52,380 nucleotides of DNA from Promethearchaeota archaeon (GTDB taxonomy: Archaea > Asgardarchaeota > Lokiarchaeia > Sigyniarchaeales > SOKP01), in NCBI GenBank assembly GCA_048937405.1, contig JBHLNF010000017.1:1-52380 (forward strand), written 5' to 3'. Position numbers and translations under genes: made by a program. Shown one piece after another: positions 1 to 52,380 of the stretch. How positions within the stretch are numbered: the stretch's first letter is position 1; each line of letters begins with the position of its first letter. Under the pieces are notes generated by a model. It was not told the origin of the DNA. It did not search any database and saw only the letters and a program-made list of their open reading frames with translations.

Positions 1-1760
1 TCTCCAGATTTAACAGTTTTAGATTCTAAATTAGATAAATTTAGAGTTAAATTTTCTAAAAATTTTCGAATAGTTGGATAATTTTGGGCATATAAACTTA
101 ATTGATTTAAATCTTCTATTCTCTCCTGCCAATTATCATATTTAGATTTTAAATGTTCTTCAAGAACTTTTATTAAACTTTTAATCGCTTCAGAGGGATT
201 TTCTTCTGGAGAAAAATCTATTAAATTTTTCACATATGAGATTAAATTTCTTATACCTTCCTTAGATATATGAGCCCCTTTCAACTTTTCAGCATAGAAC
301 ATTTTATTAATCAAAGCATCAATTGGATGTTCTATGTTTGATATTGCTTCGAAAATCTTTGAACCAGAGGTCATTCCAATCCCTTGAATAATTGAAAAGA
401 TTCTAGCCCAAGAAACCTCATCATAAGGATTCTCAATAATTCGTAAATGAGCTAACATATCCTTAATATGAGCTCTTTCAAAAAATGCTACACCTGCTCG
501 AACCTCATAAGGAATATTTTTAGCTCTTAATTCAAGTTCAATCTTAAGTGAATGTGATGCTGCTCGAACTAGTATTGCTATATCTTTTAAATCAAATCCC
601 TCTGCACGTAATTTTAAGATTTGATTTGCAATAAAACGTGCTTGATCACTGTCATCTCCTAAATTCACTTGAAATGGTAAAACTCCTTTATGGCGAGTAG
701 ATCGCATAGCTTTCTTAAATTGATTTTTATTATTTTTAATTGAGTCATTTGCCAAATTTAAGATCTCAGGAATACTTCTGTAATTATAAGTTATTGTAAA
801 TCTCTTGCAATTCTTATTTTTTTCTTCAAATTTCAAGATATTTTGAAAATTAGCACCTCTAAACGCATAAATACTTTGAGCATCATCACCTACTGCCATG
901 ATATTATTTCCTGGGTTACATTTAACTATTTTATGTATAATTTCATCCTGAACGTAATTTGTATCTTGATATTCATCAACAAGAACGAATTTAATATTCT
1001 TAGCAATTAATTGAGCAATAGCTCTCTCATCTAATAATTGGTTCCAATATATTAAAAGGTCATCAAAATCTACTAAGTTGTCTTTTGCTTTTTTAGCCTT
1101 ATAAATCTTGAATACTTCTTCTAACTTCTGTATAGTAGTTTCACTATCAAATTGATTATACTTCCATAATATTAAATCCCTAATCGATTTGTGGCAATTA
1201 AAAGAGTAGGATAAAATATTTTTTGCCATTGTGGAATTAGGAAAACGCTCCTCGATTTCTTTTGCATTAGCTTTTTCTATCGAAAGCTTCATTAAAGTTT
1301 TAGCATCAGTTTCATCCATTATAGTATAGTTTGTTTTTAATCCTAGCATTTTTGCATATTTTCGAATAAACCGATTTGCAATAGAATGAAAAGTTCCAGC
1401 CCAAATTCCTTTAGGTCGTTTACCCAAAAGTGTCTCTACACGCTTAATCATTTCATTAGCGGCTTTATTTGTAAAAGTGACTAACATGATCTCACTTGGT
1501 TTTACACCAGAGGATAGCAATTTAGCCACAGAATATACTATTGTTCTTGTTTTTCCACTACCAGCTCCTGCTATTACTAACATTGGACCATTAATATTAT
1601 TGATAATCTCAAGCTGTTCTTCATTCAGATTATCGTTAAAATTGATTTCTTTAAACTGTTCTTTAAATTCAGTGAATTCTTCTTCTAAAGATTCTGCAAA
1701 ATCTTCATCGTAGAACTCAAATACGTATTCTTCTTCAATTTTCTGTTTCTTGTCGTTCAA
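1..1760 (-). CDS. uvrD: ATP-dependent DNA helicase, UvrD/PcrA/Rep family (SF1); 3' end runs off the window
   Basis: Missing from the ORF track. Manual minus-strand translation from TTG at 1760 gives AGAGSGKT (Walker A), VTFTNKAANEM, GTFHS, VDEYQDTN (Walker B), VGDDAQSIYAFRGA and NYRS motifs. Confidence 0.93.
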   Translation of the reverse strand, partial: MNDKKQKIEEEYVFEFYDEDFAESLEEEFTEFKEQFKEINFNDNLNEEQLEIINNINGPMLVIAGAGSGKTRTIVYSVAKLLSSGVKPSEIMLVTFTNKAANEMIKRVETLLGKRPKGIWAGTFHSIANRFIRKYAKMLGLKTNYTIMDETDAKTLMKLSIEKANAKEIEERFPNSTMAKNILSYSFNCHKSIRDLILWKYNQFDSETTIQKLEEVFKIYKAKKAKDNLVDFDDLLIYWNQLLDERAIAQLIAKNIKFVLVDEYQDTNYVQDEIIHKIVKCNPGNNIMAVGDDAQSIYAFRGANFQNILKFEEKNKNCKRFTITYNYRSIPEILNLANDSIKNNKNQFKKAMRSTRHKGVLPFQVNLGDDSDQARFIANQILKLRAEGFDLKDIAILVRAASHSLKIELELRAKNIPYEVRAGVAFFERAHIKDMLAHLRIIENPYDEVSWARIFSIIQGIGMTSGSKIFEAISNIEHPIDALINKMFYAEKLKGAHISKEGIRNLISYVKNLIDFSPEENPSEAIKSLIKVLEEHLKSKYDNWQERIEDLNQLSLYAQNYPTIRKFLENLTLNLSNLESKTVKSG

Positions 1761-1934
1761 ATTTTAACTCTTTATTAATATACATTTAATGTTTTCAATA
1801 GATTTTTATTTCAAACCAGATAATCCATAAAATGTATCTTTATTGCTTTAATTTTTTGAAAATATCTCGTTAATAAATGATAAAATAAAAGATAACTAAA
1901 AAATAGTTCATGTGAGGGAATTTATTAAATTTCT

Positions 1935-2228
1935 TTATGCAAGACCAACTAATAGTTTAAAAGCAATAGTTTCATCTTGTTCATCCACAGATGTAATACT
2001 GTAAGTAATATCATATTTATCTCTAATATGGGGTGCTAATTGTGCAGAAATGAATTTCATTCTGGCATTCGTTTTTTTTCCTTCCCAAATCCACACTTTA
2101 CCCTCATGAGAATCAACAAAAAGCAAAATTTTATTTGAATCTAATATTTCAAACAATGGAACATTTTCCTTCAATTCAAGTTGTTCAAAATCATCTAATT
2201 CTTCGTTTAGCTGATAAACAGATATCAA
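1935..2228 (-). CDS. Single-domain gelsolin/villin-like protein (Asgard actin-regulator family)
   Basis: LDSNKILLFVD...VWIWEGKKTN..MKF.SAQLA...VDEQDET..F matches the gelsolin repeat pattern (LdS.d.fild...iyvW.Gk.s...ek..a...a; v.eg.E...F). Confidence 0.8.
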   Translation of the reverse strand: MISVYQLNEELDDFEQLELKENVPLFEILDSNKILLFVDSHEGKVWIWEGKKTNARMKFISAQLAPHIRDKYDITYSITSVDEQDETIAFKLLVGLA

Positions 2229-2439
2229 AATCTTTTCACTTAATTGTCTTGGTAGATATATATTATTATCTTAATCGCATTAATTTATAAATCTTTAACC
2301 TTTTGAATTAAATTTCTTGGAAATTTCTGTGGATTTATAGAAGATAATTATCTAGTTTAACTAAATTTTAACAAATAGACAATATGTAAATTATAAGATT
2401 AGCTAAATAAATTGCCAATAAGGTGAATTATTGACAAAA

Positions 2440-2817
2440 TTAAAAATCATTTTGGAATTTTCTTCTTCGTAAGGTTGAAATAAGATGCCCTCTGGAAAGA
2501 AGTTGGATTCCAAATTGGGAACTATATTCTCGAGAAAAATCAGTAATGACGTTGCAAACCATAATTCCACCTTCAAAATTAGTATCAATACATGCTTTAT
2601 GAAGTTGTCTTAATTGAGTAATTGAGATTTCTCTTTTCCAGTCTCGTATGAATACTCCAAATGAACTAAGATTGTTTTTTATAACTGCATCAAAAGTCCA
2701 AGACTTGCCAGATTTTCCTTTATTTTGTACTGGTCCTTCTATAAACTCATATTTTTCAGAAAAAACATTCTTAGCTAAATCAACTAAAGGTCTATTCCCC
2801 AATGACACTTCAAACAC
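2440..2817 (-). CDS. Restriction-endonuclease-like (Mrr_cat / PD-(D/E)XK fold) protein
   Basis: GKSGKSWTFDAVI, GIMVC...FS...GIQLL pattern typical of archaeal Mrr-like domains. The ExK motif is replaced by FIRDWK. Confidence 0.6.
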   Translation of the reverse strand: MFEVSLGNRPLVDLAKNVFSEKYEFIEGPVQNKGKSGKSWTFDAVIKNNLSSFGVFIRDWKREISITQLRQLHKACIDTNFEGGIMVCNVITDFSREYSSQFGIQLLSRGHLISTLRRRKFQNDF

Positions 2818-2981
2818 TAATTTTCTATATTATATATATATTATATCAATATTTATCCAAATATTATTTAAGATAATATATTACCTCTGTAACATGTTTT
2901 CCTATGCATTATTTAATCAGAATAAAAACAAGCGACAAAAATTTCTTGATAAAACCTTTATTCATAAAAAATTCAATATAA

Positions 2982-3788
2982 TTAGGAATTGCTACAGAAA
3001 ACATTCAACTTATAAAATGGATAAGCGCCTTCATTATCAGGACCATTTTTCTGTATAAATCTGTATACATTTTGTTGTAAAAAGTCTAATAATCCTTGAA
3101 TTACTTTATCACAAATGGATTTACACTCCAAATAATTGAATCCACAACCTTCATTGTATTTTTCACAAAATTTTTTTATTTGTAATGAAATACCTTGAGC
3201 AGATAAAGGGATTAAAAAATCCCAGGTGTCTTTAAAACCCGCCATTTGACTTGGAGGGATTTGTTTTAGTAATCCTATTAAATGCATTTTAGAAGAATTA
3301 TGATTAAAACGTTTTTTAATTCCTTTAAGTTCTTTCTTGGCTTCAAGTTGACAAAGAAATATATAATAATGGAGTAATCTTTCAGCTTCCTTTGTTTTTT
3401 CAGGATCAATTATCTTCCAGCCATTAGCTTTTTTACAACTTATCTTTTTATTATCTAGATTAAAAAAATTCGTAGGATAAATCCAACATTGAGGGGGTTT
3501 AATTCCTGAATTATGAACTTCACACCCATTAATTTTCTTATTATATAAAAAACATTTTCCTGTTTTATTATCAAACCTTAATTTAAAGCTAAAAACATCG
3601 CCCCTAACGAAATCATCTTTAGTTGCATATCCTTTTTCAATATACTTTTGTGCTAAAACTTTGGGAACATTGATTTTAATTGAACAACAATCACTATGGC
3701 ATATTGATAAACAATCTGGTCCCTCAATTGCCGAACTCATTAGTTCATTGAATCTCCTGACAACTTGCCAAAATTTGTCGTTAACCAC
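2982..3788 (-). CDS. YkgJ / CxxCxxCC-family cysteine-cluster (Zn/Fe) protein
   Basis: CLSICHSDCC, KCFLY, GCEVH...KPPQCWIYP, plus further C-terminal cysteines. Confidence 0.75.
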   Translation of the reverse strand: MVNDKFWQVVRRFNELMSSAIEGPDCLSICHSDCCSIKINVPKVLAQKYIEKGYATKDDFVRGDVFSFKLRFDNKTGKCFLYNKKINGCEVHNSGIKPPQCWIYPTNFFNLDNKKISCKKANGWKIIDPEKTKEAERLLHYYIFLCQLEAKKELKGIKKRFNHNSSKMHLIGLLKQIPPSQMAGFKDTWDFLIPLSAQGISLQIKKFCEKYNEGCGFNYLECKSICDKVIQGLLDFLQQNVYRFIQKNGPDNEGAYPFYKLNVFCSNS

Positions 3789-3979
3789 AGTTATATAAAT
3801 TGCTATAATTATGTTTCTAACTCATCAATATTGATTATCAATTATAAAATTATATTAAAAACATTGTGGTTTAGGTAAACTTTATATTTTCTTACTTTAT
3901 TATTATGTAAAATTTTGACAACAAAATTTGTATAAAAATTTTCTTAATTTAAATAATAAAAATATGAGAAGAGTATCGA

Positions 3980-6091
3980 ATGTCAGAAAATCTTATAGTC
4001 ATAGATATTACTGATGAAGAACACGTTGTTCTCGACGGTTCACAGAATATTAAAGAAATCTCAGGTAAAGGAACTTTACTTGTGAAAAATCCGACACAAA
4101 GAAGTAGATTATGGAATTTAATATCTAATGTTAAAGAGAATGTAAATACATCTTTGGATTCAAAAGAACTCACAGTAGGGACGCTAAATCCCACCCAAAA
4201 TTTTTCTCAAAAATATGAAATAAAAGAACTTAAAGAATCATCTTTAAAAATCCAAGAAATTTTTGATACAGACAGATCAGATTCTGGTAAAGTAAACAAT
4301 GCATTTCTCTACAAATTTGATAATAAATGCAGTTTAAAACTCATTCTTACAAATCCTTTGAATTTACCTATCCTAGATATAAAAGTTAAAAGGGATATGC
4401 CAGCATTTATTCAAGAAATTGAAATGAGAAATCCATCCGTTGGTGATGCCTCATTGAAGGAAGAAGATGGTAAACGAATACTTTCTTGGGAGTTAACTTC
4501 TCTAGAAGCAGGAAATAACGCAGAACTTGAGATTTTCTTTACAGTGAATATAAAAGAATTAGGGTCTCAAGAATTGGGGAGTTTAATTGTGAACTATTTA
4601 ATCAACAATTACAAATTGACGTTGATGAATCCTGAAATAAGAGGACTTACAGATTCGATGAGTGGAATAGATAGAGATGAGAGCTCTCAACCTGGTATGT
4701 GGGATTGTAATGTTGAATTTATCAATGAATCTAGTTTTCAAGTGAAACTTGAAGATGTAAAGGTATCTCAAACAATTGCGACAGGAGCTGAAACAGTAGT
4801 ATCCCAAACTCCTGATAGAGTCCTAAATCCTGACGAATCTTGGGATTTTAATTTTCAAGTTGAAGCTAAAGATGTACCAGAACTAAGTTCTGAAATTGGA
4901 TTTACACCATTGTTTGTAGTGATTCCAAGAGTTATTGGTGAAATTATTAAAGAATCTACGGTTTATACGGTATTAAGTGCTACTATTGATAAAGCCATAA
5001 ATCCTCCAGAAGTTGATGCATATGCTAATACTGATATGTCAATAATTAATATGATAGTAAATGATGGATCCTCAAATATCGATAAATTTTTCTTGTCGGA
5101 TGATCTCCCACCAGATTTTATTCCTCCTTTAGTTAAAAATATAAAAATCGAGTTAGAAGGAATTGATATTAGTTCAAGAGAAGAATTTGTCCAGAAAATA
5201 TTAATTGATCCGAGTGACCAAGATTTTTCTAAAAAACATCAGATATTTGTTGAATTATATAATCTTGCTAATGAATTTATTCCGGGAAAAAAACTGGTTA
5301 TTTCCTACCCTCTATTAGCAAGAAATCCTAGACCACCAACTGAAACAAAATATATGACTCCTGTTAAAATTGACATTAATTCTCCTGTAGAAGGACCTTC
5401 ATTTGTTAGATCACCTGATGAGGAACCTGAATTAAAGGTAAAATATGTTAAACGAAAATTGAAAACACTTAAAAGTATTAAACCTGGACTTACTGAAGGA
5501 GAATTTAGTATAGGTGTAAGAGTTCAAAACAAAGGAGATGTCGAATTAGAGAATGTTTTAGTTAAGGATATAATACCATCTGGGTTTAGCTTAACTGAAT
5601 TTACACCTCCGGAGGGTGCAACTCATGAACTGGTACAAGTTGGTGATTTATCAGAACTTCATGTAAAAGTGCTTGAGATAAAAGGAGGTTCTTCTGTTAG
5701 TATTAACTATAATTGCTCTGGTTCTGGTGATTATCCTCGATCAGAACCGGTTATTGTAGTTTTAGGTAGAGGTGGAGGTGAATCATCAAATCCTTCAGGA
5801 GCACCTCCCGCAGGGACAGAAACACCAAAAGCACATGTAGCCGACTCTCAAGCGGGTAAGTTACATGATATTTTTATCGATTTATATAAAGCTGTGGATC
5901 GTGCTCCAACAGGAGAAGTTTTTGGAAATCTACTAGAGAGGAGAAAAGATGAATTTCCACCAGGTCCAGTTCTACATCAAATAATCGCATTTGCAAAGGA
6001 ATTAAAAGCTCTTGGCGATAAGATTATTGTAGGATCGTTATATGATGATGTAATGAATAAATTAAAGGATTTTAAAAACAAATATAGTTAA
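3980..6091 (+). CDS. Cytoplasmic multi-beta-sandwich protein (about five Ig/DUF11-like or mu-homology-like domains plus a helical C-terminal domain)
   Basis: 703-aa ORF with no signal peptide or TM segment. Repeated 'N.g...l..v.v.D.iP.gF' and 'l.pg.s....y' motifs, and a G/S/P linker before the C-terminal helices. Confidence 0.6.
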   Translation: MSENLIVIDITDEEHVVLDGSQNIKEISGKGTLLVKNPTQRSRLWNLISNVKENVNTSLDSKELTVGTLNPTQNFSQKYEIKELKESSLKIQEIFDTDRSDSGKVNNAFLYKFDNKCSLKLILTNPLNLPILDIKVKRDMPAFIQEIEMRNPSVGDASLKEEDGKRILSWELTSLEAGNNAELEIFFTVNIKELGSQELGSLIVNYLINNYKLTLMNPEIRGLTDSMSGIDRDESSQPGMWDCNVEFINESSFQVKLEDVKVSQTIATGAETVVSQTPDRVLNPDESWDFNFQVEAKDVPELSSEIGFTPLFVVIPRVIGEIIKESTVYTVLSATIDKAINPPEVDAYANTDMSIINMIVNDGSSNIDKFFLSDDLPPDFIPPLVKNIKIELEGIDISSREEFVQKILIDPSDQDFSKKHQIFVELYNLANEFIPGKKLVISYPLLARNPRPPTETKYMTPVKIDINSPVEGPSFVRSPDEEPELKVKYVKRKLKTLKSIKPGLTEGEFSIGVRVQNKGDVELENVLVKDIIPSGFSLTEFTPPEGATHELVQVGDLSELHVKVLEIKGGSSVSINYNCSGSGDYPRSEPVIVVLGRGGGESSNPSGAPPAGTETPKAHVADSQAGKLHDIFIDLYKAVDRAPTGEVFGNLLERRKDEFPPGPVLHQIIAFAKELKALGDKIIVGSLYDDVMNKLKDFKNKYS

Positions 6092-6203
6092 TTTTTTAAA
6101 ATTTTATTCTCAATTTTTTTTCTATTTTTAATGAGATTTGATTTAAAATAGATTGACTATTAAAAATACTCACTTTATAAAAAAGGATTAAATAAAGGTT
6201 AAT

Positions 6204-6563
6204 TTATAAATAGATATTTAGTTTATCAACATCTTTTTGTATTCTTGAAATACGCTTCTCTTGGCCTTCCTCATCGAATCCTTGTATATCTTCTTCTAAA
6301 GTCAGTTGTTCTTCTTCATATGCTTTTTCCACCTCCATTCCATATCTAATCGCAAAAGCGACTAATTCTGGAATGAGAGAAACCATGGCTCTGAAACTAA
6401 AAATACCTGCTAATAAAGAAAGCCTATCTAACATCTCTCCAAAAGGATCTAATTCTATTTCTGGTTTTCTCATTATGTCTAATATTCTTTTAAATAGTAC
6501 TTCATAAAATAACTCTTGTTCTTCTTTACTTAATTTTTCTTCTTCTTCTCCCATTTGTGACAA
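6204..6563 (-). CDS. Hypothetical acidic helical protein
   Basis: 119-aa ORF with normal composition; GAGG immediately upstream. Confidence 0.65.
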   Translation of the reverse strand: MSQMGEEEEKLSKEEQELFYEVLFKRILDIMRKPEIELDPFGEMLDRLSLLAGIFSFRAMVSLIPELVAFAIRYGMEVEKAYEEEQLTLEEDIQGFDEEGQEKRISRIQKDVDKLNIYL

Positions 6564-6988
6564 ACCTCGAATTTTATTTAATAATATTAAAATAAGAAAT
6601 AAATTTAATTAATTTCAATTAATATTCATTTAAGGAAGTTTTATAAAATATTAAGTTTTATGAATACAATGTAGTAAGATCTTACTGTCTTTTATGATAG
6701 GATAAGTAAGAAGTTAGATTATGTTCCTACTCTTTTTTAATATTTATGAATGGATTTTATTATTGAATATAGTTATGATTTTATGAATAATGTAAAAATT
6801 GATTCATATGTTATTTTTTTATAGATTCCAATCAGAAATGTAAAAGATTTTATAAATGTTATATGAAAAAATGATAATAATATAAAATTTCTTTTAGGTC
6901 ATTAAGAATAATAAATATTAATAATATATTGAGAGATTAATTTATAAAAATTAACTTTAATAAACAAGAAAATAGGTTTGAGAATTTT

Positions 6989-7639
6989 ATGCTAATAATA
7001 ATAATCATCGTTTTAATTTTGATCTTTTTATTTAATTTTATAGCTTATTGGATAATATGCTTAAAACAAAAACATCAAATGAGTAAATCTTATGAGTTAT
7101 ATAAAAAGATCTTCCCTATAATTTGGATGGTTTCTATTTTTCTAATTCCCGTTCTAAATTCAAGTTTTTTTGAACCATTTTTTTATATAAATGTTAGTTA
7201 TTTTCGGCAATATTGGCCGTGGTTCTTTTTAATAGGAATAATCACAATTATTTTCGGAATTAAGATAAATTCATTAGCAATAAAATCATTAAAAATAGTA
7301 ATAAACGGTAATGAGTCTCCAAAATTAATAGTAAAAGGCGTTTATGAAATAGTTAGACATCCTCAATATTTTTCTTGGTTTTTAATGTATTTTGGTATTA
7401 CCTTTATATTTGATTCCCTTATTGCACTGATAATTTCTCCGATTTTATTTATTTTGACAGATAGATTGTGTCTTCTAGAAGAAAAATATTTGCTTATCCC
7501 AAAATTTGATATGAAATATGATCAATACAAGAATAAAACGCCATATCGATTGATATCACCACCCTATAATTATATATTTATAATTATGGGACTTATTGTA
7601 GTATATATAGGAATCAGTAATTATTTTAATCTACAATAG
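6989..7639 (+). CDS. Isoprenylcysteine carboxyl methyltransferase / PEMT-family membrane methyltransferase
   Basis: Multiple TM helices, LIVKGVYEIVRHPQY motif, downstream EEKYL and Y..Y...TP. Confidence 0.8.
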   Translation: MLIIIIIVLILIFLFNFIAYWIICLKQKHQMSKSYELYKKIFPIIWMVSIFLIPVLNSSFFEPFFYINVSYFRQYWPWFFLIGIITIIFGIKINSLAIKSLKIVINGNESPKLIVKGVYEIVRHPQYFSWFLMYFGITFIFDSLIALIISPILFILTDRLCLLEEKYLLIPKFDMKYDQYKNKTPYRLISPPYNYIFIIMGLIVVYIGISNYFNLQ

Positions 7640-7657
7640 ATATTGAGTTGATAAAAA

Positions 7658-8164
7658 ATTAAAATAGCAATTTTAGCTACAGATGGATATGAAGATCTTG
7701 AACTTCATTATCCGCGTATTAGATTGAATGAAGCAGGGTATGATACAGAACTAATTAGTTTGTATAAAAGAGAAATCAAAGGGAAACACGGATATCCAAT
7801 CATACCTGATAAATTAATAAGGGACGCAAATCCCAATGATTATGATGGTGTAATAATCCCTGGTGGGACAAAAAATCCCGATTATCTTAGAAGAGATGAA
7901 AATGTTCTTGAATTTGTTTCACAAATCAATGAACAGGGAAAACTAGTAGCTGCTATTTGTCATGCTGGTTGGGTTTTAATTTCTGCTAAAATTCTTAAAG
8001 GACGTAAAGCTACTAGTTATTTTGCAATAAAGGATGATATGGTGAATGCAGGTGTTCGCTTCGAAGATGCTTCAGTAGTTATTGACAATAATTTAATTAC
8101 TTCACGGATACCAAGTGATCTACCTGATTTTATGAAAGCAGTTTTAAATTTTCTGAAAAAATAA
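7658..8164 (+). CDS. pfpI: PfpI/DJ-1 family (type 1 glutamine amidotransferase-like) protease/deglycase
   Basis: YDGVIIPGG, AAICHAG (catalytic Cys-His), NLITSR.P.DL. The conserved N-terminus KIAILATDGYEDLEL lies in frame upstream of the track's TTG (7724), back to ATT at 7658; an in-frame TAA sits at 7652. Confidence 0.9.
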   Translation: MKIAILATDGYEDLELHYPRIRLNEAGYDTELISLYKREIKGKHGYPIIPDKLIRDANPNDYDGVIIPGGTKNPDYLRRDENVLEFVSQINEQGKLVAAICHAGWVLISAKILKGRKATSYFAIKDDMVNAGVRFEDASVVIDNNLITSRIPSDLPDFMKAVLNFLKK

Positions 8165-8194
8165 CAAGTATATTTTAGATAAAATTTAGATCAT

Positions 8195-9418
8195 TTAATG
8201 TAGAGTTTTAACCCTTTGAATATTTTCTTTAAGAAGTTCTAAAAATACATTAATTTCTTCAATCTGTCTATTTAATAATTCAATTTTTTTATCAATAATT
8301 CCTTGATCTGACACTTCTTCTTTTTGTAACTCTTTTCTTATAATAATGTATGATCTTATTTGATTTAAGATAGTTTGCATTCTTTTAATCTTAATTTGAT
8401 ATATTTTTTTATATTTTTTTAAATCTTCAAGCCTTATTTCAATTGTTTCAATATGAGTAAAACATCTATCTGTATCTTCCTCTTTCTTTAAATCTTTTAA
8501 AGTTAATGTAATCTCTTTTAAATAAGCCATTACTAAATTTTTTTGTTCCTCATCTATTGATTCTAATTTAAAATGGGAATCATCTGAAATTTCATCCACA
8601 ATTTCTGAAGTATATTTAATGTGAATTCTATTCGATTGAATTCTTGTTATGGAGTCTAATTCGGTAGATTTATCTGATAATTCAGATTCATCAAAATCTG
8701 TTATTAATTCTAAATTATCTAACTCTAATTGAGTAATTAAAGGAGAAAATTTAACTTGAAGCTGTTTCTTTCCAAAATACTCATCATTTTGTCGAAGGAT
8801 TTGAGTATACATTTGGATAATTTCTGGACCAATTGGTGCAAATAAGACACCCCCATTCTGGTCGAGTTGATTTAATAAAGAATTTATTCTTGATTGTTCA
8901 ATAGCTCCAGTTACCAAGATTTTTTGCCAAGGACTTAATTCAGGCATTCCATTAAGAGGATTCTTAACGATGATTGATATGTTATCATCAAAATCTAATT
9001 TTTTTAAATTATCAGAAGTAATTTTAGCGATTTCAGAATTTGCCTCAAGAATTATTATTTCACCTTTAGGTGCTAATTTATGTGCTAAAGCTGCAATATA
9101 TCCGCTTTTAGCCCCCAATATTAGTAGATCATCATCTTCCGTCAGAGAAAGGCCTTGAAGCATTATACTTATCATATGTGGGGCAGAAATCGTTCTATAG
9201 CTGTTAGGATTTTGCTCATCATAATAAAATAAATTTGGTACATCCTCATAAAGTCGTACTACTTTAAGAAATCTATCTGGAATGAATTGTTCTAAGGGAA
9301 CATCCATAAATGCTTTTATTAAACGCTTATCCTTTAAGATTTCATTTACAATTAAGGAGTCTATTAAATGCTTTTTCTTTACTTTAAGTTTATCCTTGAA
9401 TCTTTCGTTTCTGTCCAA
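8195..9418 (-). CDS. pcm: Protein-L-isoaspartate O-methyltransferase-like domain fused to a C-terminal coiled-coil region
   Basis: AFMDVP...F, TISAPHM, GY.AAL, KILVTGA, QL..GG.L.APIG and VKFSPL. The SAM motif is degenerate (LILGAKSGY); long acidic/coiled-coil tail. Confidence 0.75.
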   Translation of the reverse strand: MDRNERFKDKLKVKKKHLIDSLIVNEILKDKRLIKAFMDVPLEQFIPDRFLKVVRLYEDVPNLFYYDEQNPNSYRTISAPHMISIMLQGLSLTEDDDLLILGAKSGYIAALAHKLAPKGEIIILEANSEIAKITSDNLKKLDFDDNISIIVKNPLNGMPELSPWQKILVTGAIEQSRINSLLNQLDQNGGVLFAPIGPEIIQMYTQILRQNDEYFGKKQLQVKFSPLITQLELDNLELITDFDESELSDKSTELDSITRIQSNRIHIKYTSEIVDEISDDSHFKLESIDEEQKNLVMAYLKEITLTLKDLKKEEDTDRCFTHIETIEIRLEDLKKYKKIYQIKIKRMQTILNQIRSYIIIRKELQKEEVSDQGIIDKKIELLNRQIEEINVFLELLKENIQRVKTLH

Positions 9419-9517
9419 ATTATATCAGTCACTTTTTATATTAAAAAAATAATATAAAAACAAATTATTAAATTTTGTTTTAATAATTCTAAACTGTTCT
9501 AATCACAATATATTAAT

Positions 9518-10105
9518 ATGTTTGTTTTAAACGTTGAGAATCTAAAGGATGCTAGAATAACATTAACACTAATTTTTATTAATATCTTATGCTACCTCCT
9601 TTTTAATTTAATAGCCCCTGAAAATGTGCTCTTTTATCTTGTACAAATTAACAGAAACGTGATTAACGAGTTCCAAGTTTGGAGGCTTTTTAGCTCAATG
9701 TTCCTTCATGCTGATCCTATTCATTTATTCTCAAATATGCTAGCTTTACTTTTGTTTGGCGCGACTGTAGAAAATAATACAGTTATTTCTAAAATACAAT
9801 TTTTAATTATTTATTTTATTTCAGGTTTAATTGGTAATTTATTCTCCCTATTTTTACTTCCATTGGATTCAATTAGTTTAGGAGCATCTGGAGCTATTTT
9901 TGGATTAATTGGAGCCTCTTTTATAATTATTGCTACAGATGATCCCTCTCTTTTATATTTTGCTATTTTTTATATCATATTTTTTTTAGTTACTTCATTA
10001 ATGGAGGGGATAAATTTTTGGGCTCATATATTTGGTTTATTAGGAGGTTTTTTATTTGGTTATCTATTCTACACTCGTAAAAGGAAAAATAACCCTATAT
10101 ATTAG
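9518..10105 (+). CDS. Rhomboid family intramembrane serine protease
   Basis: WRLFSSMFLH, HLFSNM, GASGA (catalytic Ser), AHIFGLLGG (catalytic His). Confidence 0.95.
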   Translation: MFVLNVENLKDARITLTLIFINILCYLLFNLIAPENVLFYLVQINRNVINEFQVWRLFSSMFLHADPIHLFSNMLALLLFGATVENNTVISKIQFLIIYFISGLIGNLFSLFLLPLDSISLGASGAIFGLIGASFIIIATDDPSLLYFAIFYIIFFLVTSLMEGINFWAHIFGLLGGFLFGYLFYTRKRKNNPIY

Positions 10106-10127
10106 ACTATATATTAGATTATTAAGC

Positions 10128-10787
10128 TCATTTTTTTTTCTTTTTATTTGCTAATTCCATAGAAAAATCTTTTGGACAAATATTATTTAATGAACACAAA
10201 TTACACTTTGGTCTTAAAGGAAAACATATTTGTTGCCCAAATCTCACAAATAATCTATTAATTTTTAACCATAATTCCTTTGGAATCTTTTCCTTTAAAG
10301 CTTCTTCTGTTTTAAGAGGATTTTTAGTCTTTACCCAGCCCAATCTATTTGAGATTCTATGTACGTGAGTATCTACGGGAATCGCAGGCATCTTAAAAGC
10401 ATACACTAATACACAGTTAGCGGTCTTACTCCCAACACCAGGTAAACTTATTAATTCCTCATAATTCTTAGGAATGATGCTATTGTACTTATTAACTAAT
10501 ATTTTTGATACTTCTTTAATTCGAGCAGCTTTTACTTTATAAAAACCTGCTGATTTTATAAGCTGTTCAATATCATTAATATTTGCGTCAGCTATACTTC
10601 TTGGTGTATTATATTTTGAAAATAATCTTTCTGTTGCCATTCTTGTGTTAGCATCTTTTGTTCGTGCTGATAATATCGTTGATATTAAAATTTTAAATGG
10701 ATCATGTTTATTTTTAGCTAATTCATCTAAATGAGCTTCTCCTTCTAATTGCTTTTCAATTTCATCCAAAATATCTTTATATTCCAT
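10128..10787 (-). CDS. nth: Endonuclease III (HhH-GPD DNA glycosylase with [4Fe-4S] cluster)
   Basis: LPGVGSKTA, VDTHVHRISNRLG, C-x6-C-x2-C-x5-C cluster motif. Confidence 0.95.
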   Translation of the reverse strand: MEYKDILDEIEKQLEGEAHLDELAKNKHDPFKILISTILSARTKDANTRMATERLFSKYNTPRSIADANINDIEQLIKSAGFYKVKAARIKEVSKILVNKYNSIIPKNYEELISLPGVGSKTANCVLVYAFKMPAIPVDTHVHRISNRLGWVKTKNPLKTEEALKEKIPKELWLKINRLFVRFGQQICFPLRPKCNLCSLNNICPKDFSMELANKKKKK

Positions 10788-10793
10788 AATAGA

Positions 10794-12200
10794 TCATTTT
10801 TTTTCTAATACATACAGTCTTCTTTTAGTTATTTGCCCTTTTTTAGCATCAATTAATGTTTTAACATAATCTTTTCGAAATTTAAGTTTCTGATTTGATT
10901 TGTTATTTATTCTGGTTAGATCTATTAATGGCACAATGACAAATTTGTTTTTGTAAACTAATTTTTCAATATTTATTTGAATATCATTTCCATCAATAGT
11001 ACTAATAATTGGAGAAATGAAACAAAGTCTACAATTTGGTTTTAAAATAAGATAAGCTTCTTGAAAGAATTTATCATATAATGGTTCCAACTTTGTCTCT
11101 ATTAACTCTTTAACTTGAGTATAATAAGGTTTATTTCTGTAAAAAGGACCTAGATCTGGTTCAGTACATATACCATCAAAAGAGTATGCGTCATAAATCT
11201 CAGATAAATTTCTTGCATCATGATTTACAACTCTTTTATCTATAAATGGAGGTATTTCTTCTTCCAACAATGATAATAACCAAAAAATGTTACGGATTGT
11301 ATTTTTCACTTTTTCTGTATCAATATCCAATCCAAATATTTGGAATTCATGCAGTATAGCAAATAAACCTATAGTACCATTTCCAATAAATGGATCAAGA
11401 ATTTTCTTTTTTTCTCTATTTGTAAATAAGTTTAAAAAGTTTAGCATTATCGTTGCTAATTTTGGAGAAATTGCGCTTTTAAATTCTTTAAATGGTCTTT
11501 CTTCATCAATCTTTCTTTTAAAATTTGGATCATCAGTTGTAAAGGTTCTTGCGATATATACACCCTCTTCAGTGAAACCAAAAATTATTTCAGCTCTATT
11601 TTCTTTAAGGAGTTCATATTTAATTATATGATGTGGAAAAATTGGATTCAGATTACCTAATTTTATATTTTTTTCAGGATATTGATAATAAAGTGCTTTG
11701 GTTGCCCCTTTTCTTTTGAGAATTTCCATTATTTCTTTGTTTAGAAAAGGTAGTAAGTGTTTAATTAATACTTCAGAATAATATTTCTCATCATAGAGAT
11801 TTGGATAAATGGAAACAGCAAAAAACATACTCTCGTAGATTTTAGGAAAAATTCCATCTTTTCCAATGATCAAATTATCAAGAATTTTAAGTATCTTCTC
11901 CCTTGATTTTTCAACAGATTTAAACTTACTAATTTGGAGTGGAAAGGCTTCCTGAATAGTGTTAATATCAATAAAATCATAAATTTCTGCAATTTTTTGA
12001 CAACCTCCTAAAATGAATTGAATTTCCATGAGTTTATTAATATATTGTTTATCCTGGTGTAATTTTTCAAATTCTACTATCGCGATATTACCAGAGTAAT
12101 CGATTATTTTACCCTTATTTTGAGAATGTTTAAGGTAATTGTCTAATTCTGCAATTGATAATCGAAAATTAGAACCTAAAACAAATAAAAATCTTTCCAT
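10794..12200 (-). CDS. Trm11/TrmG10-like SAM-dependent tRNA methyltransferase family protein
   Basis: ISPKLA.IM.N, ILDPFIGNGT, GLDID, DAR.L, ICTEPDLG. Confidence 0.7.
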   Translation of the reverse strand: MERFLFVLGSNFRLSIAELDNYLKHSQNKGKIIDYSGNIAIVEFEKLHQDKQYINKLMEIQFILGGCQKIAEIYDFIDINTIQEAFPLQISKFKSVEKSREKILKILDNLIIGKDGIFPKIYESMFFAVSIYPNLYDEKYYSEVLIKHLLPFLNKEIMEILKRKGATKALYYQYPEKNIKLGNLNPIFPHHIIKYELLKENRAEIIFGFTEEGVYIARTFTTDDPNFKRKIDEERPFKEFKSAISPKLATIMLNFLNLFTNREKKKILDPFIGNGTIGLFAILHEFQIFGLDIDTEKVKNTIRNIFWLLSLLEEEIPPFIDKRVVNHDARNLSEIYDAYSFDGICTEPDLGPFYRNKPYYTQVKELIETKLEPLYDKFFQEAYLILKPNCRLCFISPIISTIDGNDIQINIEKLVYKNKFVIVPLIDLTRINNKSNQKLKFRKDYVKTLIDAKKGQITKRRLYVLEKK

Positions 12201-12255
12201 ATTTCTAAGAAAAGGAATAATAGATATAATTTCTATTTTACGGATAATAAGTATA

Positions 12256-13548
12256 CTAATTTTTATTTTTTTTTCTTAACCATTGTTTAAATGCTTTCGT
12301 TGGCTTACCATGCCAGATTGCTTTTTTAGGATATCTCTTTTCAAATTCATCAATATCTTCATCTGTATATTCTAGTAGAGATTTCTCATGAGATGTTTTT
12401 ACCTCCGCCTCATCTTCCTCTTCCTCTAAATCAATTGAAATCTCATATGTCTCACCAGTAATATCTCCTAACGCGTCCATAATTTCTTCAAGATCTTCTT
12501 TTTTTCTTTCTAAAACAGGGAGTTTTTCTAATACATCCTCTTCAGTAGGTTCTTTTTTCTCTTTTTTTTCTTTTTCTTTTAACTGTTTTTCATATGCTTT
12601 CTTTTTCTCTAATCTCTCTAATCGTAATTTTTTAATTTCTTCAATAATTACTTCATAATTATCTTTAAAATATTTCATCCCTACATTTATAAGATCTCCT
12701 GCGTTATCCCATTTCTCTTTTTTAACAATACCTTCAATCCAGTAATATAAATCTAAATTTAGTTCAATTGTTATAGGTTTTCCTTCAGATTCTATAGCAC
12801 CTATCAAAAAACTCAGAATATTAGCTATTAAAAGATCATTTTCAAAAGCAGTAAAGCCATACTCACGAGCAAGTGATGAAAAAATGCTAAGATTTCCAAA
12901 ACCAACAACTCTTCCCTTAAAGTATTCTACAGAGACCATTAACGGAATCTTAGGACTATCCTCTTCAATCCAATATTCACCATCGTAACGCTTATGCCAA
13001 CTATTTAACCCAGATTGTATTATCGATTGGATTTTTATATTCTTCTCATCCTCAATAAAATCTAAGATCTTTATTGAGCAAGAACTTGAGAATACTATTT
13101 TCTTAATTTGTTGTGTTATAACGTGTGGTTTAAATCTGGTTATAATTGGTCTTTTCTGAAGATTTACATAGTTAACTGAATCATAAATCTCATCCGAAAC
13201 AAATTCAAATCCAAATCTTTTTGTTAAATCATTTAAATTTGTATTATTAGTATGATCTCCTCCACTGGAACTGACTATTAGAAGACTGCCCCCTTTTTTT
13301 ACATATTCCTCAAGTATTTCAATTTCATTCTGTTTTAAACTTGTATTTCTTGGAGTTGATAAAATAATAACATTATATTTCTCAAAATTCCCTAGAGAAT
13401 TAAATCCGGTTTCGATTTTTCCTAGTTTATACCCAGATGTGAATAAGAACTGAGTAAATTCACTAAAACTTGATGATTCTAAGATTAAAAAATTATTATG
13501 ACTATAATCTAAAGCAATACTAGTTTTTCCATTCAAACTTACCCACAC
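12256..13548 (-). CDS. GIFT (GldG/IFT52)/DUF4350-like domain protein with ribbon-helix-helix-like segment and coiled-coil tail
   Basis: DYSHNN...VIILSTP...EIEILEEYVKKGGSLLI...GG...NLN.L...FG; GRVVGFGN.SIF...EN..LI.NIL. Confidence 0.65.
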   Translation of the reverse strand: MWVSLNGKTSIALDYSHNNFLILESSSFSEFTQFLFTSGYKLGKIETGFNSLGNFEKYNVIILSTPRNTSLKQNEIEILEEYVKKGGSLLIVSSSGGDHTNNTNLNDLTKRFGFEFVSDEIYDSVNYVNLQKRPIITRFKPHVITQQIKKIVFSSSCSIKILDFIEDEKNIKIQSIIQSGLNSWHKRYDGEYWIEEDSPKIPLMVSVEYFKGRVVGFGNLSIFSSLAREYGFTAFENDLLIANILSFLIGAIESEGKPITIELNLDLYYWIEGIVKKEKWDNAGDLINVGMKYFKDNYEVIIEEIKKLRLERLEKKKAYEKQLKEKEKKEKKEPTEEDVLEKLPVLERKKEDLEEIMDALGDITGETYEISIDLEEEEDEAEVKTSHEKSLLEYTDEDIDEFEKRYPKKAIWHGKPTKAFKQWLRKKNKN

Positions 13549-13740
13549 CCATTCATTTTAAATTCGATTAAAAATTGTCTCACTCTTCTATACTATATAA
13601 GATATAAACTTCTCTTCTATAAATAAAATTATCTATATTTTACTTGCAAATATATCTAAAACTATATAATTAAATTTGATCTATATATCTTATTTGATAT
13701 AACTATTACCTAATCAATATTATCGTTTTAATTTAGGTAG

Positions 13741-16674
13741 TTATCTATTTTTTCTAAGATATTGTTTTAAAATAATCACCACAGCAATGTCGATAATTCC
13801 TATTGTTAAGCTGATTATAGTAAATAATAACCCTAGATTAAATCCGATTACATTACTTTCTGACACTTTTTCAATAATGACTTCAAAATGTCCTATATTT
13901 CCTAAAGTGTCACTCGCATAGAATATAATAGTCACATTTCCTTCATTAATAGAATCCCATATATTTTCATCAATAGTTCCTGTTAGACTATTAATCGTGA
14001 TATTAGTCAGTCCACCATCTAATGTATACCAAATTTTATCTAGATGTGGTTCAGTAATTAAAATCTCAAAATTAGGAGCATCATTACTAAATTTCTCATT
14101 TTCGATTGGTCTAAGAACTGAGATTTCTGGAGCAATTATATCTTTCCTAATCATTATTTGGGCAAATCCAATATTATTTGAGGTATCATTCGCGTAAAAA
14201 GTAATGAATACTGAACCATTACTTTCCTGGTTCCATGCAACTTGATCTATTATTCCAGTAAAATTCTCAAAGAAAATCTTAGTTAAACCCCCATCTAGTG
14301 AATACCATAACTTATCGAGATTGGATTCAATAATGGTTAAATTATAGCTGGGAGGTGCATTTCCAAAAAGATCGCCATTAGATGGATTATTTATAATAAT
14401 AGTAGGAATTTCAACTTCTTTCTTGCATATATTATTTTCAATAGTATTTCCCGTGCAAAAATCTTCTACAATACACTGACCATTTCCAATCAAAGTATTG
14501 TAAGTAACTTGGTTATCATTACTATGATCTAGCCATATTCCATAGATAATATTAAAGTTAACATTATTTTCTGTAATGTTATTACTATGACTTACTCTTA
14601 AAAATATTCCAAACTCATTATTATTGGATATAGTATTATTAAAAATGAAACTATCAAGAGCATCATTTAAATAGATTCCATACTTACTGTAATGAATTTC
14701 ATTTCTAAAAACAGTAGATAGATTGCAATGAAGAATAAAAATACCATTTTCGGGATTATTGTTCACATTATTTTCTGAAATAGTAATATTATTACATCCT
14801 TGTAAGTTAATACCGTATTCATTGTAATAAAGTTCATTTAAGGTGATATTAGTATCTTCACTAGATATCAGAAATATTCCATTTTCAGCATTATTAATAA
14901 TTTCATTTTTTAAGACAAGATTCCAATAACCTCCCCAAAGTTCAATTCCATTTTCTTGATTATCATTAACCTCATTTTCATAAATAAAACTATTATTACA
15001 ATCTGTAAGGGACATTCCATATTCATTAAATTCTAATAAATTTGAAGAAATATTGTTATTTAAACTTGAAACTAATTCAATTCCCTTATTTTTGTTATTT
15101 AAACCATGATTTTCTAAAATAGAATTAGAGTGACAATCGTCAAAATATAATCCATCAGTATTATTAAGAAGATCGTTATTAGTTACATTATTTGAATGAC
15201 AATTTCTAAAAAACATACCATGATTACTGTTATTAAAAGCATAATTATAAGAAATATTGTTATAATAACAATCGTCTAAGAACAATCCATCCATACTATT
15301 ATTATATAGATTATTTTTAAAAATCACAGAACTATTGACATTTTCTATATACATTCCACGTAAACTATTATTGACTTCATTTTCACTAATATCAAGATAA
15401 ATACTATCAAATATTTCAACTCCACAACCAGTATTGTTGTATAAATAATTTACTGACAAAAAAGTCCCAGTGCAATTTAATATAGAAATTCCACTTAATA
15501 AATTATTGCTTACATTATTATTCATTAAAGTGTTATTCTGTGAGTTATATATTTCAATTCCGCTTCTATTATTATCTAAGATAATGTTTTTTGAACAATT
15601 ATTAAAATGTCCTTGTTCTATTCTAATTCCATATTCCTTAGTAATGGTAATATTATTCTCAAATATTAAATTGTGACTAGCTTCACCTTTTATTGAAATT
15701 CCAGATTCATTTAACTTACTAAGTTCGTTGTTATCGATTTGATTATGACTACTACCAGCGTCTAATTGAATTCCTGTAGTTTCAAGATTGAATAAAATAT
15801 TATATGATAAGTTATTATAATTGCTGGACATTAGCGTCACTCCCGCATTACTTCCAGAGATATTATTATTATAATAACTATTATTATTACTTGAGAAAAA
15901 TAAAACTCCAAAAAAACTATGCAGATTCAAGGTATTATCTGAACAATTATTCATATGACTATTTAGCAAAATTAATCCAATATAATTGTTATTTGTAAGA
16001 TTATTTTTTGAGATTGTATTGTTACCACTACCATAAAGGAAAATGTCAGCCCCAATCGGCATCATAAAGACAAATTGTGGATTAATTACATTTTCGGTTG
16101 CGAAATTGTCTAATACTTTATTTTCTGTACTATCTTCAAGAAATATTCCACTTTCTTCATTGTAGGTGAAGTTATTTTTGAAAATAGTATTATTATAACT
16201 TTCAATTAAAGATATTCCATGTCCTTGATTATATGAGCAATTATTATTTTCTAATATCCCATTACTAACATTAATTAATTGGATTCCTGCACCTTTAAAA
16301 TCTATCCCTTTACTTGAATTATGAACAGTACAATTTCTTATTTTGAAAAATTCCCTTGAATTCTCAATCAAAATACAACTGCTAGAATTTAATCCATTTA
16401 TTGTAACATTTTCAATAATATAACGAACACCATCAAAATAACACCAATCATTGTCATCTGCTGTATCTGACCAATTAAGGGGAATACTTCCATCAATGTG
16501 GATAAAAGAGGCAATATAACCTTCTGAGTTTTTTGGGACTCTATTTATATCATTTTTAAGAGGATTAGACGTTTTATTAAATATTTTTATATTATGAACA
16601 AATATATTGAAAAGAGATAAAATAAGAACTGAGATTAAGATAAGAATTGTCAAACTTCTTTTTTTTTTAATCAT
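13741..16674 (-). CDS. Secreted, membrane-anchored parallel beta-helix (NosD/CASH-repeat) surface protein with two Ig-like stalk domains
   Basis: KKKR plus hydrophobic signal peptide; many GI.L..S.NN.I..N repeats; WY.LDGG repeats; C-terminal TM helix and basic tail. Confidence 0.88.
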   Translation of the reverse strand: MIKKKRSLTILILISVLILSLFNIFVHNIKIFNKTSNPLKNDINRVPKNSEGYIASFIHIDGSIPLNWSDTADDNDWCYFDGVRYIIENVTINGLNSSSCILIENSREFFKIRNCTVHNSSKGIDFKGAGIQLINVSNGILENNNCSYNQGHGISLIESYNNTIFKNNFTYNEESGIFLEDSTENKVLDNFATENVINPQFVFMMPIGADIFLYGSGNNTISKNNLTNNNYIGLILLNSHMNNCSDNTLNLHSFFGVLFFSSNNNSYYNNNISGSNAGVTLMSSNYNNLSYNILFNLETTGIQLDAGSSHNQIDNNELSKLNESGISIKGEASHNLIFENNITITKEYGIRIEQGHFNNCSKNIILDNNRSGIEIYNSQNNTLMNNNVSNNLLSGISILNCTGTFLSVNYLYNNTGCGVEIFDSIYLDISENEVNNSLRGMYIENVNSSVIFKNNLYNNSMDGLFLDDCYYNNISYNYAFNNSNHGMFFRNCHSNNVTNNDLLNNTDGLYFDDCHSNSILENHGLNNKNKGIELVSSLNNNISSNLLEFNEYGMSLTDCNNSFIYENEVNDNQENGIELWGGYWNLVLKNEIINNAENGIFLISSEDTNITLNELYYNEYGINLQGCNNITISENNVNNNPENGIFILHCNLSTVFRNEIHYSKYGIYLNDALDSFIFNNTISNNNEFGIFLRVSHSNNITENNVNFNIIYGIWLDHSNDNQVTYNTLIGNGQCIVEDFCTGNTIENNICKKEVEIPTIIINNPSNGDLFGNAPPSYNLTIIESNLDKLWYSLDGGLTKIFFENFTGIIDQVAWNQESNGSVFITFYANDTSNNIGFAQIMIRKDIIAPEISVLRPIENEKFSNDAPNFEILITEPHLDKIWYTLDGGLTNITINSLTGTIDENIWDSINEGNVTIIFYASDTLGNIGHFEVIIEKVSESNVIGFNLGLLFTIISLTIGIIDIAVVIILKQYLRKNR
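13952..14031. repeat. 80-bp perfect direct repeat, copy 1 (copy 2 at 16980-17059)
   Basis: Base-by-base identity of gaatcccatatattttcatc...tgtatacca. Confidence 0.95.
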
Positions 16675-16732
16675 AAAATAAAACTCAACTGAAAAAATTT
16701 TAAGTATTTGAAAGAATTAATAAAAGATCATT

Positions 16733-18694
16733 TTATAATTCTTCGTCTATAACGTCGTCTACAATTCTTCTTTTTTTCTTGAGATAAAGAGTTAATCCTA
16801 CTATAGCAGCAATACCGATAACTCCCATAGTTACACCGATTATAGTAATTAATAATCCAGTATTAAATCCGTTTCTATCAGTTTTTAACTGTATTTTTTC
16901 AACAATTACTTTTGCACTCCCAATATGTCCTAAAACGTCACTTGCATAGAATATTATGGTTACTTTTTCCTCGCCAAAGGAATCCCATATATTTTCATCA
17001 ATAGTTCCTGTTAGACTATTAATCGTGATATTAGTCAGTCCACCATCTAATGTATACCATATTTTATTAAGATGTGGTTCTACTATTGAAATTTCATAGT
17101 TAGGTGGATCCTCAGTAAAGATTTGATTTTCTTGAGGATAAATAATTTTAATATCTGGGATTAGAACATCTTTTTTGATATAAAAAACTTCTGAATCAAT
17201 TAATCCCTTGGAATCATTTACAAAAAAAGTTATAGACATAGTCCCATTCCCAAAGATATCCCAATCTGATTGTTTAATAGTTCCCTCTAAATTAGAGATC
17301 TCACTCACTATTGTAATCATATCTTGAGAAATTGTATACCAAGTTGTATGTGCGATTCCCTCATCTATAGAAATTTGGTATGAGGGAGGGTTTTTTCCAT
17401 AAAGGTCCGTATTAAGTGGCAAAATGACTGAAAAAATTGGAGGATCCCAAAATATAGGTTTTATATCCTGACTTAGTGCTGGACCTTGAATATTATATGG
17501 AGTATCCCCAATACCATCATCATTTATATCAGTTCCAGGATAATCATGCCAATAATTACCAATTGCACCATTATCCCACAAATTGTTAGTTCCGTTATCT
17601 ATACCATTAGTTCCGGATGGATTAATGAAGTTGTTTTTATAAATAAAAGAATAATTACTTCTATATAGAAAAATTCCTTTTTGATTACGGAGTACATCAT
17701 TTTCAATAATTGTAATATTAAGATTTCTCTCCATATATATTCCATATGGATTATATTCAATTAAATTGTCCGAAATTGTATTATTTTCACTTAATATTAA
17801 ACTTATGCCATAATCTGTATTATTATACACTGTATTTTCCGAGATAGTATTATTTAAGCTCTCATATAACCAAATCCCATAAGAATTATTAAAAGCATCA
17901 TTATTGCAAACAGAATTATTACGACTATACCAATCTAACTGTATTCCATAGGCATTATTCCATACTGAGTTATCATAAAAATAACTATGATTGCTATTCC
18001 TAAAATATATACCTCCATGAATATTTTCATTTGCTATATTATCCCAAACTTCGTTATATTCAGAATAGTAAAGTGCGATTCCTGAAATATCGTTATTACT
18101 GACATTACTTCCAGTAATTTTATTATAATTACTATAATCTAAACGAATTCCTCTGTCTGAATTATAGGTTATATTACAATTTATTATAGAATTATTATGA
18201 CAATTATCTAACCAAAAACCATAACGTTTATTATTATTACAATCAATATTATTAATCTTTCCATTATTAGTGTTAATTAATCTTATTCCGGCGTCCCATG
18301 AAGTTTTTCCTGAATTATAAACCTTAGAACTATTAATTATAAAAAATATATTAGAGTCTCTAATTATGATACAACTATCAGAACCACCAGCATTAATTTC
18401 AATATTGTTAATAACATAGGGCTCATTCCAAGTCCCAAAACCACTACACCAAGAAGGATAATTAGATTTATACCAGTCCCAAGTATGATAACCAGAACCA
18501 GATCCTCCGTTATCATCTATTTTAATTTTTCCAACTTCTATATATCCTGAACTTCTAAGAACAAAATTGTGATTTGCAGAATTTATAGTTCCTAATAATG
18601 AATCTTTATTAATCCCAACTAACACAAGATTGAGTATTAGAAAGAGTATTCCTAATGTTATTATAGTACTTCTTTTTTTATTTTTCGATTTTAT
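16733..18694 (-). CDS. Secreted, membrane-anchored parallel beta-helix (NosD/CASH-repeat) surface protein
   Basis: Beta-helix repeats, GNYW.DY.G.D.NDDGIGDTPY motif, Ig-like repeats, C-terminal TM. The frame extends upstream of GTG 18625 to give the signal peptide (I)KSKNKKRSTIITLGILFLILNLV from ATA at 18694. Confidence 0.88.
   Translation of the reverse strand: MKSKNKKRSTIITLGILFLILNLVLVGINKDSLLGTINSANHNFVLRSSGYIEVGKIKIDDNGGSGSGYHTWDWYKSNYPSWCSGFGTWNEPYVINNIEINAGGSDSCIIIRDSNIFFIINSSKVYNSGKTSWDAGIRLINTNNGKINNIDCNNNKRYGFWLDNCHNNSIINCNITYNSDRGIRLDYSNYNKITGSNVSNNDISGIALYYSEYNEVWDNIANENIHGGIYFRNSNHSYFYDNSVWNNAYGIQLDWYSRNNSVCNNDAFNNSYGIWLYESLNNTISENTVYNNTDYGISLILSENNTISDNLIEYNPYGIYMERNLNITIIENDVLRNQKGIFLYRSNYSFIYKNNFINPSGTNGIDNGTNNLWDNGAIGNYWHDYPGTDINDDGIGDTPYNIQGPALSQDIKPIFWDPPIFSVILPLNTDLYGKNPPSYQISIDEGIAHTTWYTISQDMITIVSEISNLEGTIKQSDWDIFGNGTMSITFFVNDSKGLIDSEVFYIKKDVLIPDIKIIYPQENQIFTEDPPNYEISIVEPHLNKIWYTLDGGLTNITINSLTGTIDENIWDSFGEEKVTIIFYASDVLGHIGSAKVIVEKIQLKTDRNGFNTGLLITIIGVTMGVIGIAAIVGLTLYLKKKRRIVDDVIDEEL
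16980..17059. repeat. 80-bp perfect direct repeat, copy 2
   Basis: Identical to 13952-14031; encodes WYTLDGGLTNITINSLTGTIDENIWDS in both genes. Confidence 0.95.
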
Positions 18695-18792
18695 TAAATT
18701 ATCACCAATTATATTTTCTATATTAATTTATTACTTCTTTGTATATAAAAGATGATATATATATTCTAATTAGAAAAAAATAAGAATAATCA

Positions 18793-19644
18793 TTATATTA
18801 CGAAGATATCCAAAACAGTATGAAATAAATTCGGACCATAACTTTTTACAAATCTATATGAATTTAATTCACATATATATCCTTCACTAAGTGCAATTTC
18901 TTTGAACTCATCAAATAAAGATAAAAAATTATCCTTTTCTACTACTCCTTCATAATGTATCATCGTTCCTTTGTCCTTCACCAAAGATAACGCCTCCTCT
19001 ATATAATCTTTAGGCGCAGGAAAAACGCCCATAATTATTCTATCAGCTCTTATCCCTGATTCACTAAGTTTTATAGCTTCAACCTTACAATCCCCATTAA
19101 TTGGCAGAATTTTATTTTCTAAATGGTTTATTTTTATATTTTCCTTTAAATATTTGTACGATTCAGGATTCAGCTCAATACTATATATTCTTTCAGCACT
19201 AGAATGTTTTGCAATAGGTAATGAGAAATATCCTATTCCTGCAAACATATCCACAATTACTTCACCATTTTTAACCAAAGTCGCTAGAAATTTCCTTTCA
19301 TTGAGATTTCCTTTACTAAACATAATTTTTGTAATGTCAAATAGATATATTATGTCATGTTCTTTATGCTTAACTATTGGATTATTTTCTCCAGCGAGCC
19401 ATTCAATTTTTTCGGGTTCTCTGAAAGATCCAACAATTTTTCCCCTATTAATAAATATAGATTTAATACTAGGGAACAATCCTAAACAAGTTTCTCCGAT
19501 TTCCTTTTCTCTCTCCTTTAATATTGGATTAAGTTTTAAAATTATGGTATTTCCTAAGGTTTGAAATCCCCGGGGAAGTAATGAAAGTTCTTCTTTAGAT
19601 AAATTACCTTCTAATTGTTCCTTAAGTTTATCTTTAAAACCCAT
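18793..19644 (-). CDS. taw2: tRNA wyosine-pathway aminocarboxypropyltransferase Taw2/TYW2 (Met-10+/Trm5 family)
   Basis: MFSKGNLNER, VDMFAGIGYF, IELNP, ADRIIMG, VKSYGP...H.V.D. Confidence 0.8.
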   Translation of the reverse strand: MGFKDKLKEQLEGNLSKEELSLLPRGFQTLGNTIILKLNPILKEREKEIGETCLGLFPSIKSIFINRGKIVGSFREPEKIEWLAGENNPIVKHKEHDIIYLFDITKIMFSKGNLNERKFLATLVKNGEVIVDMFAGIGYFSLPIAKHSSAERIYSIELNPESYKYLKENIKINHLENKILPINGDCKVEAIKLSESGIRADRIIMGVFPAPKDYIEEALSLVKDKGTMIHYEGVVEKDNFLSLFDEFKEIALSEGYICELNSYRFVKSYGPNLFHTVLDIFVI

Positions 19645-19787
19645 TAGAAAATTAGATTTTGATTTTCATTATAAATTTGAATAAAGCTATACATCTTTAT
19701 TAATTATCTATTCTAAAAAAGTATATCAATTATTTAAAATTTGAAATATAAAAGTTTATTTCGACAATAAAGTCTTAGATGAATAAA

Positions 19788-19889
19788 ATGACTGAAAAAG
19801 ACCTAAAAAACAAATATATTGTTGAAGAAGAATTTGATGAAGAAGATGTTGAAGAAATTAAAGTAGAAGATATTCTGGAGTCATATTAA
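19788..19889 (+). CDS. Putative 33-aa highly acidic peptide (MTEKDLKNKYIVEEEFDEEDVEEIKVEDILESY)
   Basis: Clean ATG..TAA in an otherwise AT-rich intergenic region, purine-rich coding-like composition, GATGA upstream. Confidence 0.45.
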   Translation: MTEKDLKNKYIVEEEFDEEDVEEIKVEDILESY

Positions 19890-20018
19890 TAAGAACTTTA
19901 TTTAGATGAATCAATCCTAAAATCGAGTTAAATTATTATATAATTATAAATCAATTATAATATACAAAGTATATTATAATCTAATTCAATAAAAAAACTA
20001 TTAGAAAGTGAATAAATA

Positions 20019-21890
20019 ATGCCGAGTTTAAATGATCCAGAATTTTTAGTAGACGAAAGCAAGGTGTGGTTTACACCACCAGATCAAGGAGGTTACTGGC
20101 CTCAAGGTGTTCCACATCAAATAAAAGACATAGAAGATGTTGAAGTTTTACCATTATGGGAAGTTTTCTTAAAAGCAGCAGAAAAATATAATACCTGGGA
20201 ACGTGATGTTTGTGTTTTTGTTTATGGTCCATATATAGAGCGAGTGAAATTAAAAATATTATTTGATTATGCTAAACGGTTTGGAACATATCTTCACAAA
20301 GAATTAGGAGTTAAAAAAGGAGATGTTGTTGCAATTGATCTACCAAATTCAATTAATTTTGTTGTTGCATATATTGGTTGTCAATATATTGGTGCGATTG
20401 CCCAAGGTATCAATCCTCAATATAGACCATTGGAACTTTTACATTCCTTAACGATGACTAATGCTAAAGTACTTGTTCTTATGGATATGTTATATCTCGC
20501 AGGACCTAAAGAGATACTTCCGAAGTCGAATGTAGAATATCTAATACCTTCGAATCTTGTGGATTTTCTGACTGCTGATGAAGGAATTATAGAAAAATTA
20601 GGAATCCCCAATGCTAAAAATGCAATACCGAATGAAACTGAGGATTATAAGATTATTTGGATGGAGGATATAGTTAAAAATACAGAACCAGAAGAAGTTG
20701 AGGTAGATATTGATCCGTGGACTGACCCCGCAGTGTACCTTATGACTGGTGGAACAACAGGATTGCCCAAAGTTGCGATGCTTTCGCATGCGAATTTATG
20801 CACGAATCTTCATATGGGTAAACCTTGGACACAGCTAAAGGCTGGAATGATAACAATTGGTTCGATTCCATTTTTTCATAGTTTTGGGATGACATGCGTT
20901 ATGAGTGCTGCTTTTAATTTAGGAATGATAATGCTTCTATTTCCAAAACCACCAACTGATGATGTTTTGTGTGAAGCAATAAATAAGATAGACGCACCTG
21001 AAGGAATAATGTATACTGGAGTCGAAATGTTATTTAAAAGGCTCACAGATTTTGTCCATGAGATGGGCGTAGAAGAATTTAAGAAAAAATATGATTTTTG
21101 GAAAAAAATTAAATATGCTACTCAAGGAGCTGGTCCTTTACATGATTATATTCGGATACCATTTGAAGAAATTTTTTGTCCTATACGTTCTGGTTACGGA
21201 TTGACTGAAACCTCTCCAATGGTAAGTATTGCTCCCTTTTGGGGACCTACTAAGACCGGAAAACTAGGACTACCACTTCCTGGTTGTGATTGGGCTATAT
21301 TTGATTCAGAAAACTTTGAAAATGGACCTATTTGCGATGGAACAAAAGAAAGAGGTGGTTTTGGAATCGAAAATACTGGAGAGATTTGCTGTGCTGGACC
21401 ACATATAATGTTGGGTTATTTAGGTCAACAAAAGGAACAAGAGGATAATTTAAAATATTGGGGTGGAAAGAGATGGCTTCTTACTGGAGATATTGGCTTT
21501 ATGGATGAACATGGTTGGGTTGAAATTCGTGATAGAAAGAAATCTTTGGTTAAAGTCTCAGGTCATTCTGTATTTCCTAAAGAAGTAGAGGAACTGTTAG
21601 GTCATCATGAATATGTTGATGAAGTTGCTGTTGCGGGAATACCCGATGAGATGACAGGAGAGGCTATAAAAGCATGGGTTACTCTTAAAAAAGGATATAA
21701 AGCCGATCGTGATATAACTAGTGAACAGTTGAAGGAATGGGCTAGAGAGAATATGACCAAATGGAAAAGTCCAAAATATATTGAATTTGTCCGAAAGATG
21801 CCTGTTAGTATGACAGGAAAAGTACAACGTAGAGAATTACAGGAAAAAGATATAGAAAGACTCAAGAAGGGAAGAGAAATTAAAGGTTAA
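20019..21890 (+). CDS. Long-chain-fatty-acid--CoA ligase (ANL/AMP-binding family)
   Basis: YLMTGGTTGLPK, GYGLTE, TGDIG, RDRKK.L.KVSG..VFP.EVE, GKVQRREL. Confidence 0.92.
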   Translation: MPSLNDPEFLVDESKVWFTPPDQGGYWPQGVPHQIKDIEDVEVLPLWEVFLKAAEKYNTWERDVCVFVYGPYIERVKLKILFDYAKRFGTYLHKELGVKKGDVVAIDLPNSINFVVAYIGCQYIGAIAQGINPQYRPLELLHSLTMTNAKVLVLMDMLYLAGPKEILPKSNVEYLIPSNLVDFLTADEGIIEKLGIPNAKNAIPNETEDYKIIWMEDIVKNTEPEEVEVDIDPWTDPAVYLMTGGTTGLPKVAMLSHANLCTNLHMGKPWTQLKAGMITIGSIPFFHSFGMTCVMSAAFNLGMIMLLFPKPPTDDVLCEAINKIDAPEGIMYTGVEMLFKRLTDFVHEMGVEEFKKKYDFWKKIKYATQGAGPLHDYIRIPFEEIFCPIRSGYGLTETSPMVSIAPFWGPTKTGKLGLPLPGCDWAIFDSENFENGPICDGTKERGGFGIENTGEICCAGPHIMLGYLGQQKEQEDNLKYWGGKRWLLTGDIGFMDEHGWVEIRDRKKSLVKVSGHSVFPKEVEELLGHHEYVDEVAVAGIPDEMTGEAIKAWVTLKKGYKADRDITSEQLKEWARENMTKWKSPKYIEFVRKMPVSMTGKVQRRELQEKDIERLKKGREIKG

Positions 21891-21898
21891 TTTAATCA

Positions 21899-21937
21899 TT
21901 TTTATTTTTTTTTTTTTTTGTATTTGTTTTTTATTTT
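21899..21937 (+). terminator. Oligo-T archaeal-type terminator after the acyl-CoA ligase gene
   Basis: T15 run at 21905-21919 plus further T tracts just downstream of the stop codon. Confidence 0.6.
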
Positions 21938-22094
21938 CTCTAATCTACTAATTTTTTACTTTTTAAATTATTCACATTATTACATCCTAGATAAAATATT
22001 TTTGATACTTAGAAAGTGAAGGATTCTAGATCATTACAATGAATAAAATTGTACTCATTTGATTTCAAATAATATTATTACCTACATTATTTAT

Positions 22095-22293
22095 GGCTAC
22101 AGTCCGATAGCCTCTATCCCATCCACCTCTTGTTTTTGGGAATACTTTTTCCATTGAACTCTCTTATTCACTCCCATTGTTTCTCTCAATACGAGTATCG
22201 TTATTTGCCCCCTAACTATGATAATCCGAAGGAATAACAGTGAGCGGAAGTGGGTAGGGATCTCTCTTTTTCATTCGTATTTCATTGAGGCTT
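22095..22293. ncRNA. Candidate structured non-coding RNA or non-autonomous element
   Basis: GC-enriched island lacking a long ORF. Nested complementarity: AGCCTC/GAGGCT, ATCCCATCCAC/GTGGGTAGGGAT, CTCTTGTT/AACAGTGAG. Confidence 0.3.
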
Positions 22294-22617
22294 GTAAATA
22301 TAACAATTATACTACATATCATAAGAATTAAAATGCCAGAGAGTCAGAATTTTCTAATATACAAGTGAAAAGGATGATAACTCGATGATAATGTACTAAT
22401 TTATCAAAAACAATCACTTTTATAAGATAATAATATCATATGATCACATTCTTGAGTAATATACTCATTTTTGTTGCCTATATAGGTAAATATAAAAATA
22501 TACCTTTTGTTATGTGGATATTATGAATATCTTTTAAATTGAGATATATTTATATTTGTAAAAAATGATTTGTCTAATACAATTTTTCAAAAATACTAAT
22601 TCTTTGTGGAATATTAA

Positions 22618-23481
22618 GTGCAAGTACAATATAAATTAGTTAAAGTTGTATGTCCCCGCTGTGGGGTAGAAAAAGAAATATCAGTTCCCCAAAGTATATT
22701 TGAAGAAAAGAAAATTGGTCACATAAAAATAAGGGTTCCTAAAGGAGCAGCATGTAAAGATCATATATTTATTGTATATCTAAATAATCAGGGAACAATT
22801 CTTGGATATGAATCGATCGATTTAACTATATCCTCTTTAACTAAATTAGAATTAAGAGAGGAGAATTATGTTGACAATGGTAAAGCAGTGAGTTTAAGAG
22901 ATTTTATTGAAATGATCGGATTTCAATGCTTAGCAGGACTTATTCATGCTAAATTATTTAATTATCCATCATTAATTATTCAAGAAAAAGAGTCAGAGGT
23001 AAATCTGGAGTTAATAAATCATTTCCTCGATGATATAATGCCAGAAAAATATAAGGATACAGAATTCTTAAAAACCATCGATTATAGCAAAGATAAGGAT
23101 TATTCTACTGAATATTTTTATGTATTGGTTAATAATCAGAGGAAACCAGCATTTCTTATAAATCTACGCAAACATATTGTTCAAAAACCTTGGAAAACGA
23201 GTTTAGAATTAGAATATTCATTTATTAATTCTGTCCTCTATAAAAATGATAAACAGGATAATCTCTATACATTAGAATTCTGTATTTCAAAATTTTTAAA
23301 AGATGTTGATGATATTATACTTTTTCTTAAAAGCATTAAGAGGATCTCAAAAAGAAATTTAAATAAAAAATTGCAGGAGATAAAAGATGACTCTTTAATT
23401 GTAAAAAATTATATAAATTTCATCATAGAATTCATTCAACAAAGAATAACACCAGAAATCGCAAAAAAAATTCAAGGTTGA
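22618..23481 (+). CDS. Lokiarchaeia-type protein with N-terminal CPxC...C-x(1-2)-H zinc-binding domain
   Basis: CPRCG...VPKGAACKDHIFIVYL...ILGYESID; the same domain occurs in 29179-30168. Confidence 0.7.
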   Translation: MQVQYKLVKVVCPRCGVEKEISVPQSIFEEKKIGHIKIRVPKGAACKDHIFIVYLNNQGTILGYESIDLTISSLTKLELREENYVDNGKAVSLRDFIEMIGFQCLAGLIHAKLFNYPSLIIQEKESEVNLELINHFLDDIMPEKYKDTEFLKTIDYSKDKDYSTEYFYVLVNNQRKPAFLINLRKHIVQKPWKTSLELEYSFINSVLYKNDKQDNLYTLEFCISKFLKDVDDIILFLKSIKRISKRNLNKKLQEIKDDSLIVKNYINFIIEFIQQRITPEIAKKIQG

Positions 23482-23540
23482 TAAAATAATTAGGATAAAT
23501 TAGTAAGAAATAGTTTTGATTTGGTTTATATTCATTGAAT

Positions 23541-25163
23541 TTATTTATTTAGCCTTTTATATGTTTTTCTCATGATTTTATATATATTCAAATATTCATT
23601 GAAGAGTGTATCATAGATTTTTCTGTTCTTAGGATTGGGTGTAAAGATATTTGAAATCTCACAACATTTTTGAATCTCGTTCCATTTAAGATAGCCTAAG
23701 CTAACTGAGGCAATAAAGGCAGCTCCTCTTGCATTTGCCTGAATTGGATTTATTACTTGCCTAATATTTCTATTAAGCACATCAGCAAAGATCTGACACC
23801 AGACATTACTCTGAGCCCCACCACCTATAATATTAAGTTCAGGGATTATAAAATCTTGGCTTTTCATATTTGGATTTTCTCTAATTTTCCATTTTTTGAT
23901 AAAATTCTCCACATACATAAATAGCCATCGTATATTATATGCTATTCCTTCAAAGATTGCACGGATTATATGTTCTCGGGACATTTCTAGTGATAAATTA
24001 TATAAACCTCCTCTAATCATTTCATCATCAATTGGTGCTCTTTCTCCAATTAACCATGGAGTAAAGATAAGATTATTTGAACCAGCGGGAATATGCTCTA
24101 CAATTTTGTCGAATATTTTGTATACATCTGGAACAGCCTCTTCTTTTAATAATTCATCTTTATGATATAAAATCTTATCTCTGAGAAAAGTTAATGCACC
24201 TCCTGCAATTTCTTGTTCATTAGCAATAATATATTTTCCAGGAATTGCTGAGGGAACACTCGCCATATTATGAAATTTATCTGTTTTTTTATATGGAACT
24301 GGACATGACACCCAATCTGAAGTGCCTACACAGATGTGTGTTTCATAATCATTAACAGCACCAGATCCTACTGATGCTGATGGTATATCTGGTGCACCTA
24401 CTACAACTTTTACACTTCGATTCAAACCTAATTCATCAGCAACATCGTTTTTCAATGGGCCTAGTATATCAATTGAGGATTTAATTTCAGGGAATTTCTC
24501 TGGTGCAATTTTTAAAACTTTAATAAGTTTTTTTGAGTATTTTACATTATTAATATCTCTAATATCTGTTATCCAATGAAGATGAACCGAAACTGGAGAT
24601 GTAGCAAATTTTCCTGTAAGTCTTAAGTTAATAAAATCTTGAGGTTCTAAGAACTTATAAGTCTTATTGTAGATATCTGGAAGTTCATTTTTAATCCATA
24701 ATATATGAGCAATTGGATCTTTTCCATTTTTGCTGGGACCTCCTCCAGTTCGTTTTATCCATCTTAAAATTTTGAATAAGGAATATCCTGAAACTTGAAT
24801 TAAACTTTTATGAAATTTTTTAATATATTTTGATCCTCTTGTGTCCATCCAAATTATTGAATTCATTAAATGGTTTCCATCTTTATCAACTGCGACAGTT
24901 CCACTCCATTGACTTGTATTACATATACCTACAATATCATCAACAGAGACTCTTCCACTATCAATAACTTGCTTGGAAGTATTTAAAATTGCTTTCCACC
25001 ATTCTTCAGGATCTTGTTCTACAGCACCACCTTTTTGTACGTATAAAGGTACTTCTTTAAAAGCCCATTCAAGAACTTCTCCTTTAGTAGATACAATAGC
25101 AGATTTTGGACCCCCTGTACCATGATCAATAGCTAAAATATATTTAGATTGTGAATTAGACAT
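23541..25163 (-). CDS. FGGY-family carbohydrate kinase (xylulokinase-like)
   Basis: LAIDHGTGGPK, EQDPEEWW, IIWMDTR, PWLIGERAP, RAIFEGIA, GGGAQS.VWCQIFADVL. Confidence 0.92.
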   Translation of the reverse strand: MSNSQSKYILAIDHGTGGPKSAIVSTKGEVLEWAFKEVPLYVQKGGAVEQDPEEWWKAILNTSKQVIDSGRVSVDDIVGICNTSQWSGTVAVDKDGNHLMNSIIWMDTRGSKYIKKFHKSLIQVSGYSLFKILRWIKRTGGGPSKNGKDPIAHILWIKNELPDIYNKTYKFLEPQDFINLRLTGKFATSPVSVHLHWITDIRDINNVKYSKKLIKVLKIAPEKFPEIKSSIDILGPLKNDVADELGLNRSVKVVVGAPDIPSASVGSGAVNDYETHICVGTSDWVSCPVPYKKTDKFHNMASVPSAIPGKYIIANEQEIAGGALTFLRDKILYHKDELLKEEAVPDVYKIFDKIVEHIPAGSNNLIFTPWLIGERAPIDDEMIRGGLYNLSLEMSREHIIRAIFEGIAYNIRWLFMYVENFIKKWKIRENPNMKSQDFIIPELNIIGGGAQSNVWCQIFADVLNRNIRQVINPIQANARGAAFIASVSLGYLKWNEIQKCCEISNIFTPNPKNRKIYDTLFNEYLNIYKIMRKTYKRLNK

Positions 25164-25313
25164 AAATTATATAAATGATAATAAAGTAAATAAAGATTCT
25201 TTAAATTTTATATTCCAAGAACTCGGTATTTATTATTTTAAAAAAAATTAATTTTTGATGAAATAGTATACTTATTTATTTTATGTGCAATTTATACTTA
25301 AGTTTTGATTAAT

Positions 25314-26723
25314 ATGTCATCTAGTATGAAATATGAGGATATGAGAGCTAAAATTGAAAATATTGTAAATCAGCCAATTAGAAAATTTAAATCAGAAGAA
25401 ATAAGAGGGATAATCGATAGATATCATAAGAATCATCCAAAGTCCAAAACAGCATATGAACGAGCAAAAAAAATTATCCCTGGAGGAGTAGAACATAATC
25501 TTGCCTTCAATCATCCATTCCCTCTAGTAAGTAAAAGAGTATATGATTGTTATATGGAAACTATAGATAATGTAGTTTTAACAGATTACTTAATGTGTGG
25601 TGGACCTATAATTCTAGGGCATCAGTATAAACCCTTAATAGATAAAGTTACTGAAGTAATTCAAGAATTAGGACCTTGTCACGGAATAACAAATGAATAT
25701 GAATATATGGCAGCTGAGCAACTACAAAAATATTTTCCATCATGCGAAATAATTAGATGGTTACAATCGGGAACTGAGGCAGATATGTTGGCAATTAGAA
25801 TCGCGAGAACCTTTACAAATCGCAAATGGATAATTAAAATTGGAGGATCTTATCATGGTTGGTCTGATCAACTTGTATATGATATGCATGTTCCAGGAAC
25901 AAAATTATTAGAGTCTCATGGGATACCAAAAAATGTGTTTAAATGGACAGATTCATGTCCTCCGAATGATATAGAAACTCTTAGACAAATGATTAAAGAA
26001 AAAAGGAAAGTAGCCGCAGTTATAGTAGAACCAATGGGCGGTGAATCTGGGAGTATTCCTGTAAAACCTGGTTTCAATAAAGAAGTAGAGGAATTATGTC
26101 ATGAAAATAAAACTTTGATGATTTCGGATGAAGTTGTATGTGCATTTAGATTAAATATGCATGGAGGACAAGGTTATTTTGGTTATACTCCTGATATTTC
26201 AGTATTTGGAAAAATTGTTGGACATGGTTTTCCTTCGGCTGCAGCAATTGGAGGGAGAACCGATGTTATGAGTGTGTGTGCTGGAGGTGTAAGTGGAGGT
26301 AAGAAAGCATATTCTGGGGGAACTTTAGCAGCAAATCCGTTAACTTGCGCTGCAGCTTATTATGCAATTAAATATATTGAAGAAACTAATGCAACAGAAA
26401 AATCTATAAAAGCAGCTACAAGGCTTTCAACAGGACTAAATAAATTATTTGAGAATTATGATTTACCTTGGTTTTCTTATAATTATGGAGCAACAGTCCA
26501 TTTTCATACAAGTTGCCTATTTGGACTTGATTTAGGTGATTCTCAACAAGCTGGAGAACTCCCAAAAAGGAAAGCTTTTATGGATGAAATGGGGGCTGCT
26601 CTTATTGACCAAGAACTTATTTCAGTGGCAGGGAGTAGATTCTATACATGCATGTTACATAATAATGAAATAATTGATAAATCAATTCAAAAAATAGATA
26701 ATATTTGTCAAAAAATCGATTAA
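25314..26723 (+). CDS. Class III PLP-dependent aminotransferase (glutamate-1-semialdehyde aminomutase-like)
   Basis: SGTEA, GSYHG, VIVEP, DEV..FR, FGKIVG (PLP Lys), GT..ANP. Start taken at ATG 25314 (the track starts at TTG 25305). Confidence 0.88.
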   Translation: MSSSMKYEDMRAKIENIVNQPIRKFKSEEIRGIIDRYHKNHPKSKTAYERAKKIIPGGVEHNLAFNHPFPLVSKRVYDCYMETIDNVVLTDYLMCGGPIILGHQYKPLIDKVTEVIQELGPCHGITNEYEYMAAEQLQKYFPSCEIIRWLQSGTEADMLAIRIARTFTNRKWIIKIGGSYHGWSDQLVYDMHVPGTKLLESHGIPKNVFKWTDSCPPNDIETLRQMIKEKRKVAAVIVEPMGGESGSIPVKPGFNKEVEELCHENKTLMISDEVVCAFRLNMHGGQGYFGYTPDISVFGKIVGHGFPSAAAIGGRTDVMSVCAGGVSGGKKAYSGGTLAANPLTCAAAYYAIKYIEETNATEKSIKAATRLSTGLNKLFENYDLPWFSYNYGATVHFHTSCLFGLDLGDSQQAGELPKRKAFMDEMGAALIDQELISVAGSRFYTCMLHNNEIIDKSIQKIDNICQKID

Positions 26724-26791
26724 ATTTCAAAATTCATAATTTAATTTTGCTTTTTTATTGTTGGATTAGTTTTTAATTAGGATTTTTTGCT

Positions 26792-26882
26792 TTAAAAATT
26801 AATTAAAGATATCGCACCTCTTGTTAACTTCTTGATTTCTTCACACTTACCTTCAGATATTAAATCCTTAAGTCACTAATCA
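26792..26882 (-). pseudogene. Short gene remnant resembling the C-terminus of KDPG/KHG aldolase (Eda)
   Basis: Minus strand reads LKDLISEGKCEEIKKLTRGAISLINF*, similar to the Eda C-terminal pattern 'W.V.KDLI..G.f.eI..lt.eA'; no start codon or N-terminal part. Confidence 0.35.
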
Positions 26883-26975
26883 TTTACGGAAAGTTTCTTA
26901 TTTAAGTAAAATATATAAATAGTAATATTCTTTTTTTACCGAAATATTGAAAGAAATTTTTTGACCTAATAATAA

Positions 26976-27737
26976 ATGAGTGTTGATGAACAAGAAAAGT
27001 TATTTGAAGCTGCATTTATAATTAAAAGTTCTAATTATATTGTAGTTTTTTCTGGAGCAGGCATCTCTACAGAATCTGGAATTGATGATTTTCGGAGTCC
27101 TGGAGGTCTCTGGAGTCGTTATGATCCTGGAATCTATGCTAGTTATCAATACTTTTTAAAAGATCCTTCTCTTTTCTGGAAAATGCATAAAGAGTTAGAA
27201 GGTCTTGTTGATAATGTAGAACCTAATCAAGCACACTTAGCTATTGCTGAATTAGAGAAAATGGGTAAAGTCAAAGCAGTCATTACTCAAAACATTGATA
27301 TGTTACATCAAAAAGCGGGAACAGGAGATTATGGGGCTAAAATATATCAACTACATGGGGAATATGCGAAATTGCATTGTGTTAAATGTCAAAAAGAGTT
27401 CGATTATAATGAGATAGATACTAAAACTGTTGATTATCCAGTATGTGATTGCTCAGGATATATAAAACCTAAAGTTGTATTATTTGGCGAATCTCTTCCT
27501 CACGGAGTATTAGAAGGAGCGATGAGTGAATGCACAAATACAGATTGTCTAATTGTTGTAGGAAGTTCTCTATTAATTTCACCAGCTAATTTTATGCCCT
27601 CAATAGCCAAACAATATGGTGCGAAGATAATAATTATAAATAGAGAAAACACAATTATGGATGATCTAGCGGATGTATTTTTAAAGGGAAGTGCTGGAGA
27701 AATTTGTACTGAATTACTTAAAATGGTAAAATCTTAA
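26976..27737 (+). CDS. cobB: NAD-dependent protein deacylase, Sir2 family
   Basis: GAGISTESGI.DFR, TQNIDMLH, LHG, CxxC...CxC Zn site, KP.VV.FGE, VGSSL...PA, IINRE.T. Confidence 0.95.
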   Translation: MSVDEQEKLFEAAFIIKSSNYIVVFSGAGISTESGIDDFRSPGGLWSRYDPGIYASYQYFLKDPSLFWKMHKELEGLVDNVEPNQAHLAIAELEKMGKVKAVITQNIDMLHQKAGTGDYGAKIYQLHGEYAKLHCVKCQKEFDYNEIDTKTVDYPVCDCSGYIKPKVVLFGESLPHGVLEGAMSECTNTDCLIVVGSSLLISPANFMPSIAKQYGAKIIIINRENTIMDDLADVFLKGSAGEICTELLKMVKS

Positions 27738-27759
27738 TTAGTATTTTTAGAATTAATTT

Positions 27760-27921
27760 TCACATTTTTTCAGATTTTTTGATTTCTCTATGTTCTTTTG
27801 TAATTAAAAATCGGATAATTTCTGTGATATTTTTAATTCCATGATACTCTTTAATATCTTCTAATTTATCGAATGCCTCTTTTTCTAAAGATATATGAAA
27901 TTCATGTTTTTCATTGTTCAT
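27760..27921 (-). CDS. Ribbon-helix-helix (CopG/MetJ-like) DNA-binding protein, 53 aa, below the ORF-track cutoff
   Basis: MNNEKHEFHISLEKEAFDKLEDIKEYHGIKNITEIIRFLITKEHREIKKSEKM*: beta strand FHISL, helix, G turn, N.TEIIR.LI helix. Confidence 0.7.
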   Translation of the reverse strand: MNNEKHEFHISLEKEAFDKLEDIKEYHGIKNITEIIRFLITKEHREIKKSEKM

Positions 27922-27966
27922 TAGTTATCTCTCTTTAAAAATAAAATAAGAAGTTTACTATATTTT

Positions 27967-28040
27967 GGATATATTATGGATAATCAAGGATAATAAATGG
28001 ATAGTTTTATATATAAGTATATCCCTATTAATTTTGGATA
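27967..28040. promoter_or_regulatory. Array of helically phased GGATA repeats (putative RHH operator) flanking a TATA-like box
   Basis: GGATA at 27967, 27978, 27988 and 27999 (spacing 11/10/11), inverted TATCC at 28020, GGATA at 28036; TTTTATATATAA at about 28005-28016. Confidence 0.5.
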
Positions 28041-28178
28041 GACATATAATAGCAAGGAATATTATATCACAAAAAATGATTTCCAAGATCCCATACTTCT
28101 AAGCTTTCTTAATCCAATTGTTTCCATCTATTTTATATTGAATAATAAAATCGTATAATAATAAATCCTAATCAAAAA

Positions 28179-29153
28179 ATGAGTTTATTATTGTTTGGAA
28201 TATTAATTCTTATAGGAGGGATTGCTCTTATTATTTACTCTAGTATGAAGGCTGTAAAGCATTCTGTCATATTAGCCGCGGCATTAGGAGTTTCACCCTT
28301 AATAATAGGTGTATCTTTAGTTTCTATAGGGACAGATATATCTGAAATCTTTAATTCACTCGTATCTTGTGCATTGGGACATAGTGATATTGATGTTGGT
28401 GATTCTGTTGGATCAGATCTGACTCAACTTACTTTAATTTTTGGAATACTACCTTTAGTTACTGGGATTATTTATGTTAATAGAAAGGATATGATTATTT
28501 TAGGAGCTTGTGAAGTGTTATCACTTATCTTAATCTTTACTATAATTGAAAAAGGTTATATTACAAGACTAAATGGTATATTAATGGTTGGATGTTTAGG
28601 AATTTATATATGGTTAATTTATAATGCTAATAAAGAGAGTGTTTTACAAAGGGTAGAGATGATTGAAAATATAGAAGCCCCTAAAAACAAGAAATTACAC
28701 TTCTTCTTAGCAATCCTTAGTTTTGCAGGTGTAACGTTAGCCGCTTATATGATTGTTGAATCTGTAATTATAATTTCAAATTTTTTAAATATTCATGAAT
28801 ATATCATAAGTTTTTTTATTATTGCTGTGGGTACTTCACTTCCAGAATTAGCTGTTGATATAAATGCATTAAAATTAGGTCACCACCAAATTGCAATTGG
28901 AGATATTGTAGGATCATGTATAGTTGATTCAACACTTTCCATTGGTATAGGACAAATTGTATTTAATCAGAATCCTAACTATATAACAGCTGCTTTGGTA
29001 ATACCAACAGTTCTCTATACCTTAGTAGCTAGTATTATTGTTTTTATAACAGTTATAGTAAGACGAAAAATTGATAATAAAGCAGGAGTATTCTTTATTA
29101 CAATATATTTCTTATCTTATCTATTTCTTTTTACATTCTGGCTAAAAATTTAA
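28179..29153 (+). CDS. Calcium/sodium antiporter (CaCA, YrbG-like)
   Basis: About 10 TM helices; alpha-repeats SIGTDISE...GDSVGSD and AVGTSLPE...GDIVGS. Confidence 0.88.
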   Translation: MSLLLFGILILIGGIALIIYSSMKAVKHSVILAAALGVSPLIIGVSLVSIGTDISEIFNSLVSCALGHSDIDVGDSVGSDLTQLTLIFGILPLVTGIIYVNRKDMIILGACEVLSLILIFTIIEKGYITRLNGILMVGCLGIYIWLIYNANKESVLQRVEMIENIEAPKNKKLHFFLAILSFAGVTLAAYMIVESVIIISNFLNIHEYIISFFIIAVGTSLPELAVDINALKLGHHQIAIGDIVGSCIVDSTLSIGIGQIVFNQNPNYITAALVIPTVLYTLVASIIVFITVIVRRKIDNKAGVFFITIYFLSYLFLFTFWLKI

Positions 29154-29178
29154 GAAATATATAGAAAATTTGTTTTTC

Positions 29179-38558: not shown

Positions 38559-39749
38559 TTATCTTTGAATTAGTTGAATACATTCTTGAAAAAAATGTGA
38601 TCCGTTAGATTTATAAAAATTCTTATTATGATCTTGAAGTGAAATATTTTCGATACTTAATTTGTGTTTACGTCTTGAATCCATCAAATCCACAAAAGCC
38701 TCTAAGCGAGTACGCATTCCTTCTTGTCCTGAATGCTCATCAAATGAAAAATATATAACTGGAAGATCATATTTTTTTTTTAATTTGTTTGTAATAATGG
38801 TTCGGGCAGTTACCTCGGGCATACAGGTGAAAGGGTATGAATGAACAAATCCTAGCATTCCAGATTGAGCAGCATGAATATAACTTCCAATAACCCAAAT
38901 TGCCTCCCCTCCAATGTCCATAGAAATATAAGGTTTTGCTAGATGTTCTAACCATTTTCGATGGTAATTCAAATGAAATTTATGGACGATCCAATCATAC
39001 AAACTTAGAAATTGATGTATTTCAACCCCCATTTCTCCGAGTTTGCGTCTTATATCCACATTGACATATGGCTCTAAACTTATATGGATTTCACCAGATA
39101 ACATAACCTTCAAGGGAACTCTTGACTTATCAACATCAATCTTATTAAAATCTTCTTTAATGACTTTTTTAAAATTTCGAAGTTCTTTTAGTGTATTAGC
39201 TTGATCAAGTTTATTCAATACGCTATTTAATACATCAGTAGTGTCTCCCTGATTTCTCTCATATGCACGGAATAATCCTTCAGCGGTTTGAATATCATGC
39301 AATAATTTTGCTTTTTTTAGGAAAATAATTACAGCTTTCATGAATCGAGGATAAGAAAAAAGACCACTTTTACCACTAACCTCCTGAAGAGTCTGAACCC
39401 AGTGAAATTCAAGTAAATCTGCTTGATCTAAAGGAATTACTCTCACGTGTTTGTAACCCATATCATGTAAAAGGCGTTCTTGTACAGCATGATAAAACCC
39501 AAAACGACAAGGTCCACAATCTATAGCCATTACTAAAGTATCAGCACCTTTTTTAATAGCATTTACAAAGTCTCCTAGTGTTGCTTTAAATGGGAAACAT
39601 ACAAATTCTGGGCTGTATTTAACACCAACTTTAATAGCTTCTCTATTAGTAGGGTCAGGTATGATTACTTGTATTGATGGATCCAATTGCTCAAATAATG
39701 TTTTGAAAGCTACCCAATTTGGACCCATGTTCGGGAATGAGAGAATCAT
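38559..39749 (-). CDS. DUF2229 / 2-hydroxyacyl-CoA dehydratase-like reductase subunit (PlsR-like)
   Basis: SFPNMG, SPEFVCFPFK..LG, GPCRFGFY, GEI, PFTCMPE, FDEHSGQEGMRTRLEAF. Confidence 0.85.
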   Translation of the reverse strand: MILSFPNMGPNWVAFKTLFEQLDPSIQVIIPDPTNREAIKVGVKYSPEFVCFPFKATLGDFVNAIKKGADTLVMAIDCGPCRFGFYHAVQERLLHDMGYKHVRVIPLDQADLLEFHWVQTLQEVSGKSGLFSYPRFMKAVIIFLKKAKLLHDIQTAEGLFRAYERNQGDTTDVLNSVLNKLDQANTLKELRNFKKVIKEDFNKIDVDKSRVPLKVMLSGEIHISLEPYVNVDIRRKLGEMGVEIHQFLSLYDWIVHKFHLNYHRKWLEHLAKPYISMDIGGEAIWVIGSYIHAAQSGMLGFVHSYPFTCMPEVTARTIITNKLKKKYDLPVIYFSFDEHSGQEGMRTRLEAFVDLMDSRRKHKLSIENISLQDHNKNFYKSNGSHFFQECIQLIQR

Positions 39750-39966
39750 ATACCCTTGAACTCCTTAAATCTAATTATTTTCTACTGTTGTAATTAAAAA
39801 TGATTAAGATTGATGTTTATTTAAATAAACTTTTGTTTAAATAACAAAACAAATAATAAAAATATACCCATTATGAACAAATTATCAAAAGTATGATTGT
39901 CCTTATTAAAAATCTTAGTTTTGGTTAATAAATTTCAACTATAATAATCCAATTTAATTAAGAATT

Positions 39967-40515
39967 TCATATCTTTTTAAGTTCGAAACCACAATCTTCA
40001 CAAATAACTTGAGATGCATCCGTCGTTGTTTTTCCACAATAAGTACATTGGCGGTAAAGTACTTTTTTTGGTTGTTGAACTTCAGTTTTTACAACCTTTT
40101 TAGGAAATGGAGATATTATTGTTTCAAATTTAGCCTTTAAGCCTGCACTGTGAGTTCTAACTTCAACATTGTAGTTCCCATCTGAAATATTCATCCTATT
40201 AGGAACAATTAGTGTTAGCTTATCTCCAATCTTTAATGATTTATTGTAAATTTCTGATAGATATAAATTAGGATAAAATAATTCATTTAGTTTCACATCA
40301 AAATCGTTTGGATACTCTTTAAAATCATAAATGCTAGTATTATCTATTTTGATGATTAAATCTTCAAGGAGATCTTTTACGATTCCCTTTTGTGTTAAAG
40401 AAGGAAAAGTTATCTCTAAAAAGTCACCTACAATAGAAATATTTACCAAACGTTTAGCGAACAAGCTTGGTAATTTTTTAATCTTACTTTTTATGTTATC
40501 AACAAACTTAGGCAT
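39967..40515 (-). CDS. Hypothetical protein with C-terminal zinc ribbon
   Basis: CTYCG...CEDCG at the C-terminus. Confidence 0.7.
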   Translation of the reverse strand: MPKFVDNIKSKIKKLPSLFAKRLVNISIVGDFLEITFPSLTQKGIVKDLLEDLIIKIDNTSIYDFKEYPNDFDVKLNELFYPNLYLSEIYNKSLKIGDKLTLIVPNRMNISDGNYNVEVRTHSAGLKAKFETIISPFPKKVVKTEVQQPKKVLYRQCTYCGKTTTDASQVICEDCGFELKKI

Positions 40516-40567
40516 ATCAAAGTCCAGTTCGATAATTTGTAAAATTTATCTAATATCTGATTATTTT

Positions 40568-40951
40568 TTAATTAATTCTGACTGATAAAATCTGGGGTAA
40601 TCTAAAAAAAAGAAAACCTGCTATGATTGCTATGGTAATACTTAATAAAACAATTATAAACACCAATAGGGTTTGTACTTGAAGTGCAGCTGAATATTTC
40701 GCGAGTGCTTCATAATAAAGTTTTTCTCCTTCAATAATATCTTGTCCTAATCCTCCGGTAACTTCCCAAAAAGTGATTTTTTCAACCCATTTTCTATTTT
40801 CATTTATGATATTTTTCTGTTCAGCCATTATTTCTTTTTGTTTAAACGATTCAAATGAGCATAAGAATATGAATACACCAGAAAGGATTATTATCATAAT
40901 TCCTATTCCTAAAATAGGAAGGTTTTGTTCTTTTTCTCTCAAATAATTCAA
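40568..40951 (-). CDS. Hypothetical two-TM membrane protein
   Basis: Two hydrophobic helices flanking a soluble loop. Confidence 0.6.
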   Translation of the reverse strand: MNYLREKEQNLPILGIGIMIIILSGVFIFLCSFESFKQKEIMAEQKNIINENRKWVEKITFWEVTGGLGQDIIEGEKLYYEALAKYSAALQVQTLLVFIIVLLSITIAIIAGFLFFRLPQILSVRIN

Positions 40952-41191
40952 TCAATTTTTAATATAATTAAATCCTAATCAAAGATTATTCTATTTTCTT
41001 ATTTAAGTTTTTTTGAATAATATTATGAAAAAAAAACAATATATATAGAACTGATTTTTAAAATGTATCAATCTATAGTAATTACTATAATATAGAAGTA
41101 AGAAATTTTTTGAAATAACATAAAAATAAGTAAGTAATTTCAATAATTCTAAACTTCTACTTGTATATAATAGTTAAGGGTAATATGGTTT

Positions 41192-41569
41192 ATGAGTAAA
41201 ATTCAAGAACTTAAAAAGATATTCCAAGATCTTGAGGTTAAAGTATTTGACATAATGGGTTCTACAGTTATACGAACCAATGGATTAGTAATTGTTTCTG
41301 CCTTACCTGGTAAAACTAATGAAAGAATATTAAGGGACTTTATAATTAATTATGATGATTCAATTCTATTTTATAGGTAAATTATGCAAAATATTGTGTA
41401 TTTTGTTATATTCTATAATAAAAGCAATCTCTTAACTATTAAGCAATGGATTTATAATAAAGGAGAAATCTTAAAGAATTACTTCACGATTAAGAACTTT
41501 ATTATATTTCTAATTTATCTACTTTTTTTATTACAAACTTTTTTATTCAAATTTTTGCACTATTTATAA
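41192..41569 (+). pseudogene. Disrupted roadblock/LC7-domain gene
   Basis: N-terminal half IMGSTVIRTNGLVIVSALP...ER is typical roadblock. An in-frame TAA at 41378 is followed in the same frame by roadblock-like strands (IMQNIVYFVIF...NLL.IK). The long central helix appears to be missing. Confidence 0.55.
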
Positions 41570-41614
41570 AGATTAAACATATATGAGAATAATAAAACAA
41601 ATGATGGAAAAATT

Positions 41615-43096
41615 TTGAGTTCTAAACAGAAAAAGGAGAATAAAAAAGACAAAAAACAAAAACTCAAAAAAAACGAGATAATCATAAAAGAGGAAGATAT
41701 GGAAGATCAACAGAATTCAAGCAAAGGTAACATTTTTTCTATGCTTGATGAAATTGACGTAGCCATTAAAAAAGAGAGTAGAAAAACTGAAGAAACATTA
41801 AAAAAAGGTTTGATAGAGCGAAAACAAGAAGAAAAAAGAGAAGAAATTAAAACTAAAGAAATAAAGATTAGTGAAATAAAAAATAAAATTGAATCATTGA
41901 AGGATATTAAACAAGAATATTATGATAATGGAAATAATGAAAAAACTATAGAAATAAGTGAAAAAATAATAAGTCTTGCTAAAGAATATGATTTATTATT
42001 TATAGCATCTGAGGAAAGACTTTTTCTCGAACAATTAGAAAAAAAAATAAAAAAACCACAAAAAATTACTATTGATGAACAAATTGATAATCTAAAGAAG
42101 GTTAGACATGCACATTATATTCGAGAAAAATATGAAAAAGCAATTGAAGTATCTAAAAAAATAATCAACTTAGCAAATAGTGAAAATCTAAAAACCATCA
42201 TTTCAGAAGAAGAAAAGTTTATATCCTTAATAGAAGATAAAATAGAAGCAAAAACTTCCAAAACTAAATTCATTGAAACATTAAAAGTAAAAGATGTTCA
42301 AGAGAACCGGATGGAACAAAAGATCGTAGAAGATAAAATAAATATTGAGTCAAATATTAGTAAAGATTTTGTAAAAAATGAGATCGGAGAAGAAAAGAAA
42401 AACTCTGAAGAAACAAAGTTGAAACTTATAGAAGTGGAAATGGGAATTAAAGACAGAATATCGAACTTTGAAAAAGAAAGACAAAAATTCGAGGATGAAA
42501 TATTGAAATTTGAAGAGGAAAAAAAGAAAATTCAAGAGGAAAAGCGAAAATTCAATGAAGAAAAAGAAGCATTTAAATGGGAAAAACAAATGCTTGAAGT
42601 AGCAAAAGAAAAACTTAAGCAAGTTGAATTTAATCAAGACACAACTAATAAAGGAATAATAGAGGATTCGGAGATTAAGAAAATTGAAGAAATTGAATTG
42701 GATAAGAATGAAAAATTAAAAATTAATGAGCAAAAAGGGCAGCTCGAACGGGAAAAAAAACAATTTCTTGAGTTGGGAGACAAATTAAAGCAATTAAGAA
42801 AGAAATTTGAGGAAGAAAAGTGGAAATTTGAAGAAATAAAACAAAAATTCAGTGAGGAAAAAGAAATCTTTTCTAAGGAAAAGCAGGATTTTGAAGAAGA
42901 AAAAGAATATTTTAACAAGAAGAATATCGAATTTGAAGAACAAAAAAAAATCTTTGAAGAAAACTGGTTAAAATTTGAAATAGAAAAAGATAAGTTAAAA
43001 TTAGAAAAGCAAAAATTTGAAGAAGAAAAAGAAATATTTAATTGGGAAAAACAAATGTTTGAAGAATTGAAAAATTATGAGAAAGGAAACGAATAA
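41615..43096 (+). CDS. Charged coiled-coil protein with two TPR-like repeats and FEEEK heptad repeats
   Basis: Duplicated I..LK....Y.....EK.IE.S.KII.LA......I.SEE..F unit; Phe every 7 residues; two WEKQM motifs. Confidence 0.75.
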   Translation: MSSKQKKENKKDKKQKLKKNEIIIKEEDMEDQQNSSKGNIFSMLDEIDVAIKKESRKTEETLKKGLIERKQEEKREEIKTKEIKISEIKNKIESLKDIKQEYYDNGNNEKTIEISEKIISLAKEYDLLFIASEERLFLEQLEKKIKKPQKITIDEQIDNLKKVRHAHYIREKYEKAIEVSKKIINLANSENLKTIISEEEKFISLIEDKIEAKTSKTKFIETLKVKDVQENRMEQKIVEDKINIESNISKDFVKNEIGEEKKNSEETKLKLIEVEMGIKDRISNFEKERQKFEDEILKFEEEKKKIQEEKRKFNEEKEAFKWEKQMLEVAKEKLKQVEFNQDTTNKGIIEDSEIKKIEEIELDKNEKLKINEQKGQLEREKKQFLELGDKLKQLRKKFEEEKWKFEEIKQKFSEEKEIFSKEKQDFEEEKEYFNKKNIEFEEQKKIFEENWLKFEIEKDKLKLEKQKFEEEKEIFNWEKQMFEELKNYEKGNE

Positions 43097-43161
43097 CTTA
43101 TTTTAAAGAATATTTTGCTGACATCCTTATCTTTAAAGAAAGTTAATTAACGCACTCCTTT

Positions 43162-43437
43162 TTATTCTCTAATCCTTTTCAATTCAATTTTTACAGCATT
43201 ACTTTTATCAGGACATTCCCATTCTACAATATCTGGATCATTCCCCCAAGATTCTGGAAATGAACCTCCAAACTGAAGCATGATAATATATGGAAAAATA
43301 TCATGATAAAAAAATCCACATAGTCCTCCTGAATCATGACCTTCTAATTTGAATTTATCTCCTATTTTGTGACCTGCATTACAATGGCCTTTTATCTTCT
43401 TAATAGTTCCAACAATTCGATATCCTGTTTTTGGCAC
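43162..43437 (-). CDS. TIGR04076-family small Cys-containing protein
   Basis: KGHCNAGHKIGD.F, GLC..F.H.IFP, CPD....V..EL.R. Confidence 0.8.
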   Translation of the reverse strand: MPKTGYRIVGTIKKIKGHCNAGHKIGDKFKLEGHDSGGLCGFFYHDIFPYIIMLQFGGSFPESWGNDPDIVEWECPDKSNAVKIELKRIRE

Positions 43438-43550
43438 AATTATAACCTATATAATCTTTAATTTTAAATTTTTTAATAATTAATTATATTTATTGTCTAA
43501 TTTGTATTTAATTTAAATAATAATGACTTTTTATACAAAATGGCGATTTT

Positions 43551-45044
43551 TTGACTAGTCTTATCAATTTGGGACAGCCCCATGAATTTTGGAAGTATTT
43601 TTATCAGATATCCAAAATCCCGAGATGTTCAAAACAAGAAGAAAAAATTAGAAATTTCATTAAAACGGAAGCGGAAAAATTTGGATTTGAGTATAAAATT
43701 GATAAAGTAGGAAATATTGTAGTAAAAATTCAAGCTAATGATCAAAAATTAAAATGTATTTTACAGAGCCATATGGATATGGTTTGTGAGAAAAATGAAG
43801 CAACGATACATGATTTTTCAAAAGATCCATTAAAGTTAAAAATTATTGATATTGAAGATGAAAAATGGATTACAGCTGAAGGAACAACATTAGGTGCTGA
43901 TAATGGAGTAGGTGTGTGCTATTCATTAACTATAATGAAAAAAATTTATCAGAATAAATTAAAGTTTAATTCATTAGGATTAGATCTATTATTCACTGTT
44001 CGTGAAGAATATGATATGGCTGGAGCACAAAATGTGAATTTAGACCTAGTTAATGGGAATTATTTAATTAATCTCGATTCAGCTCGACAAGCATTGACAA
44101 TAGGCTGTGCTGGGGCTATTGGATTTCATACTAAGATTAACGGTAAAAGTACATCAATAAATCAAGATCAATTAAATCTAATCCCTATAAATATTTCCAT
44201 TACTGGATTAGTTGGCGGACATTCAGGAGGATGCAATAAGGGTCAAGCACATGCAATTCTTATTTTAAGCCAAATTCTTTGGAATTTGAATAATAAATTT
44301 CAAATTTATATAAATAAAATACATGGAGGGGATGCGGCAAACGCTATTCCTAGAGAAGCAAATTCAATTTTATTTGTTAAGCAGAACCATTTTGAAGAAG
44401 TAAAAATCTATATTCGTGAAATTTTTAGAGAAATTAAAATTCTCTTTGATGGAATTGAAAAAGATATGAAAATTAGTATAAAGAAATTAGATGGATTCTC
44501 AAATAATAAGGTCTTTTCCAAAAGGGTTCAAGATAAATTACTAAATCTTTTATATATTTTTCCTAATGGTCCTATTGCTTTTCATCCAAAGATAAAAGAT
44601 TTGATGTATACTTCAACAAATTTAGGAAAGATAAGAACTAAAGATGATTATATTAAACTTAGATGGCTTCACAGAAGCTTGAGTGAGTATTATAACAATG
44701 ATATTTACGAACAAATTTTAAGATTATTAGAATTATCTGGTCTTGAGAAAGAAAATACATTTCGCAATAGTTATCCTCCATGGGAACCAGATTTTGATTC
44801 AAAACTCCTGAAAATTGCTCAAGACAGTTATAGGGAATTATTTGAAGAAAATATAGATTTTAAAATAATTCATGGAGGTTTGGAAGCTACACTATTAATA
44901 AATAAAATTCCTGAAATTGAGGCAATTGCCATTGGACCTCACTTAGAAAAACTTCACTCTCCAGATGAATGTCTACAAGTTAAATCCGTTGAAAAAACTT
45001 GGAATTTTCTAAATTATTTACTTAAAAGAATTGATAAATGTTAG
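43551..45044 (+). CDS. pepD: Aminoacyl-histidine dipeptidase (peptidase M20C)
   Basis: IPR.S..E, LQSHMDMVCEK, GTTLGADNG, TVREE, INLDS, GGHSG, NAIPREA, IHGGLE, HSPDE. Confidence 0.92.
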   Translation: MTSLINLGQPHEFWKYFYQISKIPRCSKQEEKIRNFIKTEAEKFGFEYKIDKVGNIVVKIQANDQKLKCILQSHMDMVCEKNEATIHDFSKDPLKLKIIDIEDEKWITAEGTTLGADNGVGVCYSLTIMKKIYQNKLKFNSLGLDLLFTVREEYDMAGAQNVNLDLVNGNYLINLDSARQALTIGCAGAIGFHTKINGKSTSINQDQLNLIPINISITGLVGGHSGGCNKGQAHAILILSQILWNLNNKFQIYINKIHGGDAANAIPREANSILFVKQNHFEEVKIYIREIFREIKILFDGIEKDMKISIKKLDGFSNNKVFSKRVQDKLLNLLYIFPNGPIAFHPKIKDLMYTSTNLGKIRTKDDYIKLRWLHRSLSEYYNNDIYEQILRLLELSGLEKENTFRNSYPPWEPDFDSKLLKIAQDSYRELFEENIDFKIIHGGLEATLLINKIPEIEAIAIGPHLEKLHSPDECLQVKSVEKTWNFLNYLLKRIDKC

Positions 45045-45051
45045 AGATAAA

Positions 45052-45780
45052 ATGATGCAAAATAGTTCCAAAATTGCTATAATTTCAGATATTCATGCAA
45101 ACAAATATGCTTTAGAAAAATTTCTTAAATACATCGAAGAAAATTTTAAGGCGGATAAAATCTTAAATTTAGGAGATTTTGTTCACATTGGACCACACCC
45201 AAAAGAAGTGGCACAAATAATATTTAATGATAGACGATTTGAAAATATAATTGGAAATAATGAAATGATTTTATTAGATAAATATAAACCAAATCAAGGA
45301 TCAGAACATCATACCAAATGGACAAGAGATCAGCTTGGAGATATATTTCTTGAAAAAATTCAAAAAACTCCAACTTCAAAAACACTGACAATCAATGGGG
45401 AAAAAGTTTTAATGCTTCATTCACATTTTTACGATACTCCAGGACGTTCTATTCAGGATAATCTCTTGATTTATGAAGGAAAAACATTAAACGAATTTCT
45501 AGATGACTATCCTAGGGAAGTTAGAATTGTTTTAGTTGGTCATTCACATGAACAATTATACATCTCATGGAAAGGGAAAATCATCATAAATCCTGGTTCA
45601 CTCAGTATTACTTGGAAACCAATAATTTCATTTTGTCTAATGGAAATCGATACTTCAAATAATATAAATTTAGAATTTAAAAACATATCTTATGATGCTT
45701 CAAAATTAAAAGATGATTATAAGCTGCGAAATGTTCCAGAAAAAGATTTTATAGTCAAATATTTTTATCCGTTTCTCTAA
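45052..45780 (+). CDS. Calcineurin-like metallophosphoesterase (YfcE-like)
   Basis: ISDIHAN, LGDFV..G, GNNE, H, VGHSH, NPGS. ATG 45052 preferred over the overlapping TTG 45031. Confidence 0.9.
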   Translation: MMQNSSKIAIISDIHANKYALEKFLKYIEENFKADKILNLGDFVHIGPHPKEVAQIIFNDRRFENIIGNNEMILLDKYKPNQGSEHHTKWTRDQLGDIFLEKIQKTPTSKTLTINGEKVLMLHSHFYDTPGRSIQDNLLIYEGKTLNEFLDDYPREVRIVLVGHSHEQLYISWKGKIIINPGSLSITWKPIISFCLMEIDTSNNINLEFKNISYDASKLKDDYKLRNVPEKDFIVKYFYPFL

Positions 45781-45820
45781 AAGTAAAAGATTTTTTTTTA
45801 TTCTAATTCTCTAAATTAAT

Positions 45821-46327
45821 ATGGAAATCAAAGAACGAGAATTAATTTCTTTTAAAGAAAGAAAATTCCCAAAAGAAATATGTTTTAAACCAATTGGAAT
45901 TATTCATACTCCATTCAAAACTCTTAAAAGTATCCCTATTCAGTCAGTAATGTCCAATCAACAGGGGACTATTGAAATTTTTCATAAATTTAAATCAAGT
46001 TTAAAAGATCTATTAGGATTTTCCCATATTTACAGTTTATATTTTTTTGATATGGTGAAATTACCTGTTCCACTTCAATCCAAACCCTTTTTGGATAATG
46101 ATGTAAAAGGGGTATTTGCTACTCGGACACCTTTTCGTCCGAATCCAATAGGTATTTCGATTCTAAAGATTTTAGATATTAAAGAGAATATAATTGAAGT
46201 AAATAATGTGGATATCCTCGATGGAACTCCGATTTTGGACTTGAAACCCTATATTCCTCAATTTGATAATGTAAAAACTAAAAAAATTGGTTGGTTGAAA
46301 GGAAAAATTAAGTATAAAGTAAGTTAA
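45821..46327 (+). CDS. trmO: tRNA (t6A37)-N6-methyltransferase TrmO/TsaA
   Basis: KPIG.I.TPF, GFSH, GVFATRTPFRPNPIG, D.LDGTP.LD.KPY. Confidence 0.92.
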   Translation: MEIKERELISFKERKFPKEICFKPIGIIHTPFKTLKSIPIQSVMSNQQGTIEIFHKFKSSLKDLLGFSHIYSLYFFDMVKLPVPLQSKPFLDNDVKGVFATRTPFRPNPIGISILKILDIKENIIEVNNVDILDGTPILDLKPYIPQFDNVKTKKIGWLKGKIKYKVS

Positions 46328-46355
46328 AAGACCGATTTGAGTTTGACATCATCTT

Positions 46356-47771
46356 TCAAATCTCTTTAATAAAAAGAGTATTTTTCTCATTGCGAAGCCT
46401 TTTTGCTTGAATAGCAATGGTTTCAAGAAGCCTACGTTGATTTGTTGATATCCAAGGACCTTCACAATCAATTGCGGCATAAGCTATCTCACTTTTATTT
46501 GCTAGAGGGCGAATAATAGCTTGGGAGTTCATAGCTGGTTGACAATTGAAAGTTCCTAAATTAATCAAACCATCATAAATGCCCTCTTTAACAGAATGCA
46601 AAAATCTTCCAGTAATTAATGGAGTTTCTGTGCAACTGTTTAGAGAGACATATTTATTTCCCTCATTAAAGAGATCGACAATATCTATAAAAGGATCAAA
46701 TAATAATTTTGATTTTCTCATTAGCTTTCTGAACATCTTTAGTTGCGAAATTAAAAATTTGAAATTATTCTTATTTCTTTTTACTCGAATTACTTCTTTT
46801 CGCTCAATTTCATTTAAACCATCAGTTTTAAGTACTTCTTCTTTAAATTGATCTTTTGGATTGATGTATCCTTTTTTAAACCCAAACCTGATAGTACTTT
46901 CAGCTAATATTAAACTCATAGTTTCCACAATATCTACGACTTTTGTAATAATTCCTCTCTCAAGGAAAAATTCTTCAACTGGATAATGATCAAACATCAA
47001 ATTTAAACCACCAAAAATTAAGACCTTCGGTGTTTTTTCAACTGTTGATTTAAGAGGGATTTTACTAAGTTCTCTCGCCCATTTTAATAAAGAAGTGTTT
47101 ATTGTCTTCCTTCCTTCTCTTATGTTTTCAAAAAGACTATTTGTTAATTCTTCAAATTTTTCTAAAGCTTCAATTTTACTTTCAGCAATACATTCTAAAG
47201 CATTTCTAGCTTCAGTTATGTATTCTCCTAATATAAAAAATATATTTTCCCATGCTATTAAATCAGAATTTAATCCCAAGAATTTATTAGTATATTTTGG
47301 GAAGGCACCAAAAATTGCATTATTTAAATTCAATCTTTTTGCGAATGTTTCCCAAAGAACTGGCCATGCCCCATTTTGACATGGTCCGTGTTGATCTATA
47401 GGAATTCGATAAATTGATATTTCATTTTCTTTTCTATATTCATTAATATCCTTTAAAACTGCTCCTGCTATAGCAAAACTCGGAAGGCATTCTCGTCCAG
47501 AACAGATATTTTTAGCATATTGCATAATTGAAGCATCAGTTTCTTTGCCTATTCTTATATTTTTTTTATATTTTTTAAACAAATCTATCACAAGTCGCCT
47601 TCCGTAAGAATTCCGAGCTTCTGGGTTGATATATACTATTCTTGGATCATCAAGTTCTACTCTATCACCATTACTGTCAATAATAAAACTGTAATCATCT
47701 GAGAATCTCGCTTGTTTAAACTTATTTATTTCTTCGTCCTTAATTCCCTCTATTTGTTCTATTTTAGTCAT
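46356..47771 (-). CDS. PlsR-like DUF2229/dehydratase-reductase partner subunit
   Basis: CSGRECLP, GPCQNG, FNCQPA, IDCEG...LETIA; starts 2 nt after the upstream stop. Confidence 0.8.
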   Translation of the reverse strand: MTKIEQIEGIKDEEINKFKQARFSDDYSFIIDSNGDRVELDDPRIVYINPEARNSYGRRLVIDLFKKYKKNIRIGKETDASIMQYAKNICSGRECLPSFAIAGAVLKDINEYRKENEISIYRIPIDQHGPCQNGAWPVLWETFAKRLNLNNAIFGAFPKYTNKFLGLNSDLIAWENIFFILGEYITEARNALECIAESKIEALEKFEELTNSLFENIREGRKTINTSLLKWARELSKIPLKSTVEKTPKVLIFGGLNLMFDHYPVEEFFLERGIITKVVDIVETMSLILAESTIRFGFKKGYINPKDQFKEEVLKTDGLNEIERKEVIRVKRNKNNFKFLISQLKMFRKLMRKSKLLFDPFIDIVDLFNEGNKYVSLNSCTETPLITGRFLHSVKEGIYDGLINLGTFNCQPAMNSQAIIRPLANKSEIAYAAIDCEGPWISTNQRRLLETIAIQAKRLRNEKNTLFIKEI

Positions 47772-47773
47772 TT

Positions 47774-50731
47774 TTACATAGCAACACTTTCTAATATTTG
47801 TTCATTAATATTCTTTTTGGAATTTCGATATCGTTCTTCAATGATATCTAAAAATGCACCAACTCTGGTTTCAAATCCCGCATGAGCAGTATGGGAATCT
47901 ATTTCAAGATAACAAAATACTTGTCCTTCTAGTTGCTGTCGAAAATGATGATACATAGTACCATCAGGCCCACAAGAAAAACATGATACAAAACAAATGT
48001 ATAAATCAGGATTTTTTTTTACATGCTCAACCGCATTTTCAATCTCTTGAGTAAGGCTCCATACATTCCGAGAATGTGATGTTTCCTTATTTAATAATGG
48101 TAATAAATCAGAAGGAATTGCATTATAACCTCTACTAACAATTTTACGGGGAAGTGCTATATTCACGTCAGGAGGATAAACAACATAAGGTCTACCTGCT
48201 ATAATTACTGACGGTTTTTTTAATAAATCTTTTAATTTATTTTTCCCATACTCATTATATTTTTCTTTAAACTTTTTATAATGAGATAATGCATCTTTTC
48301 CGGCATTTATACCCATTTCCTTTTCTAATCCTAATAAACAAGCAATCCTTCCAAATTCTTGTAACGTTGTTTCGATAAGATCTTCCGAAATCCCAATATG
48401 AGGTGATAATATCTTTTCACTTTCATTTTCAAAAGCCGCTCGGATAATGTCAGGGATAGTTGTTGTGGAAGGGCAAGTATAACCATGAATATATCTTGAT
48501 GGGATTTCCAATTCAACTACATAAGGTAAGAAAATAAAATCTACATTTCGATTAATTAGATCATTTACTGCTCCATGAACTAGTTCACCAGGATAACAAA
48601 TAGGTGCTATTGTCTTGGTATTACCTAATTTTGAAGGGTTTGATAACATTACATTGTATCCAAGCTCATTGATGAATTTGGTATATAATGGGAAAAGTAT
48701 ATGAGATGTTAAAGCCATAGGTATTCCAATCGTTCCTCGAGCATTCTTTAAAGTTATAGCACCAAATTCTTCAAACATCATCTTATTTCTTACTTCTATG
48801 ATATCCTGACCTTCCTCTATTTCTGTACCTTTTTGGCGCAATAATTTATACTTAGAGCATAAACCACCAAAAGGATAAACTTTTCCTCTAATTAAGATCC
48901 TTTCAATTTCGCAATTATTTTCACACGCCTTACATCTAAACGTATCTTTAATTTGTATTTCTCCTTTTATTAAGTTTTTAAGATTGTATTCTCTTTCAGA
49001 TATAATATTATTTTCCAGAAGATCTTTTGTCATAAGAGCTGTACCTACTGCACCCATAAGTTCAGGATGAGCTGGGACTATAACCTTTCGTTGTGAGCGA
49101 GCTGCTATAGCTAATGCGACTGATCTATTAAGAGCAACACCTCCAAGGAAAAGAAGATTCTCTCCTATATGACGTGGACCTACTATCCGCGAAATATAAT
49201 TATCCGCAATTGAATAAACTAAGCCTGCAACAACATCTTCAATCTTGGCTCCTTGCTGAAGGGCATTTCTCAAATCAGTATTAATAAAAGCCGCACATCG
49301 TTCTCCAAACGCAATTGGATGAGTACTCTTTATCGCAATATCACTTATATCCTCTACCTTTATACCCATATCAACTGATGCAGATTCTTCAAGAAAACTT
49401 CCTGTTCCCGCAGAACATCCCTCGTTCATCGCATAGTCAATTGGAACTCCTTTAAGAAATGAGATGAATTTTGAATCTTGACCTCCAATTTCAAATACAG
49501 TGTTAACATTTGGAATTTCTTCAGTGGCAGCTCTAGCGTGCGTTAAAATTTCATTAAAACTACGACAATTATCTAAATAAACAGAAACCATCTCTCTGGC
49601 AGACCCACTTACCCCACATTGAATTAATTTGATAGATTTATTACCTACTTGTTTTATAAGGCTATCAATACATTGTTTAGTTGCTAAAATGGGATTTCCT
49701 AACGTTCTTAAATAAACACTTGCATCTACTGAACAAGTTGATGTGTTAAACAATACAGCTTTGGTTGTGGTAGAACCAGCATCTATTCCAAGAATATATT
49801 TAACTCTCTCTTTTACTCTCCTCTCATTATCTATATTAACCCGATAATCTAAAAGAGACTTGGATTGTGAAAGGGGCTCATGAGTCTGAAATTCAAATTT
49901 TAAAGGTTTAAGCCAATCCTTAGTACTATTGGAAGTTTTTTCTAATTCAGAAGCAAATATAGAGGCACCAAATGCTTCTAGGTAGGGACTTTCAGGTAAT
50001 ACTTTGATATCAGAATTGGGTAAAAATCTAGATAAATTTTCAATGAAAACTTTATTTTGAGTTACTCCACCTGAAACCAGTACTAACTTTGTAGGCCATT
50101 GAGCGGTTTGTATCATTTCACTAACTTTTCTTGCTAGATCGTTTATTAACGTTTTAGCAATATCTTTAGGTTCACATTCACCCTTGTTAAGTTTATGAGT
50201 AGCATCTGATTTACAATGAACAGAGCATCTAGTCGCTAACTGAGTAAACTCACCCTCTTTACTAATTTTAATTCCTTCTTCTATGGATAATCCCATTCTT
50301 TGAAGTTGCTGTACTATGAATTCACCAGTACCCGCAGCACACTTTGAAGTAGAGATAATATTTTTTATTATTCCATTTTTTATTGGATAAACACTAAAAG
50401 TCTCTCCACCAAGAGATAATACAATATCCGGTTGTAAATTGTAAAATGAGAGTACTTTTTCTAAGCATTCTATCTCTGAAATATATGGAAAATTAAGAAA
50501 ACTCCCTGTAGCTTGTCCCGTTATAACAATTTTTGAATTTTCATCAACATTATATTTTTTAAATATCTCTAATATCTTCTTTTTAGGATACCCTTCATGA
50601 CGTATTACCTCACTCGCTATTACGCCATTGGTACTTTTACGAACCCACTTTACAGAGACTGCTCCAATTTCTAAACCTTCAAAATATTGAAGTTCCCTAT
50701 TAGTTGCTCTAGCAAGACTCCTATCTGGCAT
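47774..50731 (-). CDS. PlsA/Ger-like fusion: two ASKHA [4Fe-4S] activator domains plus a DUF2229 reductase domain
   Basis: Domain 1: GLEIGAVSVK, KCAAGTGEF, RCSVHC. Domain 2: GIDAGSTTTK, EIGGQDSK, GCSAGTGSF, RCAAF. Linker CKACENNC..GGLC. Then CYPGE..HG, CP, FSCGPD, EIDSHTA.AG..TR..AF. Confidence 0.88.
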   Translation of the reverse strand: MPDRSLARATNRELQYFEGLEIGAVSVKWVRKSTNGVIASEVIRHEGYPKKKILEIFKKYNVDENSKIVITGQATGSFLNFPYISEIECLEKVLSFYNLQPDIVLSLGGETFSVYPIKNGIIKNIISTSKCAAGTGEFIVQQLQRMGLSIEEGIKISKEGEFTQLATRCSVHCKSDATHKLNKGECEPKDIAKTLINDLARKVSEMIQTAQWPTKLVLVSGGVTQNKVFIENLSRFLPNSDIKVLPESPYLEAFGASIFASELEKTSNSTKDWLKPLKFEFQTHEPLSQSKSLLDYRVNIDNERRVKERVKYILGIDAGSTTTKAVLFNTSTCSVDASVYLRTLGNPILATKQCIDSLIKQVGNKSIKLIQCGVSGSAREMVSVYLDNCRSFNEILTHARAATEEIPNVNTVFEIGGQDSKFISFLKGVPIDYAMNEGCSAGTGSFLEESASVDMGIKVEDISDIAIKSTHPIAFGERCAAFINTDLRNALQQGAKIEDVVAGLVYSIADNYISRIVGPRHIGENLLFLGGVALNRSVALAIAARSQRKVIVPAHPELMGAVGTALMTKDLLENNIISEREYNLKNLIKGEIQIKDTFRCKACENNCEIERILIRGKVYPFGGLCSKYKLLRQKGTEIEEGQDIIEVRNKMMFEEFGAITLKNARGTIGIPMALTSHILFPLYTKFINELGYNVMLSNPSKLGNTKTIAPICYPGELVHGAVNDLINRNVDFIFLPYVVELEIPSRYIHGYTCPSTTTIPDIIRAAFENESEKILSPHIGISEDLIETTLQEFGRIACLLGLEKEMGINAGKDALSHYKKFKEKYNEYGKNKLKDLLKKPSVIIAGRPYVVYPPDVNIALPRKIVSRGYNAIPSDLLPLLNKETSHSRNVWSLTQEIENAVEHVKKNPDLYICFVSCFSCGPDGTMYHHFRQQLEGQVFCYLEIDSHTAHAGFETRVGAFLDIIEERYRNSKKNINEQILESVAM

Positions 50732-51001
50732 TTTTTTATTTTTACTTAGATATCGATCGATTTAAATAAATACAAGAATAAGAATATAATCTAATTTAAA
50801 TATTATACCACAAAAAATATGATGACTGATATTATTCAATGAAGCTCATTAAATAATTCATTATTTTACCCTAATTAAGTAAAAAATTTTTGTTTATTGG
50901 TTATTCATTTTTAAATAAAATAAATTATTAAATAATCTATTTAATTTTAATAAAAAAAGAATACAGGACTTTTTAGTTTATTCTTAAGAATGAGAAGAAA
51001 T

Positions 51002-51015
51002 TGAACCGCGGTTCA
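51002..51015 (-). terminator. Perfect 14-bp palindrome TGAACCGCGGTTCA, putative hairpin terminator
   Basis: Lies just after the TGA at 51017 and is followed on the minus strand by the pyrimidine tract ATTTCTTCTCATTCTT. Confidence 0.5.
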
Positions 51016-51016
51016 G

Positions 51017-51327
51017 TCATAAAGTTTTTGCAGATCTTAACTTTTCTGATTCCATGGCTAATTTCTTTTTCTTTCTACGAGCCATTTCAACGAACGCCTC
51101 TATACGAGTAATCATTACCGCTTCTCCACTATGCTCTCGATAGCGTTCACGAAATCTCCCTAGATAGTTTTGAAGGGAAAACAGACGAACTCAGGGCTGT
51201 GTTTCACGCCAATCTTCACATCGTTACGATTCGTGGGATCTGGCAGAATCACCTCGGCACCCATACACTCGAAGAAAGTCTTGAACGCCGGCCGCGAATT
51301 GCCCATATTTGGAAAAGAAACTTTCAT
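51017..51327 (-). pseudogene. Internally deleted DUF2229 reductase pseudogene
   Basis: MKVSFPNMG...CFPFKTI*GDFVNAIE is fused out of frame at about 51136 to the C-terminal motif EHSGEAVMITRIEAFVEMARR...*; paralog of 38559-39749. Confidence 0.85.
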
Positions 51328-51374
51328 AACAAAATAACTTCTCAAAACTTAAAAAGAGATCCGATACCAAAAAA

Positions 51375-52380
51375 CTAATTTCTTGAAAAAAACTCGAGTG
51401 CATTCTTAACGGTGAATCCTATATCTAATTTCTTTGATGGATTCAGCATTGTTAAAACCATTGACATTGGTTTTTCAATACTAGACACCAAATATTCAAA
51501 ATTGGATTTCGGCTTAAAATATATATTTTTTATTTCATCCGGAACCACATACTTGATATCTCTAAACAAGGGATTAGTTTTCTTGTTGCCAACCATTAAA
51601 TCATGAAATGATTCGACTCTTGTTCTAAGTCCTTCAAAACCCGAGCTTCCATCAAGACTAATATGAATTTGGGGCATGTAAAACTTGTCCATATTTTTCT
51701 CAGCTTCTAACATTCCCATGAGGGATATTTCAGGCATGCAAGTAAATGGGAATATATGGACAAAACCATCAAAACCTTTTTCTTGAGACTCAAGATAACT
51801 TCCCATATTCCACACAGCCTCCCCCCCAATATCCATTGGAATATACTTTCTTGCAACACGTTCAAGTCGTCTTCTTCGTTTGCTGGCGTTAAGTTTGTAC
51901 ATGACCCAATCAAAGACATCATACTGCTTGTGAACCTCGATACCCATGACGCCTAATTCTCCCATCAGATCATAATTAACCCATTTCTCCAACATGACTT
52001 GGATTTCTCCAGTATAACAAACCCTCAAAGGTTCCATTTCCTTGTCAATAGGAATCTTGCGAAAATTTTCATCTATCGTTCTATCAAAATTAGATAATTT
52101 CATCAAATTATTTTCGCTATCAAGTAAATTCATCAAAGTATGAACTACTTTGGTAGTCATTGCTTTGTTTTTTTCTCGACATCTAACAAGTCCTTCAATA
52201 TGGCTTATTCTTTCAACATAGTATGCTTTAACCAAGAACAAGAGTGTGTTTCTTAAAATTTTATAATCATCAAATTTTCTTCCTGTTCTTTTTTCTAAAT
52301 CATGAAATACCCTTAGCCATTCAAGATTTCGAAAATCATCTTGACGCAGATAAAACATTCTAACATCCTTGAATCCCATA
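51375..52380 (-). CDS. DUF2229 / PlsR-like reductase subunit, 5' end outside the window
   Basis: TGEIQV, DIGGEAVW..GS, GFVHIFPFTCMPE, LDGSSGFEGLRTRVESF; colinear with 38559-39749. Confidence 0.85.
   Translation of the reverse strand, partial: MGFKDVRMFYLRQDDFRNLEWLRVFHDLEKRTGRKFDDYKILRNTLLFLVKAYYVERISHIEGLVRCREKNKAMTTKVVHTLMNLLDSENNLMKLSNFDRTIDENFRKIPIDKEMEPLRVCYTGEIQVMLEKWVNYDLMGELGVMGIEVHKQYDVFDWVMYKLNASKRRRRLERVARKYIPMDIGGEAVWNMGSYLESQEKGFDGFVHIFPFTCMPEISLMGMLEAEKNMDKFYMPQIHISLDGSSGFEGLRTRVESFHDLMVGNKKTNPLFRDIKYVVPDEIKNIYFKPKSNFEYLVSSIEKPMSMVLTMLNPSKKLDIGFTVKNALEFFSRN

Follow-up and report, generated by a model that had tools for sequence, protein, structure and literature searches.

A two-gene PlsA/Ger-family reductase in Lokiarchaeia: a possible accessory acyl-glycerol ester reductase

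Two adjacent genes on a Promethearchaeota contig raise the question of whether an archaeon might convert fatty-acyl glycerol esters into ethers. To our knowledge, synthesis of fatty-acyl or alkyl glycerolipids has not been demonstrated in any Asgard archaeon, and the claim that they make them comes from genes alone. The features considered, all within the window (the whole stretch of 52,380 nucleotides analysed), are collected in Table 1. The answer put forward, with somewhat less than even confidence, is that the pair may encode an accessory Ger-like acyl-glycerol ester reductase which belongs, within the PlsA/Ger family, to the Ger side. The direct basis of this reading is architecture, cysteine ligands, phylogeny, gene linkage and selection.

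Table 1. Positions of the gene pair, its domains and neighbouring features in the window
Feature	Position	Strand	Remark
985-aa gene, activator-activator-Cys linker-DUF2229 reductase (BBD+H)	47774..50731	-	corresponds to N-terminal two thirds of Ger
Activator domain 1 (ASKHA) with degenerate phosphate motif; Cys131 + Cys169 as cluster cysteines	49946..50686 (approximate boundaries)	-	
Activator domain 2 (ASKHA) with canonical ATP motifs; Cys439 + Cys479 as cluster cysteines	49031..49792	-	
Four-cysteine linker, Cys600/603/607/625	48857..48934	-	invariant across 50 aligned family members
DUF2229 (PF09989), first reductase domain, Cys712 + Cys753; Cys920 beyond	48104..48733	-	
471-aa gene, second reductase subunit; Cys95, Cys131, Cys410	46356..47771	-	corresponds to C-terminal third of Ger
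Gly255 of 471-aa subunit	47007..47009	-	Glu or Asp in 30/30 family members outside clade
AT-rich near-palindrome	50757..50770	-	26-39 nt upstream of 985-aa start; may be TATA box only
Recombination scar: 5' 64 codons of R396-type reductase + last 39 codons of operon's free DUF2229 gene	51017..51327	-	
3' part of 441-444-aa split-system reductase	51375..52380	-	cut by contig end
396-aa reductase of split, acyltransferase-linked system; acidic motif retained	38559..39749	-	context
342-aa single-domain activator of split system	37521..38549	-	context

As the initial annotation had it, a 985-aa gene encoding two activator domains and a DUF2229 domain is followed 2 nt downstream by a 471-aa reductase gene on the same strand, an arrangement confirmed by the open reading frames and by Pfam. 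The 985-aa protein contains two PF01869 stretches (E 2e-53) and then PF09989 (aa 667-876, E 3e-39), the BBD order that serves as the criterion for Ger and is common to all alkyl-ether producers (PMC13159169), and its TIGR00241 score exceeds the model cut-off. All Fe-S cysteines are retained in the pair. In the first activator domain, the phosphate motif carries Glu in place of Asp, a position occupied by Cys in Ger. With two cluster cysteines per activator domain, the dimer chemistry of HgdC suggests that the two domains share a single cluster rather than holding one apiece; thus, of the two [4Fe-4S] activator domains first described, both domains are present, with one cluster probably common to them. 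No solved structure of any PlsA/Ger protein was found.

The 471-aa protein had no match in Pfam and NCBIfam profile searches, and is a reductase-type subunit nonetheless. It aligns to aa 1021-1450 of authentic Ger (E 3e-24) and to the other reductase of the window (hhalign 98.5%), and the best structural matches of its model (pLDDT 89) are BzdNO, HadBC and DCCP (Z ~10, rmsd 5.0-5.4). The two subunits are taken to be partners because fused relatives exist, at 60-64% identity to the pair. For both genes, dN/dS is ~0.09-0.13, indicative of purifying selection, which rules out a pseudogene.

Assignment to the PlsA/Ger family is likewise borne out by architecture, collinearity and trees. Authentic Ger from Desulfatibacillum alkenivorans (SHJ90043.1), the reference throughout, aligns collinearly with the pair across its entire length, with identities of 37% for the 985-aa protein and 22% for the 471-aa protein. 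Quick trees under two models, which agreed, place the pair with validated Ger in a group supported at SH-aLRT 99, set apart from Pls-type proteins, and separate activator-domain trees support the same grouping at 100/99 and 100/98. Within it, the pair and Ger form separate 100-supported subclades, for which a sister relation is not rejected (p-AU 0.36). The position outside the D. alkenivorans Ger subclade (39% identity versus 64-72%) counts against a Ger function, as does the finding that expression of Ger2, which shares the BBD architecture, left E. coli without ether lipids (PMC11150832).

A two-gene layout of BBD protein and reductase is also that of the anaerobic plasmalogen synthase PlsA/PlsR of C. 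perfringens, for which a single-gene form is known in Enterococcus and Listeria (PMC9702350). That the pair makes vinyl ethers as a true plasmalogen synthase is highly improbable. Its split matches that of a Pls-type pair in Fusobacterium (975 + 404 aa), and Ger and PlsA are inseparable from sequence alone (PMC13274423). The split point is, however, uninformative, since the pair's own clade mixes fused and split forms, and a joint clade with Pls-type proteins is rejected (p-AU 0.008), the proxies being from Listeria, Fusobacterium and Collinsella. Of the initial proposal of plasmalogen or alkyl-ether machinery, the family assignment is supported, and the pair is linked to a glycerolipid acyltransferase gene; a lipid substrate is a candidate one, and the plasmalogen option is the weaker because the pair lies on the Ger side and not the Pls side.

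A soluble acyl-CoA substrate, named as the alternative at the outset, has real support from bacterial loci and from an altered site in the second subunit. The pair would then be a radical reductase or dehydratase acting on a soluble acyl-CoA or acyl-carrier thioester, either tailoring chains for the acyltransferase or lying at a site that collects insertions, an explanation judged rather unlikely. In the last reductase domain, an acidic residue is found in none of 24 members of the pair's clade and in 30/30 other family members, Ger and Pls-type proteins alike, a family-wide pattern seen in the present alignment rather than a published criterion. The 471-aa subunit has lost five of 17 family-wide conserved positions, this residue among them, which also weighs against a Ger function, and its modelled fold is that of acyl-CoA enzymes. 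Genomic context points the same way in some members of the clade: two bacterial loci lie between a family III CoA-transferase gene and acyl-CoA dehydrogenase genes (L066, L068), another lies 3' of a polyketide synthase gene (L081) and another 3' of FabF and NMO-family genes (L077), and some Lokiarchaeia relatives (L050, L056) have acyl-CoA dehydrogenase and flavin oxidoreductase genes just upstream. The stretch between the operon halves is, moreover, rich in variable genes.

Against a thioester substrate, a consistent acyl-CoA context is absent from most bacterial sisters too, and the genome already encodes conventional HgdABC-type sets on separate contigs (C6, C27). The activators branch with Ger and apart from the stand-alone HgdC/YjiL type, so that the pair passes the phylogenetic check proposed initially, which a position among dehydratase or benzoyl-CoA reductase activators of the stand-alone kind would have failed; the outgroups here were annotated homologues, rather than characterised HgdC, FldI or HadI themselves. 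Scores fell below every cut-off for class I benzoyl-CoA reductase (TIGR02259, 113/578 bits; TIGR02261, 76/313; TIGR03192, 77/380) and for methanogenesis marker 15 (TIGR03286, 126/456 bits), and PF06050, the dehydratase alpha/beta subunit family, had no match in the pair. Neither the 260-aa stand-alone activator nor the other hallmarks of 2-hydroxyacyl-CoA dehydratases, PF06050 subunits and HgdC/YjiL branching, are found. For a Ger-like ester reductase, the altered site suggests a lipid class, position or end product unlike that of Desulfatibacillum.

Gene linkage ties the pair to an acyltransferase. In six relatives it lies directly 3' of HAD-PlsC2-DUF2229 genes, and in eight further relatives it is within 8 kb of the double-PlsC operon genes, for a total of 14 linked relatives; such shared synteny among kin may represent a single inherited event. 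The double PlsC is the sole PF01553 protein of the genome. The junction with a DUF2229 3' end, preserved in the window by the recombination scar, lies 285 nt upstream of the pair there and 287-385 nt upstream in relatives. The DUF2229 part of the recombination scar is 77% identical to the free DUF2229 gene of the operon, and an assembly artefact is ruled out by the occurrence of the scar in three other loci (L045, L058, L083). The flanks of 26 bacterial loci from the clade contained no recognisable acyltransferase gene, a point against the Ger reading. A palindrome within two mismatches is found upstream of 17/29 orthologues, versus 15% of AT-matched controls, and was left out as evidence because the kin are non-independent and the element sits at TATA-box distance.

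The pair is present in 27/40 genomes of the host's genus, a patchy distribution, and is nested among Desulfobacterota proteins. Contamination or mis-binning is ruled out, as orthologues with matching neighbours occur in more than 25 Promethearchaeota genomes, and the nearest homologues recur, with shared neighbour genes, in named Promethearchaeota MAGs, as expected of a Lokiarchaeia/Promethearchaeota host. Ancestral Asgard inheritance is also ruled out, a single clade with the fused Asgard Ger homologues having a p-AU of 1.6e-5. On this phylogenetic evidence, the pair is a late, lineage-limited import from bacteria. Two parts of the original interpretation give way here: Ger homologues in Lokiarchaeia, together with a eukaryogenesis idea, were already published in 2022 (PMC13159169), and an import limited to one lineage says little about eukaryogenesis.

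The genome has CarS and no CdsA above cut-off, and in Heimdallarchaeaceae DUF2229 systems occur in 25/26 genomes with PlsC in 0/26, both of which count against a Ger function. In a further explanation, regarded as improbable, the pair acts on scavenged bacterial or neutral storage lipids, such as diacylglycerols from the HAD phosphatase encoded upstream of PlsC2 in the operon, and not on the cell's own membrane phospholipids. In its favour, head-group and backbone supply is thin (neither CdsA nor GpsA above background; glycerol kinase and GlpA matches below cut-off), a YhhN-family gene is present in the genome and in 10/12 genus members, and cultured MK-D1 yielded isoprenoid chains upon ether cleavage (PMC7015854). 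E. coli, however, also has YhhN, as does one member of the genus that lacks the pair (G177), MK-D1 belongs to a different family with the fused form only, and neutral ether lipids are without direct support. Matches to G1PDH were weak and may correspond to the Bacillus-like enzyme reported from Lokiarchaeia (PMC6737245); no claim is made that G1PDH is absent.

As a Ger-like reductase, the pair would be an oxygen-sensitive, ATP-driven Fe-S enzyme, gained by an ancestor of this Lokiarchaeia genus from a Desulfobacterota-like bacterium and then retained inside the acyltransferase operon. By analogy with HgdC/HadI, ATP would drive single low-potential electrons from the shared [4Fe-4S] cluster into the reductase half, where the DUF2229 domain and the 471-aa subunit may form a two-cluster catalytic heterodimer. 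The presumed substrate is a fatty-acyl glycerol ester from the linked double-PlsC protein, whose ester carbonyl would be reduced, as in Ger, by way of a ketyl radical, giving an alkyl ether. The product would be a minor or conditional lipid, given that genomes of the family can do without the pair. A bolder proposal, and an unlikely one, is that the double-PlsC esters of the genus are converted by as many as three PlsA/Ger-family machines at a single locus; the imported pair, its second subunit reshaped, would give an undescribed ether lipid class, for instance a mixed isoprenoid/alkyl diether. This would be the first demonstration of an archaeal enzyme that forms non-isoprenoid ethers.

The gene set of the locus is well delimited and could be tried directly in E. 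coli with a published assay. A positive result would mean an archaeon capable of bacterial ester-to-ether chemistry, with consequences for the lipid divide and for sediment ether-lipid biomarkers. Even so, it would not prove an ancestral trait of the eukaryotic host, because the pair is a late and patchy import; for that question, the conserved split system beside PlsC, in which the family motifs are retained, is the better target. New radical chemistry may be found within the clade, which spans more than 20 bacterial and archaeal lineages and has an altered catalytic subunit.

Among known systems, HgdABC, HadBCI, BzdNOPQ, MbdONPQ and DCCP:DCCP-R share with the pair the ASKHA activator fold (rmsd 2.2-2.5, ~29% identity), a distant reductase fold (Z ~10) and ATP-driven electron transfer. 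In the pair, by contrast, the activator is fused and doubled and a four-cysteine linker is present, while the reductase subunits are 9-13% identical, miss the family cut-offs and lie on another branch. PlsA/PlsR has its domains in an identical order, and its two-gene forms are split where the pair is, but it forms a separate clade at 27-28% identity to the proxies used. The fused Asgard Ger homologues (Ca. Heimdallarchaeum aukensis UJG40122.1, Ca. Harpocratesius repetitus MCF2141832.1) are of a kind reported in general terms in PMC13159169 and fall in the Ger-side group at ~40% identity; they differ in being one protein of 1,395-1,450 aa, in not forming one clade with the pair, in keeping an acidic residue at the motif and in having no adjoining PlsC in the loci read. 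Ger of D. alkenivorans (PMC13159169, PMC11150832) is a single gene with Gly-Glu and Cys-Arg motifs, both missing from the pair's second subunit, whereas the pair has two genes, a separate subclade, the additional Cys917 and Cys436, an archaeal host and double-PlsC linkage. The likeness to this Ger extends to full-length collinearity, the BBD order, all 14 cysteines, the degenerate first ATP motif and a common, well-supported group in three trees.

Contig C5, of which the window is the whole, belongs to a host genome of 4.47 Mb and 29% G+C. As the initial annotation had described, it carries a gene for a 985-aa protein with two activator domains and a DUF2229 domain (PF01869 twice and PF09989 in the family profile search), followed after 2 nucleotides by a gene for a 471-aa protein. 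In that search the larger protein passed the general activase model and missed every benzoyl-CoA reductase cut-off and the marker-15 cut-off, and the smaller one had no family match. The 471-aa protein is alignable to the C-terminal third of the bacterial glycerol ester reductase Ger, and its predicted structure matches BzdNO, HadBC and DCCP at Z about 10. The cysteines of the activator cluster (131, 169, 439 and 479), the linker (600, 603, 607 and 625) and the two reductase halves (712, 753 and 920 in the 985-aa protein; 95, 131 and 410 in the 471-aa protein) are invariant or nearly so in the family alignment, and dN/dS relative to relatives is about 0.09-0.13. The pair is real, intact and rightly placed in the PlsA/Ger family. 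Its closest homologues come from Promethearchaeota MAGs and have TrmO, phosphoesterase and dipeptidase genes beside them as well, which makes this a native locus of a Lokiarchaeia genome.

Coordinates of the gene pair and of associated features
Feature	Location	Strand	Remark
985-aa gene	window 47774-50731	-	ORF call
471-aa gene	window 46356-47771	-	ORF call
Second intact copy of pair	L007:5172-10707 = C19:13171-18706		72% and 60% identity
Scar (start of 396-type reductase fused to last 39 codons of DUF2229 gene)	window 51017-51327		same junction in relatives
Last two operon genes	window 37521-39749
Perfect 14-bp AT palindrome	window 39816-39829
493-aa Glu/Lys-rich protein	window 41615-43096	+
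YhhN gene	C17:143667-144236
FAD-DUF2229 fusion, 812-837 aa	L112:128-2641	-	also L113, L114, L110
Free FAD protein	L206:33-1403		44% identical
683-aa CDC48/Ras protein	L119:2853-4904	-
Triple-PlsC locus	L127:8767-17493
Fused Ger-side protein	L125:8784-12971		also L121
Desulfosudis locus (polyketide synthase and pair)	L081:1-12304

The references were Ger itself from Desulfatibacillum alkenivorans (SHJ90043.1), which is validated, the paralogous Ger2, both checked by accession, and Pls proxies that are orthologue candidates rather than the tested C. perfringens and E. faecalis proteins; T. maritima Ger was left out. In the main unrooted tree (659 columns, LG+G4 and LG+C20), six Lokiarchaeia sequences form one clade, which is nested among proteins of Desulfobacterota and Myxococcota that share 54-69% identity with it. 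A single group (SH-aLRT 99) unites this clade with the Ger subclade and with a fused Asgard form of 1,400 aa. Each activator domain alone recovers the same group (100/99 and 100/98), and in this phylogeny, of the kind that the initial annotation had proposed, the pair groups with Ger and apart from stand-alone HgdC/YjiL-type activators. In AU tests, the query clade (the Lokiarchaeia pair and its bacterial sisters) was not rejected as sister of the Ger subclade (p 0.36), and was rejected when joined to the fused Asgard form (p 1.6e-5) or to the Pls clade (p 0.008). Ger and PlsA have been described as indistinguishable by sequence (PMC13274423). The PlsA/Ger-like designation holds on its Ger side; the pair is no Pls-clade plasmalogen synthase, and its identity to Ger2 and to the Listeria, Fusobacterium and Collinsella Pls-type proteins is 25-28%. 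Vinyl ethers are a very unlikely product. Judged from sequence, the pair most likely works like Ger, and is a candidate Ger.

The trees being unrooted, nesting and the narrow archaeal range are the grounds for the inferred direction of transfer. Of 119 genomes from the host's family, 32 were found to have the 471-aa gene. They comprise 27 of 40 genomes in the host's genus and, in two other genera, 3 of 41 and 2 of 5; the ten remaining genera sampled had none. In the neighbouring family, where the genomes include complete ones of 4.3, 4.4 and 6.0 Mb, the fused form alone occurs (23-27%). A second copy of the pair lies on host contig C19, behind MarR and carboxymuconolactone-decarboxylase-family genes and away from the lipid operon; this copy and the patchiness across the family mark the pair as accessory. 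Its origin in Lokiarchaeia is late and patchy.

At the end of host contig C13, a HAD phosphatase gene is followed by that of a 555-aa double PlsC acyltransferase (PlsC2), the sole PF01553 protein of the genome in the profile search, and 20 nucleotides on by a free DUF2229 gene that runs off the end of the contig. In relatives, the full operon comprises HAD, PlsC2, DUF2229, an optional block (a FAD-DUF2229 fusion with activator plus a 441-aa reductase), a 396-aa reductase and a 342-aa activator. Since the end of the window holds the 441-aa gene's 3' part, and the operon's last two genes also lie in the window, C13 and C5 are probably adjacent. The FAD-DUF2229 fusion probably falls in the gap. 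The query pair directly follows the DUF2229 gene in six relatives (L047, L049, L053, L057, L062 and L063), and in eight more it is no further than 8 kb from genes of the operon; no operon gene was found in three loci with long flanks (L050, L054 and L064). The scar lies 285 nucleotides upstream of the 985-aa start. The link between pair and acyltransferase is real, and may descend from a single insertion. The scar's G+C of about 46%, against 29% for the genome, and the identity of its 5' part to another genus's reductase (75%, versus 64% to the host's own) suggest a foreign donor.

Several other features accompany these loci. The fusion's FAD-binding domain is PF01565, a family that includes alkyl-DHAP synthase, and its top PDB matches are cytokinin dehydrogenases; in an Acidobacteriota MAG, a Ger-side gene has a free FAD protein 2 kb away. 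The 493-aa protein, probably a coiled-coil, is encoded between the operon halves, as is a similar gene in relatives, and the palindrome, with six exact genome copies, is 67 nucleotides upstream of the 396-aa reductase. In one relative, a protein with CDC48 N-terminal domains and two Ras-family GTPase domains adjoins the pair. In a genome from another order of the class, an 876-aa triple PlsC, a LarA-like gene and HAD stand in line with split DUF2229-reductase-activator genes. In a Desulfosudis MAG, the gene that comes 26 nucleotides before the orthologous pair encodes a multi-module polyketide synthase whose last domain is a reductase.

In HgdC/HadI chemistry, ATP hydrolysis by the activator drives single electrons from a shared [4Fe-4S] cluster. 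By analogy, the doubled activator would push one electron at a time from such a cluster to the reductase half, where the DUF2229 domain and the 471-aa subunit would form a catalytic heterodimer; this partnership is supported by fused relatives at 60-64% identity, which carry both parts in one protein. The most likely substrate, favoured tentatively, would be an acyl-glycerol ester supplied by the linked PlsC2, with predicted reduction to an alkyl ether. Acyl-thioester chemistry is somewhat unlikely, and is favoured by some bacterial sisters, whose neighbours are a CoA-transferase with acyl-CoA dehydrogenases, a polyketide synthase or FabF; no acyltransferase neighbours were seen in the flanks of the clade's bacterial members. 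DUF2229 occurs in 25 of 26 Heimdallarchaeaceae genomes and PlsC in none, and in another Asgard family the numbers are 16 of 16 for PlsC and 2 of 16 for DUF2229, so that the two functions are uncoupled across Asgard genomes. Scavenged or neutral lipids are a quite unlikely substrate. The Heimdallarchaeaceae, with no PlsC-family gene, encode a fused Ger-side protein as well as split DUF2229 systems.

The host genome encodes GGGP synthase, CarS and two PlsY-like fusions; in the profile search nothing reached the CdsA cut-off, and no match to GpsA was clear. A YhhN (lysoplasmalogenase-family) gene occurs in 10 of 12 genus members, whether the pair is present or absent. PlsC and PlsY in Lokiarchaeota, with possible chimeric lipids, were discussed earlier (PMC6737245), and ether cleavage of the MK-D1 co-culture gave phytane and biphytanes (PMC7015854).

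Sahonero-Canavesi et al. (2022) described homologues of Ger in Lokiarchaeota, P. syntrophicum among them, and in Heimdallarchaeota, put them down to lateral transfer and raised a link to eukaryogenesis (PMC13159169). Ger-like genes in Lokiarchaeia are thus already published, and the pair is a variant of a known family; literature searches turned up no paper on either the operon link or the altered subunit. What is added here is the placement against authentic Ger, the link to the sole acyltransferase gene, the late, patchy origin and the reshaped second subunit.

The altered second subunit, the neighbours of the bacterial sisters, the result with Ger2 and the uncoupling in Asgard genomes speak against a plain Ger. 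All 62 positions conserved throughout the family are kept in the 985-aa protein, whereas the 471-aa subunit has lost 5 of 17 (1-3 in other groups). One of the five is the acidic residue of a Gly-Glu/Asp motif, which 0 of 24 query-clade members have, against 30 of 30 sequences outside the clade (Ger, Pls-type proteins and the split reductases of the host among them), and two other changed positions are near cluster cysteines in sequence. As far as alignments can tell, the second subunit is reshaped, which shows that it has diverged but does not amount to evidence that its function is lost. Compared with Ger2, which made no ethers in E. coli, though expression may have been inactive (PMC11150832), the pair has the same architecture at 25-28% identity. 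Compared with D. alkenivorans Ger, it is collinear, identity being 37% in aa 1-994 and 22% in aa 1021-1450, but Ger keeps the acidic residue that the 471-aa subunit lacks.
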